Source of the DNA: Polyangiales bacterium
GTDB lineage: Bacteria; Myxococcota_A; Polyangia; Polyangiales; Polyangiaceae
Reading direction: 5' to 3'
NCBI GenBank assembly: GCA_038231275.1
Contig: JBBRLQ010000030.1
Location: forward strand, 1 to 64,000
Length of the DNA: 64,000 nucleotides
The position numbers and the translations under genes were made by a program. This document shows positions 1 to 64,000 of this stretch, piece by piece. The notes under the pieces are model-generated. The model did not search any database and was not told the origin of the DNA. It saw only the letters and a list, made by a program, of their open reading frames with translations. Positions within the stretch are counted from its first letter, which is position 1, and each line of letters begins with the position of its first letter.

Positions 1-117
1 CGCGCCCCCCGCCAGGGGCAAAGGAGAGGCGAGCCCGCCAAGCCGTGCGTATCGCCGGCGCGAGCGCGCCCCCCGCCAGGGGCAAAGGAGAGGCGAGCCC
101 GCCAAGCCGCGCGCCCC
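1..117. repeat. Direct repeat: identical 45-bp unit at 1-45 and 65-109, plus a partial third start at 110-117
   Basis: cgcgccccccgccaggggcaaaggagaggcgagcccgccaagccg occurs twice with a 19-bp gap. It contains a GCCCC-N6-GGGGC hairpin and is truncated by the window edge. Confidence 0.85.
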
Positions 118-118
118 G

Positions 119-1711
119 TCAGTATTGCGTCGTAACGAAATCCATCTTCGCGTTCGCAGGCCACGAGAGCCCGCGAACGTGACGGTCGACGCACGACGAG
201 ACCGCACCGTTGGGAGGTGACGTGTAGACGCTGACGCCGACGGCGCGCCCCATCTTGACGGCCACCTTGACGGTCACCTTCATCGAGTCGGGCGCCCCGC
301 AGCCGCTGATGAACGTCGCGTTCTTGAGGGGGCCGCCGAGCTGCGCGTTCGTCAAATCCGCGCCGCCGCCGCCGCCACCGATCGTGATTTGCTCGTTGTT
401 TGCGGCGAGCGCGGCCTCGAAGCTGCCGCCGCCCGTGAAGCCGCCGCCGCCGCCGCCACCACCGCCCGCGCCGCGTCCGCCCGCGCCGCGCCGTCGACCG
501 CCGCCGCCCTTGATGCCGCCGTCGATGTCGAGATCGAGCGCGCCCTCGTCCTCCACCGCGACCTCGTCGCTGCGGGAGCCGCGCACCTTGAGGAACCAGA
601 ACGCCGCGCCGCCGACGACCGCCCCGATGAGGAGCACGGCGATGACGACCTTGGCGACGCCGGATGTTTTCTCGGCCTTCTCGACGCGCGCGACCTCCTT
701 CTTCTCGGTCTGGATGTCGCGGGCCATCTGCGCATGCTTGGCGAACGGCGCGAACTCATCCCACTCGGCGATGGGGCGCGCCTGACCGGAGAGCTCGTCG
801 CGCAGCTCGTCGGTGCTGACGAACGTGTTGCTGGCGATCTGTTGGAGCAGCTCCACGGCGTTGAACGGGCCGTGATCCATGCGCTGCTTGTTCACGACGA
901 AACGCGGGCGCGGATCGGCTTCTAGGCGCGCCTTCAGCGTCGCGAGCTGCTGCGCGACGCTCGGCCCGCTCACGCGCGCTTGCGGGACGATCACCTGACC
1001 CAGCGGATCGCCGCTCGCCGCGCCGCCGTGCGCGACGCGAGGGAGCGACGGCGGCGGCGGCTCCGAGCGGTGCGGCGGGAGGATCGAGAGACGAACGTCG
1101 ATCGCCTGGCCGCCGGCCGTGTCGAGCGTCGACTCGTCGACGTCGGGCGGGTGGATGCTCTTCATCGGCGCGAGGTGGTGCATGGCGCTCGCGAGGGCGC
1201 CGAGATCTTCGGGGCGGCTCTTGGGATCGCCGACCAGGGCCTTCGACAGGAGCAGCTCGAGCGACGCCGGGAGCGTGGGATCGATCTCGCGGGGCCGGCG
1301 CATTCCGGGGCCGATCGTCGAGCCGGTCACCATCTCGTAGAGCATCGCGCCGATCGCGAAGACGCTGGCGCGCGAGTCGCCCGCCTCGAGCGTGCGCTGG
1401 AGCTCCGGGGCGAGGCACGCCTTGTCGCGCGCGTGGGTCGGGAGGACCGCGAGGTGCGGCATCAGCCGGGCGAGCCCGTCCTCACTCGGCGCGACGCACG
1501 AGGGGTGCACGTAGAGGCGCTCCCCACGGTCGTGCCGCTCCTTCAGGTCGAGGCAGAGCGGGACGACGGCGGCGATCGCCTCGTCGAGCGAGAGGGTATA
1601 GCCCTCGACTCGGCGCTGTTCGATGAGCGTGCGAAGGGTGGACACCGATGTAGAACCCGAGTGGCCTTTGGCCGTGTGCGGCGTGGACCGCGCCGGCGCG
1701 GAAGCAGACAT
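119..1711 (-). CDS. Membrane protein: degenerate Ser/Thr kinase C-lobe + GYF_2-like domain + TM + AgmX/TonB-C-like C-terminal domain
   Basis: CLAPE..DSRASVFAIGAMLYEMVTG (kinase subdomains VIII-IX); DHGPFNAVELLQQI..PIAEWDEF (GYF_2-like); TM VVIAVLLIGAVVGGAAFWFL; C-terminal GC..VKVAVKMGRAVGV..SCVDRHVRGLSWP. Confidence 0.7.
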   Translation of the reverse strand: MSASAPARSTPHTAKGHSGSTSVSTLRTLIEQRRVEGYTLSLDEAIAAVVPLCLDLKERHDRGERLYVHPSCVAPSEDGLARLMPHLAVLPTHARDKACLAPELQRTLEAGDSRASVFAIGAMLYEMVTGSTIGPGMRRPREIDPTLPASLELLLSKALVGDPKSRPEDLGALASAMHHLAPMKSIHPPDVDESTLDTAGGQAIDVRLSILPPHRSEPPPPSLPRVAHGGAASGDPLGQVIVPQARVSGPSVAQQLATLKARLEADPRPRFVVNKQRMDHGPFNAVELLQQIASNTFVSTDELRDELSGQARPIAEWDEFAPFAKHAQMARDIQTEKKEVARVEKAEKTSGVAKVVIAVLLIGAVVGGAAFWFLKVRGSRSDEVAVEDEGALDLDIDGGIKGGGGRRRGAGGRGAGGGGGGGGGFTGGGSFEAALAANNEQITIGGGGGGADLTNAQLGGPLKNATFISGCGAPDSMKVTVKVAVKMGRAVGVSVYTSPPNGAVSSCVDRHVRGLSWPANAKMDFVTTQY

Positions 1712-1793
1712 AGAGCGGGAGTCTACGCAGGCTGGCCCCCTTCCTCAATGGTCGGCAGGTGGGTCGTGCGCGCTCCTGAGGTGCGAGGAATAC

Positions 1794-3983
1794 CTACGTG
1801 CGCGCGTCGTCCTTGCCGGTCCGCTTGGCGGGCTCGGCGACCACGGTCCGCCCGCCGATGATCTGGCCGGCGAGCGCCTCCACGGCGCGCGTGACGGAGT
1901 CCTTTCGGACGCTCACGAAGGTGTTTCGGTCGCGGATGCGGATGCGGCCGGTGTCCTTCTTCTCGATGCCGCGCCCTTCGAGGATCTTCGTGAAGTCGCC
2001 GGGGGTCGCACCGTCGCGGCGCCCTACGCTGACGAAGATCTGGGCGAAGTCGGCCTCGTCCTCGCCGAACGGCTCGCGGCCACGATCGCCGCGGTCGCCG
2101 CGGTCTCCACGATCGCCGCCGCTGCTCCGCCCGCCGCGGTCGCCGCCGCCGCTCCGTCCGCCGCGATCGCCGAACGATTCGCGCGCGCGTGCGGCGGGGG
2201 CGGTGGGCGCGCCCGTGGAGACCGGCTCCTCGGTGAAGCCAGGAAGGTCCGGCATCTCCGCGCCAGGAATTCCGGGGGGCGCGTCGGTGTCGTGGCTCGC
2301 GTGCTTCGCGAGGATCGGGCTGTCGTCGTCCTTCTCGGTCGGCGGCTCCCACGTCGCGTAGCTCGCGACGGGGACGCGCCGGTCCTTGGTGGCGGTCTCT
2401 TTTGTCGTGTCGCGAGGACGCGCGTCGGCGGGCGGGGCGTTGCCACGCTTGCGATCCGATCGCTCGCGATCGCGCTCGCGGGTGAGGGCCGGGCCGCCTT
2501 GACCGCGCGGGCTACGGCTAACGCTCGCCCCCGCCGCGACCGGCATCGTCGCTCCAACGGCTGCGACGGGCGACGCCGCGGTAACGACCGCCATCGGCTC
2601 GGGGTTCTTCGCGCGCCGCGCCTCGCCGGCCAGCTGCACGGGATCGCCCGGGCGCGCGCCGAGGTGATCGCGCACGAGACCGGCGATGATCCGCTCGGCC
2701 CCTTCGTGCGTGAGGAGGCGCCGCGCGAGCGCGAGATCGTCCGGGTGCGCGGGGCGCGTCGAGAACGCGTCGGCGAACATCGCGACGAGATCCGTCTCCG
2801 CGCGCGTCTTGAGCTCGCCCTGCGTCGGGATCTGCTTCTCGATCGGGCGAATCTTGTAAGTGAGCCGGAGGATGTAGAGGTTGCCGATGTCCTTCGGCCC
2901 GATCAGCGAGATCGCCGTTCCCGTACGACCGGCGCGCCCGGTGCGGCCCGTACGGTGGACGTACTGCTCCGCCGCCTCCGGAAAATCCGCGTTGATGACG
3001 TGCGTCAAGTGCGAGATGTCGATCCCGCGTGCGGCGACGTCGGTCGCGACGAGGAAGCGGATCTTGCCCTCGCGTGTCGCCTGCATGATGCGCTCGCGCT
3101 CGCGCTGCTCGAGGTCGCCGTTGAGCCAGTCGGCGTCGTAGCCCTGGTTCTTCAAGACCTCGGCGACGCGCTCGGTCTCGTCCTTCGTGTTGCAGAAGAC
3201 GATCGCGCTCTCGGGATCCTCGACCTCGATGATGCGGACGAGATCGCCGCGCTTGTCCCCGCCGCGCGACATGTAGACGAAGTGCTCGACCTCGAGCGCG
3301 CCGACCTGATCGCTGGAGAGCGTGATGAACTCCGGATCCTTCAGCTGCGCCTGCGCCATCCGCTCGATGTCCGGCGGGATCGTCGCGCTGAAGAACAGCC
3401 CCTGGCGCTCCTTGGGGAGCATCTCCGCGATGGCGTGGAGCTCCTTCGCGAAGCCCATCGAGAGCATCTCATCGGCCTCGTCGAGGACGAAGATCTTGAT
3501 GTTCGACGGGTCGAGCGTGCCGCGGCGGAGGTGGTCGAGGACGCGCCCCGGCGTGCCGCTGACGATCTGCGCGCCTTGCTCGAGCGCCTCGATCTGCTTG
3601 CCCATCGGCGCGCCGCCGTAGATGGGGACGATCTTGATGCCCTTGAACTGTCCGAGCTGCTCCATCTCGCGCGCGATCTGGAGCGCGAGCTCGCGGGTCG
3701 GCGTGAGGCAGAGGGCCTGCACTTTGGGGAGGCCCTTCTTGACGAGCGCGTCGACGATCGGCAGCCCAAACGCGCCCGTCTTTCCGGTGCCGGTGCGCGC
3801 CTGCACGACGAGGTTGCGACCGCGCGTGGCGGGCTCGAAGACGGCGCGCTGCACCGGCGTCGGGTGCGTCCATCCGAGGGTATCGACGGCCTTGCGGACT
3901 TCCGGGCTCAGGGGCAGCACGTCGAACGTCGGGGGCGGTGCGGGGGCCGGGGATTGCGCGTCGGACATCGTGGGGGCGGTCAT
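1794..3983 (-). CDS. deaD: DEAD-box RNA helicase (DeaD/CsdA-like) with DbpA-type RNA-binding C-terminus
   Basis: Q motif, ARTGTGKT, PTRELA, TPGR, DEAD, SAT, ARGID, HRTGRTGRAG; RG-rich linker; C-terminal IFVSVGRRDG. Confidence 0.92.
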   Translation of the reverse strand: MTAPTMSDAQSPAPAPPPTFDVLPLSPEVRKAVDTLGWTHPTPVQRAVFEPATRGRNLVVQARTGTGKTGAFGLPIVDALVKKGLPKVQALCLTPTRELALQIAREMEQLGQFKGIKIVPIYGGAPMGKQIEALEQGAQIVSGTPGRVLDHLRRGTLDPSNIKIFVLDEADEMLSMGFAKELHAIAEMLPKERQGLFFSATIPPDIERMAQAQLKDPEFITLSSDQVGALEVEHFVYMSRGGDKRGDLVRIIEVEDPESAIVFCNTKDETERVAEVLKNQGYDADWLNGDLEQRERERIMQATREGKIRFLVATDVAARGIDISHLTHVINADFPEAAEQYVHRTGRTGRAGRTGTAISLIGPKDIGNLYILRLTYKIRPIEKQIPTQGELKTRAETDLVAMFADAFSTRPAHPDDLALARRLLTHEGAERIIAGLVRDHLGARPGDPVQLAGEARRAKNPEPMAVVTAASPVAAVGATMPVAAGASVSRSPRGQGGPALTRERDRERSDRKRGNAPPADARPRDTTKETATKDRRVPVASYATWEPPTEKDDDSPILAKHASHDTDAPPGIPGAEMPDLPGFTEEPVSTGAPTAPAARARESFGDRGGRSGGGDRGGRSSGGDRGDRGDRGDRGREPFGEDEADFAQIFVSVGRRDGATPGDFTKILEGRGIEKKDTGRIRIRDRNTFVSVRKDSVTRAVEALAGQIIGGRTVVAEPAKRTGKDDART

Positions 3984-4031
3984 AGTCCAAACGCCGCGGT
4001 ATTTCCCGAATATTTCGCGCAGGCCCGGTCG

Positions 4032-4508
4032 CTACGGCTTGGCCCCCGAGAGGCGCGCCACGTCGGCCCGGAGCGGCTCGACGAGCACCGCCCGGCGCCC
4101 CGCTTCGCCCTCCTCGGCGCGCTTGAGCCGCAGCAACGCCGCCCATGCTTCCGCGCCGTTGGCGTCGCCCGTACAGGTGGCCGCGAGGGCCGGCTCCCGG
4201 TCCCACTCCGGCGTGAGGGCGGCGTCCAGGCGCGCCACGGCGTCTTTCTCGTCCCGCGCCGAGCTCGACGCCACGACGCCGCGATCGAGGGCTTTGAGTA
4301 GGTCGCGGATCCCGTCCGCGCAAGCCCTACCGGGGCTCCCGGCGGGGGCGCTCGTGATCGGCGCCTCGCGAAGACCGAAGACGCCCGTGACGATCTCGCG
4401 CACGCAGAGGAGGACGAAGCTCGCGGCGAACGCGACATAGAGCCCGTAGACGGCCGTCCGGATGCGTGCGCCCCGCGTCGGGCGCTTCTGTGGCGAAGCG
4501 TCGCTCAC
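4032..4508 (-). CDS. Hypothetical membrane-anchored protein
   Basis: N-terminal hydrophobic helix and helical body; TAAGCT lies 7 nt before the GTG. Confidence 0.65.
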   Translation of the reverse strand: MSDASPQKRPTRGARIRTAVYGLYVAFAASFVLLCVREIVTGVFGLREAPITSAPAGSPGRACADGIRDLLKALDRGVVASSSARDEKDAVARLDAALTPEWDREPALAATCTGDANGAEAWAALLRLKRAEEGEAGRRAVLVEPLRADVARLSGAKP

Positions 4509-4569
4509 GGCGGGGAGCTTACGCTTCTTTTCTTGATGACGCCTCGCAACCTGATGCTAGCTGAGGCGC

Positions 4570-5142
4570 ATGACGACGCGGAAGGCCCGCCCCCTCGAGG
4601 GTCAGGTGGCGCTGGTGACGGGCGGTGGCAAGGGAATCGGTCGCGCGATCGCGCTGGCTCTCTCCGCGCGCGGGGTGCGCGTGGTCGTGACGGGGCGGAC
4701 CGAGCGCGCGCTCGGCGAGGTGGTCGGCGAGATCGCGAACGCCGGCGGCAAGGCGCGCCACCTGGCGGGCGACGTGCGCGATCCGGCCCATCTCGAGGCC
4801 GCCGTCGCGCGCGCGCTCTCGGTCTTCGGCGCGCTCGACATCGCGGTCTCCAACGCGGGCCCTCCCGGTCCGCTCTTCGCCGCCGCGGAGGTCGCGATGA
4901 AGGGCCCGGGGCGCCTCCTCGCCATCGCCAACACCCAGGCGATCGATCCGAGCGTCGCCGCCGCCGCCCGCGAGCTCGCGCCGCGCGGCATCACCTCCAA
5001 CGCGCTCCATCCTTCCTGGATCGATGCCGGACCGTTCCTCGAGCCCGAGGACGTCGCCGAGGTCGCGGTCTTCTTGTGCACGAGCGCAGCCGATCGCATC
5101 ACCGGCCAGTCCATCTCATTGTGCGGGCGGAGCGGCGGCTGA
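4570..5142 (+). CDS. Short SDR-fold NAD(P)-binding protein lacking the YxxxK motif
   Basis: VALVTGGGKGIG, DVRD, NAG, PEDVA..ITGQSI are present; only 190 aa and no Tyr. Confidence 0.8.
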   Translation: MTTRKARPLEGQVALVTGGGKGIGRAIALALSARGVRVVVTGRTERALGEVVGEIANAGGKARHLAGDVRDPAHLEAAVARALSVFGALDIAVSNAGPPGPLFAAAEVAMKGPGRLLAIANTQAIDPSVAAAARELAPRGITSNALHPSWIDAGPFLEPEDVAEVAVFLCTSAADRITGQSISLCGRSGG

Positions 5143-5156
5143 TGTAAGCTCCGCCC

Positions 5157-5723
5157 GTGGTAGCGGGAAAGGAAGGCCGAGCGCTATGGGCGAGCGAGGT
5201 CGCCGTGAGCGACGCCGTCGGCCGGCTCATCGAGTTCTGGGGCTTCAAGCGGAACATGGGGCGCATCTGGGCCGTGCTCTACTTGTCGCCCGAACCGCTC
5301 AGCGCGGAGGATCTTCGGCTCGCGCTACGCCTGTCGAGCGGCGCGGTGAGCATGACCCTGAGCGAGCTCTCCCGGTGGGGCGTCGTTCGCAAGGTGTGGG
5401 TTCAAGGTGAGCGGAAGGATTTCTACACGGCGGAGGTGCAGCTTTGGCGCATGATCTCGCGCGTCCTCGGCGAGCGGGAGAAGGCCGAGGTGCTCCACGC
5501 GATCGATGCCTTCGAGGAGGCGCTGGCCTCCGTCGAGCGGCACCCTCGCCCCCACGACACGAAGACGCGCGCGAAGCTGGATCTCCAGCGCGAGCGCATC
5601 GGACAACTCCTGGAGTTGTCCAAGCTGGGCAAGGGCTTGATCGAAACGCTCATCGCGGCGGCGCGCCTCGACGCGAGCCCCCTCGTGCGCTTCGTCTTCG
5701 GGCGAACGCGGCCGGAGTCCTGA
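5157..5723 (+). CDS. GbsR/MarR-family transcriptional regulator
   Basis: WGFKRNMGRIWAVLYLS..LSAEDL..LSSGAVSMTLSELSRWGVVR..GERKDFY winged HTH. Confidence 0.85.
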   Translation: MVAGKEGRALWASEVAVSDAVGRLIEFWGFKRNMGRIWAVLYLSPEPLSAEDLRLALRLSSGAVSMTLSELSRWGVVRKVWVQGERKDFYTAEVQLWRMISRVLGEREKAEVLHAIDAFEEALASVERHPRPHDTKTRAKLDLQRERIGQLLELSKLGKGLIETLIAAARLDASPLVRFVFGRTRPES

Positions 5724-7153
5724 CCGCCCTCGCGGCCCTTCTCTCGTCTACCGCGTCGCGCGCTGCCGATCCGCCGCCCGTCACGCGCAACGACTTCGCG
5801 CTCGAGTTCATCACCGGACCGCTGATCGCTCCCACGCGCGTCACCGGCTTCGCCGGCGCGTTCAACGCCGCGGCCGAGTCGGTCGACGGCGGTCCCGTCA
5901 ACGCCGCCGCCCCCGCCGTCCGAGAACCGTTCAGCTACGACTGGTTCGACTACGATCTGAACTTCGACATCTCGTTCCCCGGCGCGTACGGCGGCACCGA
6001 TTTCGACAACCGCGGCCAGCGCGCGAACAAGGACACCGTCGTCACCGTCAACAGCTTCCTCTACTTGAACCTCGGCGCGCAGCTCCAGTTCGGCGAGCTC
6101 GGCACCAGCGTGAACGCAGAATTTCTTCAGTATTCCATCGCGCCGCCCGGCGCGGGGACGCCAGGGCTCGATCTCACGCTCGGCCGCTACCACGCGCTCG
6201 GCGCGTACGGCCTCGCCGGCAACCAGATCGCGGTCGGCGCAGGCCTCCGTGGCGTCACCGCGCAGATCGCGCAAAACGGCGGGGGACAGTCGACGCGCAC
6301 CCTCCTCACGATGACCGGCGCGTCGCCCGAGGTCGGCGCGATCATCAAGCCGGACAACCTGCCGTGGCGCATCGGTGTCACCGCGCGCGCCCCGGTGAGC
6401 GGAAAATCGTTCGGCAACGGCGCGGTGCAGCAGGACGCAAACGGCGTCCTTCGCGTGGGCCAGTTCATCCTGCCGTCCAAGGTCGTTTTGCCGTGGGAGC
6501 TCGAGGCCGGCTTCGCACTGCAGCTCGGCCCGCGCCCGCTCAACCCCAAGTGGATCAACCCCCACGACGTCGAACGCCCGCTCACCGATCGCACCCAGAT
6601 CCTCCGTCAGGCGCGCGCCCAGGCGCACGCGCGCGAGCTCGAGCAGCTCCCGCCCGCCGCGCGCGAGAAGCGCAAAGGCGAGATGGTCCGCGAGGAAGCG
6701 GCGATCCGCGAGATCGAGGACATGCACCTCTCCGCCGACTCGCAGCGCCTCCGCGACGTGCGAAAGGCGCGCTACGAGAACTGGCCGCGCGAGCGCCTCC
6801 TCATCCTTGCGAGCGTCCTCGTCGCCGGACCGAGCGACAACGCCGTCGCGATGGAGGGCTTCCTCGAGCAGAAGCTCGACTACGTAGGCCGCTCCGCCTC
6901 GGTCACGCCGCACCTCGGCTTCGAGAGCGAGCCCATCGTGAACTTTCTCCGCGCGCGCGTGGGCAGCTACCTCGAGCCGTCGCGCTTCGTCGACGGCAAC
7001 GCGCGCCAGCACTTCACGTTCGGCGCGGATTTTCGGCTGCTCCCGTGGAGCGGGTGGGGTCTCTTCGGCGACCAGGTCTGGCGCGCGAGCTTCGCGGCCG
7101 ATCTGGGGCCCCGCTACGCGAACTGGGGGTTCGGCATCGCGGCGTGGCACTGA
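5720..7153 (+). CDS. Putative outer-membrane beta-barrel protein; start uncertain (ORF open from 5444)
   Basis: Signal-like LTALAALLSSTASRA, amphipathic beta-strands, C-terminal NWGFGIAAWH; codon usage is typical from about 5720. Confidence 0.6.
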   Translation: MTALAALLSSTASRAADPPPVTRNDFALEFITGPLIAPTRVTGFAGAFNAAAESVDGGPVNAAAPAVREPFSYDWFDYDLNFDISFPGAYGGTDFDNRGQRANKDTVVTVNSFLYLNLGAQLQFGELGTSVNAEFLQYSIAPPGAGTPGLDLTLGRYHALGAYGLAGNQIAVGAGLRGVTAQIAQNGGGQSTRTLLTMTGASPEVGAIIKPDNLPWRIGVTARAPVSGKSFGNGAVQQDANGVLRVGQFILPSKVVLPWELEAGFALQLGPRPLNPKWINPHDVERPLTDRTQILRQARAQAHARELEQLPPAAREKRKGEMVREEAAIREIEDMHLSADSQRLRDVRKARYENWPRERLLILASVLVAGPSDNAVAMEGFLEQKLDYVGRSASVTPHLGFESEPIVNFLRARVGSYLEPSRFVDGNARQHFTFGADFRLLPWSGWGLFGDQVWRASFAADLGPRYANWGFGIAAWH

Positions 7154-8628
7154 ACTGCGGTGCCGTTCGTCGCGGTCTTTGGCTCGTCGTACACGTCGTC
7201 GCTCGCAGGCGTCGCGGGGGCTTTTGCGGCCTCTGGCTCGCGGGTAGATGCGACGCGGTTACGTCCCCCGGCCTTCGCGTCGTACATCGCGCGATCGGCG
7301 CGATCGATGAGCGCGTCCGGCGTGTCGCCGCGGCGCCACGTCGCGAGGCCGATCGACGCCGTGATCGGCAGCGGGCGCGCCTCCGGGTCGAAGACGCTCA
7401 TCTTCTCGATCGCCGCACGGAGCCGCTCGCCGGCGACGCGCGCACCGTCGGCGTCGCTGTTGTAGAGGAGAACCAGGAACTCTTCGCCGCCCCATCGCCC
7501 GACGAGGTCACCCTTGCGGGCGAAGCCCTTCAAGAGGCGGCCGGTCGTCGCGAGGACGGCGTCGCCCGTCGAGTGGCCGAAGCGATCGTTGACCTGCTTG
7601 AAGTGGTCGACGTCGAGCAGCATGACCGAGAGCGGGTGGCCGTGACGATCGGTGCGTGCCAGCTCCGTGCTCATCGTCTCGAGGAAGGCGCGCCGGTTCA
7701 TCAGCGTGGTGAGGGGATCGATCGTCGCGAGGCGCTGCGATTCTTCGACGAGCGAGGCCATGCGCAGGGGCCCGGCGAGCTCGCGTGCGATGACGGCGGC
7801 GAAGGTCTCGTCCTGGGCGTGACGCGGCTCGCGTACGGCGAGCGCGAGGTGGCCGAGGAGCGTCCCGCCGAGCGTGATCGGAGCCACGATGGGCGACGGC
7901 CCCTCGACATCGTCGAACGCATCCTCGTCGATCACGTCGATGAGCACGGCGTCCTCCGCCAGGCCCAGCGCCGCCCGGGCTTCCGCCTCCGCCTTCGCGC
8001 GCACGGCGGGGTGCGCGTGCAGGCCGATGCGCGCCGGCGCGACCGTCGACACGGCCAGCCACCGGTAGCTCGTCACCTGGCTCACGAACTGCGAGAGCAG
8101 ATCGAAGAGGCGATCGAACGCGCCGCACGTCCCGAGCGCGCGCACTTCGGCGGCGAGCACCGACTCGAAGAGCGCCCGGTCGAGGTGGGCGGCGATGCGA
8201 TCGCGGATGTCCGTCTTGTCCGCGCTGAGGTCGCAGAAGAACGACTCGTTGAGGGGCGTGGCCGCGATGGCGCGCTCGAGAGCACGCACCAGATCGCCCA
8301 TGCGCCCGCGCGTCACGTACGCCGCGGCTCCTGCGCGCTCGGCCCAGAAGCGGTTACGCTGCCCGTCGGGCCCCCGCAGGATCACCGGCACGAACTCGGT
8401 CGCCGGCTCGGCGCGGAGGAGGCGGCATAGCTGCACGCCCGAGACGCTCGGCATCCAGAGGTTTCCGACGACCGCGGCGGGCGGATCGGCGAGCGCCGCG
8501 CGCGCGCCATCGGCGGCGTTGGGCGCCTCGGTGACCTGGTAACCCTGCATGCGCAGGCGATCGGCCAGGTTCGAGTGTCCCTCGTCGTCCGGGTCGATCA
8601 GGATGATCCGGCGCTCACTATTCGGCAT
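7114..8628 (-). CDS. Diguanylate cyclase with atypical N-terminal receiver domain
   Basis: DPLTTLMNRR, DVDHFKQVNDRFGH, RKGD-LVGRW-GGEEF, YDAKAGGRNRV; REC-like N-terminus. Confidence 0.92.
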   Translation of the reverse strand: MPNSERRIILIDPDDEGHSNLADRLRMQGYQVTEAPNAADGARAALADPPAAVVGNLWMPSVSGVQLCRLLRAEPATEFVPVILRGPDGQRNRFWAERAGAAAYVTRGRMGDLVRALERAIAATPLNESFFCDLSADKTDIRDRIAAHLDRALFESVLAAEVRALGTCGAFDRLFDLLSQFVSQVTSYRWLAVSTVAPARIGLHAHPAVRAKAEAEARAALGLAEDAVLIDVIDEDAFDDVEGPSPIVAPITLGGTLLGHLALAVREPRHAQDETFAAVIARELAGPLRMASLVEESQRLATIDPLTTLMNRRAFLETMSTELARTDRHGHPLSVMLLDVDHFKQVNDRFGHSTGDAVLATTGRLLKGFARKGDLVGRWGGEEFLVLLYNSDADGARVAGERLRAAIEKMSVFDPEARPLPITASIGLATWRRGDTPDALIDRADRAMYDAKAGGRNRVASTREPEAAKAPATPASDDVYDEPKTATNGTAVQCHAAMPNPQFA

Positions 8629-8751
8629 GTGCCCACGAAAACGACCGTTTCGCAGGAACCATGAGGCCCCACCGGGCGATCCCGCAGAGAGAGGTGCTCG
8701 ACGGTGGCGGGCGCGGCGTGTGCGGGCGTGTCGGCGTCCTGCCGCGGCCGG

Positions 8752-9756
8752 TCAGTTGAGGCGGTGCTTGTCCTCGGGCGTCACGTCGTCTTTTTCGAGA
8801 AAGACGGCCGTAATTTCTCGCTCGAGCGCGCGCAGCATTTCGTCTTCGAGCGCCTCGATCGCGCCGGCCGCCCGCTCGAGGTTCCGCTGGTAGACGAACA
8901 GCCGGGCGCGCGCCGGCTCGGTCTCGTCACGCGGGGGAGGGGACTCGAGAAGCATCAGCGCGCGCGGATCGATCCCGTCCACGACGAGCTCCGCCCCCGG
9001 GACGTCGACGATGTAGACGTCCGCCTCACGTACGTACGTCGCAAAGACGGCGTCGAGCTTCATCACGACCGCCTGGACCGTCGCCGCGAACGCGTCCGGC
9101 GCCGGAGCCCACGCGGGGGCAGGTCGCAGGCTGTCGGCCGCGCGCGCGCGGAGGTACGCCTCGAGTGCGCCGCGCGGATCCTGCTGCTCGTCGCGGATGA
9201 GGCCGAGGTAGTAGAGCGCGTCGCCGTTCTCCGGATCCGTGCGCGCCGCCTCTTCGATGTACGGCACCGCGAGCAGGAGCTCCCCGAGCTCGTAGTACGC
9301 GCGCCCGATCATGAACGTGTAGCTCGCGTTGCTGAACGGCTCGTCGGGCAGGCTTCGCATCGCGCGCTTCGCCTCTTCGCGGTCCCCTTTGCCGAGGAGC
9401 GCGTCGACCTTGAGGAGCACGCAGTCGGCGACCTCCTCCGGCGTCTCCGCGAGCTCCGACGCGTCCTCGATGAGGGCGATCGCTTCGTCCCACTCCTCGA
9501 GCGGGGAGATGAGGACCTCGGCGGCGTTGAGCATCGCCTCGAAGTAGTTCTCGTCGAGGGTCATCGCCTGGCGATAGTGCTCGAGCGCCTCCTCTGACTC
9601 GCCGGAGAGCGCCGCGGTGTAGCCGAGCAGGTTGTGGACCTCCGGCGACTGCGGATCGATCTCGAGCGCACGCCGCGCGCACGCGTCGGCCCCTTGCGCG
9701 TCGCCGCGCTGCGCGAGGTCCCAGCCTCGATCCAGGTGTGCAGAGAGTTGGTCCAT
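8752..9756 (-). CDS. TPR protein with degenerate Zincin_1-like C-terminal domain
   Basis: Several TPRs (ALEIDPQSPEVHNLLG; DPENGDALYYLG); C-terminal IVDVPG..RLFVYQRNLER..EREIT; alternative start 9798. Confidence 0.75.
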   Translation of the reverse strand: MDQLSAHLDRGWDLAQRGDAQGADACARRALEIDPQSPEVHNLLGYTAALSGESEEALEHYRQAMTLDENYFEAMLNAAEVLISPLEEWDEAIALIEDASELAETPEEVADCVLLKVDALLGKGDREEAKRAMRSLPDEPFSNASYTFMIGRAYYELGELLLAVPYIEEAARTDPENGDALYYLGLIRDEQQDPRGALEAYLRARAADSLRPAPAWAPAPDAFAATVQAVVMKLDAVFATYVREADVYIVDVPGAELVVDGIDPRALMLLESPPPRDETEPARARLFVYQRNLERAAGAIEALEDEMLRALEREITAVFLEKDDVTPEDKHRLN

Positions 9757-9867
9757 CCCGGGGCGCGAAGATCTGGCCGAGTCCGGCCATTCCGTCAAGC
9801 GCCACGATGGGAATCGGCTCGGAAGTGGAGCGAAGGGCAGCGGAGCGAAACGCTCCTGCCGGGTCGC

Positions 9868-11715
9868 TCAATCGTGAACGACGACGCGAGTACCCAGCTT
9901 GTCTTCCGTCGACACCACGCCGTGCCAGCCGTCGGGGAGCTGCGGCTCCGTCCAGCCGAAGAGACGGCGCGCGTCCTCGGGCGACAGGTTCACGCACCCA
10001 TGGCTCTGCGTGTGCCCGAAGTTCGAGTGCCAGAACGCGCCGTGAAGGGCGTAGCTCCCGCTGAAGTACATGATCCAGGGGACGTCCTCGATCGAGTACG
10101 GCCCATCGCTCGCGACGTCCCCATCCATGGTGGCCGCGATGTGCTTCTCGCGGATGCGGAAGCTGCCCTTCGGCGTCGGGTGATCCTTCTCTTTGTCCAG
10201 GAGGTTCCTGCGGCCGCTCGACACGATCGTCGCGTAGACCGGCTTGTCTCCTTCGTAGGCGACCAGCGTCTGCGCGGTGAGGTTCACGTCGACCCACTTT
10301 TCCCCGGGCTTCAGATCGTGCGGCGCAGGGCCGGGCTTGGTGCGCGTGCCCTCGTTCATGCGCATCCACCAGCCCTCGTCGGTCTCCTCGTAGACGTAGC
10401 CGGCGATGTTGGCGGTCTCGCCCGTCAGACGGACGACCGAGAAGCGCGCGACGCCTTCGCCCGCCGTCGCCTTCTTCTTTTCGGCGCCAATCGAATATTT
10501 GTGCGCGTGGGTCCACAGGACGAAGCCGACGCCGGACGGATCCTGCACGGCCTTCCGCGGGACGTCGCCGGCGTCCACCTGCGCGCGCACGCCGGCGTCC
10601 GGATCACGCGGCGCGCGCGTAAGGGGAAGCGGCGCGTCGTCCTTGAGCCAGACGCCGTGGTAGTCGGTCGGGGGCTTCGTGACGTAGACGCGCTCGAACG
10701 GCGCGAGCAAGCCACCGGTGGTCCGCCACCACTTGGTGTTGTTGTAGGATTTCTCCTGATCGAGCGCGAGGTAGAAGCCCTTCACCATGCGGCGAACGAG
10801 CGGCGTTCCGTCCTCGCCGCGCAGATCGTCGAGCGTGACGGTGGGCTTGCCGCCGTCGTACTCGCGCAGGTACCACGGCACGCCGGCGTCGTCGCTCAGG
10901 CCGAACGGATCGGTCGCGCTCGTCAGCGTCGTCGTGCTGCTCGCCGGGATGGTCGCGGCGCCGGCGTCGAGCGCGTCGTCCGCGGTCACGTACGGGTTCG
11001 CGTTGGGATCGTCGACCGTCTTCGGCTTCGGCTTCTTCGTCAGCCAAGGCTCGAGGCGGACGCGGTCCTCGCGCGACGGGACGGTACGGTAGAGCGGCGT
11101 GCCGTTCGTGAGGTTCACGCCGTACTGGTACGGCAGAGGCCCGTTCATGTCGGGCGCGTGCGGCGCGATCTTGATGCGGGGATGATTCATGTCGAGCGAC
11201 GCGTACTTCCCGCAGAGGAAGCCGCCGGAGACGAGCTCGTACCAGCCCTCCTGACAGTTGGGCTTCTTGTGCGGCTCGGGAATAACCGGCACCGTCCCGC
11301 CTTGCCTGATGTATCCAACGACGTCGCTCTTGATCTCGCGCTCTCTCCGCGGGCGCCCGTCTCTCGCTTCGCGTGCCGGCCACTCCATGTCGCTCATGAT
11401 CGGCGTCGTCAGAAACAGCGCTCCGATGCGCGGTCCGTCGTACGGCGCCGCGTCGGTGCCGTGCGCGGTGAGGGGGCTCGCCGCCGCGCCAGAGTCGCTC
11501 GAGGGTGCCCCAACGGTGGGCTCTCCGGACGAGGCGGGAGGCGTCGCCGGCGGCGTGTTGGTCGCGCCGGTGAGCGGGTCGGTGCAGGCCCAGACGGCCG
11601 CGCCCAGCGAAGCGATCCCCAGCGCGGCCAGGACGAACCGCGTTCGCGTCGGGCGACGCGGACCGGCGCCAGAGGCGGGGGCGGGGGCGGAGGCGGGGTG
11701 CTGCGGTCGCTCCAT
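9868..11715 (-). CDS. L,D-transpeptidase (YkuD) lipoprotein
   Basis: VDVNLTAQTLVAYEG..VSSG..TPKGSF..ALHGAFWH..SHGCVNL; lipobox-like AVWAC; start uncertain. Confidence 0.9.
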   Translation of the reverse strand: MERPQHPASAPAPASGAGPRRPTRTRFVLAALGIASLGAAVWACTDPLTGATNTPPATPPASSGEPTVGAPSSDSGAAASPLTAHGTDAAPYDGPRIGALFLTTPIMSDMEWPAREARDGRPRREREIKSDVVGYIRQGGTVPVIPEPHKKPNCQEGWYELVSGGFLCGKYASLDMNHPRIKIAPHAPDMNGPLPYQYGVNLTNGTPLYRTVPSREDRVRLEPWLTKKPKPKTVDDPNANPYVTADDALDAGAATIPASSTTTLTSATDPFGLSDDAGVPWYLREYDGGKPTVTLDDLRGEDGTPLVRRMVKGFYLALDQEKSYNNTKWWRTTGGLLAPFERVYVTKPPTDYHGVWLKDDAPLPLTRAPRDPDAGVRAQVDAGDVPRKAVQDPSGVGFVLWTHAHKYSIGAEKKKATAGEGVARFSVVRLTGETANIAGYVYEETDEGWWMRMNEGTRTKPGPAPHDLKPGEKWVDVNLTAQTLVAYEGDKPVYATIVSSGRRNLLDKEKDHPTPKGSFRIREKHIAATMDGDVASDGPYSIEDVPWIMYFSGSYALHGAFWHSNFGHTQSHGCVNLSPEDARRLFGWTEPQLPDGWHGVVSTEDKLGTRVVVHD

Positions 11716-11990
11716 GCTCGAATGCGCTCTTTCCACGGGTGTCGGCCCGCGTCTACCGTCCATTACCCCTGAAAGGGCGCCGGTTTCCAGTTCTCGTCCT
11801 ACCCGTCCAAGCCTGGCGGGGCTCACCAACGGGCGGATGCTCGCGTGCCGAAGAGGTGGCATACCGATTCTTGCTAGAGCGAGCTCCGTGCCCAAACGAG
11901 TGACCCGAAATCATTACTTAAATTCACCGAGCGCCGCGTCGGGTGTGGGAATGGGCGGGCGCGCGCGTGGCTAGACGGACGCACCCCGTG

Positions 11991-13460
11991 ATGCGTGGGG
12001 CGTCGCGCGTCGCCCCGACCGCACCTCATGCGACACCGCCGGAGGAGCCGAACGAGCCCGACGGGACGGCCAGCGAGCCCGCGCGCGCGAAGACGCGCAA
12101 GACCGGCCCCGAGCGCTTCTGGGACTTGCGTCGCGTCCGGATCGCCCTCGCGATCGCTTCGGTGCTCTCACTCGCCTTCCACTGGTGGGTGGGTCCGTGG
12201 ACGGTGCGCTCGGGGCTGAAGTTCGAGATCCACGACGTCGAGGGGGAGACCGTGATTCCGGTCGACCTCATCGAGGACGAAGCGCCGCCAGCCCCTGCGC
12301 CGGTCGCCCCGCCGCCCGTCACGACGAACGATCCGAACGATCCTGGACCGAACGCGCGCGACGGCGGCCCTCCGCCGAAGAAGGACGCGGGGCCGTTGGA
12401 CGCGTCGCGTGACGTGGAGCTCGCCGACGCGGATCGTGACGGCGCGATCCACGACGCCGAGGCGGACGACGGAAGCGTCGACGACGGCGGCCCCATCGCG
12501 CTCGCCGACGCCGCGGGCGGGGGAGAAGGAGGCGCTCTCGCCCTCGCGGACGGCGGCAACGGCGGCAACGGACCGCGCGATCCGGAGGGCTTCGTCGGCG
12601 ATCTCGGGAAGATCAAGACCGGCGAGAACCTCGTCAACCTCTTCATCAACGTGGAGGTGATCCGCAAGACCCCCGCCGGCGCGCGACTCAGCAAGCTCGT
12701 GCGCGCCGCGCCGCAGTGGGACGACGCGCTCAAGGGGACGACGGTGGATCCGGTGCGTGACGCCGACTGGGTCTACATCTACGGACCTGCGCTGCTCCAC
12801 ACCGAGCAGGACACGATCCTCATTCACTACTCGGTGCCCGACGCCGTCGCCGACGAGGCCATCGACGCGATCCGCCGCCGCAGTCACAACGGCGCGGCGT
12901 ACGACGCCGGCGTGCCGGGCGTGAAGGCTACGCTCGGCCACGCCGATCGCGCGCCGCGCGTATTCTTGCGCGGCAAGACCAAGACCATCGCCGTCGTCCC
13001 GCCCAAAGATGCGACGGCCACCGCGCGCGTGCTCGTGTCCGCGAAGAAGCCGCCGCCGCCGCGGCCCGGCGAAGCGATGCGCCTCACCGTGAAGAACCCG
13101 AGCCGCCCGATCCCGCAGCTCCCGGCGCGCGTCACGGAGATGCGGCTCTGGATCATGCCGCTCGCCGACGGGAGCGCCGACGTCTTCGGCGAGCTCCAGA
13201 ACCCCGACGCGCAGGGGGCGACCGACTCGGAGACCGAGCTGAAGGGCTTCCTCCAGAAGTACCGCGGCAGCATGGAGGGCGCGCTCGCGAACATCGTCTC
13301 GCGCGGTCTCATCAACGCGGTCGAGATCGACTCGAGCGCAACGGTGACGAGGCTGCACGTGCGCGCGACCCCCGAGCAGATCGACGCGATCATCGGCTTC
13401 GTCGCGGCGCAGGCGGGCATCGACGTGTCGACGCCGACGCCCGCGCCCTCGGGCCGCTGA
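11991..13460 (+). CDS. Hypothetical single-TM protein with Pro/Asp-rich linker and large extracytoplasmic domain
   Basis: TM IALAIASVLSLAFHWW, DAG-rich linker, typical codon bias. Confidence 0.7.
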   Translation: MRGASRVAPTAPHATPPEEPNEPDGTASEPARAKTRKTGPERFWDLRRVRIALAIASVLSLAFHWWVGPWTVRSGLKFEIHDVEGETVIPVDLIEDEAPPAPAPVAPPPVTTNDPNDPGPNARDGGPPPKKDAGPLDASRDVELADADRDGAIHDAEADDGSVDDGGPIALADAAGGGEGGALALADGGNGGNGPRDPEGFVGDLGKIKTGENLVNLFINVEVIRKTPAGARLSKLVRAAPQWDDALKGTTVDPVRDADWVYIYGPALLHTEQDTILIHYSVPDAVADEAIDAIRRRSHNGAAYDAGVPGVKATLGHADRAPRVFLRGKTKTIAVVPPKDATATARVLVSAKKPPPPRPGEAMRLTVKNPSRPIPQLPARVTEMRLWIMPLADGSADVFGELQNPDAQGATDSETELKGFLQKYRGSMEGALANIVSRGLINAVEIDSSATVTRLHVRATPEQIDAIIGFVAAQAGIDVSTPTPAPSGR

Positions 13461-13507
13461 GACCCTTCCGGAACGGCCCGGCCCTCTTCCGCGTCCTCTC
13501 TGCCGCT

Positions 13508-14269
13508 CTACTTCGTCAGGTGCGTCGTCGCGACGCGTCGCTGCACACCTTGGAACTCGGTGACCAGGACGTCGTGACGAAAGGCCGGATCGACCTGTCC
13601 GGCGTTCTGCGCCTTCACGCCCATCTCCACGTCGCACTCGGGCGCCGTCGCGTCGGCGAGGGGGACGACGCTCATGTCGAGCAGCGCCTTCTCGCTGCGC
13701 ACGCTCACGATCGCGGACTGCTTGCCGTTCTTCAGGCACACGCCGTTCAGCTCGATTTCGAGCGACTCGGTCCCCGAGGCGCCGAGGCCGGGGACGTCGA
13801 TGGCGAGCGTCCCGGTGTGCGAGACGGCAGGGGCGGGCGAGAGCGTCATCGCGAACGGGGCAGGCACCATCACCTGCGATTCGCCGCCGTGGCGACCGTC
13901 CGCACGCACGAAGGAGATCGTCGCCGCGACCGCCAGAGCGGGCTGCGCGAAGTCGGCCTCGTAGTGAATCGCGTTGCCCTCCTTCACTTCGAGGAGACGG
14001 TGCGTCTCGCTGCCGACCGTCGCGGTGAGCGTGTCGGTCGCGGCGAGTTCGAGGAAGGCGCCGCTTTTGCCGAAGAGAGCTGCGTACACGCGAATGTGTC
14101 CGCCGTCGGACTGCGCGCTGAGGGACGGCGCCATGTCGGCCACCTCGTAGGCGGTGGTGGACTCCGCCGGTTTGGTCGGTGTCGTAGTGGTCGTCGTATC
14201 CGGCAAGGTCTTCGAGAAGCAGCCGACGAGGGTGACGAGGGGAAGCAAGGCAAAGAGTGAGGTTCTCAT
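13508..14269 (-). CDS. Hypothetical lipoprotein
   Basis: MRTSLFALLPLVTLVGC lipobox; Thr-rich linker; beta-rich body. Confidence 0.7.
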   Translation of the reverse strand: MRTSLFALLPLVTLVGCFSKTLPDTTTTTTPTKPAESTTAYEVADMAPSLSAQSDGGHIRVYAALFGKSGAFLELAATDTLTATVGSETHRLLEVKEGNAIHYEADFAQPALAVAATISFVRADGRHGGESQVMVPAPFAMTLSPAPAVSHTGTLAIDVPGLGASGTESLEIELNGVCLKNGKQSAIVSVRSEKALLDMSVVPLADATAPECDVEMGVKAQNAGQVDPAFRHDVLVTEFQGVQRRVATTHLTK

Positions 14270-14429
14270 GACCATTGCCTTGAGCAACCGACGTGCCGCG
14301 CTGCAATTCACGGGAGTTATGCGAAAACGCGTTCCGCGCCTCGTCGGACTGTAGCCGCCGCTTCACGTGCCGTTGCCGCCGCACATCACGGATCGGCACG
14401 GATCCAGCCCGTGCTACCGTCCCGACCTC

Positions 14430-14894
14430 ATGAAATTCGCGCTCGCCATCGTCCTATCGATCGTCCCTGGGCTCGCCGTCGGCGGCCTCCTCACCGGCTG
14501 CTCGAAGAAGGATCCGGAGCCCACGTCGTCCTTCAAGCCCGCCGAGGCGCCGCCCGAGCTGCCGGGCCCCGACAAGCTCGAGATCGTCGACGACGTGAAG
14601 GGGACCGGCAAAGAGGCCAAGTCCGGCGACACGGTACGCGTGCACTATACAGGTACCCTGATGAGCGGAAAGAAGTTCGACAGCTCGCGCGACAAAGGCG
14701 AGCCGTTCGAGTTCAAGCTCGGCAGCGGCGGCGTCATCAAGGGTTGGGATCAGGGCGTCCCCGGCATGAAGGTCGGCGGGAAGCGCCGCCTGACGATCCC
14801 GTTCGATCTCGCATACGGTGCGGCGGGGAGCCCGCCGAACATCCCGCCCAAGGCGGCGCTCAAGTTCGACATCGAGCTCGTCGAAGTGAAGTAG
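14430..14894 (+). CDS. FKBP-type peptidyl-prolyl isomerase (lipoprotein)
   Basis: VHYTGTL..FDSSRD..F..G..VIKGWDQG..AYG..IPP..L.FDIEL; lipobox LLTGC. Confidence 0.95.
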   Translation: MKFALAIVLSIVPGLAVGGLLTGCSKKDPEPTSSFKPAEAPPELPGPDKLEIVDDVKGTGKEAKSGDTVRVHYTGTLMSGKKFDSSRDKGEPFEFKLGSGGVIKGWDQGVPGMKVGGKRRLTIPFDLAYGAAGSPPNIPPKAALKFDIELVEVK

Positions 14895-14916
14895 CGACGG
14901 CGACGGCGATGGGCGG

Positions 14917-16794
14917 CTAGGAGCTCGCGCGCGCGTCGTGGAGGCGGCCTTCGAGCATCCGCTCGAGGGCCTCCATGCGATCGAGTCGGCCCGGGCCGAG
15001 GTGTGTCACGCCGCCGGCGCGCTCGAGGCGCACGAACGCGCGCGATCCTGCCTGTGGGACGAGGGTCGCGCTGCGAATCGCGCTCCACGGGACGGCGCGG
15101 CCCGCGAACGTGACGCCGTGCTCGTCCACCGCGACGTCCAGCGGCATCGTGGCGGCGAGCGCGTACGCGCACAGACCGAGGAGTCCGAGGACGGCGCTCG
15201 AGAACACGACGAACGCGTACGTGATGCGTTGGTGCGTCGCCTGATGCCCGACGCCGAGCGCGAAGAGCAGCGCCGCGCACAGGTGCAGCCCCACCGCCGC
15301 GGCCGCGAACGCGCCGGGCCGCCCCACGCGAAAGAACGCTCTGTACGCCGACGGCGGCGCGTCCGCCTGGTCCGGCCCCACCGCGCCGTGCCGAAGCGCG
15401 CGACGAAGGAGCACGATGAAGAGCGACGCGAGCGCGAGGTTCAGCGCGAGCGCCAAGAGCCCTAGCCCGTCGATCGACAAGAGCGTGTCGAAAGCGCCGT
15501 GCATGAGCGCTGCCCAGCCGAGGAACAGCAGCACGCTCGTCCTCCGCGAGACGAGCTTCTTGCCGAGCGCGTAGCCCCAGATCGCGCCGAAGAAGAGGTG
15601 CGCGGGGATGCTCGTGAACATGCGCGCGGCGATGATCGCGCTGCCCATGCACCCGAACGCGAAGTACTTCACGTTCTCGATGGCCGCGAAGCCGAGGCTC
15701 GACGCGGCGCCGTACACGATGCCGTCGACCGGCTCGTCGAACTCGGGGCGTCGCGCCGCGAGGGTCCACGCGCCCATGAGCTTCGCGCCCTCCTCGCTGA
15801 GACCGACGACGACCGTGAAGACCAGGAGGGCAAGCGGAAACGAGCTCGCGCTCCCGCCGAGCGTCATGACGCTTGGATTCAGGTACGGCGTCGCCGTCAT
15901 CGCCCCCCACTCCAGGAAGCCCGCGGGCACGACGCTGAGCCCTCCCAACGCGAACGTCACGAGCACGAGCCACCACGGCTCCGGGTACGCGCGGTCGAAC
16001 CGGCGCACGAAGAAGAGCCAGGCGAACGAGAGCAGCATCGGCACCACGAAGCACGCGACGGCGAGCGGCCACCGCACCGGCAGCGCGCGCGATCCGGCGC
16101 GCACGAGCGGCGGCAACGTGCCCGTCCTGAGGAGCGTCCGCAACGAGTGCGCGCGGGAGTACGCGGTGACGCCGTCGCCCATCGAGAGGACGAGGGCAGG
16201 GCGGCCCGAAGGCGCGCGCGCCTCGACGAAGAGCTCGCCGATCGGGCGCCGCGAGAGGACCCTGCGCCCGCGCGCGACGACGGTCTGGCGGCCTTGCAGC
16301 GCCTCGATCGCGGCGCGGAGCTTGGGCGCGTCGTGCACGTACAGCACCACATCGCGCTTCTCCGAGGCGGTGTCGCTGGCGGCGCCGAAGTCGACGTAGT
16401 CGCGCAGCTCGATCGCGGGGGTCTTGCCGGCGAGGCCCGCGGGGTCGGCCGGCGTCGGCGCGAACGTCGCGTCGATCGCGTACACGGCGAGCCCGCCGCG
16501 CCACCCGAGGACGTCATCGACGGCGTCCGCGCTGTCGCCGTCGACGGTCACGTGGAGGTGTCCGTCGGCGGCTGGCTCCACGTCGGCGGGCACGTGCGCG
16601 GCCCCAAGCCGCGCTTCGACGGCGCCGCGCGTGGCCGACGGTGGCGTCGCGGCCGCCGCGACCTCCCTTTCCGTCTTCAGGACCTCGTAGTCGAGCTCGA
16701 CGTCATGCGTCCCCGCGAGGTGCGTCCCGTCGCACCCGAGCAGGACGAACGCGGCGAGGAGCAGCACGACGAACGCGGCGGCGGCCCTTCTCAC
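14917..16794 (-). CDS. PrsW-family intramembrane metalloprotease with SecD-P1-like N-terminal domain and PH-like C-terminus
   Basis: EEGAK, GFAAIEN, HLFFG and HGAFD motifs; multiple TMs; N-terminal LLGC lipobox. Confidence 0.85.
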   Translation of the reverse strand: MRRAAAAFVVLLLAAFVLLGCDGTHLAGTHDVELDYEVLKTEREVAAAATPPSATRGAVEARLGAAHVPADVEPAADGHLHVTVDGDSADAVDDVLGWRGGLAVYAIDATFAPTPADPAGLAGKTPAIELRDYVDFGAASDTASEKRDVVLYVHDAPKLRAAIEALQGRQTVVARGRRVLSRRPIGELFVEARAPSGRPALVLSMGDGVTAYSRAHSLRTLLRTGTLPPLVRAGSRALPVRWPLAVACFVVPMLLSFAWLFFVRRFDRAYPEPWWLVLVTFALGGLSVVPAGFLEWGAMTATPYLNPSVMTLGGSASSFPLALLVFTVVVGLSEEGAKLMGAWTLAARRPEFDEPVDGIVYGAASSLGFAAIENVKYFAFGCMGSAIIAARMFTSIPAHLFFGAIWGYALGKKLVSRRTSVLLFLGWAALMHGAFDTLLSIDGLGLLALALNLALASLFIVLLRRALRHGAVGPDQADAPPSAYRAFFRVGRPGAFAAAAVGLHLCAALLFALGVGHQATHQRITYAFVVFSSAVLGLLGLCAYALAATMPLDVAVDEHGVTFAGRAVPWSAIRSATLVPQAGSRAFVRLERAGGVTHLGPGRLDRMEALERMLEGRLHDARASS

Positions 16795-16828
16795 GCGTGT
16801 AGACTACACGCCTCGAGTCTCTCCGCGA

Positions 16829-17329
16829 TCACTGGTTGTCGCAGGCGCCCGACGAGCACACGTTGAACTGGTTCGGGTCGCAAACCTTGCCGCACGCGCC
16901 GCAGTTGTTGACGTCGCTCGACACGTCCTGGCAGCCGGCGCCTGCGCAGTAGTCGACGAGCGTGCCGACGCACGCGCACGTCCCGGCGGTGCACGTCGCG
17001 CCGACGCCGGTGCAGGCGTTGCCGCATTTGCCGCAGTTGGTGACGTCGGAGCTCGTCGCGACGCATTTTCCGCCGCAGACCTGGTTCGGCGCCGGACAGC
17101 CGCCGTCGCCTCCTTGCGGATCGCGGTACCCGGCATCGACCCGCGGATCGGCCGCGTCGTACGCGAAGCCGCCGTCGCCGAGGAGACTCCCGCCTTCGGC
17201 ACCGCCATCCCCCCCGCCTTGCTGCCCCGATCCTGGCCCGAAGGGTGTGCCGGCTGGTGGATCGTCACTGCACCCCCCCATGATGGGAAGCGCGGCGGCG
17301 AGGACGAGGAGAAGGGACGTTAGGCGCAT
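16829..17329 (-). CDS. Cys-rich lipoprotein with STIG1-like D..NCG.CG..C repeats
   Basis: MRLTSLLLVLAAALPIMGGC; two SSDV.NCG.CG..C repeats. Confidence 0.8.
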   Translation of the reverse strand: MRLTSLLLVLAAALPIMGGCSDDPPAGTPFGPGSGQQGGGDGGAEGGSLLGDGGFAYDAADPRVDAGYRDPQGGDGGCPAPNQVCGGKCVATSSDVTNCGKCGNACTGVGATCTAGTCACVGTLVDYCAGAGCQDVSSDVNNCGACGKVCDPNQFNVCSSGACDNQ

Positions 17330-17419
17330 CGTCAGGGGACTCGTCCAATCGTAACGCAATCGCCATGCCCGAACATTCGCATTCGAACCGGGGCGCGGTT
17401 GCTCTAGGATTCCTGCCAC

Positions 17420-18394
17420 ATGCAGGACGCGCAGATCCTCTATTCAGTCGCGGGCGTCGTCGTCGCGGGGCTAGGCGCCTGGGTCGCGGCGGTGCTCGCG
17501 AAGGCGCCTGTCTTCGTCCCCGCGGTTCCGGCGAAGGAAGAACCGGCTCTCCCGAAGGAGGAAAAGATCGCTCGCGAGGAAGAGAAGATCGCGAGCCTGC
17601 CCAAGGTCGCCGCCGCCGAGGACGACGAGGAGCCGACCGGCCCCTACGCGATGATCCTCGTCGCCGCCGTCGGGCGCACCGATCTCGGCAAACTTCGCAA
17701 GAACAACGAGGACAGCTACGTCATCGACGACGCGCAGCACCTTCTCATCGTCGCCGACGGGATGGGGAGGCACGCGGCGGGCGAGGTCGCGAGCTCACTC
17801 GCGGTGACGGCGATCGACGAGGCGTTCGTCGGCGAGGTCGTGCCCACGAAGGCGCCGCAGCCGGAGGCCCGCCTCGGTCGTCGCGGCAATCGCTTGCGCA
17901 GCGCGGTGTGCGTCGCCAACGAGCGCGTGTACCGCCGCAGCCTCGAGGTCGACGCGTACGCCGGCATGGGGACGACCGTGGTAGCCGCGCACTTCTCGCC
18001 GAACAAGCAAAAGGTGTATCTTGCACACGTCGGCGACAGCCGCTGTTACCGCCTGCGCGCGGGCGACCTCGTGCGTCTCACGCAGGACCACACGCTCGGC
18101 GCCGCCGGCATCACCGGCAAGAACGCCGACGTCCTCGTGCGCGCCGTTGGCCCCGAGCCCACCGTCGACGTCGACGTCGCGGTCGAGTCGCCGCTGCCGG
18201 GCGACGTCTACCTGCTCTGTTCGGACGGGCTCACGCGGATGGTGCCGGAGGCGCAGATCAAGGAGACGCTGAAGACGACGCCCGATCTCGGCGCGGCGTC
18301 CGCCAAGCTCGTCGAGCTCGCCAACGGCGCCGGCGGGCGCGACAACATCACGCTGATCCTCGCGAGCATCACGGCGGCGCCGATGCCTCCGTGA
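17420..18394 (+). CDS. PP2C/PPM Ser/Thr phosphatase with N-terminal TM anchor
   Basis: RKNNEDS, VADGMG, GTT, HVGDSRCY, LCSDGL, GRDNIT. Confidence 0.93.
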   Translation: MQDAQILYSVAGVVVAGLGAWVAAVLAKAPVFVPAVPAKEEPALPKEEKIAREEEKIASLPKVAAAEDDEEPTGPYAMILVAAVGRTDLGKLRKNNEDSYVIDDAQHLLIVADGMGRHAAGEVASSLAVTAIDEAFVGEVVPTKAPQPEARLGRRGNRLRSAVCVANERVYRRSLEVDAYAGMGTTVVAAHFSPNKQKVYLAHVGDSRCYRLRAGDLVRLTQDHTLGAAGITGKNADVLVRAVGPEPTVDVDVAVESPLPGDVYLLCSDGLTRMVPEAQIKETLKTTPDLGAASAKLVELANGAGGRDNITLILASITAAPMPP

Positions 18395-19079
18395 GCTTGG
18401 CGGCGCGCTGGATCCCGCGGAGGACGTACTCGTGGTACCCCTCCGGTCCGCTCGTCCACACGGCGAGCGGCGCCACCAGGCTGCCGTCCTCCGTGGAGCC
18501 GAAGAGGAGCTCCGCGGCGCCCATCGCCGACAGCTCTTGGAGGTACGCCTCGGGATCGACGCGGCTCTCCTCTTCGAAGCGCGCGGCCTCGAACGCGATC
18601 GGCTCGCCGAAGGATTGCATCGCGCCCTTGTGACGCTCGGGATCCAAGCTCGCCAGCGGCAAGAGCTCCCACCCGGCGTCGACGAGCACGGGGAACGTGT
18701 CGTCCTCGCGCGCCTCGTCGAACGGCGCGTGGTCGGGGAGGGGGATCTCCGCAGCGGCGAGGTGCTCCCGTAGGCGCGCGTGCGCTCGGGCGCGACGGTC
18801 ACCCGTCCCCCAAAACGCCGCGAGGACCGAGGCGACCTCCGTCTCCGTCGAGCGGCGAGCCAGGCGCTCGTCGCGGCTACTCTTGTCGATCGACGCGTCA
18901 GCGAGCACTCCCTTCGCCCACTCCATCGCGCCTTCGAGCTCCGGCGCGTCACCCGCGGCGTCCAGCGCGAACACGTGCACGAGGTGCAATCGCCCCGCGA
19001 CGTACCGATGCTGACCGAGCGCGCGAACGACCCTCGCCGCGGCGTCGCCGTCAGGGACCGGGAGCTCGCGCGCCTCCAT
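18369..19079 (-). CDS. Hypothetical protein (236 aa), translationally coupled to the upstream channel gene
   Basis: ATG overlaps the TGA of the upstream gene (TGATG); C-terminal part of ORF 18369..20723. Confidence 0.7.
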   Translation of the reverse strand: MEARELPVPDGDAAARVVRALGQHRYVAGRLHLVHVFALDAAGDAPELEGAMEWAKGVLADASIDKSSRDERLARRSTETEVASVLAAFWGTGDRRARAHARLREHLAAAEIPLPDHAPFDEAREDDTFPVLVDAGWELLPLASLDPERHKGAMQSFGEPIAFEAARFEEESRVDPEAYLQELSAMGAAELLFGSTEDGSLVAPLAVWTSGPEGYHEYVLRGIQRAAKLTEASAPP

Positions 19080-20650
19080 CAGCCTCCCAGCCCGAAGAAG
19101 TCCTCGATGCGCTTCAGGATGCGCGCCTGCTCGGTCGCCTCGCGCGCCTTGCGTCCGTCGGCGTCGAGCCCTTCGCGCACCACGACCAGCTCGACGCGCC
19201 GCCGCGCGAGGAGCGAGCTGATCTGCTTCGCGACCTCGGGGCGCTTCTGGAGGATGCCCTCGAAAACCGCCTTGTCGAGGCGATAGCACTCGGTGTCCGT
19301 CGTCGCGACGACGCTCGCGAAGCGCGGCTCGCCGGTCATCAGCCCCATCTCGCCGAAGAACGTGGGCCCGGTGATCGTCGCGACGGTCTTGGTGGAGCCG
19401 TCGTCGCCCGAGACCCGGATCTCGGCGCTCCCCGCGGCGAGGAGGTAGAGCCAGTGGGCGACCGCTCCTTGGCGCGTCATCGTCTCGCCGCGGGAGAACG
19501 GCGCGTAGAGGAGGTGATGGGAGACGAAGCCGCGCTCCTCGTCGGTGAGCGCCTCGAAGAGCTCCACCGAGACGACGGTCGCGTGCCGGCGGTCGTGATC
19601 TTCGAGCTTGGCCTTCTCGAGGGCGGCCTCTTCCAGCGTGACCCGCACGCCGCGCAAGGGCATCGCCAGGGGGATGTCGGCGCGCTTGAGCGCCGTGTGG
19701 ATGCGGTGGCGCACCGCGGAGCTCGTGGGATCGTCGACCGCGAGATCGGTCAGCCAGTAGCGCACGGCGTAGTAGGCGAAGCTGTCGCGGTTGTCGCGCG
19801 CAAAGTCCATGCACACCACGCTCGGCGGAGGATCGTCGGCCACGCGCTCGATCGGGCTCCCGCGCACCGCCTCGCTCACGACGTCGATGACGCGCGCCGG
19901 CGGGTACCGAAAGTCGACGTTGAAGTAGACCCACATGCGGTGGGGGACCTTCTTGCCGTCGCGCTTGCCGAGGATCGTGATGTTGGAGGAAAGGAGCGAC
20001 GCGTTCGGCACGACGATGACGTCCCAGTCGCGCGTCTCGACGACGGTGTGTCGCCACCGGATCTCCCGGACCTTGCCTTGCTTGCCGTTCTCGAGCTGGA
20101 TCCAGTCGCCGACGTGCACCGATCCGTCGAGCTGCAGCGCGACGCCGCCGATGACGTTGCCGAGCGTGGTCTGCAGCGACAGCGCGAGGACGCCGGAGAC
20201 GATGGCGCTCGTGGCGATGACGCTCGACAGGTTCATCCCCGCGCCGTGCAGCACGCCCATGGTGGTGGCGACGTAGGCGAGCCCGACCAGGAGATCGCTG
20301 GTGATGCTGACCAAATCGACGCCGACCGCGGGCAGGCCGAGGTCGAAGATGGCGAGTGCCCCGATGTTCACGATGGTGAACGCCTCGAGGAGGTCCGACA
20401 GGATCCGGAGGCGCTCGGCCCACTCGTGCGCCCCCGCCACCCTCGCCGCCTCGCACAGCCCGTACGCGACGAGGTGGAGGACGAAGATGACGACGACGCG
20501 CCCGATGCGGCGCCGCTTCTCGGGCGCGTAGCGGTTCACCAGGAACGCCAAGAGGACGACCGCGCCCGCGATGAGGACGAACGTCCACCGCGAGGCGAGC
20601 CTCATCAGGACGGCGCTCACGCCGTCGTTTTCCGGCGCTCCGAGAAACAT
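19079..20650 (-). CDS. MscS-family mechanosensitive channel with cyclic-nucleotide-binding domain (bCNG-type)
   Basis: LALSLQTTLGNVIGG, VGDWI, VVPNASL; cNMP domain FFGEMGLMTGEPRFASVVA. Confidence 0.92.
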   Translation of the reverse strand: MFLGAPENDGVSAVLMRLASRWTFVLIAGAVVLLAFLVNRYAPEKRRRIGRVVVIFVLHLVAYGLCEAARVAGAHEWAERLRILSDLLEAFTIVNIGALAIFDLGLPAVGVDLVSITSDLLVGLAYVATTMGVLHGAGMNLSSVIATSAIVSGVLALSLQTTLGNVIGGVALQLDGSVHVGDWIQLENGKQGKVREIRWRHTVVETRDWDVIVVPNASLLSSNITILGKRDGKKVPHRMWVYFNVDFRYPPARVIDVVSEAVRGSPIERVADDPPPSVVCMDFARDNRDSFAYYAVRYWLTDLAVDDPTSSAVRHRIHTALKRADIPLAMPLRGVRVTLEEAALEKAKLEDHDRRHATVVSVELFEALTDEERGFVSHHLLYAPFSRGETMTRQGAVAHWLYLLAAGSAEIRVSGDDGSTKTVATITGPTFFGEMGLMTGEPRFASVVATTDTECYRLDKAVFEGILQKRPEVAKQISSLLARRRVELVVVREGLDADGRKAREATEQARILKRIEDFFGLGG

Positions 20651-20728
20651 GAGTGGCGAAGCTACTCGCTTTAGAGCGGAAGTCGGTAGCGCGAAACGCG
20701 CGAACGACTGGAGCGACCCACAACGAGG

Positions 20729-23674
20729 TTAGAGCGCGAAGGCCTGCTCGATGACCAGCTTCTGCTCCAGCTCGTGGCTCGCTTTGCTGCCGGTCGCAGG
20801 GCTTGCGCTGGCGGCGCGCGAGACGACGCTGAGAGGGAGGCGATCGCCGATGTGGTCCTGGAGGTTCGCGTTGATGAAGTACCAGGCGCCGGAGTTGAGT
20901 GGCTCCTCCTGGACCCAGACGAGCGGCGTCCCGTCCTTGTACGGCGCGAGTGCTTGCACGAGCGCCTCGCTGAGCGGGTAGATTTGCTCCAGCCTAAGGA
21001 TCGCGACGTCGGTGCGCCCCTGCTTCTTCCGCGCGGCATCCAGATCGTAGAAGACCTTGCCGCTGCAGAGGAGCACCTTCTTCACCTCGCCCGGCGGGAC
21101 CGTCTCGTCGACGATCACGCGGCGGAACGAGCCGTTCGCGAGCTCGTCGAACGTGGAGTACGCCTCGGGGTGACGGAGGAGACTCTTCGGCGTGAAGATG
21201 ACGAGCGGCTTTCGCCACCGTCGGACCACCTGGCGCCGCAGCGCGTGGAACAGGTTCGCCGGCGTGGTCAGATTGCAGACCTGGATGTTGTCCTCGGCGG
21301 CCATCTGGAGGAAGCGCTCGATGCGCGCGCTCGAGTGCTCCGGCCCTTGCCCCTCGTAGCCGTGCGGCAGGAGCAGCACGAGGCCCGAGAGGCGCAGCCA
21401 CTTGTCCTCCGCCGAGACGATGAACTGGTCGATGATGACCTGCGCCGAGTTCGCGAAGTCGCCGAACTGCGCCTCCCAGATGACCAGCCCCTCGGGGCGA
21501 TCGAGGCTGTAGCCGTACTCGAAGCCGAGGACGCCGGCCTCCGACAGCGGGCTGTCCCACGCCTCGAACGAGGCGCCGCCCTTCAGGTTGGCGAGCGGGG
21601 TGTACCGCGCGCCGGTCTCGGTGTCGAAGAGGACCGCGTGGCGATGGCTGAACGTGCCGCGCCGCGAGTCCTGCCCCGAAAGACGCACCGGCTTGCCCTC
21701 CGCGAGGAGCGTTGCGAAGGCCAGGTGCTCGGCCGTCTCCCAGATGAGCGTGCCATGCGACGTCGCGCGCTCGCGGCGCTGCTCGATGACCTTCAGCGCC
21801 TTCGGGTTCGCGTGGAACGACGGGGGAATGGTGGTGAGGTCCGAGAGAAGCTCGAGGAGCCGCTCCTTGGGCACGTTCGTCGGCGCGTCCGGCACGAGGC
21901 GATCGGGTCCGCCGAAGTACGGCGCCCAAACGCCTTCCATGGCGCTCGGCTTCCGGAGAAAGTCCCCTTGCTTCGCCTCGGTGTACGCCTGCTCGAGGAT
22001 CGCCTTGCGCTCCTGCTCGATCTCGTCGGCGCGTGGGTGCGTGATCATTCCCGCGTCCACCAGCCTGTCTACGTACGTCTGCCGTACGCTCGGCTTCTTC
22101 TTGATGAGCGCGTACATGACGGGCTGCGTGAACGTCGGCTCGTCGCCCTCGTTGTGGCCGTACTTGCGGTAGCAGTACACGTCGATGACGACGTCCTTGC
22201 CGAACCGCTGGCGGTACTCGGTGGCGAGGCGCGTGACCTGGATGACGGCTTCGGGATCCTCGCCGTTCACGTGGAAGACCGGCACTTTCATCATTCGGGT
22301 GATGTCGGTGCAGTAGCGCGTCGAGCGCGAGTCTTCGGGGACGGTGGTGAATCCGATCTGGTTATTGACGACGACGTGGATGGTGCCGCCGGTCGTGTAG
22401 CCCTCGAGCCCCGCGAGATTGAGCGTCTCGGGGACGACGCCTTGGCCCATGAACGCCGCGTCGCCATGAATGAGAAGAGGGACGACCCCGATGCGCTTGG
22501 CGCGATCCTGCTTGGCGCGCACGCGCCCTTCGACGACCGGGTTCACCCACTCGAGGTGGCTGGGGTTGAAGGCGAGCGAGAGGTGCACTGTGTTGCCGCT
22601 CGCCGTGACGCGGTCGCTCGAGTAGCCGAGGTGGTACTTCACGTCGCCGGCGCCGAGGAAGCGCTCGGGCTGCTTGTCGTCGAACGCCGCGAAGATCTCG
22701 CGCACGTTCTTGCCCATGATGTTCACGAGCACGTTGAGGCGGCCACGGTGGGCCATGCCCAGCACGACCTCCTCTGCACCGTGCGCGCCGGCCTCCTCGA
22801 TGAGGAGATCGAGCAGCGCGATGATGCTCTCCGCCCCTTCGAGCGAGAAGCGCTTGGCGCCGACGTAGTTGCGGTGGATGAACTGCTCGAAGATCTCCGC
22901 GTCGGTGAGCTTGGTGAGCACCCGCACCAAGTCCTCGCGCGCGAGCGAGGCGTGGTTCGCCGTGGACTCCATCCGGTCCTGGAGCCACTGGCGCATCGAG
23001 GGGTCCTCGATATGCGTGTATTCTACACCGATCGAGCGGCAGTACGTCTCCGTGAGGTGCGCGATGATCTGGCGGAGCGTCGCGCGGTCGGGGACGCCGG
23101 TGAGGCCGACGGTGGCGAAGGTGGTGTCGAGGTCGGCGGGGCTGAGCCCGAACAAGTCGAGGTTCAGCTCTTGAGGGGCGTCCTGGCCGGGCGGCTTTTT
23201 GCCTGTCGCGAGCGGATCGAGGCGCGCGAAGAGGTGGCCGCGGACGCGGTACGCGTTGATGAGCTGATAGACCCGCCCCTGCACGCCGGCGGCGGTGATG
23301 AGCTCGTCCTTCAGCGCTTCGCCTTGCGGCATCAGGCTCGTGCGCGCGGGCGGCGACAAGGAGATTGCCGCAGCGCCATTTCCATTGGCCTTGGCGACCG
23401 CAGCGCTCCCGGCGTTCTTGCCGTTCGTTCCGTTCGCGCTAGGGGGCGCGACCGACGGCGCGGATGGCACAGGCGCCGCGGCGGGTGCGGGCGACGGGAA
23501 CGAGGGGGACGACCGGGACGAGGGGGGCGACGGGGGCGGCGCTGCGGTGGGTGCCGCCGCGCGCCCCTCCTCGAAGAACGTTCGCCACTTCTCCTCCACC
23601 GCCAGCGGCGCCTGCAGCCACCGCGCGTGGAGCTCTTCTACGTATCCCGCGTTGATGCCGAATTCGTCGAACAT
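20729..23674 (-). CDS. sucA: 2-oxoglutarate dehydrogenase E1 component
   Basis: KRFSLEG, GMAHRGRLN, GDVKYHLG, HGDAAF.GQG, GQDSRRGTFSHRH, WEAQFGDF, PHGYEGQGPEHSS. Confidence 0.97.
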   Translation of the reverse strand: MFDEFGINAGYVEELHARWLQAPLAVEEKWRTFFEEGRAAAPTAAPPPSPPSSRSSPSFPSPAPAAAPVPSAPSVAPPSANGTNGKNAGSAAVAKANGNGAAAISLSPPARTSLMPQGEALKDELITAAGVQGRVYQLINAYRVRGHLFARLDPLATGKKPPGQDAPQELNLDLFGLSPADLDTTFATVGLTGVPDRATLRQIIAHLTETYCRSIGVEYTHIEDPSMRQWLQDRMESTANHASLAREDLVRVLTKLTDAEIFEQFIHRNYVGAKRFSLEGAESIIALLDLLIEEAGAHGAEEVVLGMAHRGRLNVLVNIMGKNVREIFAAFDDKQPERFLGAGDVKYHLGYSSDRVTASGNTVHLSLAFNPSHLEWVNPVVEGRVRAKQDRAKRIGVVPLLIHGDAAFMGQGVVPETLNLAGLEGYTTGGTIHVVVNNQIGFTTVPEDSRSTRYCTDITRMMKVPVFHVNGEDPEAVIQVTRLATEYRQRFGKDVVIDVYCYRKYGHNEGDEPTFTQPVMYALIKKKPSVRQTYVDRLVDAGMITHPRADEIEQERKAILEQAYTEAKQGDFLRKPSAMEGVWAPYFGGPDRLVPDAPTNVPKERLLELLSDLTTIPPSFHANPKALKVIEQRRERATSHGTLIWETAEHLAFATLLAEGKPVRLSGQDSRRGTFSHRHAVLFDTETGARYTPLANLKGGASFEAWDSPLSEAGVLGFEYGYSLDRPEGLVIWEAQFGDFANSAQVIIDQFIVSAEDKWLRLSGLVLLLPHGYEGQGPEHSSARIERFLQMAAEDNIQVCNLTTPANLFHALRRQVVRRWRKPLVIFTPKSLLRHPEAYSTFDELANGSFRRVIVDETVPPGEVKKVLLCSGKVFYDLDAARKKQGRTDVAILRLEQIYPLSEALVQALAPYKDGTPLVWVQEEPLNSGAWYFINANLQDHIGDRLPLSVVSRAASASPATGSKASHELEQKLVIEQAFAL

Positions 23675-23721
23675 GGGCAGACTTTCAGTCCCCCCACGTT
23701 AGCACCAAGGCGAGCGCTCGC

Positions 23722-24717
23722 TCAGTGCTTCTTCGGCTCGGGCTTGGGCGCGGGCGCCTTCGGATCCTTGCCGTCGGCCTTCGCGGACGAGCTGCCGGAC
23801 GCGGCCGGAGCGGCGTGGTCGTCCTTCTTCTCGCCGTCCTTCTTCTCGTCCTTGGCCGCGCCGCCGTGCTCGTCCTTCTTCTCGTCCTTGGCTGCGCCGC
23901 CGTGCTCGTCCTTCTTTTCGCCCGGCTTCTCGTCGCCGTCGTCCTCGTCGTCCTTTTCGATTTCGGCCGTTCTCTTCTTGGCCTCTTCGATCTTCTTCTC
24001 GGCTTCCTTGAGGACCTTGTGCGTGTGCGTGAAGGTGTAGCCGACGATGGCGCCTCCCGCGAGGCCGATGACGACGGAGACCGCCCAGACGCCGCGGCTC
24101 GACATGAGGAGCGCGATCGACGCGATGACGATGCCGATCTCGGCGCACAGCTGCGCGCGCTCGTACCACTCGCTCGCCTCGTGGTGAGCGTCGATGGCCT
24201 CGTCATAGGCCTCGGCGTCTTCCTTCGCCTCGACCATGTCGTGCTTGTACTTCTTGCCGAGGGCCTGGATGCGATCTTCGTCCTCCTTGTCGGGGGTGAG
24301 GACGTCCGCGAGCTCCATCGTCGCGACGTGGATCGCCTCCTTGATCTCGGCGGTGTCTTCGTCGTCGGCCTTGCCGCCGGCGCGCTTCACGCCCGCGAGC
24401 TTCTCCTCGAACTTCTTGATCTCCGCCTTGTTGGGCGTGAGCGCGTGGAGCATCTCGAAGTCCGCTTCCATGACGCGGTACTTGGTCGACTCCGACTGGT
24501 AGATGCTCCAGAGGTTCGACTGCTCGATTGTGGCCTTGATCAGCTCGGTACGCGCCGACCCGACCATGGCCGCGCAGAACGCGAGCATGACGCCGAGGAT
24601 CGCCATCGTGATGCCGATCATCCTGCCCGGACCGCCGCTGGCGCCGTGACCGTGACCGCCCCCGCCAGCGTGGCCGGCCTCTTCCATCTTCTCGAGCATC
24701 TCGTGCGCGCCGCTCAT
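23722..24717 (-). CDS. DUF4337-like membrane protein, paralog B
   Basis: His/Gly-rich N-terminus, TM, W..YQ...TK, two C-terminal TMs, charged repeat tail. Confidence 0.7.
   Translation of the reverse strand: MSGAHEMLEKMEEAGHAGGGGHGHGASGGPGRMIGITMAILGVMLAFCAAMVGSARTELIKATIEQSNLWSIYQSESTKYRVMEADFEMLHALTPNKAEIKKFEEKLAGVKRAGGKADDEDTAEIKEAIHVATMELADVLTPDKEDEDRIQALGKKYKHDMVEAKEDAEAYDEAIDAHHEASEWYERAQLCAEIGIVIASIALLMSSRGVWAVSVVIGLAGGAIVGYTFTHTHKVLKEAEKKIEEAKKRTAEIEKDDEDDGDEKPGEKKDEHGGAAKDEKKDEHGGAAKDEKKDGEKKDDHAAPAASGSSSAKADGKDPKAPAPKPEPKKH
23836..23916 (-). repeat. Intragenic 36-bp tandem repeat encoding KKDEHGGAAKDE (about 2 copies)
   Basis: Visible in both the DNA and the translation; boundaries approximate. 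Confidence 0.75.
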
Positions 24718-24806
24718 CTTGGTCGTTCTCCCTGAAGTGGTCCGGTTGCCGCCGACTCACCGGTCGCTTTCGCCCTTGGCTCTAACACGGCTCTGCTGCG
24801 AACGGA

Positions 24807-25709
24807 TCAGTGATGCGGGGCAGGTTTGTCGGCCTCGGGCTTTTTGTCCCCCTCGGGCTTTTTGTCGGCTTCTGGCTTCTTTTCGCCGTCCTTGGCGCCC
24901 TCGGGCTTCTTTTTCGGCGCGTCGTCGTCCTCGTCGTCGTCCTTCTCGAGCGCGGCGGCGTGCTTGACCGCCTCCTCGATCTTCTTCTCGGCGGCGCCCA
25001 CGGCGGCGCGCGTGTGCACGAACGTCTTGGTCACGATGGTGCCGCCGGCGAGGCCGAAGAGGATCGAGATGATCCACACGATGCGGCTCGACATGAGGAG
25101 CGCGATCGAGGCGACGACGATGCCGACCTCCGAGCACAGCTGCGCGCGCTCGTACCACTCGCTCGCCTCGTAGTGCGCGTCGATGGCGCCCTCGTAGGAC
25201 TCCGCGTCCTCCTTGGCCTCCATCATGTCGTGCTTGTACTTGAGGCCGATGCCCTTGATGCGATCTTCGTCGTCTTGATCAGGCGTGAGGACGTCGGCGA
25301 GCTCCGTCGTCGCCACGTGGATGGCGTCCTTGATCTCGGCGGTGTCCTCGTCGTCCGATTTGCCGCCCGCGCGCTTCACGCTGGCGAGCTTCTCGTCGAA
25401 CTTCTTCATCTCCGCCTTGTTGGGCGTGAGCGCGTGGAGCATCTCGTAGTCGGCTTCCATGACGCGGGCCTTGGTGGCCTCGGCTTGGTAGAAGCCCCAC
25501 TTGTTGGCCTGATCGATCGTGGTCTTGATGAGCTCGGTGCGCTCGGTGCCGACCATCGCCGCGCAGAACGCGAGCATCACGCCTAGCGCCGCCATCGTGA
25601 TGCCGATGAAGGTGCCGGGCCCCTTGCCGTGGCCGCCGCCGTGCTCTCCGTGCCCCCCGCCGTGCCCGGCGTGCTCCATCTTCTCGAGCAACTCGGTCGC
25701 TTCGCTCAT
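24807..25709 (-). CDS. DUF4337-like membrane protein, paralog A
   Basis: Shares long near-identical blocks with 23722..24717 (RVMEAD.EMLHALTPNKAE; EASEWYERAQLC); KKPE repeat tail. Confidence 0.7.
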   Translation of the reverse strand: MSEATELLEKMEHAGHGGGHGEHGGGHGKGPGTFIGITMAALGVMLAFCAAMVGTERTELIKTTIDQANKWGFYQAEATKARVMEADYEMLHALTPNKAEMKKFDEKLASVKRAGGKSDDEDTAEIKDAIHVATTELADVLTPDQDDEDRIKGIGLKYKHDMMEAKEDAESYEGAIDAHYEASEWYERAQLCSEVGIVVASIALLMSSRIVWIISILFGLAGGTIVTKTFVHTRAAVGAAEKKIEEAVKHAAALEKDDDEDDDAPKKKPEGAKDGEKKPEADKKPEGDKKPEADKPAPHH

Positions 25710-25857
25710 GGCGCGGAGCCTAATGACGAGAGCGATTTTCTAAAACCCCGATCGGCTCCCGAAGCCCCGATTTTCGTGGGACGTTTGGCCGCGCATCCTC
25801 GGCACTCACGCAAAAAGAGACCGAATGCCTCACCGTGTGAGGACGCGGGGGCGCCTG

Positions 25858-27132
25858 TTAGCCCTTGAGCCACGCCGCGAGGTCGGCGTTCGGATCGAGC
25901 GCGACGAGGAGCGCATCGACGGTGATCGCGCTGACGGTCGTTCCGGCGGGCGCGACGTGAACACCATCGGGCCCACGCCACACGATGACGCGAACGGCTT
26001 GCGACGCTCGAAGGCCCGCAGGTGCGGCGTCAACCGGGCGTCGCCCGCTCGCCTTGTACGCGGCAGTGCCGATGCGCGTGCTCTGATCGTCGAAGCCGGT
26101 CGCGAGATCGTCGTGCTCGGCGTTGGCGAGCGATTGGGTCGGCCACTGATCGGCCTCTTCCGCGTGGGAGAGGCGAGGGTCGGTGCCGGTGTCATTGGGC
26201 CTCGGGCCCTCAGGCGGCGGGGGATCGGTGTCGTGCTTGTCCTCGGTGCCGTCGGGGTTCGGCGGCGGCGCCTCCGGCATCTCGGGGCGCGCGGCGATCA
26301 CGGTCGGATCGGACGCGAGCTCCTCCGGCGCGGGGCGGCTTCGGCGACGCGCGCCGGTCGGCTTCGGAATGGCGATGGGCATCGGCATGCCGTGGGGCTT
26401 CGTGACCTCTTGCTCTCCGCCGGCGCGCGAGATGATCTCGGCCTGCGCGGCGCGGCGCGCTTCATCGGCGAGGTTGTGCCCCGATCGGCGGCGGCGCTCG
26501 CCGGCGCGCGAGTGGGTCACCTTCGGCAGCGCAGCCTGCGGAGCCGAAGCGCGCGCAGGCGTGGGCGCCTTCGCGGGCGCCGACGGAGAGGGCTTGGACG
26601 CGGGAGGCGCAGGCACACCGCTGGCGGCGCGTGGGGGGGCGACGCTCGGTGCGCGAGGAGGTGCCACGCTCGGTGCGCGAGGCGCAGAAGACGACGCGAC
26701 GACCGGAGCGGGCGGCGGCCGGCTCTGCGCGACCATGACGGCCGGCGCAGGCGGCGTCCCGCTGGGCAAGGGCGGCGCCGGAGGAGGAGGCGCCTGGCTC
26801 TGCAGCGTGTTCGGCGGTCGCTCGGCGCTCACCGGCGGCGGCGGCGCGCTCGGCGTCGGCGCGTCGCCTGGACTGGGGCTGTCGACCTTCACGAGCATCG
26901 ACGCGAGATCGGCCGCGGCCTTCGCGAGCTCGAGCGCGCGATCGTCGGCCTCGGCCTCGCTCGCCGCCTCCGCCGCGCGCCGGATCCACTTGATCGCGTC
27001 CGCGTTTTCTGCCCGATTCCACATCGCCTCGGCAGTGGAGAGCGCCCACGCGACGTCTTCGGGATCGTCCTTCTTGGGCTTCGGAATCTTGGGGAGTGGG
27101 ATCAGATCGGCGTCGCTGAGCTTGCCGGCCAT
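25858..27132 (-). CDS. Hypothetical protein with helical N-domain, long Pro/Ala-rich linker and small C-domain
   Basis: DDPEDVAWALSTAEAMW..WIRRAAEAA; APSVAPPR repeats; TAGCCT lies 6 nt before the ATG. Confidence 0.7.
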   Translation of the reverse strand: MAGKLSDADLIPLPKIPKPKKDDPEDVAWALSTAEAMWNRAENADAIKWIRRAAEAASEAEADDRALELAKAAADLASMLVKVDSPSPGDAPTPSAPPPPVSAERPPNTLQSQAPPPPAPPLPSGTPPAPAVMVAQSRPPPAPVVASSSAPRAPSVAPPRAPSVAPPRAASGVPAPPASKPSPSAPAKAPTPARASAPQAALPKVTHSRAGERRRRSGHNLADEARRAAQAEIISRAGGEQEVTKPHGMPMPIAIPKPTGARRRSRPAPEELASDPTVIAARPEMPEAPPPNPDGTEDKHDTDPPPPEGPRPNDTGTDPRLSHAEEADQWPTQSLANAEHDDLATGFDDQSTRIGTAAYKASGRRPVDAAPAGLRASQAVRVIVWRGPDGVHVAPAGTTVSAITVDALLVALDPNADLAAWLKG

Positions 27133-27141
27133 TCTAAGAGG

Positions 27142-28335
27142 CTACGGGACCGGGGCATCTTTGGGCAAGCGCCCCTCTGCGCGCTCCGGCCGACCGCCTC
27201 CGCGACCCCCCGTCGCCTGGGCTTTTTGCTTCAGCCAGGCGCCGCAGTCGAACGGCGCGGAGGCGCCTTTTTGTACGACGATCGCGAGATCTTCGCCGCC
27301 CGGATCGAGCGCGGCGCAAATGGCCACGACGTCGGGCCGCGCGGTCAGGCGGCCGGCCAGGGCGCGGAGCATTCCGAGGTCGTCCTTGGGGCGGATCAGC
27401 GCCACGATCGTCGCCCCGCTGGGGTCGGGGGGGTGCGCGGCGAGGACGCGCTCGGCGACGAGCTCGAGCAGCTCGCCGCGCGTGGAGCCGAGGACGTCGC
27501 GGGCGATCTCGAGGTCCTTGCGGAGCTTCGCGACGCCGGCGCCCACATCGAGGAGGCCGCAGGTGAGATCGCGCGCGAGGGCGCCGAGCACGTCGTCCTT
27601 CGCGCGCGCGTCGGCGAGGGCGCGTAGACCGGCGTGGAAGGTCACGCGGATCTTGCCCTTGTACCGCTCGGTGCCGACCACGCGCACAAGGCCGATCTGC
27701 CCCGTCCGCGTGCAGTGCGTGCCGCCGCACGGCGTGAAGTCGAAGCCATCGATCTCGATGACCCGGATGTTCTCCGAGACTTTGGGCGTCCGACGGAGCG
27801 GCATCGCCGCGAGCTCCGCCGCGGTCGGGAAATGCGAGCGCACGACGACGTCGTCGGTCACGATCGCGTTCACGAGGTCCTCGGCGCGCGCGAGGAGGCC
27901 GTCGGCGAGGCTCGCGAGATCGACGTCGATCGTGCACGCGGTGGCGCCGAGGCGAGCGGACACGGTCTCCGCCTTCGCGACGTCGACGAGCGCGCGAGAG
28001 AGAGCGTGCTGGGCCGTGTGCTGCGCCATGTGATCGCGCCGCCGCGCCAGATCGATCGTGCCGTGAACCTCGGCGCCGTCGTCCGCCGTGAAGGGGTCGC
28101 CGCCTATGAGGTGATGGATGACACCGTCGTCGTCGACTTGAACGTCCGTCACACGTACGACGCGCTCTCCGACCTTCAGCTCTCCCGTGTCCGCGAGCTG
28201 TCCACCTGCTTCCGGATAGAACGCCGTGCGGTCGAGGACGATCGACGGGCGGTCTCCGAAGGTCCCCATGCGGGCGCCGTGCGCGTCGAACGATTTGCGA
28301 AATGGGTCGGCCCAGTAGAGCTTCTCGGTGGGCAT
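27142..28335 (-). CDS. alaX: Free-standing alanyl-tRNA editing protein (AlaX-L type)
   Basis: [21 protein letters not shown]-terminal GGRGGG (DHHA1); start 28335 or 28344. Confidence 0.88.
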
Positions 28336-28368
28336 GCGCGTCACGCCTTAGCACGGTATGAATGGCCC

Positions 28369-28569
28369 ATGGTCGTGACCATCAACGGCGCCGAGCGCGA
28401 CGTCCCCGAGGGCCTCTCGGTGCGCGCGCTGATCGAGCACTTGGGCCTCGGCGGCGGCCCTGTCGCGGTGGAGGTCAATCGGGAGATCGTCCCCCGCGCG
28501 GAGCACACGACTCGAGGGGTGAGCGCCGGCGACGCGGTCGAGATCGTCCATTTCGTCGGCGGTGGCTGA
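28369..28569 (+). CDS. thiS: Sulfur carrier protein ThiS
   Basis: 66 aa, [32 protein letters not shown] ending in GG. Confidence 0.92.
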
Positions 28570-28607
28570 GTCCGGTCCCGCCGCCACCGCGAAAATGGGC
28601 TGAGCAC

Positions 28608-29390
28608 CTAGCCCGACCCGTCGCATCTCACGCGCGCGTCGCTGACGAGCTCCTGGACCGCAGCGTGGGCCGCGTCGCGGAGCTCGTGCGAGCGTGCGCG
28701 GGGGCTGATCGGTAGGGGGGCGCCGATGCAAACGGCCACACGGGTGGGAGGCGCGCCGGCCATTCGCGAGAGGTGCGCGAGGAACGACTCGTTCACGAAC
28801 GCTGCGCCCGAGCCACGCGCGTACGCGACGCCGACCGGGAGGATCGTCGCGCCCGTGCGCAGCGCTGCGACGAACGCGCCCGGGTGGAAGGGACGCACGA
28901 CGTCTCCCTCGAACGTCGTGCCCTCGGGGAACAGGTTCACGGTCTGTCCCGCCTTGAGGAGCTGCCGCATCTCGCGGATCGCGTTGGCGCCGCTCGCCGC
29001 GTCGTCGCGATCCACGAAGACGGTGCCCACGCGGCGCGCGGCGTGGCCGACGATGGGCCACGCGGACAAGTCCTCGCGGCTGACCATGTGGCCGCCGAAC
29101 GTCTGGAGCATGATGCCGATGTCGATGGTCGAGCGGTGGTTGGCGACGACGAGACGCCCGCCCGCAGAGGGCGGCAACGCGCCGTAAATCTCGACGGACA
29201 CGCCGAAGAGGCGCAGCAAGGACGTTGCCCACCGCTTCGTCCACGCGTCGCGGAGGGCGTCCTTGTTCGCGTCGTCGGTGATGGCGTCGCGCGCGGCGTA
29301 GGCGGCGATGAGGCCGCTCGTGAGGCCCGCGAAGCCTGCGGCGCGCACGACGCGGCGGACCGGCGGAGGGAGAAGGGTCAAGAGCGCCAT
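28608..29390 (-). CDS. 1-acyl-sn-glycerol-3-phosphate acyltransferase (PlsC family)
   Basis: NHRSTID (HX4D), FVDR, FPEGT, ILPV. Confidence 0.88.
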   Translation of the reverse strand: MALLTLLPPPVRRVVRAAGFAGLTSGLIAAYAARDAITDDANKDALRDAWTKRWATSLLRLFGVSVEIYGALPPSAGGRLVVANHRSTIDIGIMLQTFGGHMVSREDLSAWPIVGHAARRVGTVFVDRDDAASGANAIREMRQLLKAGQTVNLFPEGTTFEGDVVRPFHPGAFVAALRTGATILPVGVAYARGSGAAFVNESFLAHLSRMAGAPPTRVAVCIGAPLPISPRARSHELRDAAHAAVQELVSDARVRCDGSG

Positions 29391-29397
29391 GCGCGCC

Positions 29398-30528
29398 TCA
29401 CCATAGCTCCCGCAGCGCGAAGGCGACCCACTCGACGCCTCGCCTCGCCACCGAGCGCGCGCGCCACGTGTCGAGATCGACCCTGCGCGCCGCCGCGACG
29501 TCGTGGTCGAACCACGTCGCACACGACTCGCCGAAAGCATCGTCCTCGACGGCGAGGTTGATCTCGAGGTTCTTGCGCCACGAGCGCTCGTCCAGGTTGT
29601 AGCTGCCGATCGTCACGAAGCTGCGGTCGATGATGGCGGTCTTCGAGTGCATCATCGGGCCTGGCATCGCGTGGATCGCCACGCCGTGGCGGAGCAGCGA
29701 GTCGAAGAGTGCTTCGGCGGCGTACTGCACGACCTGCACGTCGCTGCGCTCGGGGACGAGGACGCGAACCTGAACGCCGCGCGCGACGGCGCGGAAGAGC
29801 GCGCGGCGCACCGAGCGATCGGGGACGAAATACGAGTTGGCGATGTCGACGGTCTTCTTCGCGCCGCCGATGCGCACGAGGTACTCGCGGTGGATGCTGC
29901 GGCGGTGGCGGCGCTGGCTCGCGAGGACCCACACGGGACGAGTTCGCCTTCGCGCGAGCGGCCGCACGTCGGTCGGGGTGGCCTTGCGCGCGACGCGGCG
30001 CCACGTCCGGTAAAAGAGGGTGCGCATCTCCTCGGCGGCGATGCCCTCGACCTCCACCATGTCGTCGCGCCAGCCTTCGCCTCCCTCGGTGGTCGGGGCC
30101 CACTGAAGGCCGAGGTTGATGCCGCCGGTGAAGCCGCGGCGGCCGTCGACGACGAGGAGCTTGCGGTGATCGCGCTGCTCGATGCGGGCCCAGCGGAAGG
30201 CGGGATCGAAGGGGAGGACCGAGTGGAACTCGCGGACTGCGCCGCCCGCGCGCTCGAGCGGCCCCCAGAATCCGCCGGTGACGCCGAGGCTGCCGAGCGA
30301 GTCGTAGACGACGCGGACGGCGACGCCCTCCTTGGCGCGCTTGGCGAGCGCGTCGCGGAAGCGCTCGCCGACGGCGTCGGTCGCGATCCAATACATTTCG
30401 AGAAGGATTTCGCGCTCGGCGCGGGCGATGGCGTCGAGCATCGCCGGGAACGCCGCGGCGCCGTCGCGAAGGAGGCGCACGCGATCGTCGCCAACGGGGA
30501 ACCACGCGCTCTCCGTCACGGCGCCCAC
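29398..30528 (-). CDS. clsB: Cardiolipin synthase B-like phospholipase D
   Basis: Two HKD motifs (HRKLLVVD, HSKTAIID), GGIN, GSYNLD, NLE; no N-terminal TMs. Confidence 0.85.
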   Translation of the reverse strand: MGAVTESAWFPVGDDRVRLLRDGAAAFPAMLDAIARAEREILLEMYWIATDAVGERFRDALAKRAKEGVAVRVVYDSLGSLGVTGGFWGPLERAGGAVREFHSVLPFDPAFRWARIEQRDHRKLLVVDGRRGFTGGINLGLQWAPTTEGGEGWRDDMVEVEGIAAEEMRTLFYRTWRRVARKATPTDVRPLARRRTRPVWVLASQRRHRRSIHREYLVRIGGAKKTVDIANSYFVPDRSVRRALFRAVARGVQVRVLVPERSDVQVVQYAAEALFDSLLRHGVAIHAMPGPMMHSKTAIIDRSFVTIGSYNLDERSWRKNLEINLAVEDDAFGESCATWFDHDVAAARRVDLDTWRARSVARRGVEWVAFALRELW

Positions 30529-30559
30529 GGTCGCGGCTCTTTCGTCATGGCGTCTTCGG

Positions 30560-32989
30560 TCATGGCGTCCTCGGTGCGCGAGGGCGCGCGGCCACGATCA
30601 CGAGCGCGTCGTCGCGCAGCGCGGCGGCGGCGAAGGCACGGACGCTCTCGAGCGTCACGGCGGGTGGCGCAGGCTCTCCGCGGAAGAGGGCGACGACGCG
30701 CGCGCGCGGGTCGAGCGACGAAGCGAGGTCGGCGGCGGCGCGGGAGGCGCCCGCGCGCGCGAAGTCGGAGTCGGTGAGGGCACCCTGACGGAGACGATCG
30801 AGCAGCGCGCGGGTCTGCGCGACCGCCGCGTCGAGGGCGCCGCCGGCGGTCGCGACGCGCACGACGAGCGCCGATGCGAGGCGCCCCCCCACGACGCGAG
30901 CGCTCCAGGAACGTGCGAGGCCAGGCTCGCCGAGCGCCGACGCGAGCAATCCTTGTGGCCCGTCGAGCGCCATCGCGACGACGCCGGCCGCGGCGCTGGC
31001 GGCGGCGTCGCCCGCGGGGAGGGGAATGGCCAGGAGCGCTTCGGTGCTGCCTCCGATTGTCTCGACCGGGTAGGTGCCGGGGCGGGTCGCGGCGGGCACC
31101 GTCGCCTGCGGGCACGCGCGCGTCTCGCCGGGACGTCGCGCGACCCAGCGATCGGTCGCGCGCGCCGCGGCCTCGGCCTGCGCGGCGTCCACGTTTGCGA
31201 GGGCCGCGACGCGCAGCGGTCCGGCACGCAACGCCGACGCGCGGAGGGCCACGGCGACGTCGCTCGAACGGCCGAGCGCTTCGGCCGTGCCGTACGGGAA
31301 AATCCAGGAGGGGCGCTGCGGCGAGATCGCGAGCGCGATCGCCGTCATCGCGCGCCCGTCGTCCTGCTCGGCGGCGCGTAGCAGCTGGCCGCGCGCGGCC
31401 GTCGCGCGCGGCAGATCGATCGGCTCGGCGGCGAACGCGCGCGCGGCGACGTCGGCGACCCTCCGCGCATGCGCTGTCGCGCTCTCCCCGGGGAGCGCGG
31501 CGCCGTGCGCGACGAGGCCGATCGCATCGGGCGTCACGTAAGGCTCGACGGACACTCCCGCGGATCCGCCGCCAGAGGTCGCGTCGCGCGCCATCGCGAG
31601 CGCCGCGCCCGCCGCGAGCCCGGCGTCGGCCTCGGCCTCCGCGAGCGTCCCGCACGGCGAGCCGACGAGCACCCAGACCTCGCCCTGTCCGCGCTCGATG
31701 CGCGTGCGCGATTCGACGACCGGCTCGTGCCACGCGATCGTGGCGCGATCGAGCGCGCTCTTGATCGCCGCGTGCAGCGGGCTCCCGCTCTCGGGCGGAG
31801 GTCCTTCGCGCCCTCCGGCGACGCCGATCGCCACCGCCACGCGCGTCCCCGCCGAATCCTCGCGGTCGGCCGCGATCGCCCACCACGCCGCGCGCTCGGC
31901 CGCCTCGCGCGGATCCGCCGCGCCCCTCGCTGCGAGCCGCGCGCTCGCGCCATCGACGGTCGCGCCGTCGAGCTCGACGACCAGCTCTTGGCGCGCCAAG
32001 GCGACCGCGGTGGCGATCCGCGACGGCGCATCGGCGCCGAGATCGCGCGCCGCGAGATCGATCGTGACGGCCAGGCATCCGCCTCTCGCGTGCGCGGTCG
32101 CCACCACGTCGCGGATCTTCGCGGGCGCGTCGAGCGCGCCGAGGCGCGACGCCAATGGCCCACGCGGATCGCCTACGGTCGCCGCCGTTGCGATCGCCGC
32201 CGCCGCGCGCGGAACGAACACCGCGAGCGTCGCGCGCGCGCCGCCGGACGAGACCTCGCCGGTCGCGTCGTACACCTCGGTCGCGTCTCCCGCAGGCGGC
32301 AAGGCCTCGGGCGGCGGCGCCGTCACCTCTGGCCACGGTCCGCCCTTGCCGAGCGCGCGCCCGACCTCGTCTCCTGCGCGCGACGAGCCCACCGTCGCGA
32401 ACGCGACGCGCGCGCCCCCGTGCGCCGCGCGCCGCCACGCCTCGAGCTCTGCCAGCGTCGCGCCGTCGAGCGCGCTCCTCCCCGGCGCACCGAAGACCTC
32501 CCCGCGGCATCGCACGGCCGCGCGCAGCGCCGGATCGCGCATGGGCCGCGCCGCGAGCGCCGCCAGCTTCTTCTTCGCCTTCGCGAGATCCCCGTCCGCC
32601 ACCGGCGTGAGCATCGCCGCGCGGATCGCCTCCGAAGCGCGCGCCGCCTCCGCCTCCGACGTGACGAGCGCGCGCACCCGGTACCCGCTCCACCCCGGCA
32701 GCACTTGCGCGTCGACCTTCCCTTCGAGGCGCCCCTCCACGATCGCGGCGAGCGCCACCGCCACCTCGGCGCCTCGCGCGTCCGCGATCCCGCCGGTTGC
32801 CACCGTCGCGGCGAGCCCGCCTCGAGGATCGCCTTCGCGCGTCACGACCGCGAGCGGCGGCATCCCGCGCACGAGGCGCAGCGAATCATTCCCCGATGTG
32901 CTCGGGGCACTCGGCGCGCGCGCAGGCGGCGACCCGCAGCCCAACACGCAGATCGCCGCCGCCGCGAGGACGGCGGACGTTCCCCTCAT
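30560..32989 (-). CDS. Large Ala-rich lipoprotein, possibly an inactive M16/insulinase-like fold
   Basis: MRGTSAVLAAAAICVLGC lipobox; ATGA overlap with the upstream gene; C-terminal VTLESVRAFAAAAL resembles M16; no HxxEH. Confidence 0.55.
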   Translation of the reverse strand: MRGTSAVLAAAAICVLGCGSPPARAPSAPSTSGNDSLRLVRGMPPLAVVTREGDPRGGLAATVATGGIADARGAEVAVALAAIVEGRLEGKVDAQVLPGWSGYRVRALVTSEAEAARASEAIRAAMLTPVADGDLAKAKKKLAALAARPMRDPALRAAVRCRGEVFGAPGRSALDGATLAELEAWRRAAHGGARVAFATVGSSRAGDEVGRALGKGGPWPEVTAPPPEALPPAGDATEVYDATGEVSSGGARATLAVFVPRAAAAIATAATVGDPRGPLASRLGALDAPAKIRDVVATAHARGGCLAVTIDLAARDLGADAPSRIATAVALARQELVVELDGATVDGASARLAARGAADPREAAERAAWWAIAADREDSAGTRVAVAIGVAGGREGPPPESGSPLHAAIKSALDRATIAWHEPVVESRTRIERGQGEVWVLVGSPCGTLAEAEADAGLAAGAALAMARDATSGGGSAGVSVEPYVTPDAIGLVAHGAALPGESATAHARRVADVAARAFAAEPIDLPRATAARGQLLRAAEQDDGRAMTAIALAISPQRPSWIFPYGTAEALGRSSDVAVALRASALRAGPLRVAALANVDAAQAEAAARATDRWVARRPGETRACPQATVPAATRPGTYPVETIGGSTEALLAIPLPAGDAAASAAAGVVAMALDGPQGLLASALGEPGLARSWSARVVGGRLASALVVRVATAGGALDAAVAQTRALLDRLRQGALTDSDFARAGASRAAADLASSLDPRARVVALFRGEPAPPAVTLESVRAFAAAALRDDALVIVAARPRAPRTP

Positions 32990-33792
32990 TGAGCGAAGAC
33001 GATGTCGGCCTGCGAGCGGGGAGCGATGTGCAGATCGTAGAAGTAGGTGACGATCCCCGTTAGGGTCGCGATCCTCGTGTTGGCCGGCGCGGTGTCGAGC
33101 TGAATGAGCTCGTTCGTGACCTTGCCCTTGAGCGCCGGCGTCAGGTGCCCCGAACGACGCCCCGTCTCGGCGCCCGTGCTGCTGCTCGTCTCCTTGATGA
33201 TGCCGTCGAGGTTGATGTTCTTCACGACCACGAGCATCCCGATCCACTTGGCGCCCTTCGAGTAGTCGTCGAGATCGGTCGCATCGATCGCGGCCGGCGT
33301 CGGCGGTTGGTACTCGTAGCGGAACGTGCCGATCGGCTTGGCGAGCTGCGTGAGCACCTGTCCCGCCGGGAAGACCGCTGTTCCGATGTGATCGTTCTCT
33401 TGGTAGTTGCCTGCGAGATCGAGCACGTCGCCCGGCGCGAGGCGAAGATCGCCTGGCACGAACGTGGGGCTGTAGAGGCTGATGCCGCTCCACGGATCCT
33501 GCGAGCCGACGTCCTGCACGTAGACGGTGCCGCGGCTCTTGCCGTTGGCCGTCTCGTCGAACGTGTCGACGCCGAGCACCGCGGCGCCCGTGACGGTCAC
33601 CGCCGGGAGCGGCGTCGCTTTGCCGTTCGGGTGTCCCGGCAACGACGGATCGGTGACCTGCTTGATGCGCAGCCCCGTGCCGAGGGGGGTAGGCGGCGGC
33701 GGCGTGCTCGGAGGGTCGCCGGAGGGCGAGCTGCAGGCGGCGGCGACCAAGGCGAACATGGCGAGCGAGGCCAAGCGGAGGGGGCGTTTCAT
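32986..33792 (-). CDS. Lipoprotein with probable tandem OB-fold domains
   Basis: VAAAC lipobox; GTVYVQD..SGI.LY..PGDVLDLAG.Y.E and GMLVVVKN..LTGIV..HIAPRS resemble OB folds of extracellular nucleases. Confidence 0.65.
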   Translation of the reverse strand: MKRPLRLASLAMFALVAAACSSPSGDPPSTPPPPTPLGTGLRIKQVTDPSLPGHPNGKATPLPAVTVTGAAVLGVDTFDETANGKSRGTVYVQDVGSQDPWSGISLYSPTFVPGDLRLAPGDVLDLAGNYQENDHIGTAVFPAGQVLTQLAKPIGTFRYEYQPPTPAAIDATDLDDYSKGAKWIGMLVVVKNINLDGIIKETSSSTGAETGRRSGHLTPALKGKVTNELIQLDTAPANTRIATLTGIVTYFYDLHIAPRSQADIVFAQ

Positions 33793-33963
33793 CGGGCGGG
33801 TGTGGCTTACTACAGAATCCGCCCCTCGACAAAAGCGGTCTCGCCTAGTCCTGTCCCGTGTGACCCAGGACAAAACGGCGAGGGACGGAAGAAGCCCCAG
33901 AGCCTCTCCGTCCCACGCAGTAATCTTGAGGTGTTGCGGGCGCGGTGGCGCTCGCCGACGCGG

Positions 33964-34644
33964 TCAGGCGGCCTTGGGCTTCACGAGGCCGAGGACGCTC
34001 TCGAGGCGGGACTGGATCTTGTGCTTCTTCGAGTAGACCGTCTTGACGCTGATGTTCATGCGGACGGCGATCTCGGTCGGGTCCATGCCCTCGCCGAAGT
34101 AAAGGGCCGCGAACGCGCGGTCCTTCTCGCTGAAGCCCTCGAGGGCGACGGCCGCGATCGCGGCGCGCTCGTGCTCGGCGGTCATCTCGAAGGGATCGGG
34201 CAGGTCGCACACGAGCTCGCAGGCCTCGGCGAGCTGCTCCTTCTGCGGCTCGCGCTTGAGCGAGCGGAGGTAGTCGTACGCGCAGTTGATGGCGAGGAGG
34301 CCAATCCAGCTGGAAAAGCGGTTCCCGCGCTCCGGATCGAACGTGCGGAGCTTGTGCTTGTCGTTCGCGAGGAGGGACAGGTAGAGCGTCGCGTAGACCT
34401 CACGGACGTCGTCCTGCGCGACGATGGCGGAGAAGCGGCGCGTCACCTTCGTGATGCAGCGGTGGATGAGGCGGTCGTAGCGACGCTGAAACTCGCGCCA
34501 GGCGCGCGGCACGTTCGCGATCATGCCCGAGATGAGCGTCGCGTCGTTCTCGTAGTCGAGCGCCGAAGGATCGAACTTCGGGAAGATGCCGCTCTGAAAC
34601 CGGACATACTCCGTCGTCTCCGCCTGCTTGACTGCTTCCGACAT
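33964..34644 (-). CDS. ECF-type sigma-70 factor
   Basis: Region 2 AWREF..RY..FSSWIGLLAINCAYDYLR; region 4 EIAVRMNISVKTVYSKKHK; no region 3; start uncertain. Confidence 0.88.
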   Translation of the reverse strand: MSEAVKQAETTEYVRFQSGIFPKFDPSALDYENDATLISGMIANVPRAWREFQRRYDRLIHRCITKVTRRFSAIVAQDDVREVYATLYLSLLANDKHKLRTFDPERGNRFSSWIGLLAINCAYDYLRSLKREPQKEQLAEACELVCDLPDPFEMTAEHERAAIAAVALEGFSEKDRAFAALYFGEGMDPTEIAVRMNISVKTVYSKKHKIQSRLESVLGLVKPKAA

Positions 34645-34810
34645 GTTTTGTTCTGCCTCTCCAAAAAGTGCCGAGCGTTGCGCGTCGGCGAGAGGACGTA
34701 GAGCAGGGGTCGTGCCAGCCAAAAACAGGGGAGATTTTCGTGGGTGTGCCGTACCAACGGGCGTCACGTTTCGCTAAGTGCACGTATCCACGATGGGCCA
34801 GGATGCGTCA

Positions 34811-34901
34811 CTCCGTAACAGCACCGTAACCGGCTCCGTAACAGGACCCGCAACCGTGACGGATTGTTACGCGTCGCGCGGAGCGCTTGTTACGCCTCGC
34901 G
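34811..34901. promoter_or_regulatory. Array of phased CGTAAC/GTTACG motifs upstream of the ECF sigma gene
   Basis: CCGTAAC at 34813, 34824 and 34836; CCGCAAC at 34848; CCGTGAC at 34854; inverted TTGTTACG at 34864 and 34887. Confidence 0.6.
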
Positions 34902-35324
34902 TGTCGCGTCGACTTCGGCGGCCTTTGCCCGCACGAACGCCGCGACGGTGCGCATGGGCACGCGTCCCGGGCAGCGCGCTTCGAGCTCTTTGAGGCGCGC
35001 GTCGGTCGTCGCCGCGAAGCTCCGGAGGGCCGCGTCGTAGTCCGGCATGCTGCGCGAGCTGGCGAGCATGAGATCCATCGTGCCGCCGTAGACGCCCCCG
35101 GACTGCGCCGCCCGCAGGCCCTCGCCGAGATCGCAGAGGCCGCACGCGATGCAGCCGCTCATCTTCGCGAGGGCGCGCCGCTCGTCGGGCGCGACGGGCG
35201 GCAGGCGATCGGGCGCATAGCTCGCGCGGAAGGCCGCGAGGCCTCGTCTCGCGCCGAAGATCGGCGCGAGGAGCGAACCAAGGAGCGCCCACGCGAGCAA
35301 GACGACGGCGTAGAGGCGTTCCAT
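34890..35324 (-). CDS. Small membrane-anchored putative Fe-S protein
   Basis: N-terminal TM, CIACGLC and a distal CP. Confidence 0.65.
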   Translation of the reverse strand: MERLYAVVLLAWALLGSLLAPIFGARRGLAAFRASYAPDRLPPVAPDERRALAKMSGCIACGLCDLGEGLRAAQSGGVYGGTMDLMLASSRSMPDYDAALRSFAATTDARLKELEARCPGRVPMRTVAAFVRAKAAEVDATREA

Positions 35325-35438
35325 GCGGTCGACGTTACCAGACGGCGTCGATCACGACCTGTTCGCTCCACTTCAGAGGCGGAGATGCGGCGGAGTGCCG
35401 CGCCTCGCCGTCGTCGCGGAGCGTGGTAAGCCTCTCCC

Positions 35439-35927
35439 GTGTTGCGCGCCCTCGCGATCGTTCTCGTCGTCGCCGGCGCCTCCTGCGCCCACCGGCAGCA
35501 TCAGGGCGAGGGGACTCCGGGCTTCCGTCCACCGCTTGGCGACACGCGCGCGTCGTCACCGACCGCCGCGTCGCCCACGGCGGCGCCCGAGTCGCTCGCG
35601 CAGGGGAGCACGGCCCCGGACGACGGACGTCAAGTCGGCCTCGCGACCTGGTACGGCCGCGAGTTCGCCGGCAAGAAGACCGCGAACGGCGAGCGCTTCG
35701 ATCCCGGGGGAATGACGTGCGCCCACCGCAAGCTCCCGTTCGGCACATGGGTCGAGGTTCGCCGCATCGAGACCGGCCGCACCGTCCGCGTTCGCGTCAA
35801 CGATCGCGGCCCGTGGGGTGATGCGCGCAAGGTCATCGATCTCTCGCGCCGCGCCGCCGAGGAGCTCGACATGATCAAGGAGGGAGCGGTGAAGGTCGAG
35901 GTCCGCGTCGTCCGAGGCCCCGAATAG
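35439..35927 (+). CDS. rlpA: RlpA-family lytic transglycosylase lipoprotein
   Basis: GLATWYG..TANGE..TCAHRKLPFG..VRVNDRGP..IDLS; lipobox AGASC. Confidence 0.92.
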   Translation: MLRALAIVLVVAGASCAHRQHQGEGTPGFRPPLGDTRASSPTAASPTAAPESLAQGSTAPDDGRQVGLATWYGREFAGKKTANGERFDPGGMTCAHRKLPFGTWVEVRRIETGRTVRVRVNDRGPWGDARKVIDLSRRAAEELDMIKEGAVKVEVRVVRGPE

Positions 35928-35963
35928 GGAAGCGTGCGGCGGGGGTGCTACGCTAGCGCACGG

Positions 35964-37046
35964 ATGCGAGGGGCCAGGGTCGTTGCCGGCGTGATGGGGA
36001 TCGGCGTGGCGGCGGCCGCGGTCCTGGCGGCGCTCTCCGCGTGCTCCGATCTCATCGAAAACCTCCCCACTGCCGACGCCGGCACCCCGCTCGGCCAAGT
36101 GCTCAGGCGGACCGATCCGTCGTGCGTCGCGCCGCCCTATGGCGCGCACATCGTCTACCAGGCGCAAGGGAACAACCACCTCTTCCGGATCGACGCGACG
36201 CCCGGCGCGAAGCCCGAGGACATCTCGGCGAAGCTCGACGTCCTCGGCGCCACCGGCAGCGACGAGTTCATCAACGTGTCCCCCGACGGCGACTGGATGA
36301 TCGTCGGCGCGACGCGCCTCGGATGCGACGCATCGTGCGCTGCGCTCGTGGGGCGCGACGTGTGCTCCGCGCAGGTGATCGTCAGCGAGGGCGTGCCGAT
36401 CTCCCCGAGCGGGACGTCCGCGGTCGCGAGCGGCGGCAACGCGGTCGTGTTTCCTTCTGACAAAATCGCCGGCCGTCGAGATCTCTACGTCGTCCGCCGC
36501 CAAGACCCGACGACGTGGACGCCCGCCGTGAACCTCACCGCCGCGTCGAAGGGAATCTGGAACCAGCGTCCTGCAATCAGCGCCGACGGCACCAAGGTCG
36601 TCTTCGACTGCGGCGCGGATCCGAGCTCGGGCCCCGGCACCGCGGTCTGCCAGGTCGGCCTCGACGGCAACGGGCTCACGGTCCTCAAGGCGGGCGATCT
36701 CGCCGCCACCGTCACGCCCGACACGTACCTCGCGCACGGCGATTTCGCGGGAGACGGCAGCCTGGTCGTCGAGGCGACGCTCAACGCGACCGCGCAAGTC
36801 TGGCAGATCACGGGGACCAAGCCGCGCGTCCTCAACGGCGAGCAGCTCCCCACCGGTGAGTACAAATTCGCCGCCGACACCGGGCCCTGCGTCCTCCCCG
36901 ACGATCGCGTGGTCAGCACCTGGGCGCAGCGCATCCCCGGCAAGGGGGTGCACGAGCTCAAGATCACCGATCTCGCCGGCACGACGCCGCAGCTGCTCCT
37001 CGCGGACGTCGACGTGGTCGACAACGGCCTCGGCTGCGGCCGCTGA
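35964..37046 (+). CDS. TolB/PD40-like beta-propeller lipoprotein
   Basis: LSAC lipobox; SPDG, RPAISADGTKVVF, DLYVV motifs. Confidence 0.7.
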   Translation: MRGARVVAGVMGIGVAAAAVLAALSACSDLIENLPTADAGTPLGQVLRRTDPSCVAPPYGAHIVYQAQGNNHLFRIDATPGAKPEDISAKLDVLGATGSDEFINVSPDGDWMIVGATRLGCDASCAALVGRDVCSAQVIVSEGVPISPSGTSAVASGGNAVVFPSDKIAGRRDLYVVRRQDPTTWTPAVNLTAASKGIWNQRPAISADGTKVVFDCGADPSSGPGTAVCQVGLDGNGLTVLKAGDLAATVTPDTYLAHGDFAGDGSLVVEATLNATAQVWQITGTKPRVLNGEQLPTGEYKFAADTGPCVLPDDRVVSTWAQRIPGKGVHELKITDLAGTTPQLLLADVDVVDNGLGCGR

Positions 37047-37073
37047 GTGGAGCGAAACGCTCCTTGACCGGAA

Positions 37074-37601
37074 CTACTCGACCACGCGCACGCGGGTCGC
37101 GAATGTACGTGCATATTGCACGTAAAGGCGCCCGGCTTCACGCATCCACTCGAGATCGGAGTCGCGCACCGTCCGGAGGACCTTGGCGGGGCTCCCCATC
37201 ACGAGCGAGCGCGGCGGGACCTTCATCCCAGGCGCCACCAGCGAGCCGGCTGCGACGAGGCTCTCGTCGCCGACGATCGCGCCATCGAGGACGATGCTCC
37301 CCATGCCGATGAGGCAGCGCGCGCCGACCGTGCAGCCATGGAGGAGCGCCATGTGCCCGATGGTGACGTCGTCTCCGATCGTGGTCGACGCCTTGCCCCC
37401 GGTCACGTGAACGACCGACCCGTCTTGCACATTGGTGCGCGCGCCGATGCGAATCGGGAACACGTCACCGCGAATCGTAGTGCCGAACCAGATGCTGGAC
37501 TCGTCGCCGAGGTGGACGTCGCCGATGACCGTCGCGTTCGGCGCGATGTAGACGTCTTTGCCGAGGGTGGGGCGAACGCCGTCGTGCTCGTAGAGGGGCA
37601 T
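37074..37601 (-). CDS. Gamma carbonic anhydrase family protein
   Basis: Hexapeptide repeats, RGD, NVQD..VH, IGHMALLHGC, GSPAK. Confidence 0.92.
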   Translation of the reverse strand: MPLYEHDGVRPTLGKDVYIAPNATVIGDVHLGDESSIWFGTTIRGDVFPIRIGARTNVQDGSVVHVTGGKASTTIGDDVTIGHMALLHGCTVGARCLIGMGSIVLDGAIVGDESLVAAGSLVAPGMKVPPRSLVMGSPAKVLRTVRDSDLEWMREAGRLYVQYARTFATRVRVVE

Positions 37602-37619
37602 CGCGAATCTTGCGCCGTC

Positions 37620-38597
37620 TCAGCTGCCGCACAAGAGCGTGAGGCCGAGTGAGTTGCCGCTCCCGCGCGTGCCGCAGATTCCATTGACGCAGATGCTCGA
37701 GGCGCAGGGGATCGGCGCGGCGCAGGGCTGGCCGTCGGCGATCGCGGTCGCGCATGCTTTGGAGCTGGGGTCGCAGTAGAGACCGTCCTGGCAGGACGCC
37801 GAGCTTCCCGTGCACGCGCCTCCCTTGGCCACGCGGGGCGCGCACTTGCCGCTCTGGAAATCGCAAAACGCGTCGACCGTGCACGGGTCGCCGACGCCGC
37901 TCACGCCCGAGCATTGTGCGCCGACGGGGACGAGGGCGGCGCAGGTCTTCGTAGTGGTGTCGCAGCGCGAGCCGTTCGCGTGGTCGCAAATGTAACCGCG
38001 AGGGACGGGCGCGCCGCTGATGTCCAGCTCGGTGACGCCGCGGCCCACGCGCGTACCGATGCACGGCGTGTCTCCGATCTTGCCGGCGATCTGGATCTGG
38101 CAGATGAGCGTCTGCGCGCCGCCCGTGCCGAAGTACGTCTGGCACTCGACGGTGCCCTCCGACGACGCCGCGCACTCTTTGGTGCTCGAGCAGAGGTCGC
38201 CGGGCTTCTTCGTGGCCGATGGCCCGCCCGCCGCCGTGAAGACGGCCTTGCAGTCGGGGGTGGTCCCGTCGGTGGTGCCGTCGCAGAACCCGGGCGCGTC
38301 CTTCGCGGCGTTCATCTCGGAGAGGCACGCCGCGCCTTTCGTCGAGTCGTAGCTGTTGCCGGAGGTGAAGGCGCCGACGACGCTCCGGCACACGACGCCG
38401 TCGGTGGGCTTCTTCACCGTCGCGCAACAAGGCGCCATGATCGCGCAATACGACGAGACGAACGACGACGCGTCCCCCGCGCCGCTGCCGGATAACGATG
38501 ACGACGACGACGTGGAGCCCCCGCACGCCGCCACCACGACCGCAGCGACCGCCGCGACCGCGACGAGCGCGCCTCTGGACCTCCACGACTGCGCCAT
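37620..38597 (-). CDS. Cys-rich lipoprotein
   Basis: VVAAC lipobox, Ser linker, repeated G..C....C disulfide modules. Confidence 0.75.
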   Translation of the reverse strand: MAQSWRSRGALVAVAAVAAVVVAACGGSTSSSSSLSGSGAGDASSFVSSYCAIMAPCCATVKKPTDGVVCRSVVGAFTSGNSYDSTKGAACLSEMNAAKDAPGFCDGTTDGTTPDCKAVFTAAGGPSATKKPGDLCSSTKECAASSEGTVECQTYFGTGGAQTLICQIQIAGKIGDTPCIGTRVGRGVTELDISGAPVPRGYICDHANGSRCDTTTKTCAALVPVGAQCSGVSGVGDPCTVDAFCDFQSGKCAPRVAKGGACTGSSASCQDGLYCDPSSKACATAIADGQPCAAPIPCASSICVNGICGTRGSGNSLGLTLLCGS

Positions 38598-38623
38598 CGC
38601 GATGCTGGCCTCCTCCAGGAAGC

Positions 38624-40069
38624 TTACTCGCTCGCGACGAGCGGCAGAAGCCTGCGTCGCTTGGTCGGCGTGCGCCGCGGCGCCGCGAGCGCCCGCACGC
38701 GCTCCAGCTCCCCAGGCGCCGGCGTCCCCGCGAGCGAGTGCTTGTTCGCGCGCGCGACGTCGACCTCCACGATCTCCCCCACCAGCGGCGAGCCCTCTGG
38801 CGCCTCGACGTGGACGATCTCGTTCTTGTCGGACCGCCCCTCGAACGTCCCGCCCGATTTGCTCGGCCCTTCGACGAGCACCTTCTGGCGCGTCCCCACG
38901 AGCGTCGCCAGGTGCGCGCGCCCTTGCCCTTCGACCTGCCCCAAGAGGCGCGCCAGCCGCTCGCTCTTCACGCTCTCCGGCACGTCGTCGACCAGCTTGA
39001 GCGCCGGCGTGTGGGGCCGCGGCGAGAACTTGAACGCGTACGCCTGCACGAAGCCGATGTCGGCGATCATGGCGAGCGTCTCCTCGAAGTCGGCGTCGGT
39101 CTCGCCGGGGAAGCCGACGATGATGTCGGTCGACATCGTCATCCCCGGTCGCGCGGCGAGGAGGCGGCGCGCGCGAAGCGTGTATTCTGCACGTGTGTAG
39201 CGCCGGATCATGCGCTTCAGGATGCGATCACTGCCCGACTGCGAGGGCAGGTGGACGTGGCGCGCGAGGACGTCGAGCTCGGCGTGCGCGGCGGCGAGGC
39301 CGGCGGTGGCGTGGCGGGGATGCGGGCTCGTGTAGCGCAGGCGGGCGAGCGCCGGCACCTCGCGCGCGATGAGGCGGAGGAGGGCAGGGAACTGCGACGT
39401 GTCCCCCGGCTGCGCGTCCGGCTCGCTCGCGGGCGGCGGCAGGCTCGGGTCGCGGTAGCTGTCGACGGTCTGCCCGAGGAGGAGCACTTCGCGCGCGCCG
39501 GCGTCGACGCTGCGGCGGATCTCGTCGACGATCTCGTTCGCGGGGCGGTACCGCTCGGGCCCGCGCGTGTACGGCACGACGCAGAACGAGCAGCGCTCGT
39601 CGCACCCCTTCATGGTGGTCACCATCGCGACGACCGGCGATCCGCCGGAATCGAGGTGCGCCTCGAGGAAGCGCGGCGCGTCGACATCGAACACCGTCCG
39701 CACGGCCGCCGGCGCGCCCCCTTGCTGCTGTGCCACCAGCGCCGGGAGCTCGGGAATGTTGTCGGGGCCGATGACGAGATCGATGTGGCGTACGCGCCCG
39801 AGGAGCTTCTCTCCTTCTTGCTGCGCGACGCATCCGGCGACCGCGATGACGACGTCGGGCCGCGCGAGCTTCAGCGGCGCGAGCTTGCCGACTTCGCTCC
39901 GCAGCTTCTGCTCCGCCTTCTCGCGGACGCTGCACGTGTTGAGCACGATGAGATCCGCCTCCTCGAGCGCGGCGGCGGCGGTCCACCCGTGCGCGCGCAG
40001 GACCCCTTCCATGCGCTCGGAATCGTGCGCGTTCATCTGGCAGCCGAATGTCTGGACGACGTATTTCAC
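38624..40069 (-). CDS. miaB: tRNA methylthiotransferase MiaB
   Basis: TFGCQMN, NTCSVREKAE, GCVAQ, CDERCSFC radical SAM motif, FKFSPRP.TPA, TRAM domain. Confidence 0.95.
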   Translation of the reverse strand: MKYVVQTFGCQMNAHDSERMEGVLRAHGWTAAAALEEADLIVLNTCSVREKAEQKLRSEVGKLAPLKLARPDVVIAVAGCVAQQEGEKLLGRVRHIDLVIGPDNIPELPALVAQQQGGAPAAVRTVFDVDAPRFLEAHLDSGGSPVVAMVTTMKGCDERCSFCVVPYTRGPERYRPANEIVDEIRRSVDAGAREVLLLGQTVDSYRDPSLPPPASEPDAQPGDTSQFPALLRLIAREVPALARLRYTSPHPRHATAGLAAAHAELDVLARHVHLPSQSGSDRILKRMIRRYTRAEYTLRARRLLAARPGMTMSTDIIVGFPGETDADFEETLAMIADIGFVQAYAFKFSPRPHTPALKLVDDVPESVKSERLARLLGQVEGQGRAHLATLVGTRQKVLVEGPSKSGGTFEGRSDKNEIVHVEAPEGSPLVGEIVEVDVARANKHSLAGTPAPGELERVRALAAPRRTPTKRRRLLPLVASE

Positions 40070-40186
40070 GAGGAAAACTGGTGCGGCGGCGGCAGGTGGC
40101 GGCAGGCGGAGGCCGGGGTCCTAGCATGCATTTGAGACACTCGCCGGCCTTGCGGGATGGTCCATGTCGGATAGCCTTCCCTTGCC

Positions 40187-42034
<1,848 letters not shown>

Positions 42035-43248
42035 GCGACGCGTAAAGCGCGACGAACGGCGCGAAGATGGCCCATGGATCGAGGCTCGATCCGTGGGCCG
42101 TCGCGCACCCGCCGGTTGCGGAGACGGGATCGGAAGCGGCGCCGGAGTCGGACCCAGAGTCGGTGTCGGTGCCGGCGTCGGTTACGGCGCCTGCGGGACC
42201 TACGCACGCGCCGTTTCGGCACGTGGAGTCGGGGACGCAATCCTCGTCGTGGGTGCACGGGACGGGGCCGCTTGCGCAGGCGTCGGTCGGCGCGCACTGA
42301 AGGTCTCCCGAGGCGGTCTGGGCGACGCACCGCATTCGCGCGCCGCAGTCGGTGTCGGTCGCGCACGCGCGTCCGCAGACGCGGCCGCCGGTTGGGAGAT
42401 CGTCGCACCGCGCGTCGTCTCCGGCGCCAGCGCATGCACCTGGAACGCGCGTGCATGGAGAGCACACGACGCCGCGCGAGCCCATTCGCTCACAGCTCGC
42501 CGCGATGCATCGGAGAGGAGAAGGGCAGGCGGCGCCTCCTTGGTCGCAGCGCGCAGCTCCGGTGCCCGGGTAAAGCGCGCAGACGCCGGCGCGATCGTCG
42601 CCCTCCAGCGATCGCCAGACGAGACCCGGCGGATGCGACGCGTACATCGTCGCGCGCGGATCTGCGGAGTGTCCGAGGCCGAGCGCGTGGCCCATCTCAT
42701 GGAGGATGACGCCGCGCATGTCGACGAGGCCATCGGTGGGATCGGTGCCGAGCGACCAGCGGTAGTCGACGCCGTTGAGGTGGATGTCGGCGTCGTGGAC
42801 GTTGCCTTGCGCGTCGAGGGTCACGATCGTCTGGCCGAGGGCACCCGGGAGGAGGTTCTTTGGCCACGCGTCCTCGTGGAAGAAGACGCCGTTCACGCCG
42901 TCGTCGCCGGGGGTGAGCGCGGCGGGCGAAGGCGCGACGGTCGCGCGGAACGACGTGCACGGCACTTCACTCCAGCTCCGCGCGGCGACCGCCAGCTCGG
43001 CGAGCGCGTTCTCTTGCCGGAGATCGCGCGGAAGCGGCGTCGAAAACGTAAAGAGCACCGGCAGGGAGCCCGAGGCCCAAGTCCCCGCCGGCACCCCGCG
43101 CGTGTACGCCGTCGACGGCCCGCCTGCCGGCGCCTGCGCCTGCGCGTGCGCCGACTCGACCACGCACGCGATCGGGGCGTCGAACGGAGGAAGCGAGGCC
43201 ACCCCCGGATTTGACACCACGTCGCTTGAAACCTAAAGGGTTTCCGTA

Positions 43249-43854
43249 GTGCTTCCGACGCCCTACTCCTCGCCCCACCCCTCGCGCTACTCCGAGGCCA
43301 CGGTCCCCACGGAATACGGCCCTGTGCGCGTGGTCGTCTACCGCGAGGAAGCGGAGAAGGAACACATGGCCCTCGTCGTCGGCGAGCCGCCGGCCCCTGG
43401 CGCGCAGATCCTCGTGCGCGTCCACTCGGAGTGCTGGACCGGCGAGGTCCTGCGTTCTCACAAATGCGACTGTCGCGCGCAGCTCGATCAGGCGCTCACC
43501 GCGATGGCGGAGGCGGGCGCCGGCGTCGTCGTCTACATGCGCCAAGAAGGCCGCGGCATCGGCCTCGGCAACAAGATCCGCGCGTACGCGTTGCAAGAGC
43601 AAGGGGCCGACACCGTCGACGCCAACCGCATGCTCGGCTTCGAGGACGACGCGCGCACGTACGACGTCGCTGCGGCGATCCTGCGCGATCTCGGCGTCTC
43701 GCGCGTCGCGCTCCTGACCAACAACCCCAAGAAGGTGGACGGCCTCCGCGCGCATGGCATCGTCGTCGACGCGCGCGTCCCGATCGCCGTGGCGCCGAAT
43801 GCGCACAACGCCGACTACCTCGCGGTGAAGGCGAAGAGGATGGGCCACCTATGA
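43249..43854 (+). CDS. ribA: GTP cyclohydrolase II
   Basis: RVHSECWTG..KCDC, QEGRGIGL.NKIRAY, LLTNNP.K, MGH. Confidence 0.93.
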   Translation: MLPTPYSSPHPSRYSEATVPTEYGPVRVVVYREEAEKEHMALVVGEPPAPGAQILVRVHSECWTGEVLRSHKCDCRAQLDQALTAMAEAGAGVVVYMRQEGRGIGLGNKIRAYALQEQGADTVDANRMLGFEDDARTYDVAAAILRDLGVSRVALLTNNPKKVDGLRAHGIVVDARVPIAVAPNAHNADYLAVKAKRMGHL

Positions 43855-44675
43855 TGCTCTCGCCGCTCTCCGTCGCCGCGATCCAGATGTCGAGCCAGGA
43901 CGACGTCGCCAAGAACCTCGCGCGCGCGTGCACCCTCGTCGAGCAGGCTGCCGATCAGGGGGCGGAGATCGCACTCCTGCCCGAGAACTTCGCGTTCATG
44001 GGGGAAGAGGACGAGAAGCGTCGCCTCGCCGAGCCCGACGACGGCACCGGCCCCATCCTCCACGCGATCCGCGAGCTCGCGCGCCGCGCCAAAGTGCACG
44101 TCGTCGCCGGCGGCATGCCCGAGAAGAGCGGCGACGCCGCGCGCCCGTACAACACGTCCTTCCTCGTCGCGCCCGACGGCTCGATCATCGGACGCTACCG
44201 CAAGGTTCATCTCTTCGACGTCGAGATCCCGAACGGCCCCACCCTCGTCGAGAGCGCGGCCACGACAGCCGGCGATCTCGACGTCCGCGTCGTCGACGCA
44301 TGCGGGACCAAGATCGGGATGACCGTTTGCTACGACCTGCGCTTCCCCGAGCTTTACCGAAAGATCGCGGCGCTTGGCGCGCGCATCGTCACCGTGCCCG
44401 CCGCGTTCACGCTCACGACCGGCAAGGATCACTGGCACACGCTGCTCTGCGCGCGCGCGATCGAGAATCAAGTGTTCGTGGTGGCGGCGGCGCAGCACGG
44501 CAAGCACCCGCGCGGCCGGCTGACGTACGGCAAGAGCCTCGTCGTCGATCCGTGGGGCGACGTCCTCGCGCAGGTCGGCGAAGGGGAGGGGTTCTGCGTC
44601 GCGCGCCTGGACTTCGCCTACCAAGACAAGGTGCGTGCGGGGCTGCCGTGCCTCTCGCACCGGCGCCTTCCGTGA
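43851..44675 (+). CDS. Carbon-nitrogen hydrolase (Nit1/deaminated glutathione amidase-like)
   Basis: Catalytic E-K-C: LPENF, YRKVHLFD, VCYDLRFPE; ARAIENQ; ATGA overlap with ribA. Confidence 0.9.
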   Translation: MMLSPLSVAAIQMSSQDDVAKNLARACTLVEQAADQGAEIALLPENFAFMGEEDEKRRLAEPDDGTGPILHAIRELARRAKVHVVAGGMPEKSGDAARPYNTSFLVAPDGSIIGRYRKVHLFDVEIPNGPTLVESAATTAGDLDVRVVDACGTKIGMTVCYDLRFPELYRKIAALGARIVTVPAAFTLTTGKDHWHTLLCARAIENQVFVVAAAQHGKHPRGRLTYGKSLVVDPWGDVLAQVGEGEGFCVARLDFAYQDKVRAGLPCLSHRRLP

Positions 44676-45790
44676 AGGTCCCGCTCACCGATCTCGGACC
44701 GCAGCACGCCGAGACGGGGGAGGCGGCGCTCGCGGCGGTGGCGGCGGTGGCGAAGGGGGGCCGGTTCATCCTCGGTGAGACTGTGGCGCGCTTCGAGCGC
44801 ACGCTCGCGGAGCTCGTGGGTGCACCCCACGCGATCGGCGTCGCCTCAGGGACCGATGCGCTGGTCCTCGCGCTCCAGGCCGCGGGGATCGCGCCGGGCG
44901 ATAGGGTGATCACGTCGTCGGTCACGTTCGCCGCGACGGCGGAGGCGATCGTTCGCGCCGGCGCAGAGCCGGTCTTTTGCGAGCCGGACCCGTCGACGTT
45001 CTGCCTGAGCCCCGCCGCCGCGCGCGCGCGCGTCGAGACCATGGCGCCGGCCGCGCGTCGGCGCCTTCGCGGGATCGTTCCGGTGCACCTCTTCGGGCGC
45101 GCGTGCGACATGGCGGCGCTCGGCGCGCTCGCGGAGGAGCATCGGCTCGTGGTCGTCGAGGACGCAGCGCAGGCGCTGGGCGGCAGCACCGGAGGGCGCG
45201 CGCTCGGCACGCACGGCGCGGCGGGTTGCTTTAGTTTCTTTCCGACGAAGAACCTCGGCGCGTGGGGCGACGGCGGCGCGGTGGTGACCGCCGATGAGGC
45301 GCTCGCGGCGCGCGTGAAGAGCTTGCGCCAGCACGGCATCGAGCACGGCCACATCGTGCGGCTCGGGATGAACAGCCGCCTCGACGCGCTGCAGGCCGCG
45401 GTCCTCGACGTGAAGGCGGCGCGTCTCGCCACATGGACCCGCGCGCGCGTCGCCGCCGCCGAACGGTACCGCGCCCTCCTCGTCGAGGCGCTTCCGACGG
45501 GCTCGCTCCAGGATTCTGGCGCCGACGGCGAGCACGTCTACCACCAGTTCGTGGTCCTCACCGACCGGCGCGAGGCACTGGCACGTCACCTCGCCGCGCG
45601 CGACATCGAAACGCGTGCATACTACACGCGCCCGCTCCACGAAGAGCCGGCGTTTCAGCGGTTCGCGCCCTCCGAGATCCTCCCGGCGTCTCCCGTCGCG
45701 GGCCGACTCCTCGCGCTCCCGATGTTTTACGGCATCACGGAGGCCCAGCAGCGTCACGTCGCCACGGCTGTCGCCGACTTCTTCGCGTAG
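44672..45790 (+). CDS. DegT/DnrJ/EryC1/StrS PLP aminotransferase
   Basis: SGTDAL, PVHLFG, EDAAQA, SFFPTKNLGA.GDGG, NSRLD; GTGA overlap. Confidence 0.92.
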   Translation: MKVPLTDLGPQHAETGEAALAAVAAVAKGGRFILGETVARFERTLAELVGAPHAIGVASGTDALVLALQAAGIAPGDRVITSSVTFAATAEAIVRAGAEPVFCEPDPSTFCLSPAAARARVETMAPAARRRLRGIVPVHLFGRACDMAALGALAEEHRLVVVEDAAQALGGSTGGRALGTHGAAGCFSFFPTKNLGAWGDGGAVVTADEALAARVKSLRQHGIEHGHIVRLGMNSRLDALQAAVLDVKAARLATWTRARVAAAERYRALLVEALPTGSLQDSGADGEHVYHQFVVLTDRREALARHLAARDIETRAYYTRPLHEEPAFQRFAPSEILPASPVAGRLLALPMFYGITEAQQRHVATAVADFFA

Positions 45791-45797
45791 GTCTGGC

Positions 45798-46970
45798 CTA
45801 GTACACGCCGGGGATCAGCACCCAGGGGACCTTCTTCTTGTACGCGACGTAGTCCGGATCCTGAGAGAGATGACGCTCCTCGGTCCACGCGCGCAGGGCG
45901 TACACGAGGTTGAGGCACGTCAAGAAGAACGCGGTCTGGAGCGTCATGTTCGGCAGGTACTCCATCCACCACGCGAAGCCCTTGCACACGTACGCAGGGT
46001 GCCGGATGAACCGATACGGCCCCTTGTCGGTGATGCCGCGGTTCGTCAGGTTCGAGAATTTGAGCCCGAACGCCACCGTCGCCGCCGCGTAGATCGTGAA
46101 CGCCGCGAGCATGAGGAAGCGGCACGCCGTCTGTCCCCACGGGTTGGTGATGAAGGGGGCGTTCTGGTTCAAGGGCAGGTACGTCCCGAGCACGTCGTTG
46201 AAGGGCGGGTAGCACGAGATCGCCGCGGCCCAGCCCAGCGCGGTCGGCTCCACGCTCCTCGTCTTGTTCTTGAGCCAGCTGCTCTCGAGGCAGTAGCCCA
46301 TGAGCGCCCAGCCGCAGTCCACGAAGAAGAGGAGGTCGTAGTACATGTCCCCGGCGAACCGGAGGTTGCCGAGGTTGGTCCACCAGTCGCCGTGGAAGAG
46401 CGCCGCCAGATCGCTCCCGTCGGGGGCGAGCTTCGGCACCGTCGTCGTCACGTACGCCCACCAGTCGCTCACGCCGAGCACGCGCGACGCGTCACCGAAG
46501 ACCGGCTGGTGCTTCCGGAACGCCCAGTTGCGCGCGATGTTGTTGGTGTGGCCCGAGAAGAAGGTCACCATCAGCGGGATGTAGAAGAGCTTCACGATGA
46601 TCGAGAGGATCGTCGTCTTCACGCGGCGGCTTCGGACGAGGTGCTTCAGCTTGCCGCGCCACGTGCCGCGCGCGAGGAGCATCCAGTGGAGCGCCGGATC
46701 GCGCATGTCCTTTGCGCGCGTGGAGAAGCGCTTCAGGGTGGCGTACGCGTAGGGGAGGCCGAGGACGAGCCACACCATGAGGCCGACGTCGAAGACCGGG
46801 CGCCACGGCGCGAACTGCTGGCGCTGGTAGTAGGGGTGACGGTGGTAGAGGACCCAGAGCACGCAGAGGATCGCGGTCACCGTCAACCAGCGCCAGGCGG
46901 CGCGCACCCAGAGAGACTTGGCCTTGGTGGGCGCGGCGGTCTCCGCCGGGCTCGAGGTCGCGCTGCTCAT
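45798..46970 (-). CDS. ICMT/PEMT-family integral membrane methyltransferase, paralog B
   Basis: GPYRFIRHPAY..R..TEERHL..Y..Y..KVP..IPG; many TMs. Confidence 0.82.
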   Translation of the reverse strand: MSSATSSPAETAAPTKAKSLWVRAAWRWLTVTAILCVLWVLYHRHPYYQRQQFAPWRPVFDVGLMVWLVLGLPYAYATLKRFSTRAKDMRDPALHWMLLARGTWRGKLKHLVRSRRVKTTILSIIVKLFYIPLMVTFFSGHTNNIARNWAFRKHQPVFGDASRVLGVSDWWAYVTTTVPKLAPDGSDLAALFHGDWWTNLGNLRFAGDMYYDLLFFVDCGWALMGYCLESSWLKNKTRSVEPTALGWAAAISCYPPFNDVLGTYLPLNQNAPFITNPWGQTACRFLMLAAFTIYAAATVAFGLKFSNLTNRGITDKGPYRFIRHPAYVCKGFAWWMEYLPNMTLQTAFFLTCLNLVYALRAWTEERHLSQDPDYVAYKKKVPWVLIPGVY

Positions 46971-47044
46971 CTCGCGGCAAAAAGTAGCACACCGCAGCCG
47001 TCGGGCGCCGCCGCCGAGCGGCGACCGTGGTCACGTCGCCGGAG

Positions 47045-48190
47045 TCAGAAGATCCCAGGGATGAACAGCCACGGCACCTTCTTCTTGTAGGCGACGTAGT
47101 CCGGATCCTGCGACAGGTGGCGCTCCTCGGTGTACGCGCGAAGGGCGTAGAGGCCGTTCAGGATCGAGAGGAAGAAGACCGTCTGAAGCGAGATGTTCGG
47201 CAGGTTCTCCATCCACCACGCGAAGTTCTTGCAGAGGTACGCGGGGTGCCGCACGAAGCGGTAGGGGCCGCGCGAGATGATTCCGCGGTTCGTCAGGTTG
47301 GAGAACTTGAAGCCGAAGGAGACCGTCGCCGCCGCGTACACCGTGAACGCGGAGAGGACGAGGATCCGCAAGGACAGGAGCACGTACGGGTTCGTGATGA
47401 ACTGGTGGCTCGAGTCGAGCGGCAGGTACGTGCCGGTGATGTCATTGAACGGCGGGTACAGCGCCAGAGCAGACGCCCAGCCGAGCGCGGTCGGCTCGAC
47501 GCTGCGCGTCTTGTTCTTCAGCCACTGGCTCTCGAGGCAATACCCGAAGAGCGCCCAGCCGCAGTCCACGAAAAAGAGGATGTTGTAATAGAGATCGCCG
47601 GCGAAGCGGACGTTCGCCAGGTTCCACCACGACGCGTCGAAGAGCGCGCCGAAGTCGCTCCCGTCGGGGAGGAGCTTCGGCCCTGTCGTCGTGACGTACG
47701 CCCACCAGTCGTGGACGCTCTGCACCTTGCCGCCGTCTCCGAACGTAGGCAGGTGCTTCCGGTTCGCCCACATCCTCGCGATGATGTTCGAGTGGTCCGA
47801 GAAGAACGTCGTCATCAGCGGTGCGTAGAAGCCCTTCACGAAGAGCGACAGGATGGTCGTCTTCACGCGGCGGCTGCGAAAGAGGTGCTTCGTCTTGCCG
47901 CGCCACGCGCCGCGCACGAGGAGCATCCAGTGGAGCGCCGAGTCGCGCATGTCCTTCTGGCGTGACGAGAAGCGCTTCACCGTCACGTAGCAGTAGGGAA
48001 AGCCCAGCGCGATCCACGCGAAGAAGCCGAACTGGAAGACGGGGCGCCACGGCTGGAACTGCGGGCGCAGGTAGTAGGGGTGGCGGTTGTAGAGGACCCA
48101 GAGGACCGCCATGATCCCGGTGATCGTCACCCACCGCCATCCCGCGCGCGCGAGGAGGGTCTTGGGGGAGTTCTTCGGGACCGCGCTCAC
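47045..48190 (-). CDS. ICMT/PEMT-family integral membrane methyltransferase, paralog A
   Basis: GPYRFVRHPAY..TEERHL; colinear with 45798..46970; GTGA overlap with the upstream gene. Confidence 0.82.
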   Translation of the reverse strand: MSAVPKNSPKTLLARAGWRWVTITGIMAVLWVLYNRHPYYLRPQFQPWRPVFQFGFFAWIALGFPYCYVTVKRFSSRQKDMRDSALHWMLLVRGAWRGKTKHLFRSRRVKTTILSLFVKGFYAPLMTTFFSDHSNIIARMWANRKHLPTFGDGGKVQSVHDWWAYVTTTGPKLLPDGSDFGALFDASWWNLANVRFAGDLYYNILFFVDCGWALFGYCLESQWLKNKTRSVEPTALGWASALALYPPFNDITGTYLPLDSSHQFITNPYVLLSLRILVLSAFTVYAAATVSFGFKFSNLTNRGIISRGPYRFVRHPAYLCKNFAWWMENLPNISLQTVFFLSILNGLYALRAYTEERHLSQDPDYVAYKKKVPWLFIPGIF

Positions 48191-49257
48191 AGATGCTCGC
48201 GCGCGATGTCCGCCCAGGTACCGGTCGGCTCGAGCTCCAGGTAACGCTTCCAGTGGGCGCGCGCGCGGACCTTCTCGCCGACCGCTTCGTAGGCCATCGC
48301 CAGGTTGAAGTGCGCGTCGGCGAAGCGCGGGTCGGCCTCCAGCGCCTTCTCGAAGTAGCCGATGGCGCGGCGCGGCTCACCCCGCTCGAGCATCACGTAG
48401 CCGAGGTTGTAGTGGGCCTCGGGCTGGCGATCGTCGATCTCGAGGGCGTGACGATAGAGCTCCTCCGCGCCGGCCTCGTCGCCGCGGCGGAAGCGGATGT
48501 TGCCGAGGTTGGTGTGCGCGATGGCGAGCTCCGGATCGAGCTCGAGGGCGCGGCGGTACAGCTCCTCGGCCTCTTCGAAGGTGGCGGCGTCCTCGTCGAG
48601 GCTGCTCGCGCGCGTGTACAAATCGTAGGCGGTGCGGGCGCGGGCGCCGAGCGTCTCGGGCCGGAGCATGCGCACGACGTCGTCGCGCAGCGCGTTCACC
48701 TGGAAATCCAGGACCATCTGCCCGGTGAGCGGCTCGAACATCGCGCCGTCGGTCTTCACGACCATGCGGCGCCCGTCGCTCACGATGCGTAGCTCCTGGA
48801 GCGGGCGCGTCACGCGCGGAAGGCTCTCCTTCAAGATGCCGATCGCGCGCGCCACGTCGCCGATCTTCACGCGGCGCGCGAGCAAGTCGTGCGTCGCGCG
48901 GACGGCGATGAGGTCCTGGAAGGTGTAGACCTTCCGGCCTCCGCGCGTGCCGCTGGGGCTCACGATCTGCGCCTTCTCGAGGGAGCGCAGGCGCGCGGCG
49001 GTCATGCCGATGAGCTTCGACACCTCGGCGCGCGAGAACGTGTCGCTCACCGGCTCGCGTCCGCCGCCGTTCGGCGCCTCGGGAGCGTCGGGCGGCGCGG
49101 CGCCTTCTTTCGGGGCGTTCGCGTCGATGCGTCCGCCGCCGGGACCGAACGCGACGTGGATGACGTCGGCGCCCTTCTTCGCGGCAGCGTCGGACGGGGG
49201 GATGGCAGTCGTGCCCTTGCCGCCCTTGCGGCGTTGGGGCTTCTTCTTTTCGGGCAT
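48187..49257 (-). CDS. MerR-type HTH protein with C-terminal TPR repeats
   Basis: SRAEVSKLIGMTAARLRSLE..GGRKVYTFQDL; about 4 TPRs (AHTNLG, AHYNLG, AHFNLA); start uncertain (ORF open to 49326). Confidence 0.82.
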   Translation of the reverse strand: MPEKKKPQRRKGGKGTTAIPPSDAAAKKGADVIHVAFGPGGGRIDANAPKEGAAPPDAPEAPNGGGREPVSDTFSRAEVSKLIGMTAARLRSLEKAQIVSPSGTRGGRKVYTFQDLIAVRATHDLLARRVKIGDVARAIGILKESLPRVTRPLQELRIVSDGRRMVVKTDGAMFEPLTGQMVLDFQVNALRDDVVRMLRPETLGARARTAYDLYTRASSLDEDAATFEEAEELYRRALELDPELAIAHTNLGNIRFRRGDEAGAEELYRHALEIDDRQPEAHYNLGYVMLERGEPRRAIGYFEKALEADPRFADAHFNLAMAYEAVGEKVRARAHWKRYLELEPTGTWADIAREHL

Positions 49258-49294
49258 TCCGTCTTCGAGAGTGGGCATGTAGATGGTCACGAGC

Positions 49295-49858
49295 TCACCG
49301 CCTCGAGGTGCCGAGGCGCCCCTCAATCAAGGGCGCCTGGATGTCGACGTCAATCCTCACGCCCTGCGGGTCGTGCGAGACCCTCAGCTCCGTCATCACG
49401 ATGTCAAGAGCCCCGGGCGCGCGGCTCTGCGCCTCCCTGTGGGCAATTCGGATCGCCCGCAGGCGGACGTGCAGGTCTCGCGCGGCGACGGCGGCGATGA
49501 AATGCCGCTCTTCGTGGGTGACCGGGAGGGGTAGCGGCAAAATTAAGCTCGTCGTCCCGTACCAGACGCGCCCCCCTGCTTCTTCGCGGCATGAGCCTTC
49601 GCTCACGGCGTCGGCGCGCTCGAACAGCTCGCGCCAGGCCGGCTCGTGGACGCGAAGGCGCGCCCGGCGATCCTGCGAAACCAGCGCAGGCTTCCGCGCC
49701 TTGACGATCGAAGGTCCCCTGGGCGGCGTCACTTCATCCCGATCTCCAAATCGGATCGTGCCGTGCGCGGAGGTGCGGCGTGAAGTTTTGTGTGCGTTCT
49801 CCACTCCCGCCCTTCGTGCGAAGCACGATTCGCGAGGCGACGCGCGGGGGAGGCTCAC
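49295..49858 (-). CDS. Hypothetical protein; true start probably downstream of 49858
   Basis: Fills the gap in a same-strand run of genes; globular-looking C-terminal 130 aa. Confidence 0.5.
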   Translation of the reverse strand: MSLPRASPRESCFARRAGVENAHKTSRRTSAHGTIRFGDRDEVTPPRGPSIVKARKPALVSQDRRARLRVHEPAWRELFERADAVSEGSCREEAGGRVWYGTTSLILPLPLPVTHEERHFIAAVAARDLHVRLRAIRIAHREAQSRAPGALDIVMTELRVSHDPQGVRIDVDIQAPLIEGRLGTSRR

Positions 49859-49936
49859 GCGTTTGCGCGTGAGGGGGCCGGTATGGCCCCACCAGACGAA
49901 AGGTTAGTCCAGGCGGCGCTTCAGCGCGGCCTGGCC

Positions 49937-50617
49937 CTAACCGAACGCAGCGATGCGGAGCGGCTCGGCGTCCAGAGGGACGGTGATTTGCTCGACGACG
50001 ACGCCAGTCGGGGTCGACTCGATCCACGTCGCGTGCGCGACGCTGCCGCCGCCGGCGCGCAGATCGGGGGCCTCGCCCACGCTGCCGACGTTGACGATGC
50101 GGCAGCCCATGACCTCGCGCTCGAAGGGCGTGTGGCTCATCCCGCAGACGACGACGTCCGCCGGATCGTCGCCGAGCAGCGCGTCGAGCTCCTCGTCGGT
50201 CATGTCGTGGCTGAGCGCCTCCGCCGGATCGACCGGCGAGCCGTGCACGAGAACGAGCTCTCCGCCGTCCTCGAGGGGCATGCGGAAGTGGGTGGGCAGC
50301 CGCTTGAGACGGCCGAGGATGACGTCCCCGAGCTCCGAGCGGACGGCGTGCATCCGCTCGATCATCTTCTTTTCGTGATCGTTGGAGCCGTGCAGATCCT
50401 TCGGGTCGAGCGTGGCGAGGGCCTTGTCGCTCACGCCCTGAACCAGCACCGCGCCGGCCGCCGCGAGGCGCCGCCACGTCTCGAGCGGATGGGGGCCCGG
50501 GAAGACGATGTCGCCGGCGACGAGGAGCTTGTTGAAGCTCCGCCGCTCGGCGGTCGCGAGGACCGCGGCGAGCGCATCGAGTCGGCCATGGATGTCGGAA
50601 ACACAGAGGAGGCGCAT
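49937..50617 (-). CDS. Calcineurin-like metallophosphoesterase family protein with degenerate motifs
   Basis: SDIHG, AGDIV, VHGSP, NVGSVG; QGVSD replaces GNH(D/E) and GMSH replaces GHTH. Confidence 0.82.
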   Translation of the reverse strand: MRLLCVSDIHGRLDALAAVLATAERRSFNKLLVAGDIVFPGPHPLETWRRLAAAGAVLVQGVSDKALATLDPKDLHGSNDHEKKMIERMHAVRSELGDVILGRLKRLPTHFRMPLEDGGELVLVHGSPVDPAEALSHDMTDEELDALLGDDPADVVVCGMSHTPFEREVMGCRIVNVGSVGEAPDLRAGGGSVAHATWIESTPTGVVVEQITVPLDAEPLRIAAFG

Positions 50618-50653
50618 GAGGTTTCTCGGAGTCTCTTCGTGGATCGTAGTCGC

Positions 50654-51463
50654 TCAGGCGGCCCCGTCGAGCCCCGATCGCAGGCTCCGAATCAAATTCG
50701 TCACCCGCGCGCGGCGGTCTTCGGGGGTCGCCCCGTCTTCGATTTGGCGTACGATCGCGGTTCCTACCACGACACCGTCGGCCTCCGCGCTGGCTTCTCG
50801 CGCCTTTTCGGGAGAATCGACGCCGAAGCCGACGACGACGGGGAGTCCCGTCGACGCGCGGAGCAGCCCGGCTTGGCGGGATGCGTCACGAAGCGGCGCG
50901 GCGGCGGCCCCCGTGACGCCGGCCACCGAGACGTAATAGACGAAGGCGCTGCGATCTGCGATCGCCCGGATCTGATCGGCGCGCGCGGCGGCGCTCGTGG
51001 GGGCGACGAGCGGCACGATCGCGACGCCTAGCTCGGCGGCGCGCGCGCGAAGGACCGCGCCCTCCTCGAGCGGAAGATCGACGACGAGGAGCGCGTCGAC
51101 GCCCGCCGCCGCCGCTTCGTCGACGACCTTCGCCTCGCCGTGCACGTAGAGCGGGTTGTAGTAACCGAAGAGAACGAGCGGGACGTTCGAAGCCGCGCGG
51201 ATCGCCTTCGCTGCCCTCAAGGTCGCCACGAGGCCGCCTCCCTTCGCGATGGACCGCTGGCTCGCACGCGCGATGGCGGGACCGTCCGCCGTCGGATCGC
51301 TGAACGGGCAGCCGAGCTCGAGGACATCTGCGCCTGCCGTGGCGCACGCCAGCGCGAGGGCGGTCGACTCCTCTTCGGATGGATCGCCCATGCAGAGGTA
51401 CGCGACGAGCACCTTCTTCTTCTCGCGCGCGCGCGCTTCGAAGGCGGCTCCGAGGCGATTCAC
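50654..51463 (-). CDS. trpA: Tryptophan synthase alpha chain
   Basis: [43 protein letters not shown] overlap with trpB. Confidence 0.95.
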
Positions 51464-52674
51464 GAGCCCACCAACCGGCTCAGGTAGGTCTCGAGATCCT
51501 TGTCGCCGCGGCCGGAGCTGCAGACCACCAGCGTGACCGGGCGCTCGCGCTCGTCGGCGAGCTCCTCCGCGATCGCGCCGATCTTGGCGAACGCGTGCGC
51601 GGTCTCGAGCGCCGGGAGGATGCCCTCGGTCTGGGCCGCCACGCGCGCGGCCGCGAGGGCCTCGTCGTCGGTGGCGGAGACGTAACGCGCACGCTCGGTG
51701 TCCTTGAGGTGCGAGTGCTCGGGGCCGACGCCCGGGTAGTCGAGGCCGGCGCTGATCGAGTGCGCTTCTTGGATCTGCCCACCGTCGTCGCAGAGCACGT
51801 AGCTCTTCGATCCGTGGAGCACGCCGACGCGGCCCGCCGAAAGCGTCGCCGCGTGCTGGCCGCTCGGGATCCCGTGGCCCGCAGCCTCGACGCCATAGAG
51901 CGCGACCTGCGTGTCGCGCATGAAGCCGCGGAAGAGCCCGATCGCGTTCGAGCCGCCGCCGACGCACGCGACCGCGCCGTCGGGGAGCGCGCCGGTTTGC
52001 GCGAGCACCTGCGCGCGCGCCTCTTCGCCGATCACGCTCTGGAGCATCGCGACGAGCTCGGGGTAGGGATGCGGCCCGGCGGCGCTTCCGATGCAGTAGT
52101 ACGTGGTCGCGACGTTCGTGACCCAGTCGCGCAGCGCCTCGTTCATCGCGTCCTTCAGCGTGCGCGAGCCGCTCTCGACCGGGATGACCTTGGCGCCGAG
52201 CAGCTTCATCCGCCCGACGTTCGGCGCTTGGCGCTTCACGTCCTCGGAGCCCATGTAGACCTCGCACGGGAGATCGAACATCGCGCACGCGGTGGCGGTG
52301 GCGACGCCGTGCTGGCCTGCTCCGGTCTCGGCGATGATTCGGCGCTTGCCCATCTTCTTGGCGAGGAGCGCCTGTCCGATGGCGTTGTTGATCTTGTGCG
52401 CGCCGGTGTGACAGAGGTCTTCTCGCTTCAGCAGCAGGCGCGCGAGGTTCTTGCCCGACGGATCGAGCGCGCGCGCGAGGCGTGTCGTCTCCGTGAGCGG
52501 CGTGGGTCGGCCCACGTACGAGGTGAGGAGCGCGCGCCACTCGTTCTGGAACGCCTCCCCGCGGACGATTTCGTCGACCTTCGCGGCGAGCTCGTCGAGG
52601 GCGAAGAGGAGCGTCTCGGAGACGAAGCGCCCTCCGTACTGCCCGAAATAGCCGGGGCGCTGCGCGTCCTGCAT
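51460..52674 (-). CDS. trpB: Tryptophan synthase beta chain
   Basis: [49 protein letters not shown]. Confidence 0.97.
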
Positions 52675-52688
52675 ACTCGTTTCTTACC

Positions 52689-53507
52689 ATGAAGACCCTC
52701 ACCCGCGGCGCCGAGACGATCGCGTACGTCGCGTCGGAACCTCGAGCGCGGGCGGGCGAGAGGCGCGCGCTCGCGTTCGCGCACAACCTCATGTGTGATC
52801 ACGAGGTCTGGCGCGCCGTCACGGCCGCGCTGGAAGGGGAGCATCGGATCGTGAACGTCGACGTGCGTGGCCACGGCGCGAGCACGGCGCACGCGGCGTA
52901 CACCATCGCGGACGCGACGGCCGATCTCGAGGCCATCCTCGACATGGAGGGCGTCGACGAGGTCGTCGTGGTCGGGCTCTCGGTCGGCGCGTCGATGGCG
53001 ATGGAGCTCTTGCTTCGTGCACCTGCGCGCGTACGCGGCGCGGTCCTCTTGGCGCCATGCGCGGAGGCGGCGTCGCGGCGAGACGGTTTGCGTGACGCCA
53101 TCATCGCCAAGACCGTCGGCGCGGTGGGCTTCCCGGGGGAGATCGCCGTTCAGACGTCGCGCGCCCTCTTCGGCGACACGTTTCGCGATGCGTCGCCCGA
53201 GGTCGTGCGCGCGTGGGGGGACAAGCTCCACGCCCTCCGCCCCCGCTTCGCCGCGCACGCGCTCGCCGCGTGGTCGCGTCGCCGCCCGATACTCGCGGAC
53301 CTCGCGCGCGTGAGGGCGCCGGTCACCGTGATCGTCGGCGAGGAGGACGGTCGCTGTCCGCCGTCCGACGGCGAGAAGGTGCAGCGCGCGATCGCGGGCG
53401 CGCAGATCGTGCGACTGGCCCGTACGGGTCACACGATCCCCGTCGAGCGCCCGGCGGAGGTGATCGCCGCGATCCGCGATCTTGTCGCGCGCGCGTTCGG
53501 TGAATGA
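52689..53507 (+). CDS. Alpha/beta hydrolase
   Basis: D.RGHG, GLSVG nucleophile elbow, GEED, GH....E.P. Confidence 0.88.
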   Translation: MKTLTRGAETIAYVASEPRARAGERRALAFAHNLMCDHEVWRAVTAALEGEHRIVNVDVRGHGASTAHAAYTIADATADLEAILDMEGVDEVVVVGLSVGASMAMELLLRAPARVRGAVLLAPCAEAASRRDGLRDAIIAKTVGAVGFPGEIAVQTSRALFGDTFRDASPEVVRAWGDKLHALRPRFAAHALAAWSRRRPILADLARVRAPVTVIVGEEDGRCPPSDGEKVQRAIAGAQIVRLARTGHTIPVERPAEVIAAIRDLVARAFGE

Positions 53508-53544
53508 ACGGTCGCGGCGGGGCTACCAATCTCGTGAAGCCGTC

Positions 53545-54051
53545 ATGCGCACGAAACGCCTAATTTTCGGCCTGGCCGTGGGCCTGGTCCTCGCCGGACC
53601 CACCGGTGTCGCTGGACCTTTGGGGCAGACGCCGACGGCGCACGCGGAGCCAGACGCGCGCGCCATCGCCGCGCACGTGGATGCTCTGGTCGTCGCGATG
53701 GATGCGTCGAGCGAGCATGTTCGCCGCCTCCTTCGCAAAGCGCGCGTGCAGAAATGGCCACGCGGCGTGGCGTGCCTCGACGAGGCGCTCAGCCGCGTGG
53801 ACGTCGCGCTGCGCGTCGCGCGTGAAGAGGCGAGGGGAGCGCGCGAGGCCGCCCATGGAGGGGACGTCGATCGCGCGCGCGCGCACCTGTCGCGCGTCAC
53901 CCGTCTCCGAGAAATGGCGCGCGCGGGCGCGGCGGGCGGCGAGATGTGCGCAGCGGGGCCCGAGTTTCAGGCGTTCGAGGGGACGACGGTACGCGTCATC
54001 GTCGACGCGAGCATCGCGCCCGTCACGCCGGCGACGCCCGCGGCGCCGTAG
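53545..54051 (+). CDS. Hypothetical secreted helical protein
   Basis: Signal peptide ending AHA; helical body with two Cys. Confidence 0.6.
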   Translation: MRTKRLIFGLAVGLVLAGPTGVAGPLGQTPTAHAEPDARAIAAHVDALVVAMDASSEHVRRLLRKARVQKWPRGVACLDEALSRVDVALRVAREEARGAREAAHGGDVDRARAHLSRVTRLREMARAGAAGGEMCAAGPEFQAFEGTTVRVIVDASIAPVTPATPAAP

Positions 54052-54068
54052 GTCAGCCGGTCGCGCGC

Positions 54069-54878
54069 TCAGCTTCGGTCGCGCCATTTCGGCGGGCGGC
54101 GCTCGAAGTACGCGTTCATCGCCTCCGCGTGATCAGGGCCGGTCCACGTCTCGACGAACCGGCGACGCTCCAGCGCCGACAACGCGCGCGTCGGTGCGCA
54201 CGCCTCCTCGAGGAGGGCCTTCATCGACGCGATCGCCGCGGGCGAGCCTTGCGTCACGTCGAGCGCCCACGCGATGGCCACCTCGGTGCACGACCCGTTG
54301 GCGACCACCTCGTCGACGAGCCCGATGGCTTTCGCGTCGGGCGCCGAGATCTCGTGGCTCGTGTACAAGAGGCGCGCCGCGGTGCCTCGGCCGACCAGCG
54401 AGACGAGCCTCGGGACCGTTCCCCACGCCGTCGTCACGCCCATTCGCACCTGACGAAAGCTGATGCGCGCGCGCGTGTCGGCGACGCGAAGATCGCATGC
54501 CAGCGCGAGCTCGGCGCCGCCCCCGAACGCGGGACCGGGGAGCGCCGCGATCACCGGAACCGGCAACGCCGCGAGCTTGGCGCACAGCTCGCTCCCGGCG
54601 ACGCTGAACTCGGTCGCATGTTCGGGCGTCGTCGCGTCACGCAGCTCGCGCAGGTCCCCGCCCGACACGAACGCGTCGCCCTCGCCGGTGATGACCACGG
54701 CGCGCAGCGTCGGATCCTTCGCCGCGTCGTCGACGGCCTGCGTGAGCAGCTCCATCGTCTCGCGATTCAGGGCATTTTTCGCCTCCGGCCGCGTGATCGT
54801 CCACACCAACGTCCGGTCGATCCGCTCAATCTTCAACGCCCGCGCGCGCACTTGGCCTCTCGCCTCCGGCACCTTCAC
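54069..54878 (-). CDS. Enoyl-CoA hydratase/isomerase family protein
   Basis: RPEAKNAL, FVSGGDL, AFGGGAELALACD. Confidence 0.9.
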   Translation of the reverse strand: MKVPEARGQVRARALKIERIDRTLVWTITRPEAKNALNRETMELLTQAVDDAAKDPTLRAVVITGEGDAFVSGGDLRELRDATTPEHATEFSVAGSELCAKLAALPVPVIAALPGPAFGGGAELALACDLRVADTRARISFRQVRMGVTTAWGTVPRLVSLVGRGTAARLLYTSHEISAPDAKAIGLVDEVVANGSCTEVAIAWALDVTQGSPAAIASMKALLEEACAPTRALSALERRRFVETWTGPDHAEAMNAYFERRPPKWRDRS

Positions 54879-55870
54879 CCGAGCCGGACCGCAGTCCGCC
54901 TCTTCGTCGTCGTCTCGACCTCGTCGTCCTTCAGGCGGCGCACGCGACGCTCGTCGTCGATGACCAGATCGCGGCGCTTGCGGCGCTTGGCCCGGCGCGC
55001 GAGGTGTCGCTCGGCGTGCGCGACGATGGCGCCGGCCACGTCGACCCCGCTCGTGCGCTCGATGCCCTCGAGGCCGGGCGAGCTGTTGATCTCGAGGATC
55101 TTCGGCCCGTCTCTCCCCTCGAGCATGTCGACGCCGGCGACCTCGAGGCCCATGACCTTCGCCGCTGCCACCGCCGCCTGCGTGTAGCGCTTGTCCATGT
55201 TGACGCGCACGCCGAGGCCGCCGCGGTGCAGGTTCGAGCGGAACTCGCCGGCCTTGGCCTGCCGCCGCATCGCCGCGATGACGCGCCCGCCGACGACGAT
55301 CGCCCGGTAGTCACGCCCCTTCGACTCGGCGATGTACTCTTGGAGGATGATGTCTTGCCCCATCGCCCACAGCGTCTCGAGGAGCGACGACACCGCTTGC
55401 GGCGTCTCGGCGATCATCGTCCCGATGCCCTGCGTGCCTTGCTGCAGCTTCACGATGGCCGGGCACCCGCCGACGAACGAGAGCGCGAGGTCCACCGAGT
55501 CGGGCGTGCGCGCGCAGACGGTCCTGGGGACGTCGATGTCCTTCTTCGTGAGCAGCTGCATCGCGCGGAGCTTGTCGCGCGAGCGGGCGATGGCAACGGC
55601 CGTGTTGAGGACCGGGACCCCCATCATGTCGAACTGACGGACGACGGCGAGGCCGTAATTGGTGATCGACGCCCCGATGCGCGGCAGCACGATGTCCGCG
55701 TGGGGCACTGGCCGGTCCCCCAAGAACATCGACGGCCGGCCGCGCGAGATGACGATGTGAAAGTCGAGCGGATCGGCGACCGTGACCTCGTGGCCGCGGG
55801 AGCGCGCCGCCAAAACGAGGCGGCTCGTCGAGTACAAGGTCGCGTTTCGAGAGAGGATGAGCAGGCGCAT
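54875..55870 (-). CDS. rimK: RimK-family alpha-L-glutamate ligase
   Basis: MRLLILSR..LYST.RL, PRIGASIT, RSRDKLR, GTQGIG, QEYI, FRSNLHRGG, EINSSPGLEGIE. Confidence 0.92.
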   Translation of the reverse strand: MRLLILSRNATLYSTSRLVLAARSRGHEVTVADPLDFHIVISRGRPSMFLGDRPVPHADIVLPRIGASITNYGLAVVRQFDMMGVPVLNTAVAIARSRDKLRAMQLLTKKDIDVPRTVCARTPDSVDLALSFVGGCPAIVKLQQGTQGIGTMIAETPQAVSSLLETLWAMGQDIILQEYIAESKGRDYRAIVVGGRVIAAMRRQAKAGEFRSNLHRGGLGVRVNMDKRYTQAAVAAAKVMGLEVAGVDMLEGRDGPKILEINSSPGLEGIERTSGVDVAGAIVAHAERHLARRAKRRKRRDLVIDDERRVRRLKDDEVETTTKRRTAVRLG

Positions 55871-55944
55871 CGGGCGGCTGATCGCGAAGGTACGGGGACC
55901 GCCCCCCCGGCGCAACGCACCCGTCGATCGAGCGCGATTTGGCG

Positions 55945-56097
55945 CTATTTGTGGGCGACCTCGGCCGTACGGCCGCCCTGGCCCAGGCCGTCCGCCGCCT
56001 CGCTCGACCGCTCGCCGCGCGGCAGGCACGCGATCGCGACGAGGACCGCGAGGGCCACCAGCCGGATCCACATATGCGCGCGCTGCGACATGTCCAT
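55945..56097 (-). CDS. Possible 50-aa membrane peptide or lipopeptide
   Basis: MWIRLVALAVLVAIAC hydrophobic stretch ending in a lipobox-like Cys. Confidence 0.3.
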   Translation of the reverse strand: MDMSQRAHMWIRLVALAVLVAIACLPRGERSSEAADGLGQGGRTAEVAHK

Positions 56098-56225
56098 TAT
56101 CCAATGCAGCGAGCGTGCCGTCGCAAATCGGCCGCGCTGCGGGGCGGTTCGGCGAGCGATCGCGACTTCTGCGTCAGGGGTGATGCCGGCCGGCGCCACC
56201 TCCGGATTGGCGTAAGATGCCCGCC

Positions 56226-57641
56226 ATGGATGCCGCACCCACGCCGAAGACTCCCGACGAGCCCGAGGACGACGGCCTCGGTGAGCTGCAGCCGCTACCT
56301 CCGCTCGACGGCGAGACGGAGGAGGAGTCGCCCGACGAGGAGCTGGACGCGGTCGATGACCCCGACGAGACGGAGAAGAATCTGCTCGATGACGCCACGG
56401 GGGAAGGCGAGCCGGTCGACGATCTCGAGCAGGTCGGCGCCGAAGGAGGGTGGCTCGACGACGCCGCCGACGCGGAGGATCTCGACGTCGGGGGCCACGA
56501 GGTCGACGATTTGGAGCGAACCAATCTCCTTGAAGATGCAGACGAACCCGGCGTCGGGGATGAGGATTTCGGCCTCGAGGGGCATGGTACCGCCGTCGCG
56601 GGGGACGCCGGCGAGGAGGGGCCGGAGGGGGCGGACGAGGAGCTTCGCGAGGAGGATCTCCCGCGCCTCGACGCCGACGAGGACGGCGAGCTCGACGACG
56701 AGGTCTTCGTCGACGCGTGGCCCGCGACCGGCGGTGCCGACGAGCGCCCGCCGTGGGACGATCGCGCCTGGGAGCGCGCTCCTGGCTCACCGTCGGTCGG
56801 AATGGCTCGCAGCGTCGTCACGATCGACGCGCGCGTGGCGGTGGTCGGCGGAGCGTCCATCGTCCTTGCGGAAGAGGGCTCGGCGACGCCGGCGGGGGGC
56901 ACGTCGATCCATGGCTTCGCGATCGCGGGGGTTGCACGCCTTTCCGACGCTGTCGTCGCGGCGACAGCAGGCGGCCTGTTTTCGAGCGATCTGGCGGGGA
57001 CGGCATCCGGGCTGGGCGAATTCCGGGAGCTGCGCGGCTGGACGGCGCTCTCCGCCGGCGCGCCCGTCGAGATCGCCGCGCACGGAGCGAGGATCTGGGC
57101 GCGGACCAAGGAAGGTGCCGTCTTCGCGAGCGGGGATCGCGGGGAGACGTGGGGCGTGCTTGCTGCCGAAGGCATTTCCGCCGTCACAGTCACCCCCGAA
57201 GGAGAGCTGGTCGCCGTCGCGCGCGCCGGTGTGGTCCGCGGGCCGCAGCTCGTGTCGTGGGGGCCGCCCTTGCCGCTCGCCGAAGGTGCGCTCGCCACCG
57301 TTCGTGCGCGCGGTCACGCGGTCGTGGTCGGCGCGTTCGGCGCCGGCGCGTTTCGGTCCACCGGCGGCGAATGGGAGCGGCTCGCGGGGACCGGGAGCGT
57401 CACGGCGTTGACGTTGCTCGACGACGACGGCACGACGCTCGTGGCCCTCCAAGCGACCGACGAAGAGCGATCGTGGATCGCGCGCGCCGGCAGCGACGGG
57501 GTTGCCCGCATCGTGGTGGAGCTCGGTGGCGAAGGAGGCGACGACGGCGATCCGCGCGTCCTCGATCTGGCCTGGCGCGACGACGCGCGCATCGCGTGGG
57601 CCGTCGGCGCGTTCGGCGTCGCCGTCCTCCGTCCGCGCTGA
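56226..57641 (+). CDS. Hypothetical protein: very acidic N-terminal region plus beta-propeller-like domain
   Basis: About 170 aa D/E-rich; S.D.G.TW Asp-box-like motif; alternative start 56217. Confidence 0.7.
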   Translation: MDAAPTPKTPDEPEDDGLGELQPLPPLDGETEEESPDEELDAVDDPDETEKNLLDDATGEGEPVDDLEQVGAEGGWLDDAADAEDLDVGGHEVDDLERTNLLEDADEPGVGDEDFGLEGHGTAVAGDAGEEGPEGADEELREEDLPRLDADEDGELDDEVFVDAWPATGGADERPPWDDRAWERAPGSPSVGMARSVVTIDARVAVVGGASIVLAEEGSATPAGGTSIHGFAIAGVARLSDAVVAATAGGLFSSDLAGTASGLGEFRELRGWTALSAGAPVEIAAHGARIWARTKEGAVFASGDRGETWGVLAAEGISAVTVTPEGELVAVARAGVVRGPQLVSWGPPLPLAEGALATVRARGHAVVVGAFGAGAFRSTGGEWERLAGTGSVTALTLLDDDGTTLVALQATDEERSWIARAGSDGVARIVVELGGEGGDDGDPRVLDLAWRDDARIAWAVGAFGVAVLRPR

Positions 57642-57764
57642 GTGGAACGACGTCCGCTCTAATTGTCCGTCCCGCCCGCGGCATGCTACTCGCGGGAGGA
57701 GCGTTCACGGGTGAGAGCCGCGGCCAGCCGGTAACGCCAGGAGTCGCGCCAGGAGCGGAGAGAG

Positions 57765-59000
57765 ATGCCCATCCTCGTTCAGAAGTACGGCGGTTCGTCG
57801 GTCGCCGACGTGGAGAAGCTCGGCAAGGTCGCCGACAAGGTCGCGCAGGCGCGGCGCGCGGGGAACGACGTCGTCGTCGTCGTGAGCGCGATGGGGAAGA
57901 AAACCGACGAGCTCCTCGAGCTCGCCCGCGCCGTCGCACGGTCGTCGCCCTCGTCGTCGCCCTCCTCGCCAGGCGAGGGCAGCGCGGCGACGTTCGATCC
58001 GCCGCGTCGCGAGCTCGACATGCTCCTCTCCACCGGCGAGCGCGTCACGATGGCGCTCCTCTCGATCGCGCTTCAAGCTCGCGGCCTCGACGCGATCAGC
58101 TTCACCGGCAGCCAGTCCGGCATCATCACCAACGATCGCCATTTCGACGCGCGCATCATCGAGGTGCGTCCTCACCGCATCGAGGACGAGCTCTCGCGCG
58201 GCAAGATCGTCATCGTCGCCGGCTACCAGGGCATGAGCTACCGGCGGGAGATCACCACGCTCGGGCGCGGCGGCTCCGACACCACCGCGGTCGCGCTCGC
58301 CGCGGCGCTCGGCGCCGAGAGGTGCGAAATCTACAGCGACGTGGACGGCGTCTACTCTGCCGATCCGCGCGTCGTGCCCGATCCGGTGCACCTGCCGGAG
58401 CTCGATCTCGCGACGCTGCAAGAGATGGCGGAGGCGGGCGCGAAGGTGCTGAACGCTCAGGCCGTCGAGTGGGCTCGCCGCGCCAAGATCTCGATCCACG
58501 CGCGCAAGACCTCCGACGCCGTCGACGATGGCGGCAGGGTCGCCAAAGAGACGATCGCCCGTGAGCAGGGGGCGGCCAACGTTCGCGGCGTCGTCGGCCT
58601 CGATCGCGTCGTCCTCGCGCAATTCGACGCGCGGCACGCGGCGCGCTTCGCCGAGGTCGCCGGGACGCTCGGGGTTCCGTTCGTCGACGGAGGCGCTGCG
58701 CGCGGGGTCGCGTCGGTGGCGATCGCGCTGCTGAACCTGCCCGACTGGGACGGCACGCGCCGCGCGATCGAGACGCAGATGGGCGACGCCGTCGCCTTCG
58801 TCGACAAGCAAGCGATCGTGAGCGTCGTGGGGCAAGGGCTCGACTTCCAGGTCGCGCGCTTCCTCGCCGTGCTTGCGCAGCGCGAAATCTCCCCGCGCAC
58901 GCTCTCGCTCGGGCCGCTCCGCATCGCCGCGACGATCGACGCGCAGCACCTCGCGGACGCGCAGCGGGCGCTCCACGCGGCGTTCGTGACGCCGGGTTAA
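57765..59000 (+). CDS. lysC: Aspartate kinase
   Basis: [44 protein letters not shown]; degenerate ACT domains. Confidence 0.93.
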
Positions 59001-59118
59001 CGGCTGACCAGACCGAACGCGACGCCATGGGCGTGCGCCAAGTTGCGCCGCGGCCGCCCTCGAAACCTCGCGGATCGAGGCGATTTCGAGGTGTCACGGA
59101 ACTTGCGAACGGGGGGAC

Positions 59119-60039
59119 ATGATCGGTCGCCGTCTCCTCGTCGCTTCCTCCGTGGCATCGCTCCTCACGTTGGTCTCCGTCGCGAAGGCCGCCCCCGCGC
59201 CGTCGTGCAATCCGGCGTCGATGACGCCGAGCGCCGCGTCGATTCCCGCGAACTTCCCGGGCTTCGCGTACACCGCGCAGGCCGCGACCGCGAACGACGT
59301 TCACCTGTTCACGCTCGCGAAGGTCGAAGTGCCGCTCACCTTGGGGCCAGTCGTTGGCGGTCTCCTCAAAGTAAAGCCCGCGGCGCTTACGCCGGGCACG
59401 ACGTACGAGCTCGATTTCTCGTCGTTCTGCAATTACGGGAACTACCCGCCGCAAGGTCCGATCGTCTTCATGGCGACCGCGGAGGCGCCGCTCCCGACGC
59501 GGCTCGGCGAGGTGTCGGGGACGCCGACCGTCGTGCTGGAGGACTTCGGGACGACCAAGTACACGATCACCGCGGCGTACACGCTGGATCCGGAGATGAA
59601 GCCGTGGCTCTCGGTCTACCAACTCGATGTCGCGCTCGACGGCAACCGCGTGTCCACGAAGGCGTCGGTCGACGCGACGGGGACGTCCGCGCACGTCATC
59701 GGGACCGGCTGGTGCGACGCGGTCACCGCGGCATCGAACGCGCACACGATCCAGCTCCGCGCCACGCTGCCGTTCGCGCCGACCCTCGACACTGCCACCG
59801 TCACCGTGAGCTTCTCGTGCCCGGCGCCGAACATCACCACGCCGCCGAAGGAGCCTCTCCAGCCGCCCCCCACGAGCGCATCGTCGTCGTCGGGCAACGC
59901 CGGAGGCGGTCACGCGGGAGGATGTGCGGCGACCCCTTCGCGAACGGGGAACGGCGCGACGGACCTCACGCTCTTCGCGATGGCACTCGGGCTCGCGTCG
60001 TTCGTGCGACGGCGAACGGCTGCCACGCGCCGTACGTGA
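59119..60039 (+). CDS. Secreted protein with MYXO-CTERM-like tail
   Basis: Signal ending AKA; Pro/Ser linker; GGCAA..LFAMALGLASFVRRR. Confidence 0.75.
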   Translation: MIGRRLLVASSVASLLTLVSVAKAAPAPSCNPASMTPSAASIPANFPGFAYTAQAATANDVHLFTLAKVEVPLTLGPVVGGLLKVKPAALTPGTTYELDFSSFCNYGNYPPQGPIVFMATAEAPLPTRLGEVSGTPTVVLEDFGTTKYTITAAYTLDPEMKPWLSVYQLDVALDGNRVSTKASVDATGTSAHVIGTGWCDAVTAASNAHTIQLRATLPFAPTLDTATVTVSFSCPAPNITTPPKEPLQPPPTSASSSSGNAGGGHAGGCAATPSRTGNGATDLTLFAMALGLASFVRRRTAATRRT

Positions 60040-61174
60040 ACGAGCGCCAGAGCCACTCCACCGGGCCTGCGCGAAAATGTCGAAGCCAGAGCGCGGCCAG
60101 CACGGCTTGCGTCGCAAAGAGGCCAAACGCGAGCGCGCACGCGGAGGCGACGCCCAGCCGTCCGAACAGACCGAGCCCCCAGCCGTAGAAGACCACGCTG
60201 AGGGCGATCGATTGGGTCAGGTAGCTCGTGAGCGCCATTCGCCCGAGCGGCGCCAGGTTCGAGAGCGCGCGGGCGGCCGGGCCGCTCCGAAACGCGAGGA
60301 GAACCAGCGCGGCGTACGCGACGCCGAGGAGAATCGGCCCAGTGCCCGCGGCGGCGTCCTGGGCCCGTCCCAGCGAAACGCCCGAGCGTGTCGCCCACTC
60401 CGCCGCGCCGCCGAGCACGCCGCCGACGAGCGCGACGGCGACCAGGAGGCGCCCCCGCTGCCCCTCCTGGAACACGCGCAGGCGCCACGCGCACGCGCCG
60501 AGGAAAAAGAGGCCGAGCGTGCGCGGCGCGCTCCAGAGGAGGAGCGCGGCGATGGGACGAACCTCGCGCACGCGAAAGTCGAGCGCGTCCGCGAAGGAGC
60601 CGTTGCCGTAGGCGCGTTGCGCGGCGTCCACGTGCTCGCGCAGCGCGTCAGGGCTCGGAAACGGCGACGGGAGGGGCAACGGCATCGCGTGGACCACGAA
60701 CAGCGCGATCGCGATCGCGAAGAGGGCGCCGGTGCGTAGCCGCAAGAACGGCGCGGCCACCGCGCCCAGCACCGCATAGAGCGTGAGGATGTCGCCGTTC
60801 CAGACGAGGAACATGTGCACGAGCCCGAGGGCGAGCAAGAACGCGAGGCGGCGCGCGGCGTAGCGCCCAAAGGCCGCGCCACGCGCGCCCGTTCGCTCCT
60901 GCTGCGCGGCGAGCCCGACGCCGAAGAGGAGCGAGAAGAGCACGAACGCCTTCGACTCGACGCCGAGGGAGAGGGCACGCGACAGGGCGCGATCGAGCGC
61001 CGAGCCTGCGGCGTCCGCGTCGGGCAAGAACTGCTGGAAGATGGAGACGCGGAACTCCGTGACGAGGTTCACCGCCAGGACGCCGAACAGCGCGAGCCCG
61101 CGGAGCGCGTCGAGCGAGCGCTCACGATCCGCCGCGGCGATGGGCTCTCCCTTCGTCGGCGCCCGAGAGGTCAC
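59966..61174 (-). CDS. DUF418 (YeiB-like) membrane protein
   Basis: LDALRGLALFG, FSLLFG.G, GDIL..Y, GRMALT.YL.QS, GP.EWLWR. Confidence 0.88.
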   Translation of the reverse strand: MTSRAPTKGEPIAAADRERSLDALRGLALFGVLAVNLVTEFRVSIFQQFLPDADAAGSALDRALSRALSLGVESKAFVLFSLLFGVGLAAQQERTGARGAAFGRYAARRLAFLLALGLVHMFLVWNGDILTLYAVLGAVAAPFLRLRTGALFAIAIALFVVHAMPLPLPSPFPSPDALREHVDAAQRAYGNGSFADALDFRVREVRPIAALLLWSAPRTLGLFFLGACAWRLRVFQEGQRGRLLVAVALVGGVLGGAAEWATRSGVSLGRAQDAAAGTGPILLGVAYAALVLLAFRSGPAARALSNLAPLGRMALTSYLTQSIALSVVFYGWGLGLFGRLGVASACALAFGLFATQAVLAALWLRHFRAGPVEWLWRSFTYGAWQPFAVARTTRARVPSRRA

Positions 61175-61220
61175 GGGACGACACTACCACGCGAGTCGCG
61201 TGGCTCGTGGGAGCCGCCCC

Positions 61221-62708
61221 TCAGGCCGCGAGCATCACCGGAGCGAGGCCGTCCAGCAAGCGCCGCGCCTCGCGTGGGGAAGGGAACCCCGCGATGTGCT
61301 CGATCTCCGCGCTCACCGGCACCTCGAGCGCGCAGGCGAGCTCGTTGAACGCCGCGCGTCGCTCCGCCGCGACCCTCGCGCGTTCTTCGTCGGTCAGCCG
61401 CGTGTCGAGCCACGACGCGAGATCCCAGGAGAGCGCCGCGTGCTCGGTCTCCTCGTCGGCGATCGCGGCCATGCAATCGCGCACGTCGGAGCTTGCGGCG
61501 CGGGTCTTCTGGAAGTGTGCCACGAGCGCGCCGAACGTCTCGCGCACGCAGCCTTCGCGCGCGTTCTCGACGGCGAGCTCGAACGGGGTGACGGCGCGGG
61601 CCGGCGCGACCCGCGGCGCTGCGCGCGTAACGCCGTGCTCGCGTGCGAGCGCCGAGATCGCGCGGGCATGACGCACTTCGTCGTGGGCGGCGCGACGTAC
61701 GCGCGCGAGCAGCTCACTCGGCGCGCCCATCGCCGCAAGCTGACGGGCGAGCCTTCGGAACGCCACGACGCTCGCGGCCTCCAGCGTCGCCATCTGCGCA
61801 AAATGCGCTCCGATCGCGCGCGCGGTCTCCGGGGACGCGTCCGCGGTGGACAAACCCGCCGGGCGCCGTCCCGCGACCGCGCACATTGGCTTCCCCGGGA
61901 GAACGTCCGCCGAGACCACCGAGAGCGTGCCCGCGTAGTCGACGTGAACCACCGCGCTCGTCACCTGCTGTCCGCAGTTTTGGTACTGGAGGAGCTTCAG
62001 GTCCCACCCGCCGTCGGCGGTGGTTCGGTACTCCGAGTCCGGAAACGTCTCGCCGCTCTGCGCGCGCTGGCCGCAGCTCACCTGGTACGGCGTGCTCGCG
62101 TTCTCGGTCACCCAGAGCGCCTCTTCGAGCGTGTCGAACGTGCCGAGCAGCGTCTTCACTTCGTCGTTGGTGCGCGCGACCGCGATCTCGTCGCCGCGGG
62201 TCGTGAGGATGTACGTTGTGCTGCACGCGTTCGTCGCGTACTGCGCCGGATACGTGGCCACGCACGCGGCGCGCGCCACGGGGAGGATTCGATAGCCCGC
62301 GACCTTGGCGTTGCACGCCGCAGGGTCTTTCGCGGTCGCGCACAGCGTCCCGACCGCCACGCTGTTCGACGACTTCCAGTCGTCGCCGACCACGTCGGGC
62401 CCGTTGCCGGTCACGCCTCCCGGTCCGGTGAGGACGTTGAAGGCGCTCTCGGTGCGGTTCACTGCGCCGTCGATCTGCGGCGATGGATGCATTCCTTGCA
62501 GCAACGTCTTGTAGGGCGTGCCGCCCTTCGTGCCGCAGAGCGTGGTGAAGTGCGGGGTGCTGCCGCCGCCGCCCGTCGGCTCGGTCACGGTCGCTCCGCT
62601 GCACCCGGAGATCGCGCCGAGGGCGGTGGCGCCCGCGGTGGTGGCGACGAGCGCGGTGAGAACATCGGCGAACGCGCGGCGGAGGCGAAGCTCGGTAGGT
62701 CGGCGCAT
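61221..62708 (-). CDS. Lipoprotein with Cys-rich N-domain and C-terminal ferritin-like diiron domain
   Basis: ISGC lipobox; GRRP.GL; EAASV..DEVRH..EGCVRE..EETEH; start 62708 or 62720. Confidence 0.8.
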   Translation of the reverse strand: MRRPTELRLRRAFADVLTALVATTAGATALGAISGCSGATVTEPTGGGGSTPHFTTLCGTKGGTPYKTLLQGMHPSPQIDGAVNRTESAFNVLTGPGGVTGNGPDVVGDDWKSSNSVAVGTLCATAKDPAACNAKVAGYRILPVARAACVATYPAQYATNACSTTYILTTRGDEIAVARTNDEVKTLLGTFDTLEEALWVTENASTPYQVSCGQRAQSGETFPDSEYRTTADGGWDLKLLQYQNCGQQVTSAVVHVDYAGTLSVVSADVLPGKPMCAVAGRRPAGLSTADASPETARAIGAHFAQMATLEAASVVAFRRLARQLAAMGAPSELLARVRRAAHDEVRHARAISALAREHGVTRAAPRVAPARAVTPFELAVENAREGCVRETFGALVAHFQKTRAASSDVRDCMAAIADEETEHAALSWDLASWLDTRLTDEERARVAAERRAAFNELACALEVPVSAEIEHIAGFPSPREARRLLDGLAPVMLAA

Positions 62709-62865
62709 GACCCTCTCCATCGCAACGCCCATGCCGGCTCCCGCGGGCGCATCGCGCGCGAAATTGCCTGGAATTGCGAGCAAGGAAGCGCCGGGTGGTG
62801 TGCCAAGTTGGGCACGATACGCGGACGCGGTCAGCCGCCGCGCTTGGCCGCGCTGGTGATCCAAG

Positions 62866-64000
62866 TCAGCGCGAGGGGCGCGAGGAGCCGTCGAAGAGGC
62901 CTGCGAGCCGTGCAACCGAGACGACGAGCTCCGTCGGATTGACGGGCTTGGACGCGTACATGTCGAAGCCGGACTCCAGCGCGCGCGCGCGATCTTCGGG
63001 CCGCGCGAACGCGGTGAGCGCGAGCGCAGGCGTCCGACCGCCGCCATCGGCGGAGAGGGCCCGCACCTGCCGGATCACCTCGTAGCCGTCGTGGTTCGGC
63101 ATGCCGATGTCCGAGACGAGCACGTCGGGCCGAGACCCGACGATCGCGTCGAGCGCCGCGGACGCGGACGTGGCCTTGTATACCTCGGCCCCGTGCCGCG
63201 CGAGCATCGTCGCGACGAGATCGATGGCGTCGGGGTCGTCGTCGAGGACCAATACTCGCAAGCCCGCGAGGCGCGCCGAGTCGGCCACATCGGTCAGCGG
63301 GGGAGGACGGCTCGAGAAGTTCGCCATCTCCGCCGACGACCGCCTGCGAGGGAACGTCACTCGGAAGGTCGCGCCGAGCCCCGGGCCGTCGCTTTGCGCA
63401 TCGATGGTGCCCTCGTGCGCGTCCACGATGTGCTTGACGATCGCGAGGCCGAGGCCGAGCCCACCGTGCGCGCGCTTGGCGCCGACCGCCCCCTGGCGAA
63501 ACCGCTCGAAGACGTGCGGGAGGAACTCGGGGGCGATGCCAGCGCCCTTGTCCACCACCGAGACGCGCACGCTATCCGCGTCGCGCTCGAGAGCAATCTC
63601 CACGCGGCCGCCCCGGGCGCTGAACTTGATCGCGTTCGTGAGGAGGTTGACGACGATCTGCTGGATGCGCGGTGGATCGCCGACGATTTGTCCCGCGTCG
63701 GGGTCGACGCGCAGGTGCAGCGAGACCCCCGTGGTTCGTGCAAAGAGCTCGACGGCGTCGACCGATGTCTGGAGGATGCTCACGAGCTCGAGTGGCTGAG
63801 CGTCGATCTGCAGCTTTCCGCTGAGGATGCGCGACATGTCCATCAAGTCGTCGATGAGCTTGGTCTGCGCGACCGCGTTGCGCTCCACCGTCGCGAGCGC
63901 CTTCTCCGCTTCCTTCTCTCCGAGGCCGCCCCCGCGGATCAAGCGCGTCCACCCGAGGATGGCGTTCAGAGGCGTGCGGAGCTCGTGCGACACCATCGCG
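62866..64000 (-). CDS. Hybrid sensor histidine kinase (HisKA-HATPase-REC), N-terminus outside the window
   Basis: SHELRTPL, NLLTNAIKF, D.G.GI, FERF, GLGLGL; REC VLDDD, SDIGMP, KP. Confidence 0.93.
   Translation of the reverse strand, partial: AMVSHELRTPLNAILGWTRLIRGGGLGEKEAEKALATVERNAVAQTKLIDDLMDMSRILSGKLQIDAQPLELVSILQTSVDAVELFARTTGVSLHLRVDPDAGQIVGDPPRIQQIVVNLLTNAIKFSARGGRVEIALERDADSVRVSVVDKGAGIAPEFLPHVFERFRQGAVGAKRAHGGLGLGLAIVKHIVDAHEGTIDAQSDGPGLGATFRVTFPRRRSSAEMANFSSRPPPLTDVADSARLAGLRVLVLDDDPDAIDLVATMLARHGAEVYKATSASAALDAIVGSRPDVLVSDIGMPNHDGYEVIRQVRALSADGGGRTPALALTAFARPEDRARALESGFDMYASKPVNPTELVVSVARLAGLFDGSSRPSR

Follow-up and report, generated by a model that had tools for sequence, protein, structure and literature searches.

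A PrsW-family protease fused to a periplasmic domain resembling SecD P1 in a family of Myxococcota

One gene of the window (the whole stretch of DNA analysed, 64,000 nucleotides) encodes a PrsW-type protease fused to a periplasmic domain that resembles the P1 domain of SecD. Prediction and comparison give the following order along the product: a signal with a lipobox, a periplasmic domain of approximately 210 residues (the N-domain), the PrsW core, two transmembrane (TM) helices, and a cytoplasmic beta domain (Table 1). Judged from its sequence, the product is a PrsW-family protease of the inner membrane, of the glutamic/metallo and CPBP-like type, with predicted activity. The comparisons support homology of the N-domain to SecD P1 through an intermediate family of stand-alone proteins, the head having probably diverged beyond the reach of Pfam, and database matches place the fusion as a conserved architecture in a subset of a single family of sediment and soil myxobacteria that are mostly uncultured. 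These results come from structure prediction and genome comparison, and we infer a role as a stress sensor or in quality control.

Table 1. Positions of the fusion gene, its predicted parts and its flanking genes in the window
Feature	Position	Strand	Residues	Basis or detail
Whole gene	14917..16794	(-)	625 aa + stop	GTG start; ORF list and translation
Signal/anchor helix ending in lipobox LLGC (predicted)	16732..16794	(-)	1-21	
Periplasmic SecD-P1-like domain (predicted ferredoxin-like base with inserted head)	16075..16713	(-)	28-240	
Seven-helix PrsW core with motifs EExxK, FxxxE, H, HxxxD	15391..16071	(-)	242-468	helices from whole-protein model
Conserved cytoplasmic RRALRHG directly after last core helix	15385..15405	(-)	464-470	
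Two additional TM helices (predicted)	15148..15318	(-)	493-549	helices 493-520 and 526-549; whole-protein model, pLDDT 90.5
Small cytoplasmic beta domain with C-terminal helix (predicted; PH-like or PilZ-like)	14920..15144	(-)	551-625	
FKBP-type prolyl isomerase lipoprotein, LTGC lipobox, convergent	14367..14894	(+)		FKBP_C, E 4.8e-39
Cys-rich lipoprotein, Stig1-like/MXAN_6577-like, upstream on same strand	16829..17419	(-)		Stig1, E 2.5e-8
N-terminally TM-anchored PP2C phosphatase, divergent	17420..18394	(+)		PP2C_2, E 5.5e-13

A public protein collection contained an identical 625-residue entry, and of the 8000 candidates scored there 439 were homologs at E ≤ 0.001; the conservation figures for residues given below refer to 56 aligned homologs. 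The model of the whole protein had a pTM of 0.89, suggesting a defined domain arrangement. Basic loops alternate with the modelled helices (RRFDR at residues 265–269, RRPEF at 347–351, KKLVSRR at 412–418, and RRALRH at 464–469), which suggests a periplasmic N-domain and a cytoplasmic tail. Residues 2–19 form a helix in the model and the lipobox LLGC occupies residues 18–21; G20 and C21 are kept in at least 90% of the homologs and the strict lipobox pattern in 39 of the 56. With a hydrophobic signal followed by a lipobox with a conserved Cys21, the product is a predicted lipoprotein, and its cleavage and acylation are putative. The strings quoted in the earlier note were all present in the translation, namely the lipobox and two stretches read there as echoes of SecD P1, VEARLGAAHVPADVEPAADGHLHVTV (residues 58–83) and SRAHSLRTLLRTGTLPPL (residues 213–230).

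The claim of a complete PrsW domain was borne out by the Pfam search. PF13367, which we take to be family M82 of MEROPS following JGI naming, matched residues 272–459 with an E-value of 1e-32 (113.7 bits against a cut-off of 23.5) over positions 1–193 of the 196 in the profile, and it matched all 56 homologs. The four motifs are intact (E334-E335-x-x-K338, F369-x-x-x-E373, H399, and H432-x-x-x-D436), and the eight residues E334, E335, K338, F369, E373, H399, H432, and D436 are invariant in 56/56 homologs. The accessible text of PMC12943098 defines the family by the motifs EExxK, FxxxE, H, and HxxxD/N. Among the homologs, G470 of the RRALRHG segment never varies and R464 and R468 hardly do, and the segment may represent an RxxxR-like motif.

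The relation of the N-domain to SecD was examined by pairwise and profile comparisons. BLASTP aligned residues 190–228 with residues 459–497 of the SecD of the same genome, ...ANARKLELVLRSGALP (pairwise E 1e-4), an alignment confined to the end of P1, and hhalign placed each of the two quoted stretches opposite its counterpart in stand-alone P1 proteins. The two proposed echoes are thus in register, the end part with the genome's own SecD and both parts with the stand-alone proteins. Where SecD sequences have their GLDLxGG-type opening, the N-domain of the fusion has HLAGTxD.

The stand-alone P1 proteins are TM-anchored and 220–393 residues long; apart from the fusion family itself, no proteins came closer to the N-domain in sequence. 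A profile made from the N-domain only recovered 120 proteins at E ≤ 0.001 among 1.84 billion, and the HMM E-values of the stand-alone proteins in this collection were 1.9e-9 to 8e-4. Unlike the fusion, they have no protease domain and carry a recognisable SecDF_P1_head in 13 of the 16 short matches tested with Pfam (220–393 residues; 1e-11 to 6e-28). When the N-domain profile was compared with these proteins by hhalign, the probability was 99.1% and the E-value 5.6e-19 over 248 columns; reciprocally, an HMM of the stand-alone family matched 12 fusion proteins. The genome has a copy of its own (L012:1447-2562:-), which adjoins genes for an RHS protein and a kinase; its neighbourhood contains no protease gene. 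The genome's SecD matched this copy with an E-value of 4.1e-41 and 37% identity, and hhalign of the N-domain profile against it as a single sequence was not significant (E 0.014). A normal SecD is present in this genome and in 40/41 sampled genomes of the phylum; the stand-alone proteins show that P1 exists outside SecD as well. We found no publication naming them.

Direct comparisons with SecD models gave no match to the fusion. The Pfam families PF21760 (SecD_1st) and PF22599 (SecDF_P1_head) did not match the window gene at E ≤ 10 in a search that found the true SecD and the stand-alone P1 gene, and no SecD family of Pfam matched any of the 56 homologs at E ≤ 1. With hhalign, the N-domain profile did not align significantly with the genome's own SecD (E 0.063) or with an alignment of the P1 regions of 29 Myxococcota SecD proteins (probability 1.1%), and an HMM of SecD P1 run over 80 loci matched no fusion protein. 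On the window protein the N-domain was unmatched by Pfam and NCBIfam, and Pfam likewise left it unmatched on all 56 homologs at E ≤ 1; in sequence searches of the PDB, the best match of the whole protein was unrelated (E 0.18), and the family profile likewise gave no match to the N-domain.

Structure comparison was carried out with a model of the N-domain that had a pLDDT of 92.1. All nine Foldseek matches at E ≤ 0.001 were SecDF entries (5.2e-8 to 2.4e-4), and the next was an ACT domain at 2e-3. Superposition with SecDF P1 aligned 187–189 residues. The structural comparisons gave TM-scores of 0.38–0.51, an rmsd of 5.6–8 Å, and an identity of 14–18%; the moderate TM-scores and rmsd values may be due to a hinge between base and head, and the head still superposes. 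As modelled, the N-domain is closer to SecDF P1 than to any other solved fold, and in the model a base and a head stand between TM1 and TM2, facing the periplasm, as expected of the P1 fold. The structural similarity to SecD P1 proposed in the earlier note was supported by the Foldseek matches, with the sequence link running through the stand-alone proteins.

The fusion is also kept in relatives. A complete N-domain stands in one open frame with PrsW in 25 of 30 related loci, and of the 201 genomes sampled from one Myxococcota family, 40 gave a fusion match; all matches not interrupted by a contig end lie in open frames of approximately 600 residues or longer. Outside the family there was one weak match in 371 genomes. 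In 50 PrsW loci of other phyla, the flanking DNA contained no P1-like ORF and thus no split form with PrsW beside a P1 gene.

We see about an even chance that the product is a self-contained envelope protease, in which the P1-like domain binds unfolded segments and presents them to the active site or gates it. The P1-like domain would sit over the outward face of the protease and bind extended or unfolded polypeptide in the periplasm, as proposed for SecDF P1, and it is this analogy that suggests substrate capture or gating. The bound segment would then be presented to the membrane-embedded active site, or its access would be gated; since there is no RND-type proton-driven TM bundle, any movement of the head would be passive or driven by substrate. 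Substrates of the protease would be membrane-anchored or newly exported proteins, cleaved in their extracytoplasmic part, with site-1-type signalling or quality control as the possible outcome, and the cytoplasmic tail could be a regulatory or partner-binding module. No candidate substrate gene linked to the fusion gene was found. The earlier note had taken it as established that P1 binds unfolded translocating polypeptides. In the accessible text of the SecDF review (PMC6028853), binding of the emerging chain by P1 is a proposed step, so that the statement stands as a working model and not as settled fact.

The pattern of conservation within the N-domain bears on a different reading, in which the P1-like domain would be a structural cap or auto-inhibitory lid, a size filter or a plug at the periplasmic mouth of PrsW, without polypeptide binding, and regulation would act via the cytoplasmic tail or a partner protein. 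Such a lid would play a part like that of the PDZ domains in RseP. The base holds 13 of the 14 conserved N-domain positions, among them those of the helix AYxRAxxxRxLLxxPxLPPL beside the first core TM helix. The head varies and is partly dispensable: the N-domain ranges from 170 to 296 residues with a bimodal length distribution (39 homologs), and the window protein is a short form devoid of approximately 50 profile positions present in most relatives. A conserved base with a variable head is as compatible with a scaffold or lid as with a binding site, and the pTM of the whole-protein model suggests fixed packing on the core. However, the head is kept in every complete member and superposes on that of SecDF P1, and a simple plug would need no hinge between two subdomains; we therefore consider a mere lid unlikely.

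The fusion protein could also be a dedicated signalling protease and a functional analogue of B. subtilis PrsW, its P1-like domain sensing a specific signal of the envelope or recognising one anti-sigma factor or single-pass regulator, so that site-1 cleavage would be triggered and site-2 cleavage would follow. B. subtilis PrsW (YpdC) is the site-1 protease of the anti-sigma factor RsiW (PMC3482391, PMC12943098), and only the Bacillus protein is functionally characterised according to the accessible text of the latter. The intact catalytic motifs agree with this reading, as do the five PrsW paralogs of the genome, each with different added domains, as expected of specialised sensors. Yet Pfam revealed no ECF sigma or anti-sigma gene among the eight neighbouring ORFs of the window, and those conserved neighbours in related loci that match window genes (FKBP, YkuD, MscS, and 2-oxoglutarate dehydrogenase) are housekeeping or envelope genes. 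In addition, the NCBIfam equivalog model of B. subtilis PrsW (NF033739) scored 72.4 bits against a cut-off of 225, so that orthology to Bacillus PrsW is unsupported and the protein is a family relative rather than an equivalog. A signalling role of this dedicated kind thus appears quite unlikely.

ORFs and Pfam matches agreed with the earlier description of the flanking genes as encoding an exported FKBP, a Cys-rich lipoprotein, and a membrane PP2C. These genes represent conserved synteny and not an operon, since the FKBP gene converges on the fusion gene and the PP2C gene is transcribed away from it. In 19 of the 30 related loci the FKBP gene is convergent at no more than 160 nt from the stop codon of the fusion gene, and in 10 the PP2C gene is upstream on the opposite strand; the gene for the Cys-rich lipoprotein (NF041328 E 3e-14, under the cut-off) is present in only two loci, the closest ones. 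The tail-to-tail FKBP lipoprotein gene and the native context of P1 in the Sec machinery (PMC6028853, accessible text) would suit a docking of the protease to the Sec translocon or holotranslocon through its P1-like domain. There, in cooperation with the periplasmic FKBP foldase, the protease would remove chains that are stalled or mis-translocated, or process newly exported lipoproteins. We nevertheless regard such docking as very unlikely: the whole neighbourhood is syntenic, a normal SecD is already present, nothing in the analysis ties P1 itself to SecYEG contact, and the FKBP gene, being convergent, is not co-transcribed with the fusion gene. Finally, it is highly improbable that the resemblance is convergent or a modelling artefact and the N-domain an unrelated ferredoxin-like domain with an insertion.

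A broader form of the preferred reading, the self-contained envelope protease, can be offered only tentatively, and we hold it to be rather doubtful. P1 might be a portable periplasmic module that grips unfolded chains and is used twice outside the translocon in this family, as stand-alone anchored proteins and as a protease fusion. In that case the fusion would stand for a new class of envelope protease, serving quality control or signalling, whose Sec-derived clamp recognises substrates from their unfolded state and which is maybe tuned from the cytoplasm by the PH-like or PilZ-like tail.

Bacillus PrsW is a bare core of approximately 220 residues. The NCBIfam PrsW model has 210 positions, and the fusion adds approximately 240 residues before the core and approximately 155 after it. 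The fusion shares with YpdC the catalytic domain, a multi-pass core, and the four motifs with close spacing (E75E76xxK79, F110xxxE114, H138, and H175xxxD179 in YpdC; PMC12943098, accessible text), whereas the Bacillus protease has the partner RsiW and no RsiW-like partner was found near the fusion gene. With SecDF P1 (PDB 3AQO, 3AQP, 5XAN, 5XAP, 5XAM, and 5YHF) the N-domain has in common the base with an inserted head and the periplasmic position, framed by an N-terminal anchor helix and the TM helix that follows; its closing helix-plus-LP motif aligns with the genome's own SecD. Unlike SecDF, the fusion lacks the RND-type six-helix TM bundle, in place of which the PrsW core follows the N-domain, and it has neither a SecF/P4 partner domain nor a SecD match in Pfam. 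PrsW has been described in fusion with polymorphic-toxin modules, the C-terminal toxin being freed by autoproteolysis (Zhang et al. 2012, PMC3482391, accessible text). These fusions likewise present PrsW as a modular domain that takes fused partners, but in the window protein the partner is N-terminal, membrane-tethered, and P1-like, and a toxin domain is absent.

Judging by titles and the first parts of abstracts, we found no paper on a PrsW/SecD-P1 fusion. Literature on PrsW in myxobacteria gave no relevant paper either, none of the papers listed for Polyangia genera dealt with PrsW, and none was found that names the Pfam P1 models. To our knowledge, substrate choice and sensing by PrsW-type proteases are poorly understood, and fusion to a domain proposed to hold unfolded exported chains provides a concrete hypothesis of substrate recognition. 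For SecD, a P1 domain without the proton-driven SecDF motor would allow its binding activity to be examined apart from its movement.

Bacterial PH tails feature two TM helices and then a beta domain of approximately seven strands capped by a C-terminal helix. Of the earlier description of the tail as PH-like, the topology stood as a prediction (two TM helices, six strands within residues 552–603, and a helix at 604–624), and HMM and hhalign comparisons gave the PH-like reading no support. The bPH_2 HMM did not match the tail at E ≤ 10, the DUF5381 HMM left it unmatched, a profile search of the PDB with the tail gave no match, the Atlas contained no structure for it, and hhalign of the tail against the PilZ (19 sequences) and bPH_2 (two sequences) domains of the same genome was not significant, whether run globally or locally. 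The language-model neighbours of the tail included bPH_6 (nine matches), PH_40, and DUF6585 clusters (0.91–0.93), and the PH-like reading of the modelled domain is plausible.

PilZ domains are marked by the motifs RxxxR and D/NxSxxG. In the window protein, R464xxxR468 precedes the beta domain by 85 residues and two TM helices, and GVTFAG is found in place of DxSxxG; the PilZ HMM PF07238 matched 23 places in the genome, none of them in the window gene. In the Leptospira interrogans protein LIC_20173 the PrsW core is followed by two extra TM helices, and a non-canonical PilZ domain forms the C-terminus (PMC12943098). Its C-terminal layout agrees with that of the fusion protein, with seven core helices, an added pair of TM helices, and a small beta domain in the cytoplasm, whereas an N-terminal periplasmic domain does not appear in its description in the accessible text of that paper, and the tail of the fusion, unmatched by the PilZ HMM, has PH-type families as its language-model neighbours. 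The residues P551, L552, D557, G560, T562, G565, W570, and G600 of the tail are invariant among the 56 homologs.

Pfam and NCBIfam searches with residues 1-270 of the window protein gave no match, the N-domain region of all 56 homologs had no Pfam match at E<=1, and PDB sequence searches of the N-domain with the protein and with the family profile were likewise negative. Residues 22-250 were folded with the 56-sequence alignment (pLDDT 92.1, pTM 0.85), and the model was compared with the PDB by Foldseek. The results showed that all nine matches at E<=0.001 were SecDF entries, among them 5xan, 5xap, 3aqo (the isolated P1 domain), 5yhf, 5xam and 3aqp (E 5.2e-8 to 2.4e-4, probability 1.00, TM-scores 0.38-0.51), and that the best match outside SecDF was an ACT domain (E 2e-3). 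The resemblance to SecD P1 proposed in the earlier note thus holds for the predicted fold. The moderate TM-scores and high rmsd against SecDF P1 may reflect a differing angle between base and head.

In the same genome, Pfam SecD_1st and SecDF_P1_head found the real SecD (contig C28, 685 aa) and a second gene on contig C2; the window gene matched neither at E<=10. We aligned the N-domains of the window protein and 25 related loci (alignment A3). By hhalign, A3 gave E 0.063 with the genome's own SecD, which is not significant, and a probability of 1.1% with 29 Myxococcota SecD P1 regions; a SecD-P1 HMM matched 0 fusion proteins. The sole direct signal was a pairwise BLASTP alignment of residues 190-228 with residues 459-497 of SecD, ending ...LRSGALP, whose E-value of 1e-4 applies to that single comparison. 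The SecD P1 regions of the 29 genomes (loci L103-L132) were 358-431 aa long. In the genome's own SecD, about 130 residues lie between the GLDLxGG strand and the SecD_1st segment, a separation that probably weakens direct profile comparisons.

Among 1.84 billion representative proteins, the A3 profile matched only 120 at E<=0.001, mostly the 590-690-aa fusion family or its fragments; the weak-end matches (E 3e-10 to 8e-4) were whole-domain alignments to proteins of 220-393 aa. When 20 of the 120 and the C2 protein were checked against Pfam (16 short, four long), all four long proteins bore PrsW, and 13 of the 16 short ones had SecDF_P1_head above the cut-off (E 1e-11 to 6e-28), two of these with an additional weak SecD_1st match; P0204, P0210 and P0224, also short, had no Pfam match. 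A3 aligned by hhalign with 14 such stand-alone P1 proteins over 248 columns (probability 99.1%, E 5.6e-19), a figure not independent of the search, as 13 of the 14 were chosen from A3's own matches. Neither the library-wide E-values nor the separate Pfam annotation shares this dependence, and the first of the 14, the C2 protein (SecDF_P1_head E 1.7e-21), was found independently via Pfam. Both the start and the end stretch said earlier to echo P1 were in register in this alignment. Reciprocally, an HMM of the stand-alone family matched 12 fusion proteins. The C2 gene aligned with the genome's own SecD at E 4.1e-41 and 37% identity, and NCBIfam secD models matched it below their cut-offs. The profile, Pfam and reciprocal matches thus form a chain from the fusion N-domain through stand-alone P1 to SecD P1. 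This chain and the fold match make it very probable that the N-domain is homologous to SecD P1, even though the direct SecD profile tests fell short; that the P1 likeness is convergence or an artefact is highly improbable. The C2 gene has a Ser/Thr kinase and an RHS protein as neighbours, and a literature search found no paper naming stand-alone P1 proteins.

Residues 272-459 matched Pfam PF13367 (E 1e-32, 193 of 196 profile positions). All four PrsW motifs were intact (E334-E335-x-x-K338, F369-x-x-x-E373, H399, H432-x-x-x-D436), with their eight residues invariant in 56/56 aligned homologs, so the domain is complete, as had been claimed. The motifs are spaced much as in B. subtilis YpdC, for which a passage of PMC12943098 gives E75E76xxK79, F110xxxE114, H138 and H175xxxD179. 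Scoring 72 bits against the cut-off of 225 of the NCBIfam equivalog model, the window protein is, judged by sequence, a PrsW family member rather than an ortholog of Bacillus PrsW. An identical copy is present in a public protein collection, and 439 of 8000 scored candidates were homologs at E<=0.001; among the 120 listed, query coverage was mostly 93-99% and the source names, where given, were PrsW. The genome has four further PrsW genes (about 338-540 aa), none with this N-domain. One paralog of 540 aa (L005:1276-2898:-, contig C36) carries a different, helical-looking N-terminal extension of ~250 aa; the genome's PrsW proteins thus bear differing added domains.

In the full-length model (pLDDT 90.5, pTM 0.89), the helices alternate with basic loops (residues 265-269, 347-351, 412-418, 464-469), for which reason the P1-like domain would be periplasmic and the tail cytoplasmic. 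The PrsW motif residues lie near the middle of helices 3-6. At least 90% of homologs share the lipobox residues G20 and C21, and the strict lipobox pattern fits 39/56. P1 would then lie between two membrane attachments, with a lipid anchor or an uncleaved helix before it and the core after it, an arrangement mirroring TM1-P1-TM2 of SecD.

The favoured reading, to which we give an even chance, is that the fusion would act as a PrsW-type protease of the inner membrane and that its P1-like domain would capture extended polypeptide in the periplasm or gate it. Binding of the emerging chain by P1 is a proposed step for SecDF in a passage of PMC6028853; because the window protein has no proton-driven bundle, its P1-like module would be passive. 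An inert lid is an unlikely alternative that the conservation pattern would also suit: the (nearly) invariant positions of A3 (full-length numbering: G28, D31, R62, L63, D71, V72, W98, G100, G176, Y212, R214, A215, L222, L227, P228) lie, all except G176, in base elements, and the head is variable (N-domain length 170-296 aa in 25 loci). Lengths were bimodal among 39 homologs (195-230 and 242-284 aa); the window protein has the short form (220 aa) and lacks about 50 A3 profile positions, with similarly split matches in 10 of 40 positive genomes. A dedicated signalling sensor is less likely again, and the window shows no sigma or anti-sigma gene next to the fusion gene. Docking of the P1-like domain to the translocon seems lower still in probability. 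No paper on a PrsW-P1 fusion was found by a search that left subscription journals and InterPro architecture tables aside; passages in the literature describe PrsW fusions with C-terminal toxins (PMC3482391) and PilZ (PMC12943098).

The predicted tail topology (two TM helices, small beta domain, C-terminal helix) fits a bacterial PH-type module, and the language-model neighbours (0.91-0.93; leads only) included clusters with bPH_6 (9 hits), PH_40/DUF6560, DUF5381 and DUF6585, the last annotated 'putative PH domain-containing'. Neither PH nor PilZ was supported by any HMM or profile test; the PH-like tail of the earlier note is plausible. The C-terminal layout equals that of Leptospira LIC_20173, to which a 2026 source (PMC12943098) assigns, in the relevant passage, a PrsW core, two extra TM helices and a non-canonical PilZ domain. 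Directly after the last core helix, residues 464-470 (cytoplasmic LRRALRHG) are strongly conserved; R464xxxR468 is reminiscent of the c-di-GMP-binding motif that comes first in PilZ domains, although here two TM helices lie between it and the beta domain. Since this layout is shared and R464xxxR468 follows the core, the tail may instead be PilZ-like.

Positions of the features of the fusion protein and of the genes discussed
Feature	Position	Strand	Remarks
Fusion gene	window 14917-16794	-	625-aa ORF, GTG start
Signal/anchor helix	residues 2-19		full-length model
P1-like domain	residues 31-237		full-length model
Seven core helices	residues 242-264, 274-301, 316-348, 355-379, 385-412, 421-440, 445-468		full-length model
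Conserved cytoplasmic segment	residues 464-470; window 15385-15405	-	
Two further helices	residues 493-520, 526-549		full-length model
Tail	strands 552-603, helix 604-624		full-length model
Stand-alone P1 gene, same genome	L012:1447-2562; contig C2 about 11137-12252	-	371 aa, TM-anchored, P1-like domain alone
FKBP lipoprotein gene	<=160 nt from fusion stop codon		convergent; 19/30 loci
PP2C gene	upstream		opposite strand to fusion gene; 10/30 loci
Cys-rich lipoprotein gene	window 16829-17419	-	Stig1-like; MXAN_6577-like below cut-off
267-aa lipoprotein ORF	window 13508-14311	-	between 505-aa membrane protein and FKBP genes
505-aa single-pass membrane protein gene	window 11943-13460	+	Pro/Asp-rich linker, ~280-aa C-terminal domain

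The assembly comprises 9.28 Mb in 164 contigs (94% complete; the window is contig C30), and the G+C content of the fusion gene region (~70%) is that of its surroundings. In a genome-contig search, relatives were encoded in 579 of 599 candidate stretches; the 80 best were retained. The best 30 of these (L018-L047) came from MAGs titled Myxococcales, Polyangiaceae, Labilithrix or Sorangium; the remaining 50, from many phyla, matched only over residues ~223-523, the PrsW core. The N-domain was complete and in frame in 25/30 loci, three loci were cut by contig ends, and L047 had a different N-terminus. At L023:5932-8820, in a related MAG, the N-domain HMM matches the fusion gene in two reading frames, which is a frameshift or assembly error in that MAG. 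In surveys with the N-domain profile (E<=1e-5; 6-12 first-look candidates scored per genome, so counts may be low), 7 of 401 genomes sampled from the phylum matched: the host genome, 5/29 others of its family and, weakly, one of 371 outside it, the last in a 319-aa frame that is probably a stand-alone P1. The family sample gave 40/201 genomes (29/144 high-quality genomes, 21/89 genera), and all matches not cut by a contig end lay in open frames of at least about 600 aa. The fusion is thus present in relatives.

The FKBP, Cys-rich lipoprotein and PP2C genes named earlier as neighbours are all present, but the Cys-rich gene, which lies 34 nt upstream in the same orientation, occurs only in the two closest of the 30 loci, and there is no operon. 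In the loci other than those tabulated, the FKBP gene is farther off in 4; the flank does not contain it in the other 7, including one whose downstream sequence is missing. The 505-aa membrane protein has no Pfam or NCBIfam match, and its gene keeps synteny with those for FKBP and YkuD in 23/30 loci; the MscS-cNMP and 2-oxoglutarate dehydrogenase genes are syntenic as well. The neighbourhood is conserved synteny, and its backing for an envelope theme is at most weak. The 267-aa ORF had no Pfam or NCBIfam match and no tblastn match in the 30 loci, and is thus a lineage-specific insertion in an otherwise conserved neighbourhood.
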